Assembly: GCA_002269645.1 (NCBI GenBank)
Contig: NIVC01000750.1
Coordinates: 129,915-193,914, forward strand
DNA length: 64,000 nucleotides
Direction: 5' to 3'
DNA from: Macrostomum lignano
Lineage: Eukaryota
Shown: one piece after another, positions 1 to 64,000 of the stretch
Layout of the letters: each line of letters opens with the position of its first letter
Numbering within the stretch: the first letter of the stretch is position 1
Notes under the pieces: model-generated
The model's database searches: none
The model's input: only the letters and a program-made list of their open reading frames with translations
What the model was told of the DNA's origin: nothing
Translations under genes and position numbers: made by a program

Positions 1-165
1 CGAGGGATCTGGGGTGTCCGAGGGATCTGGAGTGTCCGAGGGATCTGGGGTGTCCGAGGGATATGGGGTGTCCGAGGGATCTGGGGTGTCCGAGGGATCT
101 GGGGTGTCCGAGGGATCTGGGGTGTCCGAGGGATCTGGGGTGTCCGAGGGATCTGGGGTGTCAGA
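1..165. repeat. 18-bp minisatellite CGAGGGATCTGGGGTGTC
   Basis: About 9 tandem copies, truncated by the window start. Confidence 0.95.
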
Positions 166-599
166 GATCCAAACAGGTCCATTAGACAGGCCACTCCAAA
201 CTCACAAATAGTACAAGCCCCAGGACAGCGCCCATTTCCCTCCAAGTTCTTGCCGGGGGAAATCAGGCGGGCAGGCGAGAGCCCAAAGAAGAAAAAAACT
301 GGAGCATCTTCTTCAAGACGGCAGGACATGCTCAGGCATGCAATAACCGTGTCGCTGAACTGGAAAAATGACTGATTTGGACTGGGGGGAGAGGGCGTGC
401 TGCTCGCGAGCCTCTGTCTCTCCCTTCGCCACTCCTTTCTGCTGCTCCACGTTTTCTTCAGAAATTTAAGGCGCAGGATTTTTCTAGGAAAGCAATTAGT
501 TATCATACACTGAGGGCTGGACTGATTTGGAATAAATGCGGAGGAGTAGTCGCTAACTGGAGATTGATGAAGGCTAATTGGTTAAATTTGAAACAAGAG

Positions 600-981
600 C
601 AGAGAGATTAGATGCGATGAGACAGGATGAGATAAGACAGGATGAGACAGGATGAGACAGGATGAGACAGGATGAGACAGGATGAGATGAGACAGTGGGA
701 CAGGATGAGATGAGACAGTGGGACAGGATGAGATAAGACAGGATGAGACAGGATGAGACAGGATGAGACAGGATGAGACAGGATGAGATGAGACAGTGGG
801 ACAGGATGAGATGAGACAGGATGGGACAGGATGAGATGAGACAAGAGGAGATGAGACAGGATGAGACAGGATGAGATTAGACAAGAGGAGATGAGACAGG
901 ATGAGACAGGATGAGATTAGACAAGAGGAGATGAGACAGGATGAGATTAGACAAGAGGAGATGAGACAGGATGAGACAGGG
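600..981. repeat. GATGAGACAG-based 5/10-bp repeat
   Basis: Direct reading. Confidence 0.9.
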
Positions 982-1154
982 TTTAGCTTCAATCTGACTC
1001 CCCAGTCCCGATTTTGGCTATCTAAAAATTTGCAAAAAGTACGAAAATCGAACGGAAATAATTAAGAATTTAAGTGGAACTCGAGCCAACCGAAAGTCAA
1101 TTCTCCAAGACCCATTTCGCCCCAGAGATCTGGCACGCCTGACATTTGACTTAC

Positions 1155-2460
1155 CTGACAAGCAGGAAGTAAACCTCCGGCCGCGTTGAAATCTCCTTAA
1201 ACAGGTTAACAAACTCTGAGCTACTCAAACGACCGCGGGAAGAGATTGCGTTAGCGATGTCCACCTCCTGGATTTGTGGCGAATAGGAAGAAATTTTTAT
1301 GGTGGGCTGAATAGGATAAAAATCACCAGTGACTAGGCTGAATGCAATGGGATCTTATTGGGATAAAATTCCCCTAGAACTAGGCTGAATGCAATGGGAT
1401 CTTATTGGGATAAAAATCACCAGTGACTAGGCTGAATTCAATGGGATCTTATTGGGATAAAATTTCCCTGGAACTAGGCTGAATGCGATGGGATCTTATT
1501 GGGATAAAATTCCCATGGAATATGATGAATGCAATGGGATCTTATTGGGATAAAATTCCCATGGAATATGATGAATGCAATGGGATCTTATTGAGATAAA
1601 ATTCCCCTGGAACTAGGCTGAATGCAATGGGATCTTATTGGGATAAAATTCCCCTGGAACTAGGCTGAATGCAATGGGATCTTATTGGGATAAAATTCCC
1701 CTGGAACTAGGCTGAATGCAATGGGATCTTATTGGGATAAAATTCCCCTGGAACTAGGCTGAATGCAATGGGATCTTATTGGGATAAAATTCCCCTGGAA
1801 CTAGGCTGAATGCAATGGGATCTTATTGGGATAAAATTCCCATGGAATATGCTGAATGCAATGGGATCTTATTGAGATAAAATTCCCCTGGAAATAGGCT
1901 GAATGCAATGGAATTTTATTGGGATAAAATTCCCCTGGGACTAGAATAATGCAATGGGATCTTATTGAGATAAAAATCCCAAGGAAAAGGAAGCAATGAT
2001 GCAAAAGCAAAGAACCGTTACCCTCACCTTCAACTTCTTTTTAATCCTGGAGGTGTTGACGCCGCTGTTGAGTTTCTTCATCAGCTGGATGACGTCCTGC
2101 TCATCGAGAAATCCGTCTTCGTCTAGTGAAGCGGCTGAGAACACTTCTTCAAGCCATCTAGCAATGTTATTTATTGGTAAACTAATTTTTATGTCTACTG
2201 TCAATATGACTACCATATTTGGTAAGTGATGAGTGCATCTTGACTGCATCTTGGCAAATACGGACAAAGTTGACTCACCTGTCGCGCATGAGTTGCCGTT
2301 TCTCAATTGTATCACTTGCTAAAATAAAAGTACAAATAAACCGGTTAGCAAGTTTTAGTGACCGATTTGCTGCGTATTCTAATTTATTAATGACTAACTG
2401 ACAAACAAACAGACACTAGGATGGACACTGACAGGCACTAAAACACAGACAGACAGACAC

Positions 2461-2539
<79 letters not shown>

Positions 2540-2550
2540 CACATACACTA

Positions 2551-2639
<89 letters not shown>

Positions 2640-2696
2640 CCCACACAGACACTAAGACAGACAGACAGACAGACACCTACACAGACACTAAGACAA

Positions 2697-2727
<31 letters not shown>

Positions 2728-2964
2728 CCCACACAGACACTAAGACAAACAGACAGACAGACACCCACACAGACACTAAGACAAACAGACAGACAGACAC
2801 CCACACAGACACTAAGACAAACAGACAGACAGACACCCACACAGACACTAAGACAGACAGACACCCACACAGACAGACAGACAGACAGACAGACACTAAG
2901 ACAGACAGACACCCACACAGACAGACAGACACCCACACAGACAGACAGACAGACAGACACCCAC

Positions 2965-2995
<31 letters not shown>

Positions 2996-3076
2996 CCCAC
3001 ACAGACACTAAGACAAACAGACAGACAGACAGACACCTACACAGACACTAAGACAAACAGACAGACAGACACCTAC

Positions 3077-3107
<31 letters not shown>

Positions 3108-3348
3108 CCCACACAGACACTAAGACAAACAGACAGACAGACACCCACACAGACACTAAGACAAACAGACAGACAGACACCCACACAGACACTAAGACAA
3201 ACAGACAGACAGACACCCACACAGACACTAAGACAGACAGACACCCACACAGACAGACAGACAGACAGACAGACACTAAGACAGACAGACACCCACACAG
3301 ACAGACAGACAGACACCCACACAGACAGACAGACAGACAGACACCCAC

Positions 3349-3379
<31 letters not shown>

Positions 3380-3468
3380 CCCACACAGACACTAAGACAA
3401 ACAGACAGACAGACACCCACACAGACAGACAGACACCCACACAGACAGACAGACAGACAGACACCCAC

Positions 3469-3499
<31 letters not shown>

Positions 3500-3560
3500 C
3501 CCACACAGACACTAAGACAAACAGACAGACAGACACCCACACAGACAGACAGACACCCAC

Positions 3561-3591
<31 letters not shown>

Positions 3592-3640
3592 CTAAGACAG
3601 ACAGACACCCACACAGACAGACAGACAGACAGACACCCAC

Positions 3641-3671
<31 letters not shown>

Positions 3672-3676
3672 CCCAC

Positions 3677-3707
<31 letters not shown>

Positions 3708-6700
3708 CCCACACAAACAGACACAGTAAAACGCGGTCACGCACACAGCTGCCCAGGCCGGCCATTGATGAGGCAGGTGAGGCCGGTGACCCACACGTTA
3801 GCGTCGTCAAGGGACACGGCGACAAGGTCCATGGACAGGAAGTCCTCGCCGTAGATGACGGTGAAAGCGCAGTCTGCAGGGTAGGCGGCGGCAACTTCGC
3901 TGTCCTTCAGGATGGCCGACGTGCGGCCGCGGCGAACCTCCTTGAGCTGGTCGATTGGCACTGGAAAGGAGGGAAAGAACACAAAAGGTGAGATCTATAT
4001 ATTCATATATTAGAAATCAAAAGTACATTCCATACACCTCTAACACACCCAACATTTTGTTTTAATTAACTCCATTTATTACTCTTTGCAATAATATATG
4101 AATCTATAAAATAATAAGCAAATATTAGCGAAAAATCAGCGAAGAGCAATGATTTATTACTTTCTACACGCTAATACACCAAGGGTAGAGTAAAAATGAA
4201 TTATAGACTTCTTCAGACGGAGTGAGAGACTTAAGCGGGGCTCGTGAGCTAGGGGAGGCCATAGAAAGACAAACATTAAACTGGGAAGCGAGTGGACGGA
4301 GTCAAGGACACCCTGAACTAAAGTCTGGAAGTGCCAACTGTTTCCCATGACCTCTTCGAGTTTCGAGCTTGTGAATATTCGAGCTGGTGAATTTTAAGCT
4401 TGTGAAGATTCGAGCTTGTGAAGATTCGAGCTTGTGAAGATTCGAGCTTGTGAAGATTCGAGCTTGTGAAAATTCGAGCTTGTGAAGATTCGAGCTTGTG
4501 AATATTCGAGCTTGTGAATATTCGAGCTTGTGAATATTCGAGCTCGTGGATATTTGAGCTTGTGAAGATTCGAGCTGGTGAATTTTAAGCTTGTGAAGAT
4601 TCGAGCTTGTGAATATTCGAGCTTGTGAAGATTCGAGCTTGTGAAGATTTGAGCTCGTGGATATTTGAGCTTGTGAAGATTCGAGCTCGTGGATATTCGA
4701 GCTTATAAAATGCTTCCATCGGTATCCAAGGATTTTTAACTTATATCAAGTTTATGCCACATGCACATAAGACAAATTTGCGCTCCAGATTTTATTTTAG
4801 AGATGTCCTTGACCGAGTGCAAGCCAGTGCTAGCTCAGCCTCTCTACACGCTGAGCACTTCCGCGTGAGTGAGCTCAAATTGCCTACATCTTTTAGAGCC
4901 TCTTACCCTCTCTCCCGCCTGTCTCTCAGCTCTCTCGTGTCGGCGAGAGCATTCCAGCGCTACTTGATTTTAGTTTCTGCTTACATACTTGGGGCCGGCG
5001 GCCAGCACTGGCTTGCATTGTATCGAATTAATTTCTCATGGCTGCTGCCCACATAAATTGAAGTTGGCCAGACTGATAGAGCGCTGTGTACTTTAAAATG
5101 AACAATCAGCATGCTTCACTGCGTGACGGGAGACAAAATTCTCAATATGAGTAATGTAGATGTTGTGATTGACAATATTCCCGATACTGTAAGCCCGAAT
5201 TCCCATACTGTAAGCCCAGATCCCCATATTATAAGCCCAGATCCCATACTATAAGCCCGAATTCCCATACTGTAAGCCCAGATCCCCATACTATAAGCCC
5301 AGATCCCATACTATAAGCCTGAATTCCCATACTATAAGCCCAGATCCCATACTATAAGCCCAGATCCCCATACTATAAGCCCAGATCCCATACTATAAGC
5401 CTGAATTCCCATACTGTAAGCCTAGATCCCATACTGTAAGCCCGAATCCCCATACTCTAAGACCAGATCCCCATACTGTAAGCCCAGATCCCTATACTGT
5501 GAGCCCAGATCCCATACTGTAAGCCGGAATCCCCATACTATAAGCCCGAATCCCCATACTGTAAGCCCGGATCCCCATACTGTAAGCCCAGATCCCATAC
5601 TGTAAGCCCGAATCCCCATACTGTAAGCCCAGATCCCCATACTGTAAGCCCAGATCCCCATACTGTAAGCTCAGATCCCTATACTTTAAGCCAGCCCAGG
5701 TCCCCATACTGTAAGCCCAGATCCCACGACCTCTCCCGTACTCCTTCAGCCTTGCAGAAGCAGTGGCAGCCCATAATAACAGAGGCAATTCATTTGGCAC
5801 TTGATTACGCCTCATCAATCCCGCCTTATTCCAATTCCAGCCCAGCATCCGCTCCAGGCATTCATAAATCATTGTGTCATTATCCATTTCCTGAGTAGAT
5901 TTCTCACACTAGCGATATCAGATGTATTCTCGCTGTGGAAGATGTAGATGTCCATAATTACTCGTAGGCGTTACGCGGGAGTTGCAGTGCAGAATCCTCC
6001 TTGTGTCAGTAGATCCCGCAGCAGTAGACAGATTATCGGATCAGCAGTTGACAACTTTTCTTACTTTGCTCTCGAGGGTTTATTTGCTCACTGGGGAGGC
6101 TTTTGGGAGGATCAATGCTCTAATTTATTGCCCTTACATTTCTCACACTCTTATTACATCAGACATCCTATATACTAAAAATCTCAGTCTAAATCTATCA
6201 ATAGATCTACTTCTGGATGTCCCTTTAGATGTCCTTTAGATGCTCTATAGACCTCCCTATTAATAATCCTTCAGATGTTCTTATAAGTCTCCCTCTAGAT
6301 GTCCCTCTAGATGTTCCCCTAGATCTTCCCCTAGATTTCCCTCTAGATCTTCCCATATATCCCTCAAGATGTCCCTCTAGATCGCCCCTAGATCTCCATC
6401 TAAACTACACTCTAGATGTCTTTTAGATGTCTCTCTAGCGTCCCTCTAGATCACCCTGTAGATGTTCCTCTACAGTAGATGACCCTCTAGATGTCCCTCT
6501 AGATCACTCTCTAGATGCCCCTCTAGATGCCCTTCTAGATGTCCTTCTAGATGTCCCTCTAGATCGCCCCTAGATCTCCATCTAAACTACACTCTAGATG
6601 TCTTTTGATGTCTCTCTAGCGTCCCTCTAGATCACCCTGTAGATTTTCCTCTACAGTAGATGACCCTCTAGATGTCCCTCTAGATCACCCTCTAGATGCC

Positions 6701-9700
6701 CCTCTAGATGCCCTTCTAGATGTCCTTCTAGATGTCCCTCTAGCTCTCTCCCTGGACAATTCAAATACGATACAATAGCAAATTATAACATTTTTTACTT
6801 TATTTCCCGAATATTGAAACTGTCAAAAGAAGTGGCCATCTTTAGTCACAATGAAATCTAAAAGTACTAAAAATTCTTTTGAGCTGGCTTTCTGTGGAGC
6901 TTCCAGAGACACAAAAGCAAAGTTAAGAAGAGACTTGGCCCGATGGGGCGCGGGCTATTCTCATGCGAGCGCCAAGGTTGAATAAATACTCACGGTCTCC
7001 TTCTTCCCTGCGTGCCGGTGTTAACACTAAACTGATAATACAATATCAAGCTCAGCCTCTCTTTGAATTTCTATGCACACATTGAGTCTCTGCTTTCATA
7101 TGCGCGACCGAGGTAGAAATTTTTTCTTGTAGGAAGCTGGTATAGTGCAAAGCAATACAATGATGAGAGCGATAGAGTGGATTGCTAATCTAGCATATAA
7201 CGGAAGGCAATAGAATGGATTGCTAATCTAGCATATCAAGGATGAGAGGGAATAGAATGGATTGCTAATCTAGCATATCACGGATGAGAGGGAATAGAAT
7301 GAATCGCTAATCTAGCATATCACGGATGATAGGGAATAGAATGGATTGCTAATCTAGCATATCAAGGATGAGAGAGAACAGAATAGATTGCTAATCTAGC
7401 ATATCAAGGATGAGAGAGAACAGAATAGATTGCTAATCTAGCATATCAAGGATGAGAGAGAACAGAATAGATTGCTAATCTAGCATATCAAGGATGAGAG
7501 AGAACAGAATAGATTGCTAATCTAGCGGCCGCTAGCCTATCACGGATGGGAGGAGCATTGCACAATTCTTAGTATATAGCATAAAGGATCTACCGTGCGT
7601 AAAATGTAGCACCAGAAATCAAGGCCCAGCTTCATCAAAGGAAGGCGAATCTAATTTCCGAAATGGCAAACAAGTACAGTCCCTTGCTAGCAGAGACTGC
7701 AGCTGGAGGCCGTGACCCGAGCTAGAATAGTAATTGCAGCTGTAAAGGGCTAGATTAGTGGCTGGGGACAGGATCAATGGATAGGCAAAGGTTTTTTCGA
7801 TCGCAGCAACCCATCTAGTCCCTGCCAAACACTCAATCTATTTTATCTTGTCCTTGTAGTTCATGCAGAACGGACAGAGAATGGAAACTACGTTTAACAA
7901 TCACAGAATAACAGGAAGGCGCACTGGACTGATTGCAGCGTGTTGCTGCCTATCCATGCGTCTGTCTGCTGGACTGTGCCCAAATATTTTATAAGGCGCT
8001 TGTAGGAGTGGGTGTGCGAAGTGGGGTGGGTGTGCGGAGTGGGGTGGGTGTGTGGAGTGGGGTGGGTGTTCGGAGAGGGGTGAGGGTGCAGAGTGGGTGG
8101 GTGTTCGGAGTGGGGTGGGTGTGCGGAGTGGGTGGGTGTTCGGAGTGGGGTGGGTGTGCGGAGTGGGGTAGGTGTTCAGAGTGGGATGGGTGTGCGGAGT
8201 GGGGTGGGTGTTCGGAGAGGGGTGAGTGTGCGGAGTGGGGTGGGTGTGCGGAGTGGGGTGGGTGTGCGGAGTGGGATGGGTGTGCGCAGTGGGGTGGGTG
8301 TTCAGAGTGGGATGGGTGTTCGCAGTGGGGTGGGTGTTCGGAGAGGGGTGAGTGTGCAGAGTGGGATGGGTGTGCAGAGTGGGGCGGGTGTGAGATACTA
8401 GATGCTGCATTTAATGTACCCAAAAATGATTTAATTAAAAGAACTCACATTTCGCTTTCTGTCTCTTCTTAGAAGACGGATGCCACCGAATTTCCATGGT
8501 CTCAGTGTCCAAAAAGAAGAAGCGTTTAAAGTGTCGACCGCTAGACCGAATCTTCAGCAATTCGGTGCCGTCGCGCATGTAGTTGACGCAATCGGGCGCT
8601 GGTTAATGGCATTAAGGAAAAGGGGCAGCACAGTAAAATACTCGTATTCTTTCGCAAAAAAGGCGACACACAGCGTCTTTTATGACCCGCGGTATACCGG
8701 CTAGTTTATGGTTTATAAGATTCTGGACACAGTTGTTAGCAATTAGGTAAAGCAAAATAAATGTACGAAGACAGGGTGCTGTGTCACATGCCCGGACGAA
8801 GGACTACAATGAAGGGATAGTGATAAAAGGATCGTGATGAAGGGATCATGATCAAGGGATTGTGATCAAGGGATAGTGAGTGACGAAGGGATAGTGATGA
8901 AGGGATAGTGATGAAGGGATAGTGATGAAGGGATAGTGATGAAGGGATAGTGATGAAGGGATAGTGATGAAGGGACCGTGATGAAGGGATTGTGATGAAG
9001 GGATAATGATGAATGAAGGGATTGTGATGAAGGGAGAGTGATGAAGGGATTGTGATGAAGACTTTATGATAAAGGGATTGTGATGAAGGGATAGTGTTGA
9101 GGGGATAGTGATGAAGGGATTGTGATGAAGGGATTGTGATGAAGGAAGAGTGATGAAGGGATTGTGATGAAGAATTAGTGATGAAGGGATAAGGCGCGGC
9201 GCTAATGCCTGAAGCAATATCTGGTCGATAATGCCCACATAAACCCCAATACAACATGCGCACATATAACTACTAAAAACTCGGTTCAGCCTGTCAGACA
9301 AGAATGATAATCAAAGTCTTTCGGGATAGCCGCTGTCACAATATCCGCGAGTGGGAGGCGGCTAGCGTTTGATATATGCATTAACATCGTGAGCCAACCG
9401 CCGTATCGCTATACTGCCTACATTATAATATCACAATACATTATCGATTAGCGGCAGAGCCTTCAAGCTGCAAATCTTCCGTCTCGGACGCGGCCCCCGC
9501 TATCCGCACTAAAAAATCATCATTTTTGTCCCCGGGCCAGCCAAGTCTATTTATTTAGCTGTCTGCCCTTCTATCCATCAATGTTTTAAAGTACTTTTGT
9601 GGGGATGAGCGAACTCGACTGCGTTATGTCAAGTTAACTCAGGACCATTTTTATGAGTAAAAAGTTTTTTCAGTGAGTGAGTGAGTTAGTGAATGAATGA

Positions 9701-12700
9701 GTAAATGAGTGAGTGAGTGAGTGAGTGAGTGAATGAATGAGTGAGTGAGTAAGTGAATGAATGAGTGAGTGAATGTGAGAATGAGTGAGTAAATGAGTAA
9801 GTGAATGAGTGAATGAGTGAGTGAATGAGTGAGTCAGTGAGTGAGTGAGTGAGTGAGTGAGTGAGTGAGTGAGTGAGTGAGTGAGTGAGTGAATGAGTGA
9901 GTAAATGAGTAAGTGAATGAGTGAATGAGTGAGTAAATGAGTAAGTGAATGAGTGAATGAGTGAGTAAAGGAGTGAGTCAGTAAGTGAGTGAGTGAATGA
10001 ATGAGTGAGTGAATGTGTGAATAAACTAGTGAGTAAGTGAGTGAATGAGTGAGTGAGTGAGTAAGTGAGTGAGTGAATGAGTGAGTAAATGAGTAAGTGA
10101 ATGAGTGAATGAGTGAGTGAATGAGTGAGTCAGTGAGAATATGTAAATGAGTACGAGGGTCACTCAGAAAGTTCTTAGCTTGAACACGAAAACAGCAACA
10201 AATGAACTAAAAAACGACTACAAGTGCTCAAAATACTCTCCACCGGCATTGATACAGGCTTGCATCCTGTGAAACCAGCTGTCGAAGCACTGCCGCCAAT
10301 CCTCATCCCGGAGCTCCTCGATGATGTTTTTAAACTCATTCACAGCTTCTTCCGGTGAAGAAAAGACCTGGCCCTTCAGAATCTCCTTGCACTTCGGAAA
10401 CAGAAAAAAGTCGCACGGTGCCAGGTCTGGACTGTAAGCAGGGTGAGTCATCAGCTGGACCCCACAGTCAGCCAGAAACTCCAGAGTTTGAGCCGCCGTG
10501 TGCGCGCTGGCGTTGTCGTGGTGCAGAAGCACCCCACGCATTCCGCACCTTGGGCGCCTCTGGCTCACAGCAGAAAAGACCTTGGGCAGGCAAACCGTTG
10601 TGTACCAGTCAGCGGTGACTGTCTGGCGATCTTCAAGTGAAACGGAAGCCACATGCCCAGTGCGCATGAAGAAACAGGCCACCATCTGCTTGCCGACACT
10701 CCGGCTGCGTCGAAACTTGGTGGGGCTGTCCTCGTCTCCAAAGGTCCACATGGCTGACTGGCGCTTGCTTTCGGGGTCGTATTGATAAATCCAGGTCACA
10801 TCGCCCGTGAGGATGTCCCAGATACGCCGGCTGGTCCCGGATTCGAATTTCTGCAGCATGAATCGGCACCAAGCCACCCTGGTGTCCTTCTGCACGTCCG
10901 ACAGCTGATGGGGGATCCACCGGGAAGCCAGCTTCCGCACTCCAAGGTGTTCGTGCATAATGGCGTGCACACTCCCCGATCCAATACCGATCTCCTGCTG
11001 GATCTGCTGGTAGGTCACTCGCCGGTCAGCGGCAATCATGCTGGACACAGCGCAGATATTTTCTGGAGTCACTGCGTCACAGGGTCTCCCGGATCGATGT
11101 TCATCTTCGAGGCTTTCTCGACCTCGGCGAAACTCAGCGAACCAGTTTTTGACGGTTGCGTATGAAGGACATACATGGGTGAAAACGTTCTGTAAAGTTT
11201 GATACGATTCGGCCGGCGACTTGCCTTGCTTGAAGTGCAGGTACATCATTGCTCTGAAGTCGCGATTTTCCAGCTTCATTGTTGAATTGAAGATCTCAGG
11301 GGGGTGAACTGACTTTAACTCGCTGCAGTGGACTCAAAAGTGGCTGCTTCTGTTTGAAATTTTTGCTGCGATACTTTTAAAAGTTGGTCTTTACCATAGA
11401 CAAATTTCATGCTTCTACGTCTCGTGGATCCTACTCAGGCTAAATACTTTCTGAGTGACCCTCGTAATGGCGCAAGTAAAATGTAAGCTGTTAATTACAC
11501 AAAAGTTTCCAAAAGCTGAACTCCAGCGAACAGATAAAAACGGGAATTTATTGAACTTTAGAGCCCACTTTGCTCGGTGGAGATCTTATCTTAAAAATTT
11601 TCCTGAGAAAATCGCTCCAAAACGAGTTCGAGTTTCAAAAAGCTGTCACGCCCAAAACCCCCTCATCCACTTCTACCCCGTGTCCCAGACTCCTTCCTCA
11701 TCTCGCCAAGATGGGGATTTCCGCGCCAACGAACTTCCCGGTTGGCTGAGTCAATAAAACGCGCGCATATAAAAGTGCGGACGCCGCGGGAAGAAAGGCG
11801 AAGGCTAAAAATGGGAGGAAAAAAACGAAAGACTCTCCCGACCGGGCTGATCTTATCTACGGTTGCCATGCCATCCTTCCTGATATCTTTTCAGGGTCAT
11901 CCATTCCGCAGAGTTTTTCTTTCAAGTCTTGAGTTCTTTTTTTCTTCAAAAAATTGACTTTGCTCAATTCCGTTAGCTTTGAGTCTCCCCTGTCAGGCCA
12001 AAAAACGATCGCTTATACTCGCAGCTGTCTACCCAGCAAGACTACTCAGATGACCTAATCTAGAAGAGCAGTTGTCTATCCAGCAAGACTACTCAGATGA
12101 CTTAATCTAGAAGAGTAGCTGTCTACCCAGCAAGACTACTCAGATGACCTAATCTAGAAGAGCAGTTGTCTACCCAGCAAGACTACTCAGATGATCTAAT
12201 CTATAAGAGCAGCTGTCTACCCAGCAAGACTACTCAGATGCCTGATCTAGATGAGTAGCTGTCTACCCAGCAAGACTACTCAGATGCCTGATCTAGATGA
12301 GTAGCTGTCTACCCAGCAAGACTACTCAGATGACCTAATCTATAAGAGCAGCTGTCTACCCAGCAAGACTACTCAGATGACCTAATCTATAAGAGTAGCT
12401 GTCTACCCAGCAAGACTACTCAGATGACCTAATCTAGAAGAGTAGCTGTCTACCCGATAATAATCTACTCAAATAAGCAGAGAAAACTGGTCAAATATCG
12501 AAGCTCTACTCACCATCGATAACGCGAATTCCCTTGTCAAAGGACGATGAAAGAAATGACACAGATTTTTTCTGTGTTGGCGTTGGAGATGAGACACTGC
12601 TGCCTCCGCTACCAGGGTCTTGACACTGCGACTTCAACAGGCCTTGAAGTTTGCCTGTACGAGCTTGAGCTATTGGAGTTGATGATGATGTTGAAGCTGA

Positions 12701-12754
12701 TGGAGTACCTAAAGCATCTGCCATGTCATTGCCATTGCCATTTGCATCCATCAT
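1155..12754 (-). CDS. PLCL: Phospholipase C-like protein (PRIP/PLCL1-2 type), 5' six coding exons; gene continues beyond window start
   Basis: Exons 12754-12514, 8598-8449, 3960-3745, 2318-2279, 2157-2028, 1267-1155 join with GT-AG sites and consistent phases. Translation: QKKSVSF (RVxF-like), PH domain [43 protein letters not shown]...[10 protein letters not shown]...[19 protein letters not shown]...[10 protein letters not shown]-hand region RDRWLEEVF...DEDGFL...[11 protein letters not shown], closely matching recalled PLCL1/2. The catalytic X/Y domains are not in the window. Confidence 0.9.
1325..1978. repeat. 47-bp minisatellite CTAGGCTGAATGCAATGGGATCTTATTGGGATAAAATTCCCCTGGAA
   Basis: About 14 copies filling most of PLCL intron 5. 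Confidence 0.95.
2443..3724. repeat. (ACAG)n satellite with ACACCCAC and CACTAAG variants
   Basis: Fills PLCL intron 3; source of the VCLS-type ORFs. Confidence 0.97.
4353..4705. repeat. 16-bp minisatellite TTCGAGCTTGTGAAGA
   Basis: About 20 copies; core shared with the MITE at 48144. Confidence 0.93.
5175..5725. repeat. 20-21-bp minisatellite CCCAGATCCCCATACTGTAAG
   Basis: Direct reading. Confidence 0.93.
6205..6745. repeat. ~12-bp repeat CTAGATGTCCCT with higher-order duplication
   Basis: Direct reading. Confidence 0.88.
7165..7525. repeat. 42-bp minisatellite GATTGCTAATCTAGCATATCAAGGATGAGAGAGAACAGAATA
   Basis: About 8 copies. Confidence 0.92.
8003..8392. repeat. G-rich 18-bp minisatellite CGGAGTGGGGTGGGTGTG
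   Basis: Starts ~55 nt into PLCL intron 2. Confidence 0.93.
8808..9192. repeat. 14-bp minisatellite GTGATGAAGGGATA
   Basis: Direct reading. Confidence 0.93.
9672..10151. repeat. (GAGT)n/(GAAT)n microsatellite
   Basis: Abuts the mariner TA site. Confidence 0.95.
10154..11464 (-). mobile_element. Full-length mariner (Tc1/mariner, D34D) DNA transposon, 1311 bp, in PLCL intron 1
   Basis: TIRs begin CGAGGGTCACTCAGAAAGT (19 bp identical, ~28 bp with 3 mismatches), with TA on both flanks (10152-10153, 11465-11466) and a single transposase ORF. Confidence 0.96.
10218..11279 (-). CDS. Mariner transposase, 353 aa, uninterrupted
   Basis: HTH N-terminus, [30 protein letters not shown]; exactly 34 residues between the second and third catalytic Asp. 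Confidence 0.96.
   Translation of the reverse strand: MKLENRDFRAMMYLHFKQGKSPAESYQTLQNVFTHVCPSYATVKNWFAEFRRGRESLEDEHRSGRPCDAVTPENICAVSSMIAADRRVTYQQIQQEIGIGSGSVHAIMHEHLGVRKLASRWIPHQLSDVQKDTRVAWCRFMLQKFESGTSRRIWDILTGDVTWIYQYDPESKRQSAMWTFGDEDSPTKFRRSRSVGKQMVACFFMRTGHVASVSLEDRQTVTADWYTTVCLPKVFSAVSQRRPRCGMRGVLLHHDNASAHTAAQTLEFLADCGVQLMTHPAYSPDLAPCDFFLFPKCKEILKGQVFSSPEEAVNEFKNIIEELRDEDWRQCFDSWFHRMQACINAGGEYFEHL
12020..12455. repeat. 47-bp minisatellite GCTGTCTACCCAGCAAGACTACTCAGATGACCTAATCTAGAAGAGTA
   Basis: About 9 copies starting ~55 nt after the PLCL exon 1 donor. Confidence 0.95.
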
Positions 12755-14722
12755 TTGTGAACTTGAGTAGTCAATTTGTTTAGCTCTGATACTTTATAGC
12801 CCAAGAATTTTAGGATAGACAATTAGGAATCCATAATCAGGTCAAGCAAGATACAATCTATTTTGATTACTTTGCTGACAAAATTTTCCAAGTAGACTGA
12901 AAAGGGGTTTGAAGTATCATGACAATGATACTTTTCATATTTTTTCATATTTGTATATATAGATTCTCATAGTAAATATCATTATAAAAATTTTGTCAAA
13001 AATTTAAGATAATTTGATACCTTAAAATTATTTAAATCCATACTTAGATTAAACTCAATCTATAGAAGCCTATTATTTGTTTTACAAATTTATTATATTA
13101 TTTAATTCTAATGTATAATAAGCAATAAGATATATATATATAGTAATATTAAAATATATCTTTAAATTAGCATTCTTTCAAAGACCTGGGTGTATGGGTT
13201 ATAAAATGTTAATTTTTTAAGACATTTAAATACTAATATTTGTTTGAAAAATTAAGTTTGAGATCATATGATAATAGGCAAAAAATTAGCATACAGCAAA
13301 TAGGCAAATCAGAAAACTAATGTATTGCATATAAAACAATTCAATTTCAATATAATATAATATTGCTTATAACTTTTAATAGTGTATTGTAAATATTTAA
13401 AAAATATGTTCACTTTTAATATATAGACCCTAAAAAATACTTACTAAATAAAGTACTTAAAAAAGGCCTATAATAATATGGCAAGCTATTCTATGAATCT
13501 AAAAAATAAAATAAGTACATGATAATGATAATAAATAAATATATTTCTTTCTTTTTAAGAAACTGTTTATAGTTCTTTATTATTAATTTATTTATAGGGC
13601 CTATACAAATACATATTCTTTTATTTTCTCCTAATAAATATCTTTTACCTTGGCACTATTTTTAAATCAAGATTAGATCAATAAAATCAAAATATTTATT
13701 GAATACAGGATTCAGAGCATCAAAGATCTGGTGCAATACTTAATCTAATAGTATTATTAAATGTTTATAAATTTAATCAAGAAAAATAGGCACTTAATAA
13801 CAAAAAATCTAAAAGTGCTTTAGGTTGTCAAAATCTTATTCCTATACAAGGCAAATAATATGAAACTTATTGAATTTTCTGTAGTTTTTATACTTTTTTA
13901 CTAATAATACATCATAGGACTAAGCATGTCAAAGTCTCACTTCGCTTACTTTTATGTATTGAATATAGAACAAAAAAATACATTTCTTACTTTTTGCGAC
14001 ACGAATGAGGAAAATATTGCCAATATAATACTGCATTCTTCTAATATTATATATCTACCCAGCAGCTTACGCTTCTAATTAATATTTTTTAAAAAGATAA
14101 GTCCACGACCACATGATGTTTTTGTTACAATTCAATTCATTAGAAGAAAACTTGAATTCTTGCTATCTTGAAGTCTAAAATCAAGAAAAAGATATTGCCT
14201 GGCCTTTCAAGGAACTTTTAAGCTTGCCAGTAGCTTCTAAAGCTGTCAGCTGACGCCGGCGGCGGGAAAAGTGAGAAGTGAGCTTATTCGTAGAATATAT
14301 AGCTTTAGATTTTACCGCGCAAACTATAAATAAAGAAACAATTTTTTTTTAATTTATTTACTTACACTTGTTTCATGTCACACACAAACCTGTAAGAAAA
14401 CTACTAAAAAATTATCTGCAAAGCTTTGGTTTGTGATAGTTCTAATAATAATAAATCAGTATTAACTTTTATCAATTGAATAATTCCTTTCAAGCGACTC
14501 GAACTGAGAACTGAACTTGGTACTTCTCTCAACGTGTGCATGATCAACGATCTTAAGATGCATGGTTTAGTTGTATTTCATTCTATTTCTCGAACTATGT
14601 TTTGATAAATAGAGAAAGAAGGACTGCTGAAACCTATTTTTATTAGGCGAAAGCTTTTGCATGTTTGGTTAACAAACAGCAAAAGTTATTCTCTAAAGGT
14701 AAAAAATTCTTAATCTGATATA

Positions 14723-17700
14723 ATGAGGCCAGCAAATGTTGCTAGCCCTGAAAACTGTGCCCAGACTGGTAGAATTGATCCCAATCAAGTAAGTGACGAT
14801 TGGGAACCACCGCGTTCGGCCAGAGATCACCAGTTGGAGACTGCATATCACCAAGCCTTATGGGATGCTTTGACCTGGATTAAAGCATGTACTGGCAAGA
14901 AGCAACCCCAGGAACAACAAAGACCATTTCAAATCGGCGAATTTCGCAGAGAACTTAGCGATGGCGTACAACTTTGCGAGTAAGTTGCATCAAATTTGCT
15001 CATTTATATTTAAATATTTTCCCCACGTGGATATAATTACATGACACGTTTTAAAGTATTCTGCAGATCGAGGTAAGCACCGTAATTATATGCATCCCCT
15101 TCCGCCCTTTCTTCAGGCTACTAAACGCTTTAAAGCCAGGAAGTATAAAACGGATTAACCGGCTTAAGATTAGCCTAGCCGCAGGACTGGTAAGAATTAT
15201 TTTGAGGCGCAGTTTGCATCGATTTTTTGTGCCTTTACGTTCGTACCAAGAATTTGGAAAATCAAACTAATTTTTATGCAGTAGGCTTCGAGCTGGTGAT
15301 TGACCAACTTCAATAACTGTTTGAATATCTTAGTCTAAGATGAGATAAAAGAGAATGGAGGGAGAGGAATAAGAGCAGAGAAGCTCCCAGAGTTCATTTT
15401 ACTCGTATATATTAACGAGACACACTTGGCTGGTTAGAAATTTTTTGTAGACAGAGAAAGTTTATAATGGCTGAAAGGAGGTGAGCAGGTGCGTCAGAAA
15501 GATCCAACATACATTTATAGCTTGAGCGTGTTGCGAAGCGAAGGGCGTATCAAATTAAGTGTCTAATGAGCGCTTGAGCCGGCTGCGTCTTGCATGGCTA
15601 AATTTTAACATCGAATTTGAATCGGCATGAGTTCATTTCACAATCTCTTGCAGTGTGAGGCAGAGGGAGAGGCAGAGGGATAGACAGAGGGAGAGGCAGA
15701 GGGAGAGGCAGAGGGAGAGGCAGAGGGAGAGGCAGAGGGAGAGGCAGAGAGAGAGAGGCAGAGAGAGAGGCAGAGAGAGAGAGGCAGAGAGAGAGAGACA
15801 GAGGGAGAGGCAGAGGGAGAGGCAGAGGGATGGGCAGAGGGAGGGGCAGAGAGAGAGGCAGAGGGAGAGGCAGAGGGAGAGGCAGAGGGAGAGGCAGAGG
15901 GATAGGCAGAGGGATAGACAGAGGGAGAGGCAGAGGGAGAGGCAGAGGGATAGGCAGAGGGAGAGGCAGAGGGAGAGGCAGAGAGAGAGAAGCAGAGGGA
16001 GAGGCAGAGAGAGAGAGAGAGGCAGAGGGAGAGGCAGAGAGAGAGAGAGAGAGAGAGGCAGAGGGAGAGGCAGAGAGAGAGACAGAGGGAGGGGTAGAGA
16101 GAGAGGCAGAGGGATAGACAGAGGGAGAGGCAGAGGGATAGACAGAGGGAGGGGTAGAGAGAGAGGCAGAGGGATAGACAGAGGGAGAGGCAGAGGGATA
16201 GACAGAGGGAGAGGCAGAGGGAGAGGCAGAGGGAGAGGCAGAGGGAGAGGCAGAGGGAGAGGCAGAGGGATGGGCAGAGGGAGAGGCAGAGGCAGAGGCA
16301 GAGGGAGAGGCAGAGGGAGAGACAGAGGGAGAGGCAGAGGGATAGACAGAGGGAGAGGCAGAGGGAGAGGCAGAGGGAGAGGCAGAGGGAGAGGCAGAGG
16401 GAGAGGCAGAGGGATGGGCAGAGGGAGAGGCAGAGGCAGAGGCAGAGGGAGAGGCAGAGGGAGAGACAGAGGGAGAGGCAGAGGGATGGGCAGAGAGAGA
16501 GGCAGAGGCAGAGGGATAGGCATCTGCTGAAGCAGAGACTGAGTGATGTATAAAGGACTAGGATTAGGTAATAATGAGATTGCATGCGGGCTATTACACA
16601 ATATACTTGCCCAAACACAGCACCCACTAAGCCAAGGAGAAAAATTCTCTCTTTAACAAAACATGCACCAGCCTGGCTGAATCCGCAATTCAAAGCAAAG
16701 CAGAGACAATTAGAATAAAAGAAGACTTTCCAGAGGTCTGTCTGTCTGTGAGAGCGGTTTATTGCTCAAAGTTGGCCAGAAAAAGACAGTGAGAAGAGAA
16801 AACTAGATCGTACAGCCTAAGCACGGCTTCAGCAGCCGAAGAATTTAGATAACAGTTTTTGAGCACTCCGCTGTCCGTACGGAGAACTTTCTCTGCATGA
16901 AATCTGTTGCTTGTAAAAAATATTATTATCTATACTTCTAGGTTTAATCTCAGCTGTGACCTACAGTGCATTGGCTTAAAATAAAATACTGCATTTTTCT
17001 GTATGCATTCAGCTACCAAACCAGATCATTCTAACGCTTAGAAGTGCACAAGGCATGGAAAATTAGAGAAAAATTCTAGAAAATTTCAAACATTTCTTTA
17101 ATCATAAAAATGTTTTACAACGAAGTCAGTGGTATTTTTCATGTGCTATGATGTACGGTACATTATAGCTTTAGAGTAGCATGAAAGTGCTGTGAGGGGA
17201 GATGAGGGGGCAGATGAGAGGGGAGATGAGAGGGGAGATGAGAGGGGAGATGAGAGGGGAGATGAGAGAGCAGATGAGAGGGGGGATGATAAAGGAGATG
17301 AGAGGGGAGATGAGAGAGGGGATGAGAGGGGAGATGGAGAGGGGAGATGAGATGAGAGGGGAGATGTGGCGGCATTGAGAAAAGGTTGATTCTTTATTCA
17401 TTTTAAATTTAAAATAAAAAACTCCATTCGATTTGTCTGGACTAAAGAAACAGAAATATTCTCTGAACTCTACTAAAAGTAGAAGCACACGAATTTTATT
17501 AAGTTTCAGTCTAACTCAAAGAAAGCGATGCATTTACATGGAAATAAAAAAGCTTGGCAAACATTGCAGGACAATTTGACAGTTTTCATCAGTGCATGTC
17601 AAAGCACGTTTGGCCAATCAAGACTGTCAATTTTTGAAATTGCGGATGTTGTTGAAGATATTTCTGAGAGATTTCTACCGTAAGTATTGTTTGCAATCAA

Positions 17701-20700
17701 TGATTGGTTGTTAGGCATCTAATGATTCTCTCAGACACCTGTCTGAAGCATCTACTACTTCTCTCAGACACCTGTCTGAAGCATCTACTTCTCTCAGACA
17801 CCTGTCTGAAGCATCTACTACTTCTCTCAGACACCTGTCTGAAGCATCTACTACTTCTCTCAGACACCTGTCTGAAGCATCTACTACTTCTCTCAGACAC
17901 CTGTCTGAAGCATCTAATTCTCTCAAGACACCTGTCTGAAGCATCTACTACTTCTCTCAGACACCTGTCTGAAGCATCTAATTCTCTCAAGACACATGTC
18001 TGAAGCATCTAATTCTCTCACAGACACCTGTCTGAAGCATCTAATTCTCTCAAGACACCTGTCTGAAGCATCTAATTCTCTTCAGACACACCTGCCTGAA
18101 GACAAACCAATCTGTGCTTACTAGCTTTGAATAGCAATTCCATCTATTCCACCCTAGCAACCTATGCGACAAGTATCAAATTGCTTTTTATTCCAGAGAA
18201 GAAGCAGCCCGAGAAGACGAACGCAGGTGCAAAAAGGTAAGACAATTGACCCCCTATAAACATTTTTTACTATCATTTTATTTACGCCTCCAATGCTGCT
18301 TTTCTAACACCACGTGGGTAGGGCGTTCTTCTGCACAGGAAATGCTATGAAAGAGAAAACAAACTTGCTGAATTAGGAAAGTATAGACAGAGCACACATG
18401 GCAGGCTTATATTGTTGAATCGACCATTATTATGTGCAGGGAGGGTTGTCAGCCCTGAGAAATAACAACCCACCACACCCTTCTTACCTTCTCTCTTCTC
18501 TCTCTATCTCTCTCGTCTCGCCCACAATGCCAAAGCATTTCGGAGTCTATGACTCGATTCCTAAAAAACTATTCGAGTACAGCATAAGCTGGCATGAGCA
18601 CTTATAATACATTTAGTAGCCCCTATAACCAACCCAGAGCAAGACTCCTGAGCAAGGTTAGCTGTAGCCAATCCAACTTATGTGTATACTTACTGAGGAA
18701 ATAGACAGCAGGGGGGGAGGCCGCGGACACAGGGCAGAGCTACACAGTCGGTCAGAGGTGTATAAGCATACTCAGACCAAAGCGCAGGCATATTCAAGTG
18801 AGTCTCTCTCTGGCTAGCTGCGAGTGTCAACTGAGCTTCAAAGTTCATTCCTGGCCCAGGACTTGGACTCCATATAGCTCTCTCTCTCTCTCTCTCTCTC
18901 TGAATGTGTCAATCTTGACTAGCAAACTTGGTTTTAATTATCGATTGACGTTTAACTGAAAAGAAAGTTAATCATTCTCTCAGATTCTTGACTGCCTAGT
19001 GAGGCTTTACCGACTGCAGCAGCAGCAGCAGCAGCAGCAACTGCCTCAGCTATCATTAGAAGCGCTGCAAGTTGTCCTTGGAGAATCCGCCGCAGCAGTC
19101 ACCAGTCCCGTTGATTCTACCGGTCGCCGACAGTCGCTAAGACCGAACAGTTCTGTAGAACCGGCAATTTCAGCAGTCAGCGCTGCCGAGGCTGCAGACA
19201 TGGCCAGGAGGCAAGCTGAGAGTAGCAAACAGCAGCAGCAGCAACAAAGGCGTTCCGTCAACAGCTTTGATGATGATGACGATGATGCTGGATGGTTGGA
19301 GGTGAGTTAATGAAGCTTCTCAGTCTGAGTAAACTCAGTCGCCGAGGAAACCAGTCTCTGGGTAACCTAGTCCCTAAGTAACCTAGTCCCTGAGTAATCT
19401 AGTCCTTGGATACCCTAGTCTCTGAGTAACCTAGTCCCTGAGTAACCTAGTCCCTGAGTAACCTAGTCCCTGAGTAACCTAGTCCCTGAGTAACCTAGTC
19501 CCTGAGTAACCTAGTCCCTGAGTAACCTAGTCCCTGAGTAACCTAGTCCCTGAGTAACCTAGTCCCTGAGTAACCTAGTCCCTGAGTAACCTAGTCCCTG
19601 AGTAACCTAGTCCCTGAGTAACCTAGTCCCTGAGTAACCTAGAATCTGGATACCCTTGTCCCTGAGTAACTTAGTCTCTGAGTAACCAGTCCCTGAGTAA
19701 CCAGTTTCTAAAACGCTGGGCCCTGGGTAGCAATACGCAGCCCATGTAGCAAGACAGTCCATGCGGTTCAGCATCGCCACTAGCTACTTCAAGTCTCCCA
19801 CTTGCCGAACCCTCCTACAGTCTCTGAGCAACTGGAAGGAGAAGCGTCGAAGGTCGCTGCACAACTCGCTGCCCCGTCTCAACCTTGTCGAGGAGCTTCG
19901 TCGGGCTGATGAAGAAGCCGAGACTGAAGCGGCCACCACCGAGGCCAAAGAAAAAAATCGACCGCTGGCTCAGCGAATGCAGCAAAGGTGGGAGCAAAGT
20001 TTTAATTCTAAGAATAACTCACACCTGTACAGGTACAAGAGTTCCAAAGAAATTTGCTCCAATTCATCCTGGACCGTCTCATATTTTATTGAATGTCTCT
20101 CTTTAGCCTGCCTAACATCTGAAGCGACTGTCTGTCTCCAGCCTGATTCGTCTTAACTCATCTGTGAGTGATTTGTCTCCATCCTGATTCGTCTTAACTC
20201 ATCTGTGAGTGATTTGTCTCCATCCTGATTCGTCTTAACTCATCTGTGAGTGATTTGTCTCCATCCTGATTCGTCTCAACTCATCTGTGAGTGATTTGTA
20301 TCCATCCTGACTCGTCTCAACTCATCTGTGAGTGATTTGTCTCCATCCCGATCCGTCACAACTCATCTGTGAGTGATTTGTCTCCATCCCGATCCGTCAC
20401 AACTCATCTGTGAGTGATTTGTCTCCATCCCGATCCGTCACAACTCATCTGTGAGTGATTTGTCTCCATCCCGATCCGTCACAACTCATCTGTGAGTGAT
20501 TTGTCTCCATCCTGATTCGTCTTAACTCATCTGTGAGTGATTTGTATCCATCCTGACTCGTCTCAACTCATCTGTGAGTGATCTCTCTCCATCCCGATCC
20601 GTCACAACTCATCTGTGAGTGATTTGTCTCCATCCTGACTCGTCTCAACTCATCTGTGAGTGATTTGTCTCCATCCTGACTCGTCTCAACTCATCTGTGA

Positions 20701-21346
20701 GTGATCTCTCTCCATCCCGATCCGTCACAACTCATCTGTGAGTGATTTGTCTCCATCCTGACTCGTCTCAACTCATCTGTGAGTGATCTCTCTCCATCCC
20801 GATCCGTCACAACTCATCTGTGAGTGATTTGTCTCCATCCTGATTCGTCTTAACTCATCTGTGAGTGATTTGTCTCCATCCTGATTCGTCTTAACTCATC
20901 TGTGAGTGATTTGTCTCCATCCTGACTCGTCTCAACTCATCTGTGAGTGATCTCTCTCCATCCCGATCCGTCACCACTCATCTGTGAGTGATCTCTCAAA
21001 CCGCAGAGCCAAGAGCGTTAACGGTGTTGAATCCGAGTCAGAAGACGAGATTTTCGAGCCGCAACTTGAAGCAAAATCTGCTTCTACTTTAAGATTCGAA
21101 ACAGACAACAGACAGGAAGACTCAAGACTCGATAAAGAGCAAGACAGTATCAAGGACTGCGGCTCTAGTCGACTAGCATCAAAGGCTAATGCCCAAGACG
21201 ATTTGAAAAGTTACAACGGAAAATCTTCGCCATTAAATGACAAGCAAAGCCAACCAAAGCGATCAGATGAAGCATCGAGCAGACTTCAAGCTGGAGGTGC
21301 GAGGCTCCAGTTTTCAAAGAAGCCGCCAGCACCGCAACCGCCAACG

Positions 21347-21378
<32 letters not shown>

Positions 21379-23842
21379 ACGGAAGCAGCATCAGCCACCT
21401 CCACCGCCGCCACCACCGCCGCTAAAGCCAAAACCGCAAGCAGCAACGACTCCGGTGACTTCGGCTCCAGCGGTGGACACTGCAGCAACTCTGTCAGCTC
21501 GCGAGCGCCTGTTTCTAAGCAACGGAGACGGTCAACAACAGCATCGAAGTCGGCTTCAGCAGCGACAGCAGCAGCCTTTAGTGAGAAGTCGCAGCACAGA
21601 TGCTTTGGACGCCACGCCATCGGATGATGTAGTTGCAGATCAAGCAGACGACAGCAGAGTGTCCTACTACGGCGGTGCTCGCAGAACCAGCCCGGAGCCA
21701 AGACAGCAGCGGCATGTTCGGCAAATTAAATCTGAGTTCGAGCCTCTGGCTACCAGCAACTTCAGTTCAGCTACGAGAGTTGTGCAGCAGATGCAGCCAG
21801 TCGCCAGTCAGCAGTCAGTGCCAGATCCGATGCCAGGGAATCAGTCTGCAACACCTAGGGCTGTCAAGGTAATTTTTGCATCATATTTTATTTTACTTAT
21901 TTCAAAGCACATTCATTTGAGAGGAGCTGTAAGGCAATTTAGTGTATTACAGGTAGAAGTGCGCATGTAATTAGGTTTGCACGGAACTGGTTAATTAATA
22001 ATTAACAGTACCAAGCTTACCTTTAAAAAACAAGACTATGCATGCCCAGATGTAATAAAAAGTTTTTAATTATTGAAGCTATGGAAATAAAAAGCTCCTT
22101 TGAAATCGAAGGCCTTTTATTATAGCTATAAATTGTACTTTTGCCAAATAAACAAATTGGCTCCTAATTAATATAGTAACTACTTTAAGGTTGCGCGTGT
22201 ACTACTCACGCAGACTTTATTTCCTCATATATTAATTCATTTTACCATTTGATGTTGGTCCATCAGTTCACAGGCGCCAATGAAGAGGTAAAGAAAATGA
22301 TTTTTTAAACCTGCTTTTTATCTTATAAATCAAACGGTTGATTGGTTGCTTTGATTAAATGCGCTACTTTTAATCACGTGTCAGTTTAGATTGGTGATAG
22401 GTATTTACACAAGGACTTACATGAGTAATCTACACGGGAATTATCAATACAATTACGATAATAAATCATTCTAAAAATGTATTTTAAACACAAAAACAAA
22501 AAATGTAATTCAGTAGCTAGACATACAGTAGCCAAATAAAATTTGTACATCGAAGTATTGAAAAAAGTTTCATTTAGACGTAGCTATTGAATAAATTTGG
22601 ATTTAAAAGACTCCCGTTAAAATAATTGAGACCATGCAATAAACAATAACATACTCATAAGTCAGTGTAGGTGGTTGATCACTGCATCATTCAGTTTAGT
22701 AATCACTGAAATTTTTGCTGGTAATATTATACCACAAAATCACCAATCAAAACATAAAAATTTCTGTGCCGTACCTTCATGATGAATACTCCGAATATCT
22801 ATTTATATCTATTTTTGTTATAATCTCTTGCAACGTGTATATTCACTTATCAAGTACACTCTTTGTTTTTTATAACAAATACATTATTATGCTTAGCTAG
22901 CAATACGAGCGTACTATATTGATAGATTTAATTTTATTGAAAAAATCTGTAACTAATGCTGATGGGAAATATTTTCTGAGGAGAAATAGTAGTACATAAA
23001 GTATCTGCCTTGATAAATGATTAAACTTCACACTATTTTGGCGTCGGTGATTTAACGCGATAATTTAAATAATTAACGAGCCTGTCCGTTGGATTAACGG
23101 GCCTCTTTGTGTTATATTTGGTCTTAAAAATTAAAACTTCAGTATTTAAACATCTGCAGAATAATTAACAAGTTTCGTCGTTATAATAATTACGAGTATT
23201 CAAATCTATTTATCGGATAGGTTGTGAATTAATTAGTGCTTCGCAATTAATAAAAAGAGATATACATTAATTTGAAGCTGGGTGTGAAATAAATAATAGA
23301 TTGCATTACTAAACAATATTATATTAAGTATTTGAGTTCCTTACCGCACTTCATTCATGTATAGATACACATAGATGTAGTCGACAACTAGTAGGCATCA
23401 GTGCAATATTGATTTCTGACACAAAACCTTTCTTGTACAAATTTTTAATTGTTTTTATAAACGCATTTCAAATATCGCAGCACGTACCACTGCGAGCTGT
23501 CAACAATCCTCTGATGTTCAGCGCTGAACAAACTGATTTGATGCGCAAGTCCTTGTCAGCAAAAGACTCGGCTGAGTCTGATGCTTTTCGGGTGAGTTTG
23601 TTGGCATGAATAGAGTGACTTGGTGCTGGTTGCAGGGAGTGACTAGATTCACTGATGCTGGTTGCAGGGAGTGACGAGACTCATTGATGCTGGTTGCAGG
23701 GAGTGACTAGATTCACTGATTCTGGTTGCAGGGAGTGACTAGATTCACTTATGCATGCTAAACCTCTTCTCTACAGAGTATATCAAATGGGGTTGACCTC
23801 CCCGGAGCAAGAGACCTGCAGCAACCATATCTGCCGCCCCAG

Positions 23843-23888
<46 letters not shown>

Positions 23889-24321
23889 TGCAGCAATCTT
23901 TTCTTCAACCGTCTAATGTCGGTTTAATGAAGATTCTACAGAATCGAGCGCTATTGGAGCAGCATCAGGAGCAGAGGCACAATAGACATCTGTGAGTCTC
24001 CGAGCTTTGCTCATTCAATTGTAATGACTGTTAAAAATACGCCACTTTATTCGCTTAACCACTTCTGGACAGCTGTGTGCATCTTCGAATGAAAATAAAA
24101 AATAAGCTGTGGCAGCTCGAAGCTTGCAAAAATACGAGTCGAAAATATAATTTGCAAAACGTGGGAAAACAGAACAATGAATATTACAATGACAATACGA
24201 AAAAAGTAAATATGCTCGTACATTGGATATAAATAGAAGATCAAGTTGACGCGATGAGTTTTGTAGCTGGGTTAGAGTGAATAAAATGCAATGAGGCATA
24301 CAAGCAGACAGACAGACACTA

Positions 24322-24376
<55 letters not shown>

Positions 24377-25576
24377 GAGGCAGGCAGGCAGGCAGGCAGA
24401 CAGACAGAGAGGCAGGCAGGCAGACGAAGGCAGATGCTATGCAGACTTACACGGTGGAGCTGTGCAACACCCAAAGCTTGCAGTTGAGCGTAAAACCAAT
24501 TTGCAACTCTCATAGTCAGGCCACTCTAAATAGATGCGAATTCCAGCTATCGAATTACTCAACCACGAGCAAATACTGATGAACATCCGGTCGATCCATC
24601 CTGGCAGCCGGGTCCATGCAATGCTACATGCACACAGTTTTAAGAGAAATGGACGATGAGCTTGTGTCTTCCGCTGGATTTCCCACTTGCACGTGTCGTT
24701 GCACCTGCGCGCACTACTCCGAGCAGGCATCGAGCGCCAATTCGGATAGGCCAGCAAACGATCAATCAGAGTCATTTGACGCTTTGATTGCCGATATGCG
24801 CAATTTCGTGCACGAACTGACTAAACTCGATGCCGACCTGCATTGCAGCCGGCGTCAGCAGTTGAAGCAGCGCAGCCGGTCGGCCGAGAGACGCGGCAAC
24901 GACGCGTTCAACGACTACGATGACGACGTCGGCAACAACAACAAAGACAGGAACAAAGAGCCTCGAGAAGTTGCAACTCGCCGAGCTGCTGCACTGGACG
25001 GTTCGCAGACTTTATCCCATCAGAAGCAGCAATATTTGCCGCAGCAACAGACTACAAGGTAGGTTTGAAGACATTACTTAGTTTAAGTTTTGAGATTAAA
25101 ATCTTCATCAAATGCTCTGTTAATAAGCTTGAATCCAAGAATTTTATAATATCAGCTCTTATTGAAAGTTTGTGAGATGCGTCTAAACAGCGATTTAATT
25201 TGGTGACCAGGAAATGACGTTTTAATCGCGAATTCTGAAGGCCCTATTGACTTTTCAGTGCTTTTCATCAACAACTTGGCTGATTTGCGATTGTAGTATG
25301 TTTAGTAGTACGTTTAAGAATATACTGAGTGTTTCTGCAAAACATCATTCGCATCTTTTGTTTATTTGCAATGTTTCTACCATCTCTCTACCAGACATTC
25401 GGCCGAATGGGATCCAAAATTTGGTGGTCCCGCGCACTTGCGAGCGGTGCAGCAGCAGCAGCACCCACTGTCGCATCAGGTTGTGGTCAAGGATTCACGG
25501 ATGAGGGTGGCTGCAGCGCCTACGGCAACCATGACTGTGGGCAGGCAACCGCGCCAGCTGCAGAACCATCCCCCGA

Positions 25577-25609
<33 letters not shown>

Positions 25610-28069
25610 TTCCTGCAGGCAGAGGCACAGCTGCCGCTCGTGGTCCGTTGCCGCCGCCGCCTTTGCCACCGAGAGGCGCACCGGATCCGGTGGTCGGCAG
25701 TCGGACAAACGGAAGCTGGAACAATGGGGTCGGCAGCCGCGGTCAGCAGCAGCAAGTGAGCAGCCGGCAGTTGTGCTCCCACTGTCGTCAAGAGTTGGGT
25801 AAGAATCAGTTTTTGATATTTGTTGAAATTGATGGAGATTTGAATGTAGCTATTGCCTAAATCGGTTTTAAAATTCATACAAAATAACTTGTACCAATCA
25901 GAGACCTTTGTACCAATCAGAGACCTTTGTACCAATCAGAGACCTTTGTACCAATAAGAGACCTTTGTGCCAATCAGAGACCTTTGTACCAATCAGAGAC
26001 CTTTGTACCAATCAGAGACCTTTGTACCAATCAGAGACCTTTGTACCAATCTGTGCAAAGCTCAAATTTGTTCTGCTATCTTATATTTATAGCTGTTGAC
26101 CTTAAACCATGCACGTACCGCGTGATCACTGTTAAAATGCTATCAAGATGCCATTGGACAAATTGTAAAAATACCACACTTTTCCGCCTCTGGGATTTCT
26201 ACCAACTACACAGGCTCGGGAGCAGCGATGGCCATCGAGACGCTGCAGCTGTTCTATCACGTGAAATGCTTTCGCTGCAGCGTCTGCAACACCCCGCTTG
26301 GCAACGGCAGCTCCGGTGCGGACGTTCGAGTCAGACGCGATCAGCTGCACTGCCCCAGCTGCTTCAGCTCAGACGAAGGTATCTCCTGCATCAATCTTGG
26401 TCCCGTGTGATAACCGACCTTTAGTGCCTAACCAACATTGTTTGAGTTCCTAACACTAATCTGTGGCTCTGGTTGTGCACGCTTTCCTTTTTACTCACTT
26501 GGCAATAACTTTAAATATGAAGGTCTATCTGTATACTAACACTTTATTAACACTGGTGCTGCGCATGCGTATTAAAACTGTAGTTTCAATACTGTTTAAC
26601 CATTTCCTGCGATTCGGTTCACTGTGTCTTGAGCTCCACAAGCCTGCATGCAGAATTAGGGTTTAACATGTGCAATACAATCAAGAAGAGTTTTGTGTAA
26701 CTGTATCTCAGAGCATTAATTCAATAGACGTTGATTTGCATGGGTGAAAGACACGCCGAATTAGAATTAGTGCTGATTCACCAACATAAGCAATATTCGT
26801 ACGATAAATTTAAATTAAGAGACACAAAATGCGCTTTTTTCTTACTTACGCATTCATTCTCGGTTGTGGTTTTGGTGTTGTTTATCTTTGAAGACAGCAG
26901 GTAAGTGTCAAAGTTTCATTGCTGGTTTTTCCTCTCTGATTTCCTTTTAACTTCTTTTTTGTTTGAGTCAGTACCCTACTTCTGTGCGAGTATATCAGGC
27001 ACAAGGCACAAAAAAGGATTAAATGTACATTCGCTAGTCAGGTTTAGCTTAAATGTACACTCCTGCCATTCTTCAGGCGCAATGAAGATTAAATGTACAT
27101 TCGCTAGTCAGGATAGCTTAAATGTACAGTGGGAGAAGTGCACACTCGCTAGTCGCATTGATTGGAAGTAATTTTCAGCTTTAATAGAAATATTTGCAAC
27201 TAACAAACAATTTATCTAACACTGCACATATACGCTGCACTTAATCACGTCTTTCTCTTACATATAACCAGCTCCTGCTTTTTTCACGCTTCTCCTAACC
27301 ATTTTAGTTCCGCGAAGAACTTTACCTGGGCCGAGCTGACATGCTTCAAGCTGACAAGCTGGCGTTAAAGTTTGACGCGACCGTCAAGACCTCAAATTGT
27401 TCGTTGTAGATTAACATTAACTTTTTGACATGAAATTAACCGCTGATTTCACACAATAAATACAGTAACACGCCTCACACCATGTTAGCAATTTTGCACT
27501 GTTCTCTGTTTTCCGCAACATTGCGCGCACCGTTTAACTTGGTCAACTGAAACAGAAGGTCTGCACTGGCGAGATGGGTAGCTTTTCAGATCGGAATTTT
27601 GAATCGCAAATGAAGCAAGCAAGTGTTTATGGTTGTATTCATTTGTTAAAATCAAATATGGATTTTGTACAAAGATTTGCTTTCTGAATGAGGTTTCTTT
27701 TGCGATTTAGAAGTCCGGAAGGAGTGTAAAAAATGTTTAGCAGAACCAAACGCAATACCTTTTTTGTTTTGCGTTGAGAAATTAAAACCGCCATTTTCTG
27801 TAATGCATATTCTTTCGATAAAGCCTGAATCCTAAAATTTCCAAAAAAAAATCGGTTTCCTGTCCATCTACCTAAGTAGTCCTTGGTGAGATACGCGAGT
27901 GAAGCGCAGTCCCGATCTCTACTTCAGACGTCCATGATGCCAATGTATTGGGGTTCTCCAGCTATTTTAATGAAACTCATTGTCCAACCCGGCATAGAGC
28001 ACTGTATTTGTACAGAACTGCTTTATTCGTCTCATTTTTTCTTCAGGACAAAAATTCAGCTGCGTTTGA
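14723..28069 (+). CDS. LMO7: LMO7/LIMCH1/Smallish-like protein: N-terminal CH domain, low-complexity poly-Gln/Pro middle, C-terminal LIM domain, C-terminal FSCV
   Basis: Exons 14723-14979, 15117-15189, 17570-17679, 18197-18236, 18984-19301, 19821-19987, 21007-21868, 23481-23591, 23777-23991, 24645(or 24547)-25058, 25395-25798, 26214-26378, 28047-28069; GT-AG and phase-consistent. CH: [46 protein letters not shown] motif. LIM: [63 protein letters not shown] at 28172-28177. The 5' boundary of exon 10 is uncertain. Confidence 0.88.
15657..16522. repeat. Purine-rich 12-bp repeat GAGAGGCAGAGG
   Basis: LMO7 intron 2; source of the LPLPL/RGRG ORFs. Confidence 0.95.
17195..17365. repeat. 12-bp repeat GGGAGATGAGAG
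   Basis: Direct reading. Confidence 0.88.
17715..18100. repeat. 30-33-bp minisatellite TCTCTCAGACACCTGTCTGAAGCATCTACTACT
   Basis: Fills LMO7 intron 3. Confidence 0.94.
19355..19705. repeat. 16-bp minisatellite GTAACCTAGTCCCTGA
   Basis: LMO7 intron 5. Confidence 0.95.
20135..20997. repeat. 41-bp minisatellite CTCATCTGTGAGTGATTTGTCTCCATCCTGATTCGTCTTAA
   Basis: About 21 copies ending ~10 nt before the acceptor at 21006. Confidence 0.96.
23615..23750. repeat. 32-bp repeat GACTAGATTCACTGATGCTGGTTGCAGGGAGT, ~4 copies
   Basis: Occupies most of the 185-nt LMO7 intron 8. Confidence 0.88.
24305..24425. repeat. (ACAG)n/(GCAG)n microsatellite
   Basis: Direct reading. Confidence 0.9.
25888..26050. 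repeat. 19-bp minisatellite TGTACCAATCAGAGACCTT
   Basis: About 8 copies in LMO7 intron 11. Confidence 0.94.
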
Positions 28070-28539
28070 CAGTCTGATTTGGAGCTCGAGGCAAACCGAA
28101 TCGAGGGCAGGACAAGCCACCGCGATCTGCTCACTGCCTTCGCTTCAATGCTTTAATCGGATTTTCTTTCCAATAAAAAATTGCTCGAATTGTAATACTT
28201 GCCAGCAGTAGACAAGTACGAGTGTGTTCTGTGCAAAGAGTTGTTATAACGGCATTTTAGGTTCACACTATACAACACGGATAACTTCCTGCGAATCATA
28301 TTCATATTAAACTTTCTTCAATACATCATCAGACAGTTTATCATTGAATGGCGTTCGTTGTTTCATGCTCATTAACTCTACTACTTATCAATAGTAGCAA
28401 GCGTAAATATACAGGCAAATACACGCCACGCAGAGAGTCGGGGACTGCGAATTTTAAGTTTAGATCAGGCGCCTGACTGACTCACTGACTGCCTATTGAC
28501 TCTTATAAACAATACGTGGCTTAGCGCACGGACATGCTG

Positions 28540-28905
28540 TCCCCTTCTGTCCCTTTCTGCCCCCCTCTGTCCAATTCTGTCCCCCTCTGTCCCCCTCTGT
28601 CCAATTCTGTCCCCTTCTGTCCCATTCTGTTCCCTTCTGTCCCCTTCTGTCCCCTTCTGTTCTCTTCTGTCCCCTTCTGTCCCCTTCTGTCCCCTTCTGT
28701 TCTCTTCTGTCCCCTTCTGTCCCCTTCTGTTCCCTTCTGTCCCCTTCTGTCCTCTTGTGTCCCCTTCTGTCTCCTGTACCCTTCCATCCTCTTGTGCCCC
28801 CTCCCTGTCCCCTCTGTGCCCTCTCCTCTGTCCCTCTTTCCCCTCCTGTCTCATCCCCTCTGTCCTCTCCTGTCCCCTCCCCTCAGTCCCTAGCTTCCCT
28901 CTGTC
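28540..28905. repeat. Pyrimidine-rich 10-bp repeat CTGTCCCCTT
   Basis: Direct reading. Confidence 0.88.
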
Positions 28906-29304
28906 CCCCCTACAGCTAGTGGATAACTAACCTGAATTCACACGTTCTTTGAATCCATTCGCTCGTTAAGCTTCTGGAACAATCCTTGTAGTTTTTTCGC
29001 CAAAAAATGTCAAAAAGTGGTATGAGATTCTGTGAATGTCATGGAAAAATTCAGCGCTCTAAGAAATCAATCTGCTCGTTAAACTGGAAAATAATTTCCT
29101 CTAAGAATCTTGAAAAGAAGAAAATGTGTCGAACCGTATGATTATAATTTTTTCGATTCTTTTTTACTTTTTACACTTGGCAGAACAAATGGCAGGCGTA
29201 TTGCTTTGAGCAGCATTTCACTTTATGGTCAGTGATTCGTGGTGTAAAATTCGAGTCTGTGATTCATTCCATGAAAATCTAAATTGGTTGATAGTGAATA
29301 ATTT

Positions 29305-30690
29305 GAGTTCTTGTCAGCCATCTGAGCAATTCTTCATTTGAGATCTTGTCAGCCATCTGAGCAATTCTTTATTTGAGATCTTGTCAGCCATCTGAGCAAT
29401 TCTTTATTTGAGATCTTGTCAGCCATCTGAGCAATTCTTTATTTGAGTTCTTGTCAGCCATCTGAGCAATTCTTTATTTGAGATCTTGTCAGCCATCTGA
29501 GCAATTCTTTATTTGAGATCTTGTCAGCCATCTGAGCAATTCTTTATTTGAGATCTTGTCAGCCATCTGAGCAATTCTTTATTTGAGATCTTGTCAGCCA
29601 TCTGAGCAATTCTTCATTTGAGTTCTTGTCAGCCATCTGAGCAATTCTTCATTTGAGATCTTGTCAGCCATCTGAGCAATTCATCATTTGAGTTCTTGTC
29701 AGCCATCTGAGCAATTCATCATTTGAGTTCTTGTCAGCCATCTGAGCAATTCATCATTTGAATTCTTTTCAGCCATCTGAGAAATTCTTCATTTGAGTTC
29801 TTGTCAGCCATCTGAGCAATTCTTCATTTGAGTTCTTGTCAGCCATCTGAGCAATTCTTCATTTGAGATCTTGTCAGCCATCTGAGCAATTCATCATTTG
29901 AGTTCTTGTCAGCCATCTGAGCAATTGTTCATTTGAGTTCTTGTCAGCCATCTGAGAAATTCTTCATTTGAGATCTTGTCAGCCATCTGAGCAATTCTTC
30001 ATTTGAGATCTTGTCAGCCATCTGAGCAATTCATCATTTGAGTTCTTGTCAGTCATCTGAGCAATTCATCATTTGAATTCTTTTCAGCCATCTGAGAAAT
30101 TCTTCATTTGAGTTCTTGTCAGCCATCTGAGCAATTCTTCATTTGAGTTCTTGTCAGCCATCTGAGAAATTCTTCATTTGAGTTCTTGTCAGCCATCTGA
30201 GCAATTCTTCATTTGAGTTCTTGTCAGCCATCTGAGCAATTCTTCATTTGAGATCTTGTCAGCCATCTGAGCAATTCATCATTTGAGTTCTTGTCAGCCA
30301 TCTGAGCAATTGTTCATTTGAGTTCTTGTCAGCCATCTGAGAAATTCTTCATTTGAGATCTTGTCAGCCATCTGAGCAATTCATCATTTGAGTTCTTGTC
30401 AGCCATCTGAGCAATTGTTCATTTGAGTTCTTGTCAGCCATCTGAGCAATTGTTCATTTGAGATCTTGTCAGCCATCTGAGCAATTCATCATTTGAGTTC
30501 TTGTCAGCCATCTGAGCAATTGTTCATTTGAGTTCTTGTCAGCCATCTGAGCAATTGTTCATTTGAGTTCTTGTCAGCCATCTGAGCAATTGTTCATTTG
30601 AGTTCTTGTCAGCCATCTGAGCAATTGTTCATTTGAGTTCTTGTCAGCCATCTGAGCAATTGTTCATTTGAGTTCTTGTCAGCCATCTGA
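29305..30690. repeat. 35-bp minisatellite GAGTTCTTGTCAGCCATCTGAGCAATTCTTCATTT
   Basis: About 40 copies, intergenic. Confidence 0.97.
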
Positions 30691-31269
30691 GTCATCATCT
30701 CTGAGTACTTGGCCATCTGACCGCTTCCTCCTAGAAGCAATCGTGAATGTTTTAAACATTTTAGTTGCAGCCGTCAAGTTTTAATCCCGCATTTACGGTC
30801 GTCATTTTTTCTTCAAAAGCACTTTTAAGAATCCACTTAACCCAAAGGCAGAAGTCAGTCTCGAATATCGAATATCTATTTGGCATCCCCCCAGCAACAG
30901 ATGCCGCGGACCAGATGGCCATCTTACTTGAGTAAACCTTAAGTTCGCATTCGCGTCTCGGGTTTCAGTCGCCTCGCTACTCAACTATTCGATCAAATTC
31001 TGCTCGGCTAATCTCTCAAGACTGAGTTCGGATTGTTGACCGCATGTTATATTAGATTTCTCCGCTCTGGAAATGCATGTTTTTGAATTGAAAATTGTTT
31101 GCTAAATTTAGAGAGCAAAGTAAACTTGCCATCTGTCACCGGAACTGAAAACTGTGTCTCAAAACGTTTTCTTTAATAAATCCAACTAGGTTTTCTTCTT
31201 TAATCTAGAATCCAACCAGGAGATTAATCCTTTCCGAACTGATGATACTCATGTACAACATGAAGCTGG

Positions 31270-31845
31270 CACTCCTGTCTAACAGGGGACACTCCTGTCT
31301 AACAGGGGACACTCCTGTCTAACAGGGGACACTCCTGTCTAACAGGGGACACTCCTGTCTAACAGGGGACACTCCTGTCTAACAGGGGACACTCCTGTCT
31401 AACAGGGGACACTCCTGTCTAACAGGGGACACTCCTGTCTAACAGGGGACACTCCTTTCTAACAGGGGACACTCCTGTCTAACAGGGGACACTCCTGTCT
31501 AACAGGTGACACTCCTGTCTAACAGGGGACACTCCTGTCTAACAGGTGGCACTCCTGTCTAACAGGGGACACTCCTGTCTAACAGGGGGCACTCCTGTCT
31601 AACAGGTGAAACTATCTTGTCTAACAGGTGACACTCCTGTCTAACAGGTGACACTCCTGTCTAACAGGGGACACTCCTGTCTAACAGGTGACACTCCTGT
31701 CTAACAGGTGACACTCCTGTCTAACAGGGGACACTCCTGTCTAACAGGGGACACTCCTGTCTAACAGGGGACACTCCTGTCTAACAGGGGACACTCCTGT
31801 CTAACAGGCGACACTCCTGTCTAACAGGTGGCACTCCTGTCTATC
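31270..31845. repeat. 20-bp minisatellite ACACTCCTGTCTAACAGGGG
   Basis: About 28 highly homogeneous copies, with degenerate copies to ~31935. Confidence 0.96.
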
Positions 31846-32178
31846 ATGTACCTGGCCCCCATCTACCACGTGGAATTCATATCTAACAGATGACACCCAG
31901 CTGTCTAACATGCGGCCAAGTTGTCTAACAGGTAAGAGCCATGTCTCCTCCGTAAAACAGACAAACAGCTCACAGCATGAGAAGTGTGTCTCTAACGCTT
32001 CGCTAGCATCCTTCGCATAGATATCGATTTGCGCCAATCCAGAAGACATCTCCTCGCAACACCCACTTGGCCCCTCATTGGCTGCCCGCAATGAGCATTT
32101 AAACTCGAATTTTTCTTGCTCATTCAAATCTCGCGCCAGGAAAATCAGATAGAAAACAACTCAAGCCAGTCCGTCATC

Positions 32179-32541
32179 ATGACTCAACCAAGTGGAACGG
32201 TGCCAGTGGCCCTGCTGCTACTTCTAGCTCTGGCTATTCAACTCTCGGCTGAGAGTGTCTCAGCCGCTCCTTCTGGTCGAGGCTCGAACCAACGGCTCGT
32301 GGCCGCTCCGGCTGACTGGGCCGCCGCTGCCGCCGCCGCCGCCGCAGCCGCAGCGGACGTCGCAGCGGAAGAGGCCGCCGAGGCCAACGACAGCTCCGAC
32401 CTGACGGAGCCCGGCGACAAGCGAGGCATGTTCCGCTATGGAAAACGACAGATGTTCCGGTTCGGAAAGCGAGCCCTGCTCGGAAAGCGAGCTTACATGT
32501 TCCGCTATGGAAAACGGCAGATTGAAAGCCCCCAATACTGA
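32179..32541 (+). CDS. Neuropeptide precursor (120 aa) yielding GMFRYamide, QMFRFamide, ALLamide, AYMFRYamide; FaRP/LFRFamide(sNPF)-like
   Basis: Hydrophobic signal peptide (VPVALLLLLALAIQLSAESVSA), acidic/Ala spacer, then KR-GMFRYG-KR-QMFRFG-KR-ALLG-KR-AYMFRYG-KR: dibasic cleavage sites with Gly amide donors. Confidence 0.92.
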   Translation: MTQPSGTVPVALLLLLALAIQLSAESVSAAPSGRGSNQRLVAAPADWAAAAAAAAAAAADVAAEEAAEANDSSDLTEPGDKRGMFRYGKRQMFRFGKRALLGKRAYMFRYGKRQIESPQY

Positions 32542-32951
32542 CAATTCTAGCTGTGTGAATTAAAACAATTCCAAATGCACGGGCTTAAACTAAATACAAG
32601 TTTCATTCTCTTGTCGTAAGAGAAATGCAGGTCCTGGTTGCTTGAAAAGGCTTCAGATTGTTTTTTCACTCATTTTGTCCGCAAATTCACGCCAAGCTTT
32701 AATTTAGCTGTTGTTATTTGCTAGTTACTAGCAAGTTACGCCCTCGAAGCCTCTCTAACCGGCCCCCGGGTCCTTTGAGACTTCACAGCTGCAATACGGC
32801 TCTCTCAAGGTTTGCGTCTCTGCTTAGCTCTTTTCTCTCTTCTCTCTTCTCTCTTCCCTCTCTCCTCTGCTCTACGAGCGAGTTCTTAGTGTCTGGGTTT
32901 CGGCGTTGTAAAGCAGAAAAATTTTCGGCGCATTTCTGAAACGTTCTAACC

Positions 32952-33237
32952 TCTAAGGCGTCGGACTCACGACTGAAAGGTCGGGGGTTCGATTCTCGAC
33001 ACAATCGGAACAATTGTCCTTCAGCAAGACATTTAACTCTGCATTGCTTCAGTTCACCCAGCTGTAAAATGGGCGCCATGGCATTAGCTGGGGTAATTGA
33101 GGGTTTGTGTGACAACCTCCCCTGTCCTTGGACTAAACAGCCGTACGCAGCCTTCAGATGCGCCGCGCAATAACTGCGGCTGAGCTGTCGGTTGCACATC
33201 TGCCATTAGGGCAGGTGTAATCAGTTAATTAATTAAT
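32952..33237 (+). mobile_element. tRNA-derived CORE-type SINE, 5'-truncated
   Basis: tRNA-like head with B box GGTTCGATTC (32986-32995), then GTCCTTCAGCAAGACATTTAACTCTGCATTGCTTCAGTTCACCCAGCTGTAAAATGGG, similar to the recalled MIR/CORE domain, and a (TTAA)n tail. Confidence 0.7.
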
Positions 33238-33284
33238 CTGAAGCGCATTTCGAACTAACCTCTTCATGAAAAACTCCTGAAAAG

Positions 33285-34992
33285 GGCGCCAGCTACAGAG
33301 AGGCGCCAGCAACAGAGGGGCGCCAGCTGCAGAAGGGACGCCAGCAACAGAGGGGCGCCAGCTGCAGAAGGGACGCCAGCTACAGAAGGGCGCCAGCTAC
33401 AGAGGGGCGCCAGCTACAGAGGGGGCGCCAGCTACAGAGTCAGCGCCAGCTACAGAGGGGGCGCCAGCTGCAGAGGGGGCGCCAGCTACAGAGTCAGCGC
33501 CAGCTACAGAGTCAGCGCCAGCTACAGAGGGGGCGCCAGCTACAGAGTCAGCGCCAGCTACAGAGGGGGCGCCAGCTACAGAGTCAGCGCCAGCTACAGA
33601 AGGGGCGCCAGCTACAGAGTCAGCGCCAGCTACAGAGGGGGCGCCAGCTACAGAAGGGCGCCAGCTACAGAGTGGGCGCCAGCTACAGAGGGGGCGCCAG
33701 CTACAGAGTCAGCGTCAGCTACAGAGGGGCGCCAGCTACAGAGGGGGCGCCAGCTACAGAGGGGGCGCCAGCTACAGAGGGGGCGCCAGCTACAGAGTCA
33801 GCGTCAGCTACAGAGGGGCGCCAGCTACAGACGGGGCGCCAGCTACAGAGGGGGCGCCAGCTACAGAGGGGGCGCCAGCTACAGAGGGGGCGCCAGCTAC
33901 AGAGTCAGCGTCAGCTACAGAGGGGCGCCAGCTACAGAGGGGGCGCCAGCTACAGAGGGGGCGCCAGCTACAGAGGGGGCGCCAGCTACAGAGGGGGCGC
34001 CAGCTACAGAGGGGACGTTAGCTACGGAGGGGGCGCCAGCTACAGAGGGGGCGCCAGCTACAGAGTCAGCGCCAGCTACAGAGGGGGCGCCAGCTACAGA
34101 GTCAGCGCCAGCTACAGAGGGGGCGCCAGCTACAGAGTCAGCGCCAGCTACAGAGGGGGCGCCAGCTACAGAGTCAGCGCCAGCTACAGAGGGGCGCCAG
34201 CTACAGAGGGGCGCCAGCTACAGAGGGGACGCCAGCTACAGAGGGGCGCCAGCTACAGAGGGGGCGCCAGCTACAGAGGGGGCGCCAGCTACAGAGGGGA
34301 CGCCAGCTACGGAGGGGGCGCCAGCTACAGAGGGGGTGCCAGCTACAGAGGGGGCGCCAGCTGCAGAGGGGGCGCCAGCTACAGAGTCAGCGCCAGCTAC
34401 AGAGGGGGCGCCAGCTACAGAGGGGGCGCCAGCTGCAGAGTCAGCGCCAGCTACAGAGGGGCGCCAGCTACAGAGGGGGCGCCAGCTACAGAGGGGGCGC
34501 CAGCTACAGAGGGGACGCCAGCTACGGAGGGGGCGCCAGCTACAGAGGGGGTGCCAGCTACAGAGGGGGCGCCAGCTGCAGAGGGGGCGCCAGCTACAGA
34601 GTCAGCGCCAGCTACAGAGGGGGCGCCAGCTACAGAGGGGGCGCCAGCTGCAGAGGGGGCGCCAGCTACAGAGTCAGCGCCAGCTACAGAGGGGGCGCCA
34701 GCTACAGAAGGGCGCCAGCTACAGAGTGGGCGCCAGCTACAGAGGGGGCGCCAGCTACGGAGGGGGCGCCAGCTACAGAGTGGGCGCCAGCTACAGAGGG
34801 GGCGCCAGCTACGGAGGGGACGCCAGCTACAGAGGGGGCGCCAGCTACGGAGGGGACGCCAGCTACAGAGGGGGCGCCAGCTACAGAGTGGGCGCCAGCT
34901 ACAGAGGGGGCGCCAGCTACAGAGGGGGCGCCAGCTACAGAAGGGCGCCAGCTACAGAGGGGGCGCCAGCTACGGAGGGGGCGCCAGCTGCA
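33285..34992. repeat. 17-18-bp GC-rich minisatellite GGGGGCGCCAGCTACAGA
   Basis: About 95 copies; source of the GAPATE ORFs. Confidence 0.97.
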
Positions 34993-35694
34993 GACGATTC
35001 AGCAGCAGTTAAAAAACTGTTGCTAATAAAACTTGTTTGCTTTCATTCCTATCAATTTAGTCAGTTGATGCTCGAAAAAACCTCGAAAACATTTTAGAAT
35101 TTTGAAGCATATTTTGAAATGAGAAGAGCAGACGGGGCAACTCAATTTGAGACAGTAGAAATCTTTAACGTATTAGTAATTTAAAAGCTGACAAACTGTC
35201 GGAACTCAATTTGGACAATTTGTTGGAGAAAAACAATATTTTTTCTAAGCAACTTGTCATTTTTCAGTCGCTGTATACAAAGTCTGAGCGTTATTATAAT
35301 TTTTTATTTAGTTTTGTTTGTTTACAGTCAACTTTATTATCGAGTGCATTGTTGTTATACTTCTATTCGTGTCCTTATCCGAGGGCTTCTGGATCAAAGA
35401 CGCAGACCGGCAGAAGTCATTTGCTCACAAAACCAATAAAGTGGGCCGGTTTATTGACTATAAAACTTATCATCATACTAACTCGTAATTTATTGCCGAT
35501 TTTGAACTGATGTGGATAACAGAGTATCGCTGATAACAGACTTAAGTCCTCATGAAGACAACTTAGTCCGCTGAGTCGCTAGCCTATCCTTCGGAATAAG
35601 TTAGGAAGATTTTATTTCTGCACTACTCTTAGTAAGAGAACTGATTTTTTTAATAATTCTGTCAGATGTCGGCGAAATTTCCTGATGCTACAGC

Positions 35695-35979
<285 letters not shown>

Positions 35980-36489
35980 AACTGCGCGCTGTGTTCCACC
36001 AAATAGCCGTAGCCCTCGCGGGCACACAGCGGGCAAGCTACAGCAAGTGCTTCTCCTGCCCTGGGCGCAGGCAATTCAGACGAGCAACAGGGCAATCACG
36101 GCATGGGAGCGAGGCAGTCCCGTGCACAAGCGACGAGGTTGTGTTTGTGTTTCACTGTCCAACAATTAGTCTTTGACCGCGAAGCCCCGGACCCAGGGAC
36201 TCCTACATCGCTGGTTTGGAAAGCATGCATGGACGGCCGCTGCCTCATCCAAAAACATCGTGCCAGCACGGGATCAAGACTGAACTCACGGTTTACACCA
36301 AGCTGGACACTCTCTACAGACGCTAGAATCGTTTCAAAAAACAGTTAGTAGCTTATTCTTTTTCATACATTTGCTAAGAAAATCGAAAATTGCCACCATA
36401 TTTGTTAACGAGGTACCTTTTTGTACAAGTGGCCAATACTGTGGTCAAATGGGTCACTTGAGCAACCTCTGTATCCAAGTAGGTCAATG

Positions 36490-36815
36490 CCAATGGGTCA
36501 GCTGACCACCTCTGGATTCAGGCGAAGTCAAGGGGGTCAGCTGACCACTTATGGATCCAGTTAGGGCTAAGGGGGTCAGCTGACCACTTATGGATCCAGT
36601 TAGGGCTAAGGGGGTCAGCTGGTCACCTCTGGATCCAGCTAGGGTCAAGGGGGGTCAGCTGACCACCTCTGGATCCAGTTAGGGCTAAGGGGGTCAGCTG
36701 ACTACTTGATCCAGCTAGGGTCAAGGTGGGTCAGCTGACCACCTCTGGATCCAGTTTGGGACAAGGGAGTCAGCTGACCACCTCTGGATCCAGTTAGGGC
36801 CAAGGAGGTCAGCTT
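36490..36815. repeat. 39-bp minisatellite TGGATCCAGTTAGGGCTAAGGGGGTCAGCTGACCACTTA
   Basis: About 8 copies. Confidence 0.9.
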
Positions 36816-37604
36816 GACCTTTTCTTTGCGTCCGGATATTTAGTCACAATCGTGTAATCAATGAGCTAGAGCATATTTCCAGAAACAGTGTAAATCAGAT
36901 ATCCAGTCCAGATAATCATTGTCAGAGGTCCCCGCCCCACTTTAACAAAACCATCGGAGTCCCTCCCGCCGTCTGTCCAGACGCGCAATTTTCAGCAGTC
37001 ACTTTCAATTTGGCTCGGGTGGATCCTCTGCCGCTCTCTGTTATGAATGGGCCGCCGGCGCAACATACACATCGGCGGGCCGTGATTGTCCCAACCCCCG
37101 CACGTGGTCCGCATACACAGCCTCTTTTTGAAATGGATTCCCCGTGTTGTCTACCCCTTAGACCCCACTCTCCGACTCTCTCTCTCTCTCTCTTTCTGTC
37201 TTTCAAAAGCAAATAGGTCTAATTAAATAGCCATTAAGGCTAGGCGCCACACAGCCTTCTCCCATATGACTGTTTGGGCACCTTTTCTCAGCCAGTCACA
37301 GAATCCTCTCTCTAATGCAACCATGTTACCATATATATACCAAAATCTGGTATGAGCCTTTTTATAATGACATTTTGAAAACTATTTATATGCATATTAT
37401 AATATATTCTCTTAATTGATTTTTCCAAGCATCGTTTCAGCCTTGCAAACATTTTTTGGATCACGAATAACTAACCAAATTCTATATACTCGTACAAGGA
37501 GCTTTAGTAATCCATGAATAGCAGTTCCGCCTTGCCAAATTACCAAATTACTTTGTCGTATATACACTGTAGGAGCTTTATTGCTCAACTATGGCATTCA
37601 GCGT

Positions 37605-38085
37605 CAACATCTAAACAATCCCCCCGTAAGCCTCGACATCTCAGCAATTCTCCCCGGTAAGCCTCGACATCTCAGCAATTCTCCCCGGTAAGCCTTGACA
37701 TCTCAGCAATTCCCCCCAGTAAGCCTTGACATCTCAGCGATTCTCCCCGGTAAGCCTTGACATCTCAGCAATTCTCCCCAGTAAGCCTTGACATCTCAGC
37801 AATTCTCTCCGGTAAGCCTTGACATCTCAGCGATTCTCCCCGGTAAGCCTTGACATCTCAGCAATTCCCCCGGTAAGCCTCGACATCTCAGCAATTCTCC
37901 CCGGTAAGCCTTGACATCTCAGCAATTCCCTCCAGTAAGCCTTGACATCTCAGCAATTCCCCCCAGTAAGCCTTGACATCTCAGCGATTCTCCCCGGTAA
38001 GCCTTGACATCTCAGCAATTCCCCCGGTAAGCCTTGACATCTCAACATTTCCCTCCGGTAAGCCTCGTCATCTCAGCAATTCCCT
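37605..38085. repeat. 31-bp minisatellite GTAAGCCTTGACATCTCAGCAATTCTCCCCG
   Basis: Same family as 46965-47365. Confidence 0.95.
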
Positions 38086-38739
38086 CATGACATAAGGCAT
38101 TGCCGCCTTGCCAAACTCTATAAATAGGAGCTTTAGTACTCCATGAACAGCATACCAGTTAGTCTGCCTGAATATTAAACCTTTTCACAAAGCTTTCAAC
38201 GTTCGAAGCTGGGCCGGTATAGGATGCGAAGAGGGTATTAACGGCAAGACCTACCGCGATGGGTGCAGTTGGCTTACCATATTGTCTGTTCAGCTCCCCT
38301 CCCCTGACAAAGTGGGGGATGGGGAAATATTGAAACCTAGGGGTAAGGGACGCTATTGAACCAGTTGCGTGGCTAAAATGTAACGTGCTGTTTTAAAAAT
38401 TGTTTATACAATATAACCTAAATCATTGGTCTTGAAAAAATGATTTAATTTGTTTGTTTTAACGGTAGCCTCCTGTATTGCAGCTAATGCTAAGAAATAT
38501 TCCCAAGTGGCTCAGGGTACCTTCACTTACATGTAAGTGGTCTTCCTTCACTTCCAATCACTTAGCATTGGCTTGTGCCAATGAATGTGTTTCAATTATT
38601 GTTTGATGCAAAATGATCAGCCATGAGCAATGATGTCCATAATCTCTACATGTGTAAGTATGTTCCTATGTACATGCTTTGTCATAGATGTGCATGTGTC
38701 TGGGTATGTCTCTAGGTTTATCTCTGTGTATGTTTCTAA

Positions 38740-39345
38740 TACATGTGTGTCTCTGGGTCTGTCTCTAATATGTCTCTGGGTATGTCTCTGGGTATGTCTC
38801 TGGGTATGTCTCTGGGTACGTATTTGTCTCTGGGTGGGTCTCTAGATATGACTCGGGGTATTTGTCTCTGGGTGTGTCTCTAGATATGACTCGGGGTATT
38901 TGTCTCTGGGTGTGTCTCTAGATATGTCTCTGGGTATTTGTCTCTGGGTGTGTCTCTAGATTTGTCTCTGGGTATTTGTCTCTGGGTGTGTCTCTAGATA
39001 TGTCTCTGGGTATTTGTCTCTGGGTGTGTCTCTAGATATGTCTCTGGGTATTTGTCTCTGGGTGTGTCTCTAGATATGTCTCTGGGTATTTGTCTCTGGG
39101 TGTGTCTCTAGATATGTCTCTGGGTATTTGTCTCTGGGTGTGTCTCTAGATATGTCTCTGGGTATTTGTCTCTGGGTGTGTCTCTAGATATGACTCGGGG
39201 TATTTCTTTGGGTATTTGTCTCTGGATGTGTCTCTCAATGTCTCTGGATATGTCTCTGGGTATGTCCCTGGTATGTCTCTAATATGTCTCTGGGTATGTC
39301 CCTGGTATGTCTCTAATATGTCTCTGGGTGTGTCTCTGGGTATGT
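38740..39345. repeat. TGTCTCTGGG/TCTCTAGATA composite repeat (12-bp subunits, ~38-bp higher order)
   Basis: Direct reading. Confidence 0.9.
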
Positions 39346-39729
39346 CTTTGCTTTTCGCACCAGTTTTCGTTCATTCAACGAGAGAGGTGGCAGCGCAACT
39401 CTCCTAGAAAAAGTGGCAGTCTCTACCGGCCGAGAGCTCCAGGAAAAATGAAATTAAACAAAATTGGCCAAATTTATCAACCCGATAAGCCAGCCGGGGC
39501 TGTGAAACGCTTGAACACTCGCTGATTAGTTGGCTGCCAGTCAGGCCGATGCCATGGACTGCTACAGTTAGAATATTGGCTAGGATTCTTTTCTCAAACA
39601 GCATTCTCAAATTGACTTGAAAAGGAAATTTACCAATATGTAGAGTACCTAATTGGGTGATACTGCTGGGGTGAACTTTCTGGGAAAATCCTGTCGGGCC
39701 TTCATCATCAGAATGTATTTCAGCAGACA

Positions 39730-40200
39730 GAGAGGGAGGGAGGGTGAGAGGTAGACAGAGAGGTGGAGGGAAGCGCAGAGGTAGAGAGAGGTAAAGAGAG
39801 GTAGAGGGAAAGGTGATGAGGCAAAGAGAGGTAAAGAGAGGTAGGTAGAGGGAAGGGAGGAGAGGTAGAGAGAGGCAAAGAGAGGTAGAGGGAAGGGAGG
39901 AGAGGTAGAGAGAGGCAAAGAGAGGTAGAGGGAAGGGATTAGAGGTAGAGAGAGGTAAAGAGAGGTAGAGGGAAGGGAGGAGAGGTAGAGAGAGGCAAAG
40001 AGAGGTAGAGGGAAGGGAGGAGAGGTAGAGAGAGGCAAAGAGAGGTAGAGGGAAGGGAGGAGAGGTAGAGAGAGGTAGAGGGAAGGGAGGAGAGGTAGAG
40101 AGAGATATATAGAGAGGCAAAGAGAGGTAGAGGGAAGGGAGGAGAGATAGAGAGAGGTAGAGGGAAGGGAGGAGAGGTAGAGAGAGGTATATAGAGAGAG
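39730..40200. repeat. Purine-rich AGAGAGGTAG-type repeat
   Basis: Direct reading. Confidence 0.88.
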
Positions 40201-40721
40201 GTAGCAGGGAAACTTAAGGCTTGGAGAGCCGCGCCAGTTCCAATTCTGTCGAACGCAGTGACAGTTAGCCCGCACCTCTGTTAAATTTGTTTAGCATTGG
40301 CAATAAGTGTTCGCCCATCGGGCCATGCTGCTGAAACCCCCAAAACGGTGCTGCACGGCTCCATGTCTCCCCAGAGACTGCGGCCTCGTGGTTATCGAAT
40401 AAAACATAGCTCTAAAGAGTTAGTATAGTAATTAACTTTTGAGAACACGGGCCACTGGGGCTGCTATAGCGAGGAGTTTTCTTATCTCACACTGTTATAG
40501 CAGTTCGAGTCCCCGGTTCCCCTGGGGCTGGGGGGGGGGGTTACTCGGAGTGGACGAGGTGCGATCCGGCAAGTGATTTTCATCAACAGGAGGAGGGACC
40601 CACTGAGGCAAATAATAATTGGTTTCGCAGCAGAAGTCAGGTGCTCCCCAGTGGCCGATCGGTGGGGTCTCGTTGATCGACATCGACTTTTACTGTCGCC
40701 GGTATAGACGACTGATACTAA

Positions 40722-41760
40722 GTGGACATTTTAAGCGGAAAATGGAAATTCGGGTGCCAAAGTGGACATTTCGGTGCCAAAGTGGACATCTCGGTAGCCA
40801 AAGTGGACATTTTAAGCGGAAAATGGAAATTCGGGTGCCAAAGTGGACATTTCGGTGCCAAAGTGGACATCTCGGTAGCCAAAGTGGACATTTTAAGCGG
40901 AAAATGGAAATTCGGGTGCCAAAGTGGACATTTCGGTGCCAAAGTGGACATCTCGGTAGCCAAAGTGGACATTTCGGTAGCCAAAGTGAACATTTCGGTG
41001 CCAAAGTGGACATCTCCGTAGCCAAAGTGGACATCTGGTACCAAAGTGGACATTTCGGTGCCAAAGTGGACATCTCCGTAGCCAAAGTGGACATCTGGTA
41101 CCAAAGTGGACATTTCGGTGCCAAAGTGGACATTTGGTAGCCAAAGTGGACATTTCGGTGCCAAAGTGGACATTTAGTAGCCAAAGTGGACATCTGGTAC
41201 CAAAGTGGACATTTCGGTAGCCAAAGTGGACATTTCGGTAGCCGAAGTGGACATTTCGGTAGCCAAAGTGGACATTTCGGTGCCAAAGTGGACATTTCGG
41301 TAGCCAAAGTGGACATCTGGTACCAAAGTGGACATTTCGGTAGCCAAAGTGGACATCTGGTACCAAAGTGGACATTTCGGTAGCCAAAGTGGACATTTCG
41401 ATGCCAAAGTGAACATTTCGGTAGCCAAAGTGGACATTTCGGTAGCCAAAGTGGACATTTCGGTGCCAAAGGGGACATTTCGGTAGCCAAAGTGGACATC
41501 TGGTACCAAAGTGGACATTTCGGTAGCCAAAGTGGACATCTCGGTACCAAAGTGGACATTTCGGTAGCCAAAGTGGACATTTCGATGCCAAAGTGAACAT
41601 TTCGGTAGCCAAAGTGGACATTTCGGTAGCCAAAGTGGACATTTCGGTGCCAAAGGGGACATTTCGGTAGCCAAAGTGGACATCTGGTACCAAAGTGGAC
41701 ATTTCGGTAGCCAAAGTGGACATCTCGGTGCCAAAGTGGACATTTCGGTTGCTAAAGTGG
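40722..41760. repeat. 20-21-bp minisatellite GCCAAAGTGGACATTTCGGTA
   Basis: About 50 copies; source of the MSTLATE ORFs. Confidence 0.96.
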
Positions 41761-42795
41761 AGTTTGAGCGAAAAAGCGGATATTTCTTCTAGTAGCCAAA
41801 AGTAGACATTTTACGCCCTGCAGGTTTTGATGTCCACCATACGGGGAATCAGCAGAAAAAGGCAAATGAATTTTAATGCCCGTATATGTATATAACGTAC
41901 AGTTCAAATAAGCACTCTACACAATAAGTAGTTTCAAGTCAAATTAAAACATTTTATTTTTATATATTCGTGTTACCAAATGTAAATTTATACACAAAAC
42001 ATTTATTATAACGGCAAACAACAAATCGAAAACGGAAAGCAGACGTACAGATGCAACAAATTTATAAATAGTTTGGAAGGAACGGCATATTTATCGTCAC
42101 GATAATTAAATATAATGGAACAAACTGGAGAAGGGGACAGCATGTCGATCGGTTTAATTTCTAGTTGAGTTAATGCAAAAAAATAAATAATAAAAACGCG
42201 AAATGTTAAAGAAATCTTCAAAAGTCATGGGAAATATGTTTTAATTGGTTTAAAAAGCTGGAACCAACTGTTACTTTAAATTTTGGTTAAACTGAACTTC
42301 TTTTGTGTGTCATTTTATTCTTCTTTTGTTTTGTTAAACTGAACACTTAAAATAAGTTATTATCTTCTATTTGCTTATATTGGTGATTGATGAAGATTTT
42401 ACTTATACTTAGCTACGATATAAATATATTAAATCTATTTGTTAGTTTTTATTTATCTTTCTGATTTAATCAATCAAATTAGAAATAATTTTAAATTTCA
42501 AACATTTTACAGATTAAAACTTCTAACCGAGCAAAGCGGCTCATAAACTTTTGTCTTAAACTGTATAACACTACTATAAACTATAGTTTTTTGCCATGCT
42601 TGTGTTATAAATCTGCAAAATTGTACAAATTTGAATAAAATTATTTAAAAATTAATTCTATCGCGTCACGTTTCTGAAGATGTTTATACGTGGGAGCAAG
42701 GATGAAGATGGTTGGATATAATATTTTTTAATTAAAATTTTCACGTTAGTTAGGGATTAAAAATTCAATAAGCAGTCATTTATTCGAAAATTGTC

Positions 42796-44684
42796 TCAAC
42801 AGGTTTGCGGCGGTTCAAGTCTTCGGCGTCGTCCGCCGCTACTGGAAGAAGAAGAATTAGCGGCGGAAGTCGCAGGAGCAGTTGAGGTCGCTGCTGTTGC
42901 TGATGACGGAGGCGGCTCTTTGAAGGACAGGAGGCCGGACACTGCTGCCAAAGCCGCGAACTCTAAGCAGGGCAGTTGAGTAGAAAAAATTGGGAACTTT
43001 GACTTCTAGTCGAGTTCATTATTTTCTCTGAAGGCTAAAGCCTATAGACAGCGCTCCCACCCAGACACAGCGGCCCCTCCCCCGGGGTTAGCGCCCCTCC
43101 ATCAAGGGACAGTGCTATCCCCACCCAGGGACAGCGCCCCACACCCAGGGACAGCACCCCCACCCAGGGACAGTGCCCCCCACCCAGGGACAGCACCCCC
43201 ACCCAGGAACAGTGTCCCCCACTCAGGGACAGCGCCCCCCCCCACCCAGAGACAGTGCCCCCCACCCAGGGACAGCGCCCCTCCCTGCCCCTATACTGTC
43301 TCATTTATTCTCAACCTACCTGTCTATCTCTCAACCTTCATTCTATTTTTAGAAAGCAACGCATGATGTCACTCACCGAAATCCTGCTGACTCAGAAAGT
43401 GTTTCGATAAGCGCAGCTTCTCAAACTCGGCCTCTTGCAGTCGTTTCTCCTTGGCTCGCCGATTTTGAAACCAAATTTTTACCTGAGTCTCAGTTAGACT
43501 AAGCCTTGATGAGAATTCCGCGCGCTCTGAGTAGGGGGGGGGCAGTGTTTTGTTGGGGAACATATAGACTCAGCAATAGACTCAGCAGTAGACTCAGCAA
43601 TAGACCCAGCAATAGACTCAGCAATAGACTCAGCAATAGACTCAGCAATAGATTCCACAATAGACTCAGCAATAGACTCAACCATAAGGTTTCTATGAGA
43701 GACTCATTTTGAGAACCGACTCAATAGTCGATAGGTAGGTAGGTAGGTAGGTAGGTAGGTAGGTAGGTAGGTAGGTAGGTAGGTAGGTAGGTAGGTAGGT
43801 AGGTAGGTAGGTAGGTAGGTAGGTAAGTAGGTAGGTAGGTAGGTAGGTAGGTAGGTAGGTAGGTAGGTAGGTAGGTAGGTAGGTAGGTAGGTAGGTAGGT
43901 AGGTAGGTAGGTAGGTAGGTAGGTAGGTAGGTAGGTAGGTAGGTAGGTAGGTAGGTAGGTAGGTAGGTAGGTAGGTAGGTAGGTAGGTAGTAGGGTGAGA
44001 TTTTAATGGAAGCGGCTTAAAAGTAGGTTGAGATTTTGAGGGGGGAGACTCTAAGGTAGAGGGTGTGATTTCCAGAGGAGAGCCTCAAACAATCAATTTT
44101 ATAAACCTCATTGACAGTTGGCTGCAGAGTTGCTTCAAAACTGACAGCGGCAAGTCCTCTAGGAGCAATTTTGTTGACAGAAAAAGCGCCGATGCATGAG
44201 TAAAAGCCCCGCAGTCCAAACCCTCTATGGCGCACCACCCCTACCAAAGTGGCTGACGATTAATTAATTTTCACTTTTCAAGCCCGACCCGCCCTCCTGT
44301 CAGAAGTTTGCGTCACTCGCCGAGGTATTTATTTGAAGCCGAAAGTCTAATAATTAAATACCGATCGGTGCACCTTTCCTCTTGCGAGCATGGGAGCTCA
44401 GGGAATCATTAATCTGCGAGTACTGAGCTGTTTAAAATTCTGTTTTATATAAGTTGCGAACCCGGTTGACTAAGCTTCATTTATACAAACCAGGAAATAT
44501 TTCCATTGATTTCTAATTTCTCTACAAGTTCTGTAGGGCTTCTGTTTAAATCAATCACAGATTAATATGGGGTCCATGCAGAAATTTGCATATTTGTCTG
44601 CAAAATCAATTAAATATTTGCAGCTGAGTGACTCGGGCGTGCACGATGGATTTGAATGCCTGCCTCTCTGTCTGTCTGCCTGCT

Positions 44685-44737
<53 letters not shown>

Positions 44738-44780
44738 GCCTGTCTGTCTGCTTGTTTGTCTGTCTGTCTGTCTGCCTGCT

Positions 44781-44847
<67 letters not shown>

Positions 44848-44858
44848 GTGTCTGTGTG

Positions 44859-44935
<77 letters not shown>

Positions 44936-44948
44936 GGCTGTCTGTCTG

Positions 44949-44997
<49 letters not shown>

Positions 44998-45074
44998 GCC
45001 TGTCTGTCTGTCTGCCTGTCTGTCTGTCTGCCTGTCTGTCTGTCTGCCTGTCTGTCTGTCTGCCTGTCTGTCTA

Positions 45075-45108
<34 letters not shown>

Positions 45109-45775
45109 GGTCTGTTTGCCTGTCTGTCTGCCTGTCTGTCTGTCTGTCCGTGTCGGTCTGGCTATTCCAAACTTATGAAAATTATATTTACAAACATAAT
45201 ACTAACAAGTTAGGAAAATTACCCCCTCCAGAACAGCCAAAAATGCATATTAAAAAGTGGTTAAGCTTCGATTAAATTGCTGAACTAGTAGTGCATTGCA
45301 GCATCAAAAAAGATCCCATCGAAGACCATAATCCTTAGAAAAATGAATAAAAGTGAATAATTTCCAACGCCATGCCGGGCAGCTCACCTGCAATAGACAG
45401 GTACCGCTTGGACACAAACTTGGACTCAAGCTCCATCAGCTGTTGAGTTGTGAATGGAGTTCTGGGCTTCCTATTGGCTTTGTGCTTTCGCAGCGGGCAC
45501 CGCTGCTGGGTGTTGCTGCAGCCGCCGCCGCCGCCACCGCCGCCGCCAAAGGCACTGAGCATGGAAGCCAAACTTGGCCTTTGCTGTGTCGTCTGCTGCA
45601 TCAACTGCATCCAAGAGGCAGAAGTGGAAATCTGCTGCTGCTGCTGCACCGCAGGCGAAGAAGCCGGTGCCGATGCAAGCAGGTCATCGATGCCAAACGA
45701 CGTGAACCGTTTTCCACTGCTGTCCATCGCTTGATTGCCTTCTTCAACTGTTCTGTGCAGGCTCATGGAGTACAC
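42796..45775 (-). CDS. Msx: Msx/msh homeobox transcription factor, 3 coding exons
   Basis: Exons 45775-45388, 43526-43377, 42962-42796 (both introns phase 1, GT-AG). eh1-like [10 protein letters not shown], then [37 protein letters not shown]|[40 protein letters not shown], diagnostic of Msx. The start could be 45775 or the later Met (MDSSG). Confidence 0.95.
43085..43285. repeat. 20-bp minisatellite CCCACCCAGGGACAGCGCCC
   Basis: Msx intron 2. Confidence 0.9.
43567..43682. repeat. 12-bp repeat CTCAGCAATAGA
   Basis: Msx intron 1, near the acceptor. Confidence 0.9.
43733..43990. repeat. (TAGG)n microsatellite
   Basis: Nearly pure; Msx intron 1. Confidence 0.98.
44665..45150. repeat. (CTGT)n microsatellite
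   Basis: Msx intron 1. Confidence 0.97.
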
Positions 45776-46964
45776 CTGAGCAGAGAGAAGCTCCTCTTTA
45801 ATAAGAAGACTCTGGGCTGCTTCGTATTGGGGTGGGGGGAATTTATTGGCTGGGCGGCCTGTCGTGGAAAAGGAATCAAGGCGCTACTTCCGCAATTTAT
45901 ATTCCAAAACTGACTCACGCCGTAGCGCGGGGGCTGTTGAGCTCGTCAAAAATCTTTTGAGCAGTATATTTTTTCTATAACTCAACTCTGACTTCAATAA
46001 CGCGGGCTGCTATTGTAACTTAATGGTTTAATTTGTGCTTTTCTTTATCTAGTCTTGACGGGGACCTTGACGAATTGGCAGAGGTTATTAAAATGCCGCC
46101 AATTTACCTGACACCCTATTGTTGCGGCTGCGAAAGTAGAGATTATCTCGATATTAAAATATGAACGATGGAGGCCGCAGAAATTTTTATTGGCGGACTG
46201 CTTTCCGGACTTGGCGGGCCTCGGGGCTGAGAGGAAATTAGCAATTTTCTGGGAGACGGGTCACCACTTTATTCAGCTTCCTGCATGGAGCCGAGATCAA
46301 CAAAAAATCTTAGCCCATTGGCCCGCTATCTGACCGGGGGAGCGGTGAGCGTCATCTCATTGGCTGGTAAGCCGGGGGCCAGCCTCCGGTTCAGGGACGT
46401 CTAAAAATAGCACACAGCTGGACTAGAAAGTCAATATTTTTTCTTAGAAATGATCTAGAGAACATCCATTAGACTAAATTCGGAGAAATTTGCGAAATCT
46501 ATCGGGCTATGCAGTTTGAAATAGAATTTATGAGACGCTGGTGACAATAGGTATATAGAGAACTCTCCAAAGCCAAGTCACTTTTACAACAGCTTCAAAT
46601 AGTTATCAAAGACGTGACGCAACCCAGAATGCAACTGCCTCGAGGCTTCACAATGACAATACAATACCGTTGAAAGCTACGCTCGTATTATTAAACTGTA
46701 GGCTGTGATGTTTGCTTGTCTGAATCAATTTTACGAGTGTTTGCGTGTAAATTAACAAAAAATGGACTAGAAGAACATATGCTGCCTTCATTTGACTGCC
46801 AGCCATTTAGAATAAGGTTAGGGGTTTACATGTACAAATAGAAGTATTGCATGGCGCCATAGTTATATAGACTAGCCATCAGAGCCCCCCGTTGGGGAGA
46901 CAACAAAGGATGGAATAATTTTTTTGAATAAACTACATGTAGCTTCTGACCGCTCAGTCTTAAC

Positions 46965-47365
46965 ATCCCAGCAATTCCCTCAGTGAGACTTGACATCTCA
47001 GCCATTCCCCTCGTAAGCATTGACATCCCAGCAATTCCCTCAGTGAGCCTTGACATCTCAGCAATTCCCCTCGTAAGCATTGACATCTCAGCAATTCCCT
47101 CCGTAAGCCTTGACATCTCAGCAATTCCCTCCGTAAGCCTTGACATCTCAGCCATTCCCCTCGTAAGCATTGACATCTCAGCAATTCCCTCCGTAAGCCT
47201 TGACATCTCAGCAATTCCCTCCGTAAGCCTTGACATCTCAGCCATTCCCCTCGTAAGCATTGACATCTCAGCAATTCCCTCCGTAAGCCTTGACATCTCA
47301 GCAATTCCCTCAGTAAGCCTTGACATCTCAGCCAATCCCCTCATAAGCCTTGACATCTCAGCAAT
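46965..47365. repeat. 30-bp minisatellite CCGTAAGCCTTGACATCTCAGCAATTCCCT
   Basis: About 13 copies ~1.2 kb upstream of Msx. Confidence 0.95.
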
Positions 47366-48143
47366 CTTTAATCGTTAATGTTTATACCACATGATGCTTT
47401 TTAATTTTTTGAATATGTTAAAGTTTGGTTAAGAGGAAGCTGCAGTAGCGAGTACAAGAGGAACCACATTTATAGAGGGGCTCTCGTGGGGGCGCCATCT
47501 CGTGGGGGCGCCAGAAAAGTGGGAAATCTGCGCCATATTTTTCCCAGCCGCGGCCCCCCCAGGCCAGTTGCTATTGCTACACACCAGATCTTTTGTTTAC
47601 AGTCTCCTTGACTCAGTTAATGCTCCTTAATGCTGCCCCCAATGAACAGGAAAGAAGGCCTGCAGGGCTGATGAAGGGGTAGGGAGAGAGTCTGGAAAGA
47701 CGCTATAGGGCTTCTACGTTCGATAGGTAGGCTGGGGGGCGGCACACCGTTATGCTAATTGCTAACGGAACTGTCTCGCTTTTTATTCTGGCTTTTTATT
47801 GCCAGAGTGAGTCGACTTATTCGTATATGATGCGTGCGTCTTTTGCTTTATAGCTCGTACAGTTGATAGAAGAATAGAATAGACGCCAGTGATTGTGCTC
47901 AATGGGTAAATTGTGCTGAGCCCTATGTGCTGTGCTCATGCAAGCTTAGCCTAAAATACGAGCTAAGTCACGTCACCATGTAGGGATTTGAGCACAGGCC
48001 GGGAGGCATGGAATGTGACACTCCCTCAAAAATGGGGCCCATGCAGGCCAGTACGTTTAAAAGAACAGCTTCACATGAGGTGGACGGAGAAATCTTGCCA
48101 TCTGTAGGTACAAATTTTCTGCATGTCCATGTCGTCCACTCTT

Positions 48144-48478
48144 GGGGTTGCTTTCCCAAGCTCGAAATTTCACAACCTCGAAAAGCACTTCCTTTCACAA
48201 ACCCGAAACTTCACAAGCTCGAAATTTCACAACCTCGAAACCAGTTACTTTCATAAGCTCGAAATTTCACAACCTCGAAAACCATTTTAGCAGCCACTTT
48301 CACAAACTCGAAACTTCATAAGCTCGAAATTTCATATCCTCGAAAATTTTAGCAGGCGACTTCACAAGCTGCTAAAAACAGTTTTCGAGGTTGTGAAATT
48401 TCGAGCTTGTGAAGTTTCGGGTTTGTGAAAGGAAGTGCTTTTCGAGGTTGTGAAATTTCGAGCTTGTGAAGCGACCCC
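48144..48478. mobile_element. Foldback-type MITE (~335 bp) with ~100 bp TIRs
   Basis: Termini GGGGTTGC...GCGACCCC with near-perfect long inverted arms built from AAGCTCGAAATTTCACAACCTCGAAA subunits, flanked by the direct repeat CACTCTT (48137-48143 and 48479-48485). Confidence 0.85.
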
Positions 48479-49332
48479 CACTCTTGTGACGCAGAAAAGT
48501 TATTTTACTTCAATAGTTCTTACTGACACAAAGTACTCGTATCTATAGAGATACCTGGTAATAATGAGAAATATGAGAAAGAGAGAAATGAGAGTGAGAG
48601 ATGAAAAAGTTGAGAAATAGAGAGATGAGAAAGAAAAAGATAAGAAATATTCCAACTATTGCTGATTACTGTTATAATAGAATCGCGCGAGGTGTTCCAG
48701 CATTTGTCACATCACATATTATGCGCACAACAACTAATGGCAAAGCGAGGCGGAGGGTCACACGGGCACACAAAGCAGCGATTCTACGTTGGGAGTGCCT
48801 TCGCATTTTGAGTGTCCTCTAATTAGCTGTTGAGAATAAAATACAGCTTTATACTAAATTTTGTCTAGTCTAGAAAAATGGAATTTAAGATCTAAATCTT
48901 ATCAAACTTACAGATAACTTAGACAAGATGAGCAATAAATAATGTACTTAAGACGCGCTGCATGCGCTGCTAACCGCAATGAGCTTGAGAAAGCCAGGCA
49001 GTATTAGAAAAGGAAAATGAGATCTGGATTGGACAGCTAAATTCAGTTGATTTTTGTATACTTTTTCTAAAACTTAAGCCAGGGACCACTGAAATTTCCT
49101 CCCATTCACCTGTACCCGGTTAGCCTTAAAGTTTTAAAGAAAACGTCACGTATAATCAGTTAGAGGAGAGCTCCGTTTCCAGTCCAGACGTCTAGCCTGA
49201 ATAGTCCATGGCCCAGAACTCAACGTCCACCGCATCGGTGTAGGAAACTGGGCCAGTGCGTTCACACAATAGAATTTTGTAATTATTTAATTAATATTCT
49301 AATTATAAGCACAGATGCTACGAGCGTACAAT

Positions 49333-50498
49333 CAGGCGCGTCGCCACCGAGGGTGGGACAGGGGGAAATGCCCCCCTCCAGTAAAAACTATGGGGGACAT
49401 GCCACCCCCACCTTGTGATACATCGTGGTAATCAAATAACTTTTCTTCAGGGCGCCAGAATATAGCGCCTTCGGCGTCAAAATGAGTGCCTTCGGCGCTA
49501 AAATGAGTGCCTTCGGCGCTAAAATGAGTGCCTTCGGCGCTAAAATGAGTGCCTGCGGCGCTAAAATGAGTGCCTTCGGCGCCAAAATGAGTGCCTTCGG
49601 CGCCAAAATGAGTGCCTTCGGCGCTAAAATGAGTGCCTGCGGCGCTAAAATGAGTGCCTGCGGCGCTAAAATGAGTGCCTGCGGCGCTAAAATGAGTGCC
49701 TTCGGCGCTAAAATGAGTGCCTGCGGCGCTAAAATGAGTGCCTTCGGCGCTAAAATGAGTGCCTGCGGCGCTAAAATGAGTGCCTTCGGCGCTAAAATGA
49801 GTGCCTGCGGCGCTAAAATGAGTGCCTTCGGCGCTAAAATGAGTGCCTTCGGCGCTAAAATGAGTGCCTTCGGCGCCAAAATGAGTGCCTGCGGCGCCAA
49901 AATGAGTGCCTTCGGCGCCAAAATGAGTGCCTTCGGCGCCAAAATGAGTGCCTGCGGCGCCAAAATGAGTGCCTTCGGCGCTAAAATGAGTGCCTGCGGC
50001 GCTAAAATGAGTGCCTTCGGCGCTAAAATGAGTGCCTGCGGCGCTAAAATGAGTGCCTTCGGCGCCAAAATGATTGCCTGTGGCGCTAAAATGAGTGCCT
50101 TCGGCGCCAAAATGAGTGCCTGCGGCGCCAAAATGAGTGCCTTCGGCGCTAAAATGAGTGCCTGCGGCGCCAAAATGAGTGCCTTCGGCGCTAAAATGAT
50201 TGCCTGCGGCGCTAAAATGAGTGCCTTCGGCGCTAAAATGATTGCCTGCGGCGCCAAAATGAGTGCCTTCGGCGCTAAAATGAGTGCCTGCGGCGCTAAA
50301 ATGAGTGCCTTCGGCGCTAAAATGATTGCCTGCGGCGCTAAAATGAGTGCCTTCGGCGCCAAAATGAGTGCCTGCGGCGCTAAAATGAGCGCTGACAACA
50401 CCGATTCTCAAAATAATGGAAATGTAGAAGTTTAGTCATGTACATGTTGAATTCTTGGTTTTGTACCCCCCCACCATCAAATCCATGGCGACGCCCTA
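49333..50498. mobile_element. hAT-like MITE containing an expanded 21-bp hairpin minisatellite
   Basis: Imperfect short TIRs CAGGCGCGTCGCCA / TGGCGACGCCCTA and G/C-run subterminal blocks. The putative 8-bp TSD matches only 5/8. Confidence 0.55.
49470..50392. repeat. 21-bp minisatellite AAAATGAGTGCCTTCGGCGCT
   Basis: About 44 copies inside the hAT-like MITE. Confidence 0.97.
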
Positions 50499-51064
50499 GC
50501 TATAATCCAATATACTAAAAATGGTCTGTCGGTATGTGTGTGTGTGTATGTGTGTGTGTGTGTGATCGATTTTAGCAAAAACGGCTCAACCGATTTTCTT
50601 CGAACTTGCACTGTTCGATCAGAAATTTTCCCGTGACAGTACATGCATCGTGGCTAAGAAATTGCTTGATGCTAAAGGGATTAAATATTCGAAAAACATG
50701 CTTTTTTGCAAAGGTCAAGCAGCTCTTTCGACTTGAAATGCATCGTAAGAATGCTAGCAGAAAAACTGACTGGTTGAATTCTGATTCTGAAATAGATTGC
50801 ATCACAATACACTTTATTTATCGTCTGTGTACTGGCTGAATTTGACACTCAATTGAATTGCGTCACAGCTTTGAGTGTGAAAGCATAGCGCAGTACTGAA
50901 TTTATATTACGTAACCATATTGTAAACTTTCATAGACACTGGTACTGACTTGCCTAAGAAATTGATTATGTCATAACTGCTTCGTGAGACTTTTTACTCT
51001 ACCTGACTTGGTGTGAGTGTTGAATTATATAAGTGGTACAACATCACTGATAACTTCGATGAGA

Positions 51065-51125
51065 GCTAGCCTAGAGCTGAACAGACCAGACTGCTAATGC
51101 AGCGACCTAGGTTCGAATCTAAGTA
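51065..51125 (+). other. Degenerate tRNA-like/SINE head fragment inside the Helitron candidate
   Basis: TAGCCTAG...AGACTGCTAAT...GGTTCGAATCT resembles A box, anticodon arm and B box; no intact cloverleaf. Confidence 0.35.
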
Positions 51126-51199
51126 GTTTAAAAGTAGTAGTGTAAAATTTTTTATTAAAAGGTTTTATTAAAGGACTAAATAAAAACACTTAAATTACT

Positions 51200-53575
51200 G
51201 CACTCGATAAGCCAAGGATTATTGCTATTAATAAACCAAGGACTACTGCACTCGATAAACCAAGGACTATTGCTCTTGGCAAACCAAAGATTACTGCACT
51301 TGATTAATCAAGGATTATTGCTATTAATAAACCAAGGATTACGGCACTTGGAAAACCAAGGATTACTGCACTCGATAAACCAAGGACTATTGCTCTTGGC
51401 AAACCAAGGATTACTGCACTCAAGAAGCCAAGAATTATTGCACTTAGAAAACCAAGGATTAATGCACTCGATAAACCAAGGACTATTGCTCTTGGCAAAC
51501 CAAGGATTACTGCACTCAAGAAGCCAAGGATTATTGCTATTAATAAACCAAGGATTACTGCACTTGGAAAACCAAGGATTACTGCACTCGATAAACCAAG
51601 GACTATTGCACTTGATAAACCAAGGAATATTGCACTTGATAGGCCAAGGATTACTGCACTTGATAAACCAAGGATTATTGCACTTGATAGGCCAAAGATT
51701 ACTGCGCTTGATAAACCAAGGAATATTGCACTTGATAGGCCAAGGATTATTGCACTTGATAAGCCAAGGATTACTGCGCTTGATAAACCAAGGATTATTG
51801 CACTTGATAAACAAAGGATTATTGCACTTGATAAACAAAGGATTATTGCACTTGATAAACAAAGGATTATTGCACTTGATAAACCAAGGATTATTGCACT
51901 TGATAAGCCAAGGATTATTGCACTTGATAAGCCATGGATTATTGCACTTGATAGTAAAGAATGTTGCACTTGATAAGCCAAGGATTAATGCACTGGATTA
52001 TTCAAGGATTATTGATATTAATAAACCAAGGACTACTCCACTCGATAAACCAAGGATTATTGCTCTTAATAAACCAAGGATTACTGCACTTGGAAAACTA
52101 AGGATTACTGCACTCGATAAACCAAAGACTATTGCACTTGATAAACCAAGGATTATTGCACTTGATAGGCCAAGGATTACTGCACTTGATAAACCAAGGA
52201 TTATTGCACTTGATAGGCCAAAAATTACTGCGCTTGATAAACCAAGGATTATTGCACTTGATAAACCAAGGATTATTGCACTTGATAAGCCAAGGATTAT
52301 TGCACTTGATAAACCAATGATTATTGCAGTTGATAAGCCAAGGATTATTGCATCTGATAAACCAAAGATTATTGCACTTGATAAACCAAGGATTATTGCA
52401 CTTGATAAACAAAGGATTATTGCACTTGATAGGCCAAAGATTACTGCGCTTGATAAACCAAGAATTATTGCACTTGATAAACCAAGGATTATTGCACTTG
52501 ATAAGCCAAGGATTATTGCACTTGATAAACCAAGGATTATTGCAGTTGATAAGCCAAGGATTATTGCATCTGATAAACCAAGGATTATTGCACTTGATAA
52601 ACCAAGGATTATTGCACTTGATAAACCAAGGATTATTGCACTTGATAAACCAAGGATTATTGCTCTTGGCAAACCAAGGATTACTGCACTCGATAAGCCA
52701 AGGATTATTGCTCTTAATAAACCAAGGATTACTGCACTTGGAAAACTAAGGATTACTGCACTCGATAAACTAAGGATTATTGCTCTTGGCAAACCAAGGA
52801 TTATTGCACTTGATAGGCCAAGGATTACTGCACTTGATAAACCAAGGATTATTGCACTTGATAAACCAAGGATTATTGCACTTGATAAGCCAAGGATTAT
52901 TGCACTTGATAGGCCAAGGATTACTGCGCTTGATAAACCAAGGATTATTGCACTTGATAAACCAAGGATTATTGCAGTTGATAAGCCAAGGATTATTGCA
53001 CTTGATAAACCAAGGATTATTACACTTGATAAACCAAGGATTATTGCACTTGATAAACCAAGGATTATTGCACTTGATAGGCCAAGGATTACTGCACTTG
53101 ATAAACCAAGGATTATTGCACTTGATAGGCCAAAGATTACTGCGCTTGATAAACCAAGGATTATTGCAGTTGATAAGCCAAGGATTATTGCACTTGATAA
53201 ACCAAGGATTATTTCACTTGATAAACCAAGGATTATTGCACTTGATAAACAAATATTGCACTTGATAAACCAAGGATTATTGCACCTGATAAGCCAAGGA
53301 TTACTGCGCTAGATAAACCAAGGATTATTGCACTTAATAAACCAAGGATTATTGCACTTAATAAACCAAGGATTATTGCACTTGATAAACCAAGGATTAT
53401 TGCACTTGATAAACAAAGGATTATTGCACTTGATAAACCAAGGATTATTGCACTTTATAAGCCAAAGATTACTGCACTTGATAAACCAAGGATTATTGCA
53501 CTTGATAAACCAAGGATTATTGCACTTGATTAATCAAGGATTATTGCTATTAATAAACCAAGGATTATTGCACTA
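51200..53575. repeat. 21-bp minisatellite GCACTTGATAAACCAAGGATT(ATT), ~2.4 kb
   Basis: Inside the Helitron candidate; source of the 696-aa ALDKPRII ORF. Confidence 0.97.
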
Positions 53576-53709
53576 GCTGAGAAGCTGATTACTGCGCTGT
53601 CTAAAAAAGAGATTATTGCGCTCGCTGAGACGTGGATTGTTGCACAACCTGAGAAAGCGATTATTGCATTAGCGGAAGTAACATTTGCACTAGCTACTTG
53701 CTGTCTCGT

Positions 53710-54190
53710 GGATGCTTGCTCTCGAGGGGGGATACTTGCTATTTGGGAGAGGGGGTACTGGCTACATGCATGGGATTCTTTCTATCCAGGGATGCTTGCT
53801 ATTCAGGGATTCTTGCTATCTGCAGGATGCTTGCTATTTAGGGATTCTTGCTATCTGCAGGATGCTTGCTATCTGGGTGGATGCTTCTATAATATCTGGG
53901 GGGTGCTTGCTATCTGCAGAATGCTTCTATAATATCTGGGGGTGCTTGCTATCTGCAGAATGCTTGCTATCTGGGTGGATGCTTCTATAATATCTGGGGG
54001 TGCTTGCTATCTGCAGAATGCTTGCTATCTGGGTGGATGCTTCTATAATATCTGGGGGTGCTTGCTATCTGCAGAATGCTTGCTATCTGGGTGGATGCTT
54101 CTATAATATCTGGGGGTGCTTGCTAATCTGCAGATGCTTGCTATCTGTGGTGATTCTTGCTATGAGCATTAGAGGATGCTTGCTATCTGC
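53710..54190. repeat. Composite GATGCTTGCTATCT / GGGGGTGCTTGCTATCTGCAGAATGCTTCTATAATATCT repeat
   Basis: Inside the Helitron candidate. Confidence 0.88.
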
Positions 54191-54942
54191 GATTGTTCAC
54201 TTTTGGAGGGGTTGCTTGCTGTCTTGGGAATATTTTCTATTTAGGGAAACGATATTTTGTTGACTGTTTGTTAATTTTAGAGAAAAAGTGATTTTTTAAT
54301 TTTGCAAACATCTTAGTCCGTGACAATTTTACACGAATAAGGTGATTTTTAAAATGTGAAGAAGGAATTAGTGTTTAAGAAAATGTGTTTTTTTATTGTT
54401 TTCCATGAACTATTTTTGCTCCTTTCTTATTGGGCGCCCCGAAGGGGGGCCGCACTAGATTGCTAGTGATGATAACTAAATGGGGCCAACCGGTACAGTA
54501 TGTGCGTGCATACTACTGTCAGTTCAGTAGAAAGATAACAGAAGAATTTTAATATTGCGCAGTAAAGACAAAAATGCTCAATAAATTCATCGAGCCTATG
54601 ATCAGAATCTCTTGCAGGTGGGTTTCTATCGCCATTTTAACTGCCGTTTTTTAAATACCCCGTATATTCTTTCTGTCTACTGAACTGGAAACTAGAAAAC
54701 TAGAAAGTAAAAAACAATAGATGGGCCACTCCATTGTCGCTTTTGATTACGAGACTACTATGAGCGTCTATTTAGAGTTTTTTCTTATAAATTTGCGCAT
54801 CAAAATAAATAAGTACATGTATATAGTTTTTGTCTGTGGCTCAAACCACAGGATCAACTTTGTTTGAGACTCGCTCAGAATTTTACGCTAGTTATTCTGT
54901 AAAGCAATTTAACCTACATTTATAGATGAAATCCGACAGAAA

Positions 54943-55988
54943 ATGAGTCTGAATTTGTCTGGCGACTACGAGGATCCCAACGGCGATCGGCGACTGCCGA
55001 CAACTGGCCAGCTTCGCATCCAGCTGTCCATGCTGGGCGACCATGTCTGGGCGTCGGACACCTCCTACGACGATTTGTTCACCGAAGACGCCTGGAAACA
55101 GAGGCTTTTCCGTCGGTACAGACAGGCTGCTGGCCTGAGCCCCCTGAACTGCGTTCGGCACTACTCTTACCTGGCGCACTTGCAGCGGCTGCAGCGAAAG
55201 ATGGAGGAATCTTTGAAGCCCCATCGAAGCTTGGAGGCTCGGGTTAAGGTGAACGGAATGGAGCGATTTACAAGGGCAGCAGGTGTTCGCTTGGCTGTCT
55301 CTTCTGACTCAGAGTGATTTCCGAGTGTGACATCGGTGATTCTAGAGTGGGACATATATTGTTTAGGTGAATTTTAGTCTGACACATAAAGCTCTAGAGT
55401 CTGACTCATGTAGCTCTAGAGTCTGACTCACGTAGCTCTAGACTCTGACACATGTAGCTCTAGACTCTGACACATGTAGCTCTAGACTCTGACACATGTA
55501 GCTCTAGACTCTGACACATGTAGCTCTAGAGTCTGACACATGTAGCTCTAGAGTCTGACACATGTAGCTCTAGACTCTGACACATGTAGCTCTAGAGTCT
55601 GACACATGTAGCTCTAGACTCTGACACATGTAGCTCTAGAGTCTGACACATGTAGCTCTAGATTCTGACACATGTCGCTCTAGACTCTGACACATGTAGC
55701 TCTAGAGTCTGACACGGGTGGTTTCGAAGTCTGACGCGGGCAGCTAGACAACAAGTACACGCGCACCAACAGGGTATGAAAGAAGCTGTTCAAGAGGCCC
55801 CGAAGTCCGCATTCGACTCCATCCAAGAGCCAAAACGCCGGCAGCTGGCCGAAAAGTGCAATGCCACTCTTCGATGGTTGGCTGAGAAAGAGAGAAATCC
55901 TGCCAGCCCGGATGAGTACCGCCGCATGGAGAATGATCTCAACTCGGCTTTTCAGGAGGCGTTCAAGCGGCGATTCACTCTCGCGTGA
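54943..55988 (+). CDS. Small two-exon protein (~173 aa) whose C-terminal half resembles the Hsp70 alpha-helical lid subdomain
   Basis: Exons 54943-55248 (AAG|GTGAAC) and 55773-55988 (CAACAG|GGT) join in phase 0. RSLEARVKGMKEAVQE...DSIQEPKRRQLAEKCNATLRWL...ASPDEYRRMENDL aligns by eye with recalled HSPA8 NSLESYAFNMKATVED...[22 protein letters not shown]...AEKEEFEHQQKEL. An upstream exon is not excluded. Confidence 0.72.
55385..55715. repeat. 22-bp minisatellite TCTGACACATGTAGCTCTAGAC
   Basis: Fills the intron of the Hsp70-lid-like gene. Confidence 0.95.
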
Positions 55989-56104
55989 TCTGTCGCCAAT
56001 GCCAAACTGCTGGACTGCACGGCCGGGGCAGCACTGATCTGGTCTAGTGAGCCTTGGCGGACCTGATTGGGCCTGACTAACAGGATTTAAAATCTCTGTC
56101 TTTT

Positions 56105-57135
56105 CGATCCTCTACTTCTCTGCCTCCATCTCTTCTCACTCTCTCCCTTCATCTCTTCTCACTCTCTTCCTTCATCCTTTCTTAAACTCTCCCTTCATCT
56201 CTTCTCACTCTCTTCCTTCATCCCTTCTTAAACTCTCCCTTCATCTCGTCTCACTCTCTTCCTTCATCCCTTCTTAAACTCTCCCTTCATCTCTTCTCAC
56301 TCTCTTCCTTCATCCCTTCTTAAACTCTCCCTTCATCTCTTCTCACTCTCTTCCTTCATCTCTTCTCACTCTCTTCCTTCATCCCTTCTTAAACTCTCCC
56401 TTCATCTCGTCTCACTCCCCTCCTTCATCCCTTCTTAACCTCTCCCTTCATCTCTTCTCAATCTCTTCCTTCATCTCTTCTCACTCTCTTCCTTCATCCC
56501 TTCTTAAACTCTCCCTTCATCTCTTCTCACTCTCTTCCTTCATCCCTTCTTAAACTCTCCCTTCATCTCGTCTCACTCTCTTCCTTCATCCCTTCTTAAA
56601 CTCTCCCTTCATCTCTTCTCACTCTCTTCCTTCATCTCTTCTCACTCTCTTCCTTCATCCCTTCTTAAACTCTCCCTTCATCTCGTCTCACTCCCCTCCT
56701 TCATCCCTTCTTAACCTCTCCCTTCATCTCTTCTCAATCTCTTCCTTCATCTCTTCTCACTCTCTTCCTTCATCCCTTCTTAAACTCTCCCTTCATCTCG
56801 TCTCACTCTCTTCCTTCATCTCTTCTCACTCTCTTCCTTCATCCCTTCTTAACCTCTCCCTTCATCTCTTCTCACTCTCTTCCTTCATCTCTTCTCACTC
56901 TCTTCCTTCATCCCTTCTTAACCTCTTCCTTCATCTCGTCTCACTCTCTTCCTTCATCCCTTCTTAAACTCTCCCTTCATCTCTTCACGTTCTGTCTCTC
57001 ACATCTCTTCTTACTCTCTCCCTTCATCTCTTCTGAATCTCTCTCTCTCTTCGTATCTTCTCACTCTCTCCCTGCATTTATTCTCATTCTCATTCTCTAC
57101 CTCCAACTCTTCTCACTCTCTCCCTTCATCGCTTC
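56105..57135. repeat. Pyrimidine-rich composite repeat (CCTTCATCTCTTCTCACTCTCTT units)
   Basis: Direct reading. Confidence 0.92.
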
Positions 57136-57471
57136 TCACTCTCTGTCTCCATCTCTTCTCATCATCTGTATTTCGTTTTGCGAGTGAACCCACTTTAAGT
57201 TTAGCCCAACTAAAGCCCTACTCCTATATAGATATAGCAGTCTTGTCTCGCTGCTTTATTCTTGTAACCTCGGAAACTTGTCAATACTCTCAGTTGTTAA
57301 CATTATTACAAGAAAAAATTCAGCTATACGTGTTGGAACTTTATTGACTTTTTCTGACAATGCACTTAATAAACACGCAGTTTTGATTATCAGGAGGTAC
57401 CAGAATTTCGAAGGAACAACAAATGTTTATAATTTTTCTTCAAACTTAATTCTTTCAACACCCTCAACACC

Positions 57472-58308
57472 CGCCACACCCTTCCCAACCGCCACACCCT
57501 CCCCAACCGCCACACCCTCCCCAACCACAACACCATCCTCAAAAGCCACACCCTTCCCCAACCGTCACACACTCCCCAACCCCCACACCCTAACCAACCG
57601 CCACACCCTCCCCAACCGCCACACCCTCCCGAACAGCCACACCCTCCCCAACCGCGACACCCTCCCCAACTGCCACACCCTCCCGAACAGCCACACCCTC
57701 CCCAACCGCGACACCCTCCCCAACCGCCACACACTCCCCAACCCCCACACCCTAACCAACCGCCACACCCTCCCCAACTGCCACACCCTCCCGAACAGCC
57801 ACACCCTCCCCAACCGCGACACCCTCCCCAACTGCCACACCCTCCCGAACAGCCACACCCTCCCCAACCGCGACACCCTCCCCAACCGCCACACACTCCC
57901 CAACCCCCACACCCTAACCAACCGCCACACCCTCCCGAACAGCCACACCCTCCCCAACCGCGACCCACTCCCCAACTGCCACACCCTCCCGAACAGCCAC
58001 ACCCTCCCCTAACCGCGACACCCTCCCCAACCGCCACACACTCCCCAACCCCCACACCCTCCCCAACTGCCACACCCTCCCCAACTGCCACACCCTCCCG
58101 AACAGCCACACCCTCCCCAGCCGCGACACCCTCCCCAACTGCCACACCCTCCCCAAAAGCCACACCCTCCCTAACCGCCACACCCTCCCCAACCGCCACA
58201 CACTCCCCAGCCGCCACACCCTCCCCAACCGCCACACCCTCCCCAACCGCCACACACTCCCCAGCCGCCACACCCTCCCCAACCGCCACACCCTCCCCAA
58301 CAGCCACA
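57472..58308. repeat. C-rich 18-bp minisatellite CCACACCCTCCCCAACCG
   Basis: About 46 copies. Confidence 0.95.
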
Positions 58309-58688
58309 GCTTCCATGCTGTAATTAAAATTTGCCAATCCATTAAGCCGCAACCCTCCTGCGAGCCAATACAATAAAGTAAATATTAATTTAATTAATTA
58401 AGTAACAATCAACTCAAGTGTGAGGTGAGCCAGTACTCGATCTGCCAAGTATCAAATCTAGTTGAGCGTATGGGACGATAATGGATGAGCCTTCAGATAT
58501 TTTTCGAGCCTGGATACATGATAGATGGATCTCATCTACGAAGTAATGTCTCCCATTTAGAATTCCAATATTTACTTAGACAACTGGGGCTTTCAACTCT
58601 TCATACTGTAGCTTAATCATCCCTAATTGTTTGTTGGGAAGTGGCACACCTGCGCAGCAGAGAGACCAGATCCTTAATTGCAAATGGA

Positions 58689-58696
58689 TATATAAG
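58689..58696 (+). promoter_or_regulatory. Candidate TATA box for the GPCR
   Basis: TATATAAG ending 45 nt before the first ATG; based on position and sequence only. Confidence 0.3.
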
Positions 58697-58740
58697 TGGC
58701 AACAAAAACATTCCGCATTGTCAGCAGCAGCTGCACAGAA

Positions 58741-59724
58741 ATGGGCGAGTGGAACACTTTGCCAGTGACTATTTCGCTGCTAAGCTTGGCAATCCTGCTC
58801 AACATTCTCTTATTGGCGTTCGCGTTGCGTCATCGGATTGCGTCTAGATCGGCCACCTATCTGGTCCGCAGTCAGTCGGCAATTGACCTGCTAGTTGTTG
58901 TCACTAATCTGGTGTTTGTTCAGCTACAAGCGATACCAAAACCGGGCGCCGACGTCGCGGAAGTAACCGCCGGTTGGATTGCCTTCTGTCTCCTAGGCAA
59001 CCAGGGGACAATTCAAGTTTGGTATCTAATTATCTGCAGTATCTACAATAATCTGGCATTCTCGATTGAGCGCTGTCTGTGCATCAGCTGTCCGTTCTGG
59101 TGGAAGCGACACGAATGGACAGTTATGAAACTGTTCTACACGATGGTGTTTACAAGTGGTTTCTATGGTTACGTACCGGCCACGCTATTGTCCGCATGGC
59201 CACAAGCGATTCCATTGGATTCCAACTACACCATTGAAGATGGTTCAGAAGAGCTCATCAACAATGCAACCCTGCAGTCGCCGGCTCCAACGATTATAAT
59301 ATGCGATTTTCGCAGTCAAGTGTCATCCACGCTGATCACCGTGCTGGTGTGGCTCTGCTGGGGCACGGTGATATTCCTGCCAGCAGTCTGTATGCTGTGC
59401 TGCTACGCCATCATCATTGTGCAGCTGAGACGATCGGCCGGATTGCAACCGAATGGATCAAAATCGGAAGCCGCATCGCGTCGATTAACGTTAATAATCG
59501 GCCTGACCGTAGTCGCGTTCATCGCGTTGAACATGCCAGATTCATGTAGCTCGATGCTGTGGTACGTAGATCCGATGGCGGCCGCGCAAATTAATCCCAT
59601 GGCCGTGCTGTTTGTATTCCCGTTCTTGTCTGCCATCAACTCGCTAGTGAATCCGCTGATCTATTTGGCTTTTCAACGACAGTTTACGCAATTTGTGTTT
59701 CCGTGCTGCATTCGTGGGGACTAG
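58741..59724 (+). CDS. Intronless rhodopsin-family (class A) GPCR, orphan
   Basis: 327 aa from the first ATG (the track's 58696 start is GTG). Seven hydrophobic segments, TM2 SQSAIDLL, TM3 SIERC (DRY variant) followed by ISCPF, ECL2 Cys (ICDF) with N-glycosylation sites NYT and NAT, TM7 NSLVNPLIY. Confidence 0.9.
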   Translation: MGEWNTLPVTISLLSLAILLNILLLAFALRHRIASRSATYLVRSQSAIDLLVVVTNLVFVQLQAIPKPGADVAEVTAGWIAFCLLGNQGTIQVWYLIICSIYNNLAFSIERCLCISCPFWWKRHEWTVMKLFYTMVFTSGFYGYVPATLLSAWPQAIPLDSNYTIEDGSEELINNATLQSPAPTIIICDFRSQVSSTLITVLVWLCWGTVIFLPAVCMLCCYAIIIVQLRRSAGLQPNGSKSEAASRRLTLIIGLTVVAFIALNMPDSCSSMLWYVDPMAAAQINPMAVLFVFPFLSAINSLVNPLIYLAFQRQFTQFVFPCCIRGD

Positions 59725-61517
59725 AAGGAGGCCATTATATATATGCATGCATGCAATGGTAACAACTCATTCCTCATGTGTACTCGATCTCGATCATACA
59801 TTTTCAAGCGTATTATCGAACGCCTGTGCATGCGCATGAACAACTACATGTGCACTTAACATGTATATGAATGTAAATCGGAATATAATAATATCGTGTA
59901 TTACATCTACTTGTGAATACAGTAATTGTAAGTTAGCAAAGCAATTTAACAGAAAGGTGCGCGCGATAATTCATCTAATTTTACTTCTGTAGCTATACTG
60001 TATGTACAATTGCCATGATCAAAATAGCTCCTAGCTATGATAGTCAAAATTTCCTTATGCCCAGTAGATAAACCTTTTGTATCACAACAATGTATTTGTG
60101 TTGAAAAACCTTCATGCACGGAAACATGTACACGTATACTGTACAAGCAGCTATACGCGGGTTATGATAAGTGTTACATGTACATCCATCATGCATGTAC
60201 AGCGCGCGTGTATTAGTAATTTCGATATTTTCTTACAATTAATTTATATAATATGCTATTCAACTATTTTATTTAAAATCTGTCACCCATTAGTGAGCTA
60301 GGTTCAACTTGGAATTATTTTGACTGGAATCATTCAGAGCAACTACTATTACCTGACGTTAAAAACACGAAAACATATCCGGCACCATTTGAATCGTGAA
60401 GAATTTCCTAGAAATAAACTTCTTGTTTGTCATGATTGACTCAATTTTAGTGCTTTGAGATGATGTTCTTGGTCTATTTCATAAACTTTCATGTAGCTTT
60501 ATGAATTCGTAGTTACTAAATAACAAGATTATATTTCCCAGGAAAAAATTAATGTATTTAGAGCTAGACCTTTTGATACTTACTGTGTCCTGTGTGTTCT
60601 GGTTTTGGATAGCCATAGGACAGCGATTGGTAGAGAGGAAACTAATCATTTTTTATTTCAATATAATATATCTATACTCAGCATTCATTTTTCCCTTTGG
60701 GCACTAACCCAAAAATAGCGACTGCATTAGCAGAAATGTTATACTATTCAATATTTCAAAGACAAGTAACACTTAATAGCAATTTACATTGGAGAAAGAA
60801 TACTTTAACAAGAAACTTTCTACTTGATCATCGAATTTAGTATTGACCAAAGCCTTAGCCAAAGGCATATTGTTAACCTTATATTCTAGGGTGTAAAGTT
60901 GAAGGTGAAACTCTCTTTTGAAATTTATGATTTAACTTGATTAGACTATTTCATCTTACTGTCTTAGACTAGCTATATATATTGTGTATCCAAAGTTTCC
61001 AAAACCTATTTAGATTTTAGACATTTGGTTTATAGAAAGAAAATCTTTCCCCAAAATTATGACACAGCAAGCATTTTACATGCTTGCATGACAATTTACT
61101 AGTCATTTTATTTTTAATATGCCAAACATTGAGATATATAAAACTAGATTGTATATAAGTGTATCATTTTTCAAATTATACTACTTAGATATTTAATATA
61201 TTGTATAGTATCTTTTTGATATAACAAAAAATTTTCATTCAAATAAAATATGACCTAAAATCTTTGTAATGTGAAAATCAATAATAAATGTAAAATGACA
61301 AGAATGCATAGGATTAAAACAAAATATGTTCAAATTTCAAATATTTTTTTTGAAATATTTAGTTTTGCTATAGAAATATTAGTTGTAATCTTAGCTTAAA
61401 CATTCAAAATATGTCTGCCAAGTGTAATTTAAAGAACATTTGACTCTGCTTACATTGTTTCTGCATAAAGTCTAGATCAGGTGGCAAATATTGAGCCTTC
61501 TTGTTAAATAAACTATC

Positions 61518-63628
61518 ATGGACTATTCAACAGCAGACAAGCAGCAGCTGATAGACAAGATCAAAGAACGTGACCATAAAATTGAACGCTATGAGAAGCG
61601 ACTCACAGGTAAAGTGCTCTACTCAAACTTGCAGTCACTTTCAGATAGCTAGATAAGAATCTATCTAAACATTTTGCGCCTGTGCTCATCACTTCAAACC
61701 AACAGATGTTGTTGTCGCATTCAAAAATCTACAAAAAGAGAAAGCCGCCCTGGAGGACACTCTTCAGCAGGTGAATTTTGCTTCTACGAGCAGAAACAAG
61801 CGACCTAGTCCGCATAGGACTGCCGCCTCAACTACTGCTGAGACTACAAATGATGAAGGAGAAGATGATTCATCCGCTGGTGTCACCTCAGAAGCTGCCG
61901 AGGCTTACGAAGCTCGCATAGCTAAACTGTTAGAAAGCGTGAACGCTTTGACTCAACAGAAAAACGAATTGTCTGCCACTTATCAGGCTGACAAACGGAT
62001 TCTCAGGGTCAGTTTGATTTTGCACTAATTGTAATGTTTTGTTCGACCTGTCCTACCAGATCCCCACAGCCCTGTCTCCCAGATCCCTACAGCCCTGTCT
62101 CCCAGATCCCCACAGCCCTGTCTCCCAGATCCCCACAGCCCTGGCTCCCAGATCCCCACAGCCCTGTCTCCCAGATCCCCACAGCCCTGTCTCCCAGATC
62201 CCACAGCCCTGGCTCCCAGATCCCCACAGCCCTGTCTCCCAGATCCCCACAGCCCTGTCTCCCAGATCCCCACAGCCTTGTCTCCCAGATCCCCACAGCC
62301 CTGTCTCCCAGATCCCACAGCCCTGTCTCCCAGATCCCCACAGCCCTGGCTCCCAGATCCCCACAGCCCTGTCTCCCAGATCCCCACAGCCCTGGCTCCC
62401 AGATCCCCACAGCCCTGTCTCCCAGATTTCCACAGCCCTGGCTCCCAGATCCCCACAGCCCTGTCTCCCAGATCCCCACAGCCCTGGCTCCCAGATCCCC
62501 ACAGCCCTGTCTCCCAGATCCCCACAGCCCTGTCTCCCAGATCCCCACAGCCCTGGCTCCCAGATCCTCACAGCCCTGTCTCCCAGATCCCCACAGCCCT
62601 GGCTCCCAGATCCCCACAGCCCTGGCTCCCAGATCCCCAAAGCCCTGTCTCCCAGATCCCCACAGCCCTGTCTCCCAGATCCCCACAGCCTTGTCTCCAG
62701 ATCCCCACAGCCCTGTCTCCCAGATCCCCACAGCCCTGGCTCCCAGATCCCACAGCCCTGTCTCCCAGATCCCCACAGCCCTGTCTCCCAGATCCCCACA
62801 GCCCTGGCTCCCAGATCCTCACAGCCCTGTCTCCCAGATCCCCACAGCCCTGTCTCCCAGATCCCCACAGCCCTGTCTCCAGATCCCCACAGCCCTGCTT
62901 CCAGATTCCACAGCCCTGTCTCCCAGATCCCCACAGCCCTGGCTCCCAGATCCCCACAACCCTGTTTCCCAGATTCCCACAGCCCTGTCTCCCAGATCCC
63001 CACAGCCCTGGCTCCCAGATCCCCACAGCCCTGTCTCCCAGATCCCCACAGCCCTGTCTCCCAGATCCCCACAGCCCTGGCTCCCAGATCCCCACAGCCC
63101 TGGCTCCCAGATCCCCACAACCCTGTTTCCCAGATTCCCACAGCCCTGGCTCCCAGATCCCCACAGCCCTGTCTCCCAGATCCCTACAGCCCTGTCTCCC
63201 AGATCCCACAGCCCTGGCTCCCAGATCCTCACAGCCCTGTCTCCCAGATCCCCACAGCCTGGCTCCCAGATCCCCACAGCCCTGGCTCCCAGATCCCCAC
63301 AGCCCTGGCTCCCAGATCCCCAAAGCCCTGTCTCCCAGATCCCCACAGCCCTGTCTCCTAGATCCCACAGCCCTGTCTCCCAGACAACCTTGTCTTCACA
63401 CTAGCAACTTGAAACTCCATCCAAACCTACCTCTTCGCACCCGCAGGAGAGTTTGAGCACACAATAGCTGAGCAGAAGCGCGACCTGGAGTCCTGTGCCA
63501 TTGTTCGACGCGATCTTGAGGCTCAATTGAACGAATTTAGATCCCGCGCCAGACAGCAGGCCAAGGTGGAGCAGGACACCAGTGCGCTTAGCTCCCGGCT
63601 GGCTGCAGAGACTGCGGCTAGAGAGGAG
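61518..63628 (+). CDS. GCC1: GRIP and coiled-coil domain protein 1 (GCC88 golgin), first three coding exons; continues beyond window
   Basis: Exons 61518-61608, 61706-62007, ~63447-63628. DKQQLIDKIKERDHKIERYEKRLT|DVVVAFKNLQKEKAALEDTL matches recalled GCC1 RLKDVVRAYKSLLKEKEALEASI, and QKNELSATYQADKR matches QKSKMEASYLADKK. The exon 2/3 junction has a phase mismatch (see findings). Confidence 0.85.
62055..63385. repeat. 23-bp minisatellite CCCTGTCTCCCAGATCCCCACAG
   Basis: About 58 copies filling GCC1 intron 2. Confidence 0.97.
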
Positions 63629-63631
63629 GTG

Positions 63632-63713
63632 AGTCTGTGTCTGTCTGTCTGTCTGTCTTAGTGTCTGTCTGTCTTAGTGTCTGTCTGTCTGTCTGTCTTA
63701 GTGTCTGTCTTAG

Positions 63714-63768
<55 letters not shown>

Positions 63769-63953
63769 GCTGTCTGTTGTCTGTCTGTCTGTCTGTCTTA
63801 GTGTCTGTCTGTCTGTCTGTCTTAGTGTCTGTCTGTCTGTCTGTCTTAGTGTCTGTCTGTCTGTCTGTCTTAGTGTCTGTCTGTCTGTCTGTCTTAGTGT
63901 CTGTCTGTCTGTCTGTCTGTCTGTCTTAGTGTCTGTCTGTCTGTCTGTCTTAG

Positions 63954-64000
<47 letters not shown>
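63632..64000. repeat. (CTGT)n with CTTAGTGT variants
   Basis: Begins directly after the GCC1 exon 3 donor; reverse complement of the 2443-3724 family. Confidence 0.97.

What the first reader, a model, noticed from the sequence alone, without database searches (positions are those of the whole stretch)
54943..55988. Stand-alone Hsp70 lid-domain gene with an unrecognised N-terminal half
Seen: two exons splice in frame to ~173 aa. The last ~85 aa align by eye with the Hsp70 lid helices (SLE...MK..V.E; I.E..++.+..KCN..+.WL; A...E+...+.+L). There is no ATPase domain, no beta-sandwich substrate domain and no EEVD (the protein ends RRFTLA), and none is found in the flanking sequence. Knowledge: the lid normally exists only inside full Hsp70/Hsp110 proteins. 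Inference: a domain-shuffled small protein that might act as a co-chaperone or decoy, or use the helical bundle for a new role. The intact ORF and canonical intron argue against simple debris.
Basis: partly seen in the sequence, partly recalled or inferred. Interest (0 to 1): 0.75.

Follow-up and report, generated by a model that had tools for sequence, protein, structure and literature searches.

The report
Small flatworm gene with Hsp70-lid remnant
A small two-exon gene of the flatworm Macrostomum lignano encodes a 173-residue helical protein whose second half is very probably a much-diverged copy of the helical "lid" of the Hsp70 chaperone, with no other Hsp70 part; the protein sequence is kept intact by selection, but its function is unknown.

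Summary
Exon 1 (54943-55248) and exon 2 (55773-55988) join through GT-AG sites into a 173-aa ORF. That ORF is identical to four GenBank "hypothetical proteins" of Macrostomum lignano (assembly Mlig_3_7), whose annotation derives from RNA-seq transcripts.

Residues ~86-160 match Hsp70 lid helices B-D in the same order, straddling the exon junction with no gap there:
- A profile of 120 real Hsp70 lids scores 19-21 bits, against at most 12.3 in 40,000 shuffles.
- hhalign gives P=7e-4.
- The PDB search puts Hsp70 lids on top, at E=0.03.
- Identity is 29-32% to individual lids.

Pfam does not recognise the protein, and the low-confidence AlphaFold models gave only generic helical-bundle matches. 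Homology is therefore probable (~0.8), not proven.

No ATPase domain, beta-sandwich or EEVD exists in the gene, in the 64-kb window, or around three paralogous loci. Across the paralogues all four coding differences are synonymous (0/400 nonsynonymous sites against 13/742 noncoding sites, p=0.006), so the gene is not decaying debris.

The N-terminal ~64-85 residues have no relative anywhere, and no homologue was found outside M. lignano. The lid-like segment is basic, whereas real lids are acidic, which argues against a simple decoy role. Function is untested. Moderate interest: a lineage-restricted gene apparently built on an Hsp70 fragment.

The parts
54943..55248 (+). Exon 1: codons 1-102 (M...SLEARVK), from the start codon to the donor AAG|GTGAAC
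   Evidence: Identical splice sites in all four genomic copies. GC at codon positions 1/2/3 is 0.60/0.42/0.74, as in other coding exons of the window. An in-frame stop lies at 54910-54912 upstream.
54943..55134 (+). Orphan N-terminal segment, residues 1-64 (the unmatched part extends to ~85); acidic (pI 5.1), low-confidence helical or disordered
   Evidence: No Pfam hit. No convincing homologue among 1.84 billion representatives. No match to the end of the Hsp70 beta-sandwich. pLDDT 35-60.
55198..55248 (+). Lid-like segment, first part: residues 86-102, aligned to the first half of Hsp70 lid helix B (..SLE..)
   Evidence: hhalign Q86-159; HMM alignment 88-160; BLASTP 86-145.
55249..55772 (+). 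Intron of 524 nt, GT..AG, holding a 22-bp tandem array (55376-55715, 15.5 copies)
   Evidence: Intron length is 476, 524 or 1576 nt in the paralogues, while the splice sites are unchanged.
55773..55988 (+). Exon 2: codons 103-173 plus the stop (GMKEAV...RRFTLA*)
55773..55946 (+). Lid-like segment, second part: residues 103-160, aligned to the rest of helix B and to helices C and D (MK..V.E; KCN..L.WL)
   Evidence: Ten of 46 near-invariant lid columns are kept: L97 E98 M104 K105 K130 C131 W137 L138 A146 E150.
54464..54942 (+). Upstream block shared with the paralogous loci; putative promoter/5'UTR. A TATAAAT at 54786-54792 is present in all copies. Function not tested.
   Evidence: Homology to L003/L004 starts 479 bp before the ATG. 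In the aligned upstream block (470 bp taken, 445 ungapped columns) there are 8 substitutions plus 3 indels. The TATA reading is from the sequence only.

Best explanation
This is a real protein-coding gene known only from Macrostomum lignano. It has two exons and encodes 173 aa (20 kDa). Its C-terminal ~75-100 residues descend from the alpha-helical lid (SBD-alpha, helices B-D, possibly A) of a cytosolic Hsp70/Hsc70. The most likely origin is duplication of a 3' gene fragment that acquired a new, unrelated N-terminal ~65-85 residues and its own start codon.

Shown here: the gene structure, a transcript-derived annotation, four genomic copies, purifying selection on the protein, a residue-specific similarity to Hsp70 lids in the same order, and the absence of every other Hsp70 part.

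Inferred: the protein cannot bind ATP or clamp a substrate, so it is not a chaperone. It most likely acts as a small helical-bundle binding module. Its surface has changed from acidic to basic, and most lid-invariant surface residues are replaced. A new partner (an acidic protein or a nucleic acid) is therefore more likely than faithful mimicry of the lid towards Hsc70.
For: - Gene model and identity to PAA70082.1 and three others. The Mlig_3_7 GenBank annotation was built from StringTie/TACO/de novo transcripts plus TransDecoder (PMC5730564).
- Constraint: four coding differences among three distinct copies, all synonymous (p=0.003-0.014). Nonsynonymous 0/400 against noncoding 13/742 variable sites (Fisher p=0.006). 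No coding indels, but several in the flanks. Coding-type GC periodicity.
- Lid homology: PDB top hits 2p32, 4kbq, 3lof, 2lmg, 1ud0, 5gjj and 4po2, E from 0.031. Profile of 120 lids at 19.0/20.6 bits against shuffle maxima of 8.9/12.3. hhalign P=7e-4. 32% identity over 60 aa to P0107 and 29% over 73 aa to a cestode Hsc70 lid. The alignment crosses the splice junction without a gap there.
- Predicted helices 97-115, 123-143 and 148-169 fall where lid helices B, C and D align. The helix positions in Hsp70 are from my own knowledge.
- No NBD or SBD-beta in the window or the paralogous loci.
- Charge reversal: pI 8.9 and net +2, against a lid median of pI 4.9 and net -7.
Against: - Pfam HSP70 gives no hit even at E<=10.
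- The only calibrated database-wide E-value is 0.03. hhalign probability is only 26%.
- The AlphaFold models have low confidence, and Foldseek finds generic helical bundles rather than lids.
- No homologue outside M. lignano, hence no deep alignment and no between-species dN/dS.
- The selection test rests on only 4 coding and 13 noncoding differences between very recent paralogues.
- Expression is inferred from how the annotation was made. I saw no reads, and the gene ids appear in none of the papers or supplements searched.
- There is no evidence at all on function.
Confidence: 0.7

Rival explanations
1. Chance resemblance. The gene is a lineage-specific (possibly de novo) helical protein, and the likeness to the Hsp70 lid is convergence among amphipathic helices.
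For: - Pfam gives no HSP70 hit. The sub-threshold hits are other helical families: Spectrin E=0.017, AAA_13, TBCA.
- PDB E-values for Hsp70 lids (0.03) are only ~7-fold better than an obvious false positive, the T3SS co-chaperone at 0.22.
- Foldseek results are generic.
- Only 10 of 46 near-invariant lid columns are kept.
Against: - Shuffles that keep the hydrophobic/polar pattern and the G/P positions never come within 8 bits of the real score.
- 7 of the 10 PDB hits belong to one family and always fall on the lid part of the chain.
- The match covers three helices and two loops in order, with only two short gaps in the helix B-C and C-D loops, and crosses an intron.
- Pairwise scores reach 38.5 bits.
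Confidence: 0.15
2. Transcribed but functionless relic. It is an old Hsp70 3' fragment whose ORF survives by chance, and it was annotated only because TransDecoder accepts any ORF of 100 aa or more in a transcript.
For: - No homologue outside the species.
- The paralogues are so recent (about 1-2% noncoding divergence) that few changes are expected anyway.
- Lid-only ORFs from Hsc70 pseudogenes are annotated in other genomes.
Against: - At ~25-30% identity to any Hsp70 the fragment is old, yet the 173-codon ORF and both splice sites are intact in all four copies.
- All four coding changes are synonymous, no coding indels occur while the flanks carry several, and 0/400 nonsynonymous sites against 13/742 noncoding sites gives p=0.006.
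- Codon-position GC periodicity is retained.
Confidence: 0.1
3. It is the 3' end of a longer, conventional Hsp70-type gene whose upstream exons were missed.
For: A possible acceptor (ttatag|) lies at 54920-54925, 17 nt before the ATG, so an upstream exon or a spliced leader could join there.
Against: - tblastn with HSPA8 at E<=100 finds nothing Hsp70-like in the 55 kb upstream, on either strand, nor in up to 10 kb of flank at the other loci.
- The 9 kb upstream is mostly tandem arrays, and beyond them lies a homeobox gene on the other strand.
- An in-frame stop lies at 54910-54912.
- The transcript-based annotation starts the CDS at this ATG in all four copies.
Confidence: 0.03

Closest known systems
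Hsp70/Hsc70 C-terminal helical lid (SBD-alpha), e.g. C. elegans HSP-1 lid 2P32, human HSPA1A 3LOF/2LMG, rat Hsc70 1UD0
   Same: Helices B, C and D in the same order, with the LE..(5)..MK..V.E and KC....WL motifs. The core residues L97, M104, W137 and L138 are kept. The protein ends where the structured lid ends.
   Different: It is not attached to an NBD or a beta-sandwich, and it lacks the Gly/Pro tail and EEVD. Identity is 22-32%. 36 of 46 near-invariant columns are changed. It is basic (pI 8.9) instead of acidic (median pI 4.9). It is not recognised by Pfam PF00012.
Lid-only ORFs annotated from young Hsc70 gene fragments or pseudogenes (P0010 Capra ibex 172 aa, P0012 Monodelphis 176 aa, P0047 Sparganum proliferum 142 aa)
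   Same: Short predicted proteins made of an unrelated or truncated N-terminus plus the Hsp70 C-terminal region, located on chromosome-scale contigs.
   Different: Those are 68-97% identical to HSPA8 over the lid (P0010 97%, P0012 95%, P0047 68%). All are recognised by PF00012, and P0010 and P0012 keep the Gly-rich tail and EEVD (P0047 ends GIEKVE). There is no evidence that they are constrained. The flatworm gene is far more diverged, carries an intron inside the lid region, and shows purifying selection.
Truncated Hsp70 relatives such as HSPA13/STCH (ATPase core only; my own knowledge, not tested here)
   Same: They show that single Hsp70 domains can persist as independent genes.
   Different: This is the reciprocal case: those keep the NBD and lose the C-terminal domains, whereas here only the lid survives.
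Helical-bundle Hsp70 co-chaperone domains (BAG domain; functional analogy only)
   Same: A small helical bundle that could act on the Hsp70 system by binding alone.
   Different: There is no sequence or profile match. BAG binds the NBD as a nucleotide-exchange factor, and nothing here indicates that.

Membership tests
Hsp70 family (Pfam PF00012 HSP70) | Actin-like ATPase nucleotide-binding domain | tested here: not met
   It is absent from the 173-aa product. tblastn with HSPA8 finds none in the window or in the paralogous loci.
Hsp70 family (Pfam PF00012 HSP70) | Beta-sandwich substrate-binding subdomain (SBD-beta) | tested here: not met
   Residues 1-66 give no alignment to a profile covering the last SBD-beta strands. 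tblastn is negative. The model is all-helical.
Hsp70 family (Pfam PF00012 HSP70) | Score above the Pfam gathering threshold | tested here: not met
   No PF00012 hit at E<=10 for the whole protein or for either half.
Hsp70 family (cytosolic eukaryotic type) | C-terminal EEVD motif for TPR co-chaperones | tested here: not met
   The protein ends ...FKRRFTLA*.
Hsp70 C-terminal helical lid subdomain (SBD-alpha) as an evolutionary domain | Significant sequence/profile similarity to lids, in the same order over helices B-D | tested here: met
   19.0-20.6 bits against a 120-lid profile, with shuffle maxima of 8.9/12.3. hhalign P=7e-4. PDB top hits at E=0.031. Pairwise 38.5 bits. This is marginal by database-wide standards.
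Hsp70 C-terminal helical lid subdomain (SBD-alpha) as an evolutionary domain | Three-dimensional fold superposable on solved lids | tested here: inconclusive
   The single-sequence AlphaFold models have pLDDT 65-66. 3lof_E matches at TM(target) 0.64 and rmsd 2.2 A over 67 columns but ranks 39th. It is absent from the top 50 for the C-terminal model.
Spectrin repeat / other helical-bundle Pfam families | Score above the gathering threshold | tested here: not met
   Spectrin 16.1 bits against a 29.9 cut-off; AAA_13, TBCA_PH and Cluap1 are all far below their cut-offs.

The most novel reading that the evidence does not exclude
A free-standing, selectively maintained Hsp70 lid has been recruited as a trans-acting factor. 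It could dock on Hsc70 (on the SBD-beta, or by pairing with the resident lid) to tune client release or oligomerisation. Alternatively, given its new basic surface, it could tether RNA or an acidic partner, as the basic lid of ribosome-bound Ssb does. Either would be the first functional 'lid-only' protein.
Probability: 0.12. Interest if true: 0.7.

Novelty: new variant of a known kind. Interest (0 to 1): 0.4.

Why it matters
If the reading is right, this is a clean example of a lineage-restricted gene built from a fragment of one of the most conserved proteins known. The fragment was then remodelled (charge reversal, new N-terminus, intron with a variable minisatellite) and kept by selection. 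That bears on how orphan genes arise, since many "orphans" may be unrecognisably diverged domain fragments. It also offers a natural experiment on what an isolated Hsp70 lid can do. M. lignano has RNAi and transgenesis, so the gene is testable. Nothing yet points to an important function, so the value is moderate.

Tried and rejected
- By eye, residues 19-66 seemed to parallel the last two beta-strands and linker of the Hsp70 SBD (GVPQIEVTFDID... / GRLSKEE). A profile covering that region gives no alignment to residues 1-66. hhalign with the small alignment starts at L65, aligned to the 'LSKE' at the start of helix A, but the larger real-data profile supports only 86-159. The idea of helix A and the beta-end is therefore dropped or left open.\n- P0003, a 1033-aa bacterial Lcl_C protein, hit residues 33-78 at E=2.7e-6. 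This is a weak motif match summed over four repeats; the best single HSP is 37 bits, which is not significant library-wide. I reject it as chance.\n- Heat-shock elements: GAAnnTTCnnGAA with up to 1 mismatch occurs no more often than chance, and none lies near the gene.\n- Capture by a transposon: no terminal inverted repeats around the locus and no second copy in the window.\n- Exact-product look-ups of the ML2 versions and of the single-exon ORFs found nothing.\n- Searches for the gene ids in paper texts and in the supplements of four M. lignano expression papers found nothing; one of those papers had no supplements held.\n- Foldseek on both models was uninformative.\n- The UniProt versions P0001 (168 aa) and P0002 (140 aa) differ from the 173-aa protein only by frameshift-like blocks. 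I take these as indel errors of the older ML2 assembly. PMC5730564 reports more intact ORFs in Mlig_3_7. Without their DNA I could not prove it.

Full report
**Where the window comes from.** The spliced product is identical to four GenBank proteins of Macrostomum lignano (PAA70082.1, PAA74229.1, PAA77315.1, PAA77343.1; locus tags BOX15_Mlig030349g1 and BOX15_Mlig027880g1). One of the four loci returned for that protein, L002 on contig NIVC01000750.1 of GCA_002269645.1, is the window itself (window position = L002 position + 44942). The window is typical of this repeat-rich genome: long tandem arrays flank the gene on both sides.

**Checking the observation.**
- An ATG at 54943 opens a frame that reaches a canonical donor, AAG|GTGAAC, after 55248.
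- A canonical acceptor, CAACAG|GG, precedes 55773, and the frame closes at TGA 55986-55988.
- The product is 173 aa ending RRFTLA.
- Two other GT sites, at 55283 and 55285, give a broken frame or a 185-aa product. The 55248 donor is the one used in the GenBank models and in both UniProt versions.
- An in-frame stop lies at 54910-54912.
- Codon-position GC (0.60/0.43/0.68) has the coding pattern also seen in the homeobox, LIM and neuropeptide-like exons of the window.

**Is the C-terminal part an Hsp70 lid?** Pfam says nothing: no PF00012 hit at E<=10 for the whole protein or for either half, only sub-threshold helical families. Other evidence favours the lid.
- A phmmer search of all PDB sequences puts Hsp70 lid fragments on top. 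For the whole protein these are 2p32 (E=0.058), 4kbq, 2lmg, 3lof and 1ud0. With residues 65-173 alone, 7 of the 10 hits at E<=10 are Hsp70, the best at E=0.031, and the match always falls in the lid part of the chain.
- I first built a six-sequence lid profile from sequences written from memory. It scored 14.3 bits against a maximum of 9.9 in 20,000 shuffles, and hhalign gave P=0.004. With the hydrophobic/polar pattern and the G/P positions kept, 1 of 20,000 shuffles reached the real score.
- I then replaced this profile with real data: 120 cytosolic Hsp70 lids retrieved from the protein database.
- Against the real-data profile the protein scores 19.0 bits, and 20.6 bits for residues 65-173. 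The maxima were 8.9 in 20,000 composition shuffles and 12.3 in 20,000 pattern-preserving shuffles.
- hhalign gives P=7e-4 over query 86-159.
- The best single lids are P0107 (32% identity over 60 aa, 38.5 bits) and a cestode Hsc70 lid, P0056 (29% over 73 aa).
- The aligned stretch, SLEARVK|GMKEAVQEA...EKCNATLRWL...DEYRRMENDL, runs across the exon junction without a gap there. It has only two short gaps, in the helix B-C and C-D loops. This supports the splice model and the homology together.
- Ten of 46 near-invariant lid columns are retained, including the core residues L97, M104, W137 and L138 and the KC pair.
- Structure prediction did not help. Single-sequence AlphaFold gave all-helical models with pLDDT 65-66. 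Foldseek returned generic helical bundles. The human Hsp70 lid 3lof_E appears at rank 39 (TM on target 0.64, rmsd 2.2 A over 67 columns) for the whole model and not in the top 50 for the C-terminal model.

I put the probability of true common descent at about 0.8.

**What is not there.** tblastn with human HSPA8 (sequence from my own memory, used only as a probe) at E<=100 finds nothing Hsp70-like anywhere in the 64 kb except exon 2 itself. It also finds nothing in the flanks of the three other loci. The 9 kb upstream on the + strand is mostly tandem repeats. Beyond them lies a homeobox exon on the opposite strand. There is no EEVD and no Gly/Pro tail. Residues 1-64 (arguably 1-85) match no Pfam family. 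They also have no convincing relative among 1.84 billion representative proteins, and no match to the end of the Hsp70 beta-sandwich. The only non-flatworm hit of that search, a bacterial Lcl_C protein, is a weak motif summed over four repeats and is rejected.

**Is it a living gene?**
- The GenBank annotation of Mlig_3_7 was produced from a genome-guided transcriptome: StringTie/TACO plus de novo transcripts, boundaries from spliced-leader and poly(A) reads, and ORFs by TransDecoder (PMC5730564). The model therefore implies a spliced transcript, though I did not see reads.
- The four loci represent three distinct sequences, since L003 and L004 are identical. They are syntenic, with a GRIP-domain golgin gene ~5.3-5.6 kb downstream in three of them (L001, L003 and the window; L004's held flank shows no downstream gene).
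- All keep the same splice sites and the identical protein. Intron length varies (476, 524 or 1576 nt) through the 22-bp array.
- The coding sequences differ at four sites, all third-position synonymous transitions. The chance of 4 of 4 being synonymous is 0.003 for random changes and 0.014 for transitions only.
- Nearby unique noncoding sequence shows 13 variable sites in 742 ungapped columns plus several indels. That compares with 0 in 400 nonsynonymous sites and no coding indel (Fisher p=0.006).
- The sample is small because the paralogues are young, but it points to purifying selection and against neutral decay.

**How it probably works.**
- Shown: an expressed-looking, constrained, 20-kDa all-helical protein whose C-terminal part is lid-like.
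- Established knowledge: Hsp70 needs the NBD for ATP-driven cycling and the beta-sandwich for substrate binding. The lid alone only covers the pocket and contacts partners.
- Inferred: the protein cannot act as a chaperone and most likely serves as a binding module.
- The segment aligned to the lid has pI 8.9 and net charge +2. The same columns of 120 real lids have median pI 4.9 and net charge -7, range -12 to -1. Most invariant surface residues are replaced. A faithful "decoy lid" therefore seems less likely than a bundle with a new partner.
- A positively charged lid region is what lets yeast Ssb contact ribosomal proteins and rRNA (abstract of PMC5123055, seen). This makes a nucleic-acid or acidic-protein partner a reasonable but untested idea.

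**Comparison with what is known.** It is not a member of the Hsp70 family in any functional or Pfam sense: NBD, SBD-beta, EEVD and the gathering score were all tested and not met. It is best described as a derivative of the SBD-alpha domain. Lid-only ORFs do exist in annotations of other animals, for example Capra ibex P0010, Monodelphis P0012 and Sparganum P0047. Those are 68-97% identical to HSPA8 over the lid, and P0010 and P0012 keep the tail and EEVD. They look like recent pseudogene or fragment ORFs. The flatworm gene differs in being old (about 25-30% identity), intron-bearing, remodelled and constrained. I found no paper describing a functional stand-alone lid. That search was shallow and is not proof of absence.

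**Verdict.** Novelty: a new variant of a known kind. Interest is about 0.4. It is a tidy case of a lineage-restricted gene built from a chaperone fragment, in an organism where RNAi and transgenesis make it testable, but nothing yet indicates what it does.

Noticed in passing
window 32095-32538 (+): An ORF with a signal-peptide-like start (VALLLLLALAIQLSAESVSA) followed by GKR-flanked repeats MFRYG / MFRFG / YMFRYG. It looks like an FMRFamide-like neuropeptide precursor exon. No Pfam hit.
   Followed up: partly
window 10221-11333 (-): An uninterrupted 371-codon mariner/Mos1-type transposase ORF (HTH_48 E=6e-12, Transposase_1, DDE_3). It may be a recently active element.
   Followed up: partly
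window 45338-45883 (-): A homeobox exon ([19 protein letters not shown]..., Msx-like by eye). Only the first 27 homeodomain positions are present, so the homeobox is split by an intron.
   Followed up: partly
window 26126-26407 (+) and 1965-2318 (-): A LIM-domain exon (E=7e-8) and an EF-hand-containing exon (weak, E=0.004). These are parts of other genes in the window.
   Followed up: no
window 51194-53574, versus L003/L004: A 24-bp tandem array of ~99 copies, plus the adjacent arrays (about 4 kb in all) just upstream of the gene, is present in this copy and in L001 but absent from the paralogous loci L003/L004. Satellite gain or loss has occurred since the genome duplication.
   Followed up: partly
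window 55376-55715 (intron): A 22-bp minisatellite (AGTCTGACACATGTAGCTCTAG, 15.5 copies) sits inside the intron. Its copy number differs between paralogues, giving introns of 476, 524 and 1576 nt.
   Followed up: partly
window ~61560-64000 (+); L001 17365-22098, L003 12223-16927: The downstream neighbour on the same strand is a GRIP-domain golgin gene (PF01465, 669-678 aa), whose own sequence holds a 23-bp x 58 array (62047-63384). I did not check whether it shares a transcriptional unit with the lid-like gene.
   Followed up: no
UniProt A0A1I8I7Y3 (P0001) and A0A1I8F6M0 (P0002): The versions of this protein from the older ML2 assembly differ only by short blocks that read like compensated frameshifts, plus a premature stop (RWVG*). 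These are probably indel errors of that assembly rather than real alleles.
   Followed up: partly
window 54926-54945, versus L003/L004: An upstream ATG at 54926 opens a 6-codon uORF whose stop (TGA) overlaps the main ATG (AAAATGA). L003/L004 carry a 2-nt 'AT' insertion here, which would instead put that uATG in frame with a long alternative-frame ORF over exon 1. Its relevance depends on where the transcript starts.
   Followed up: no
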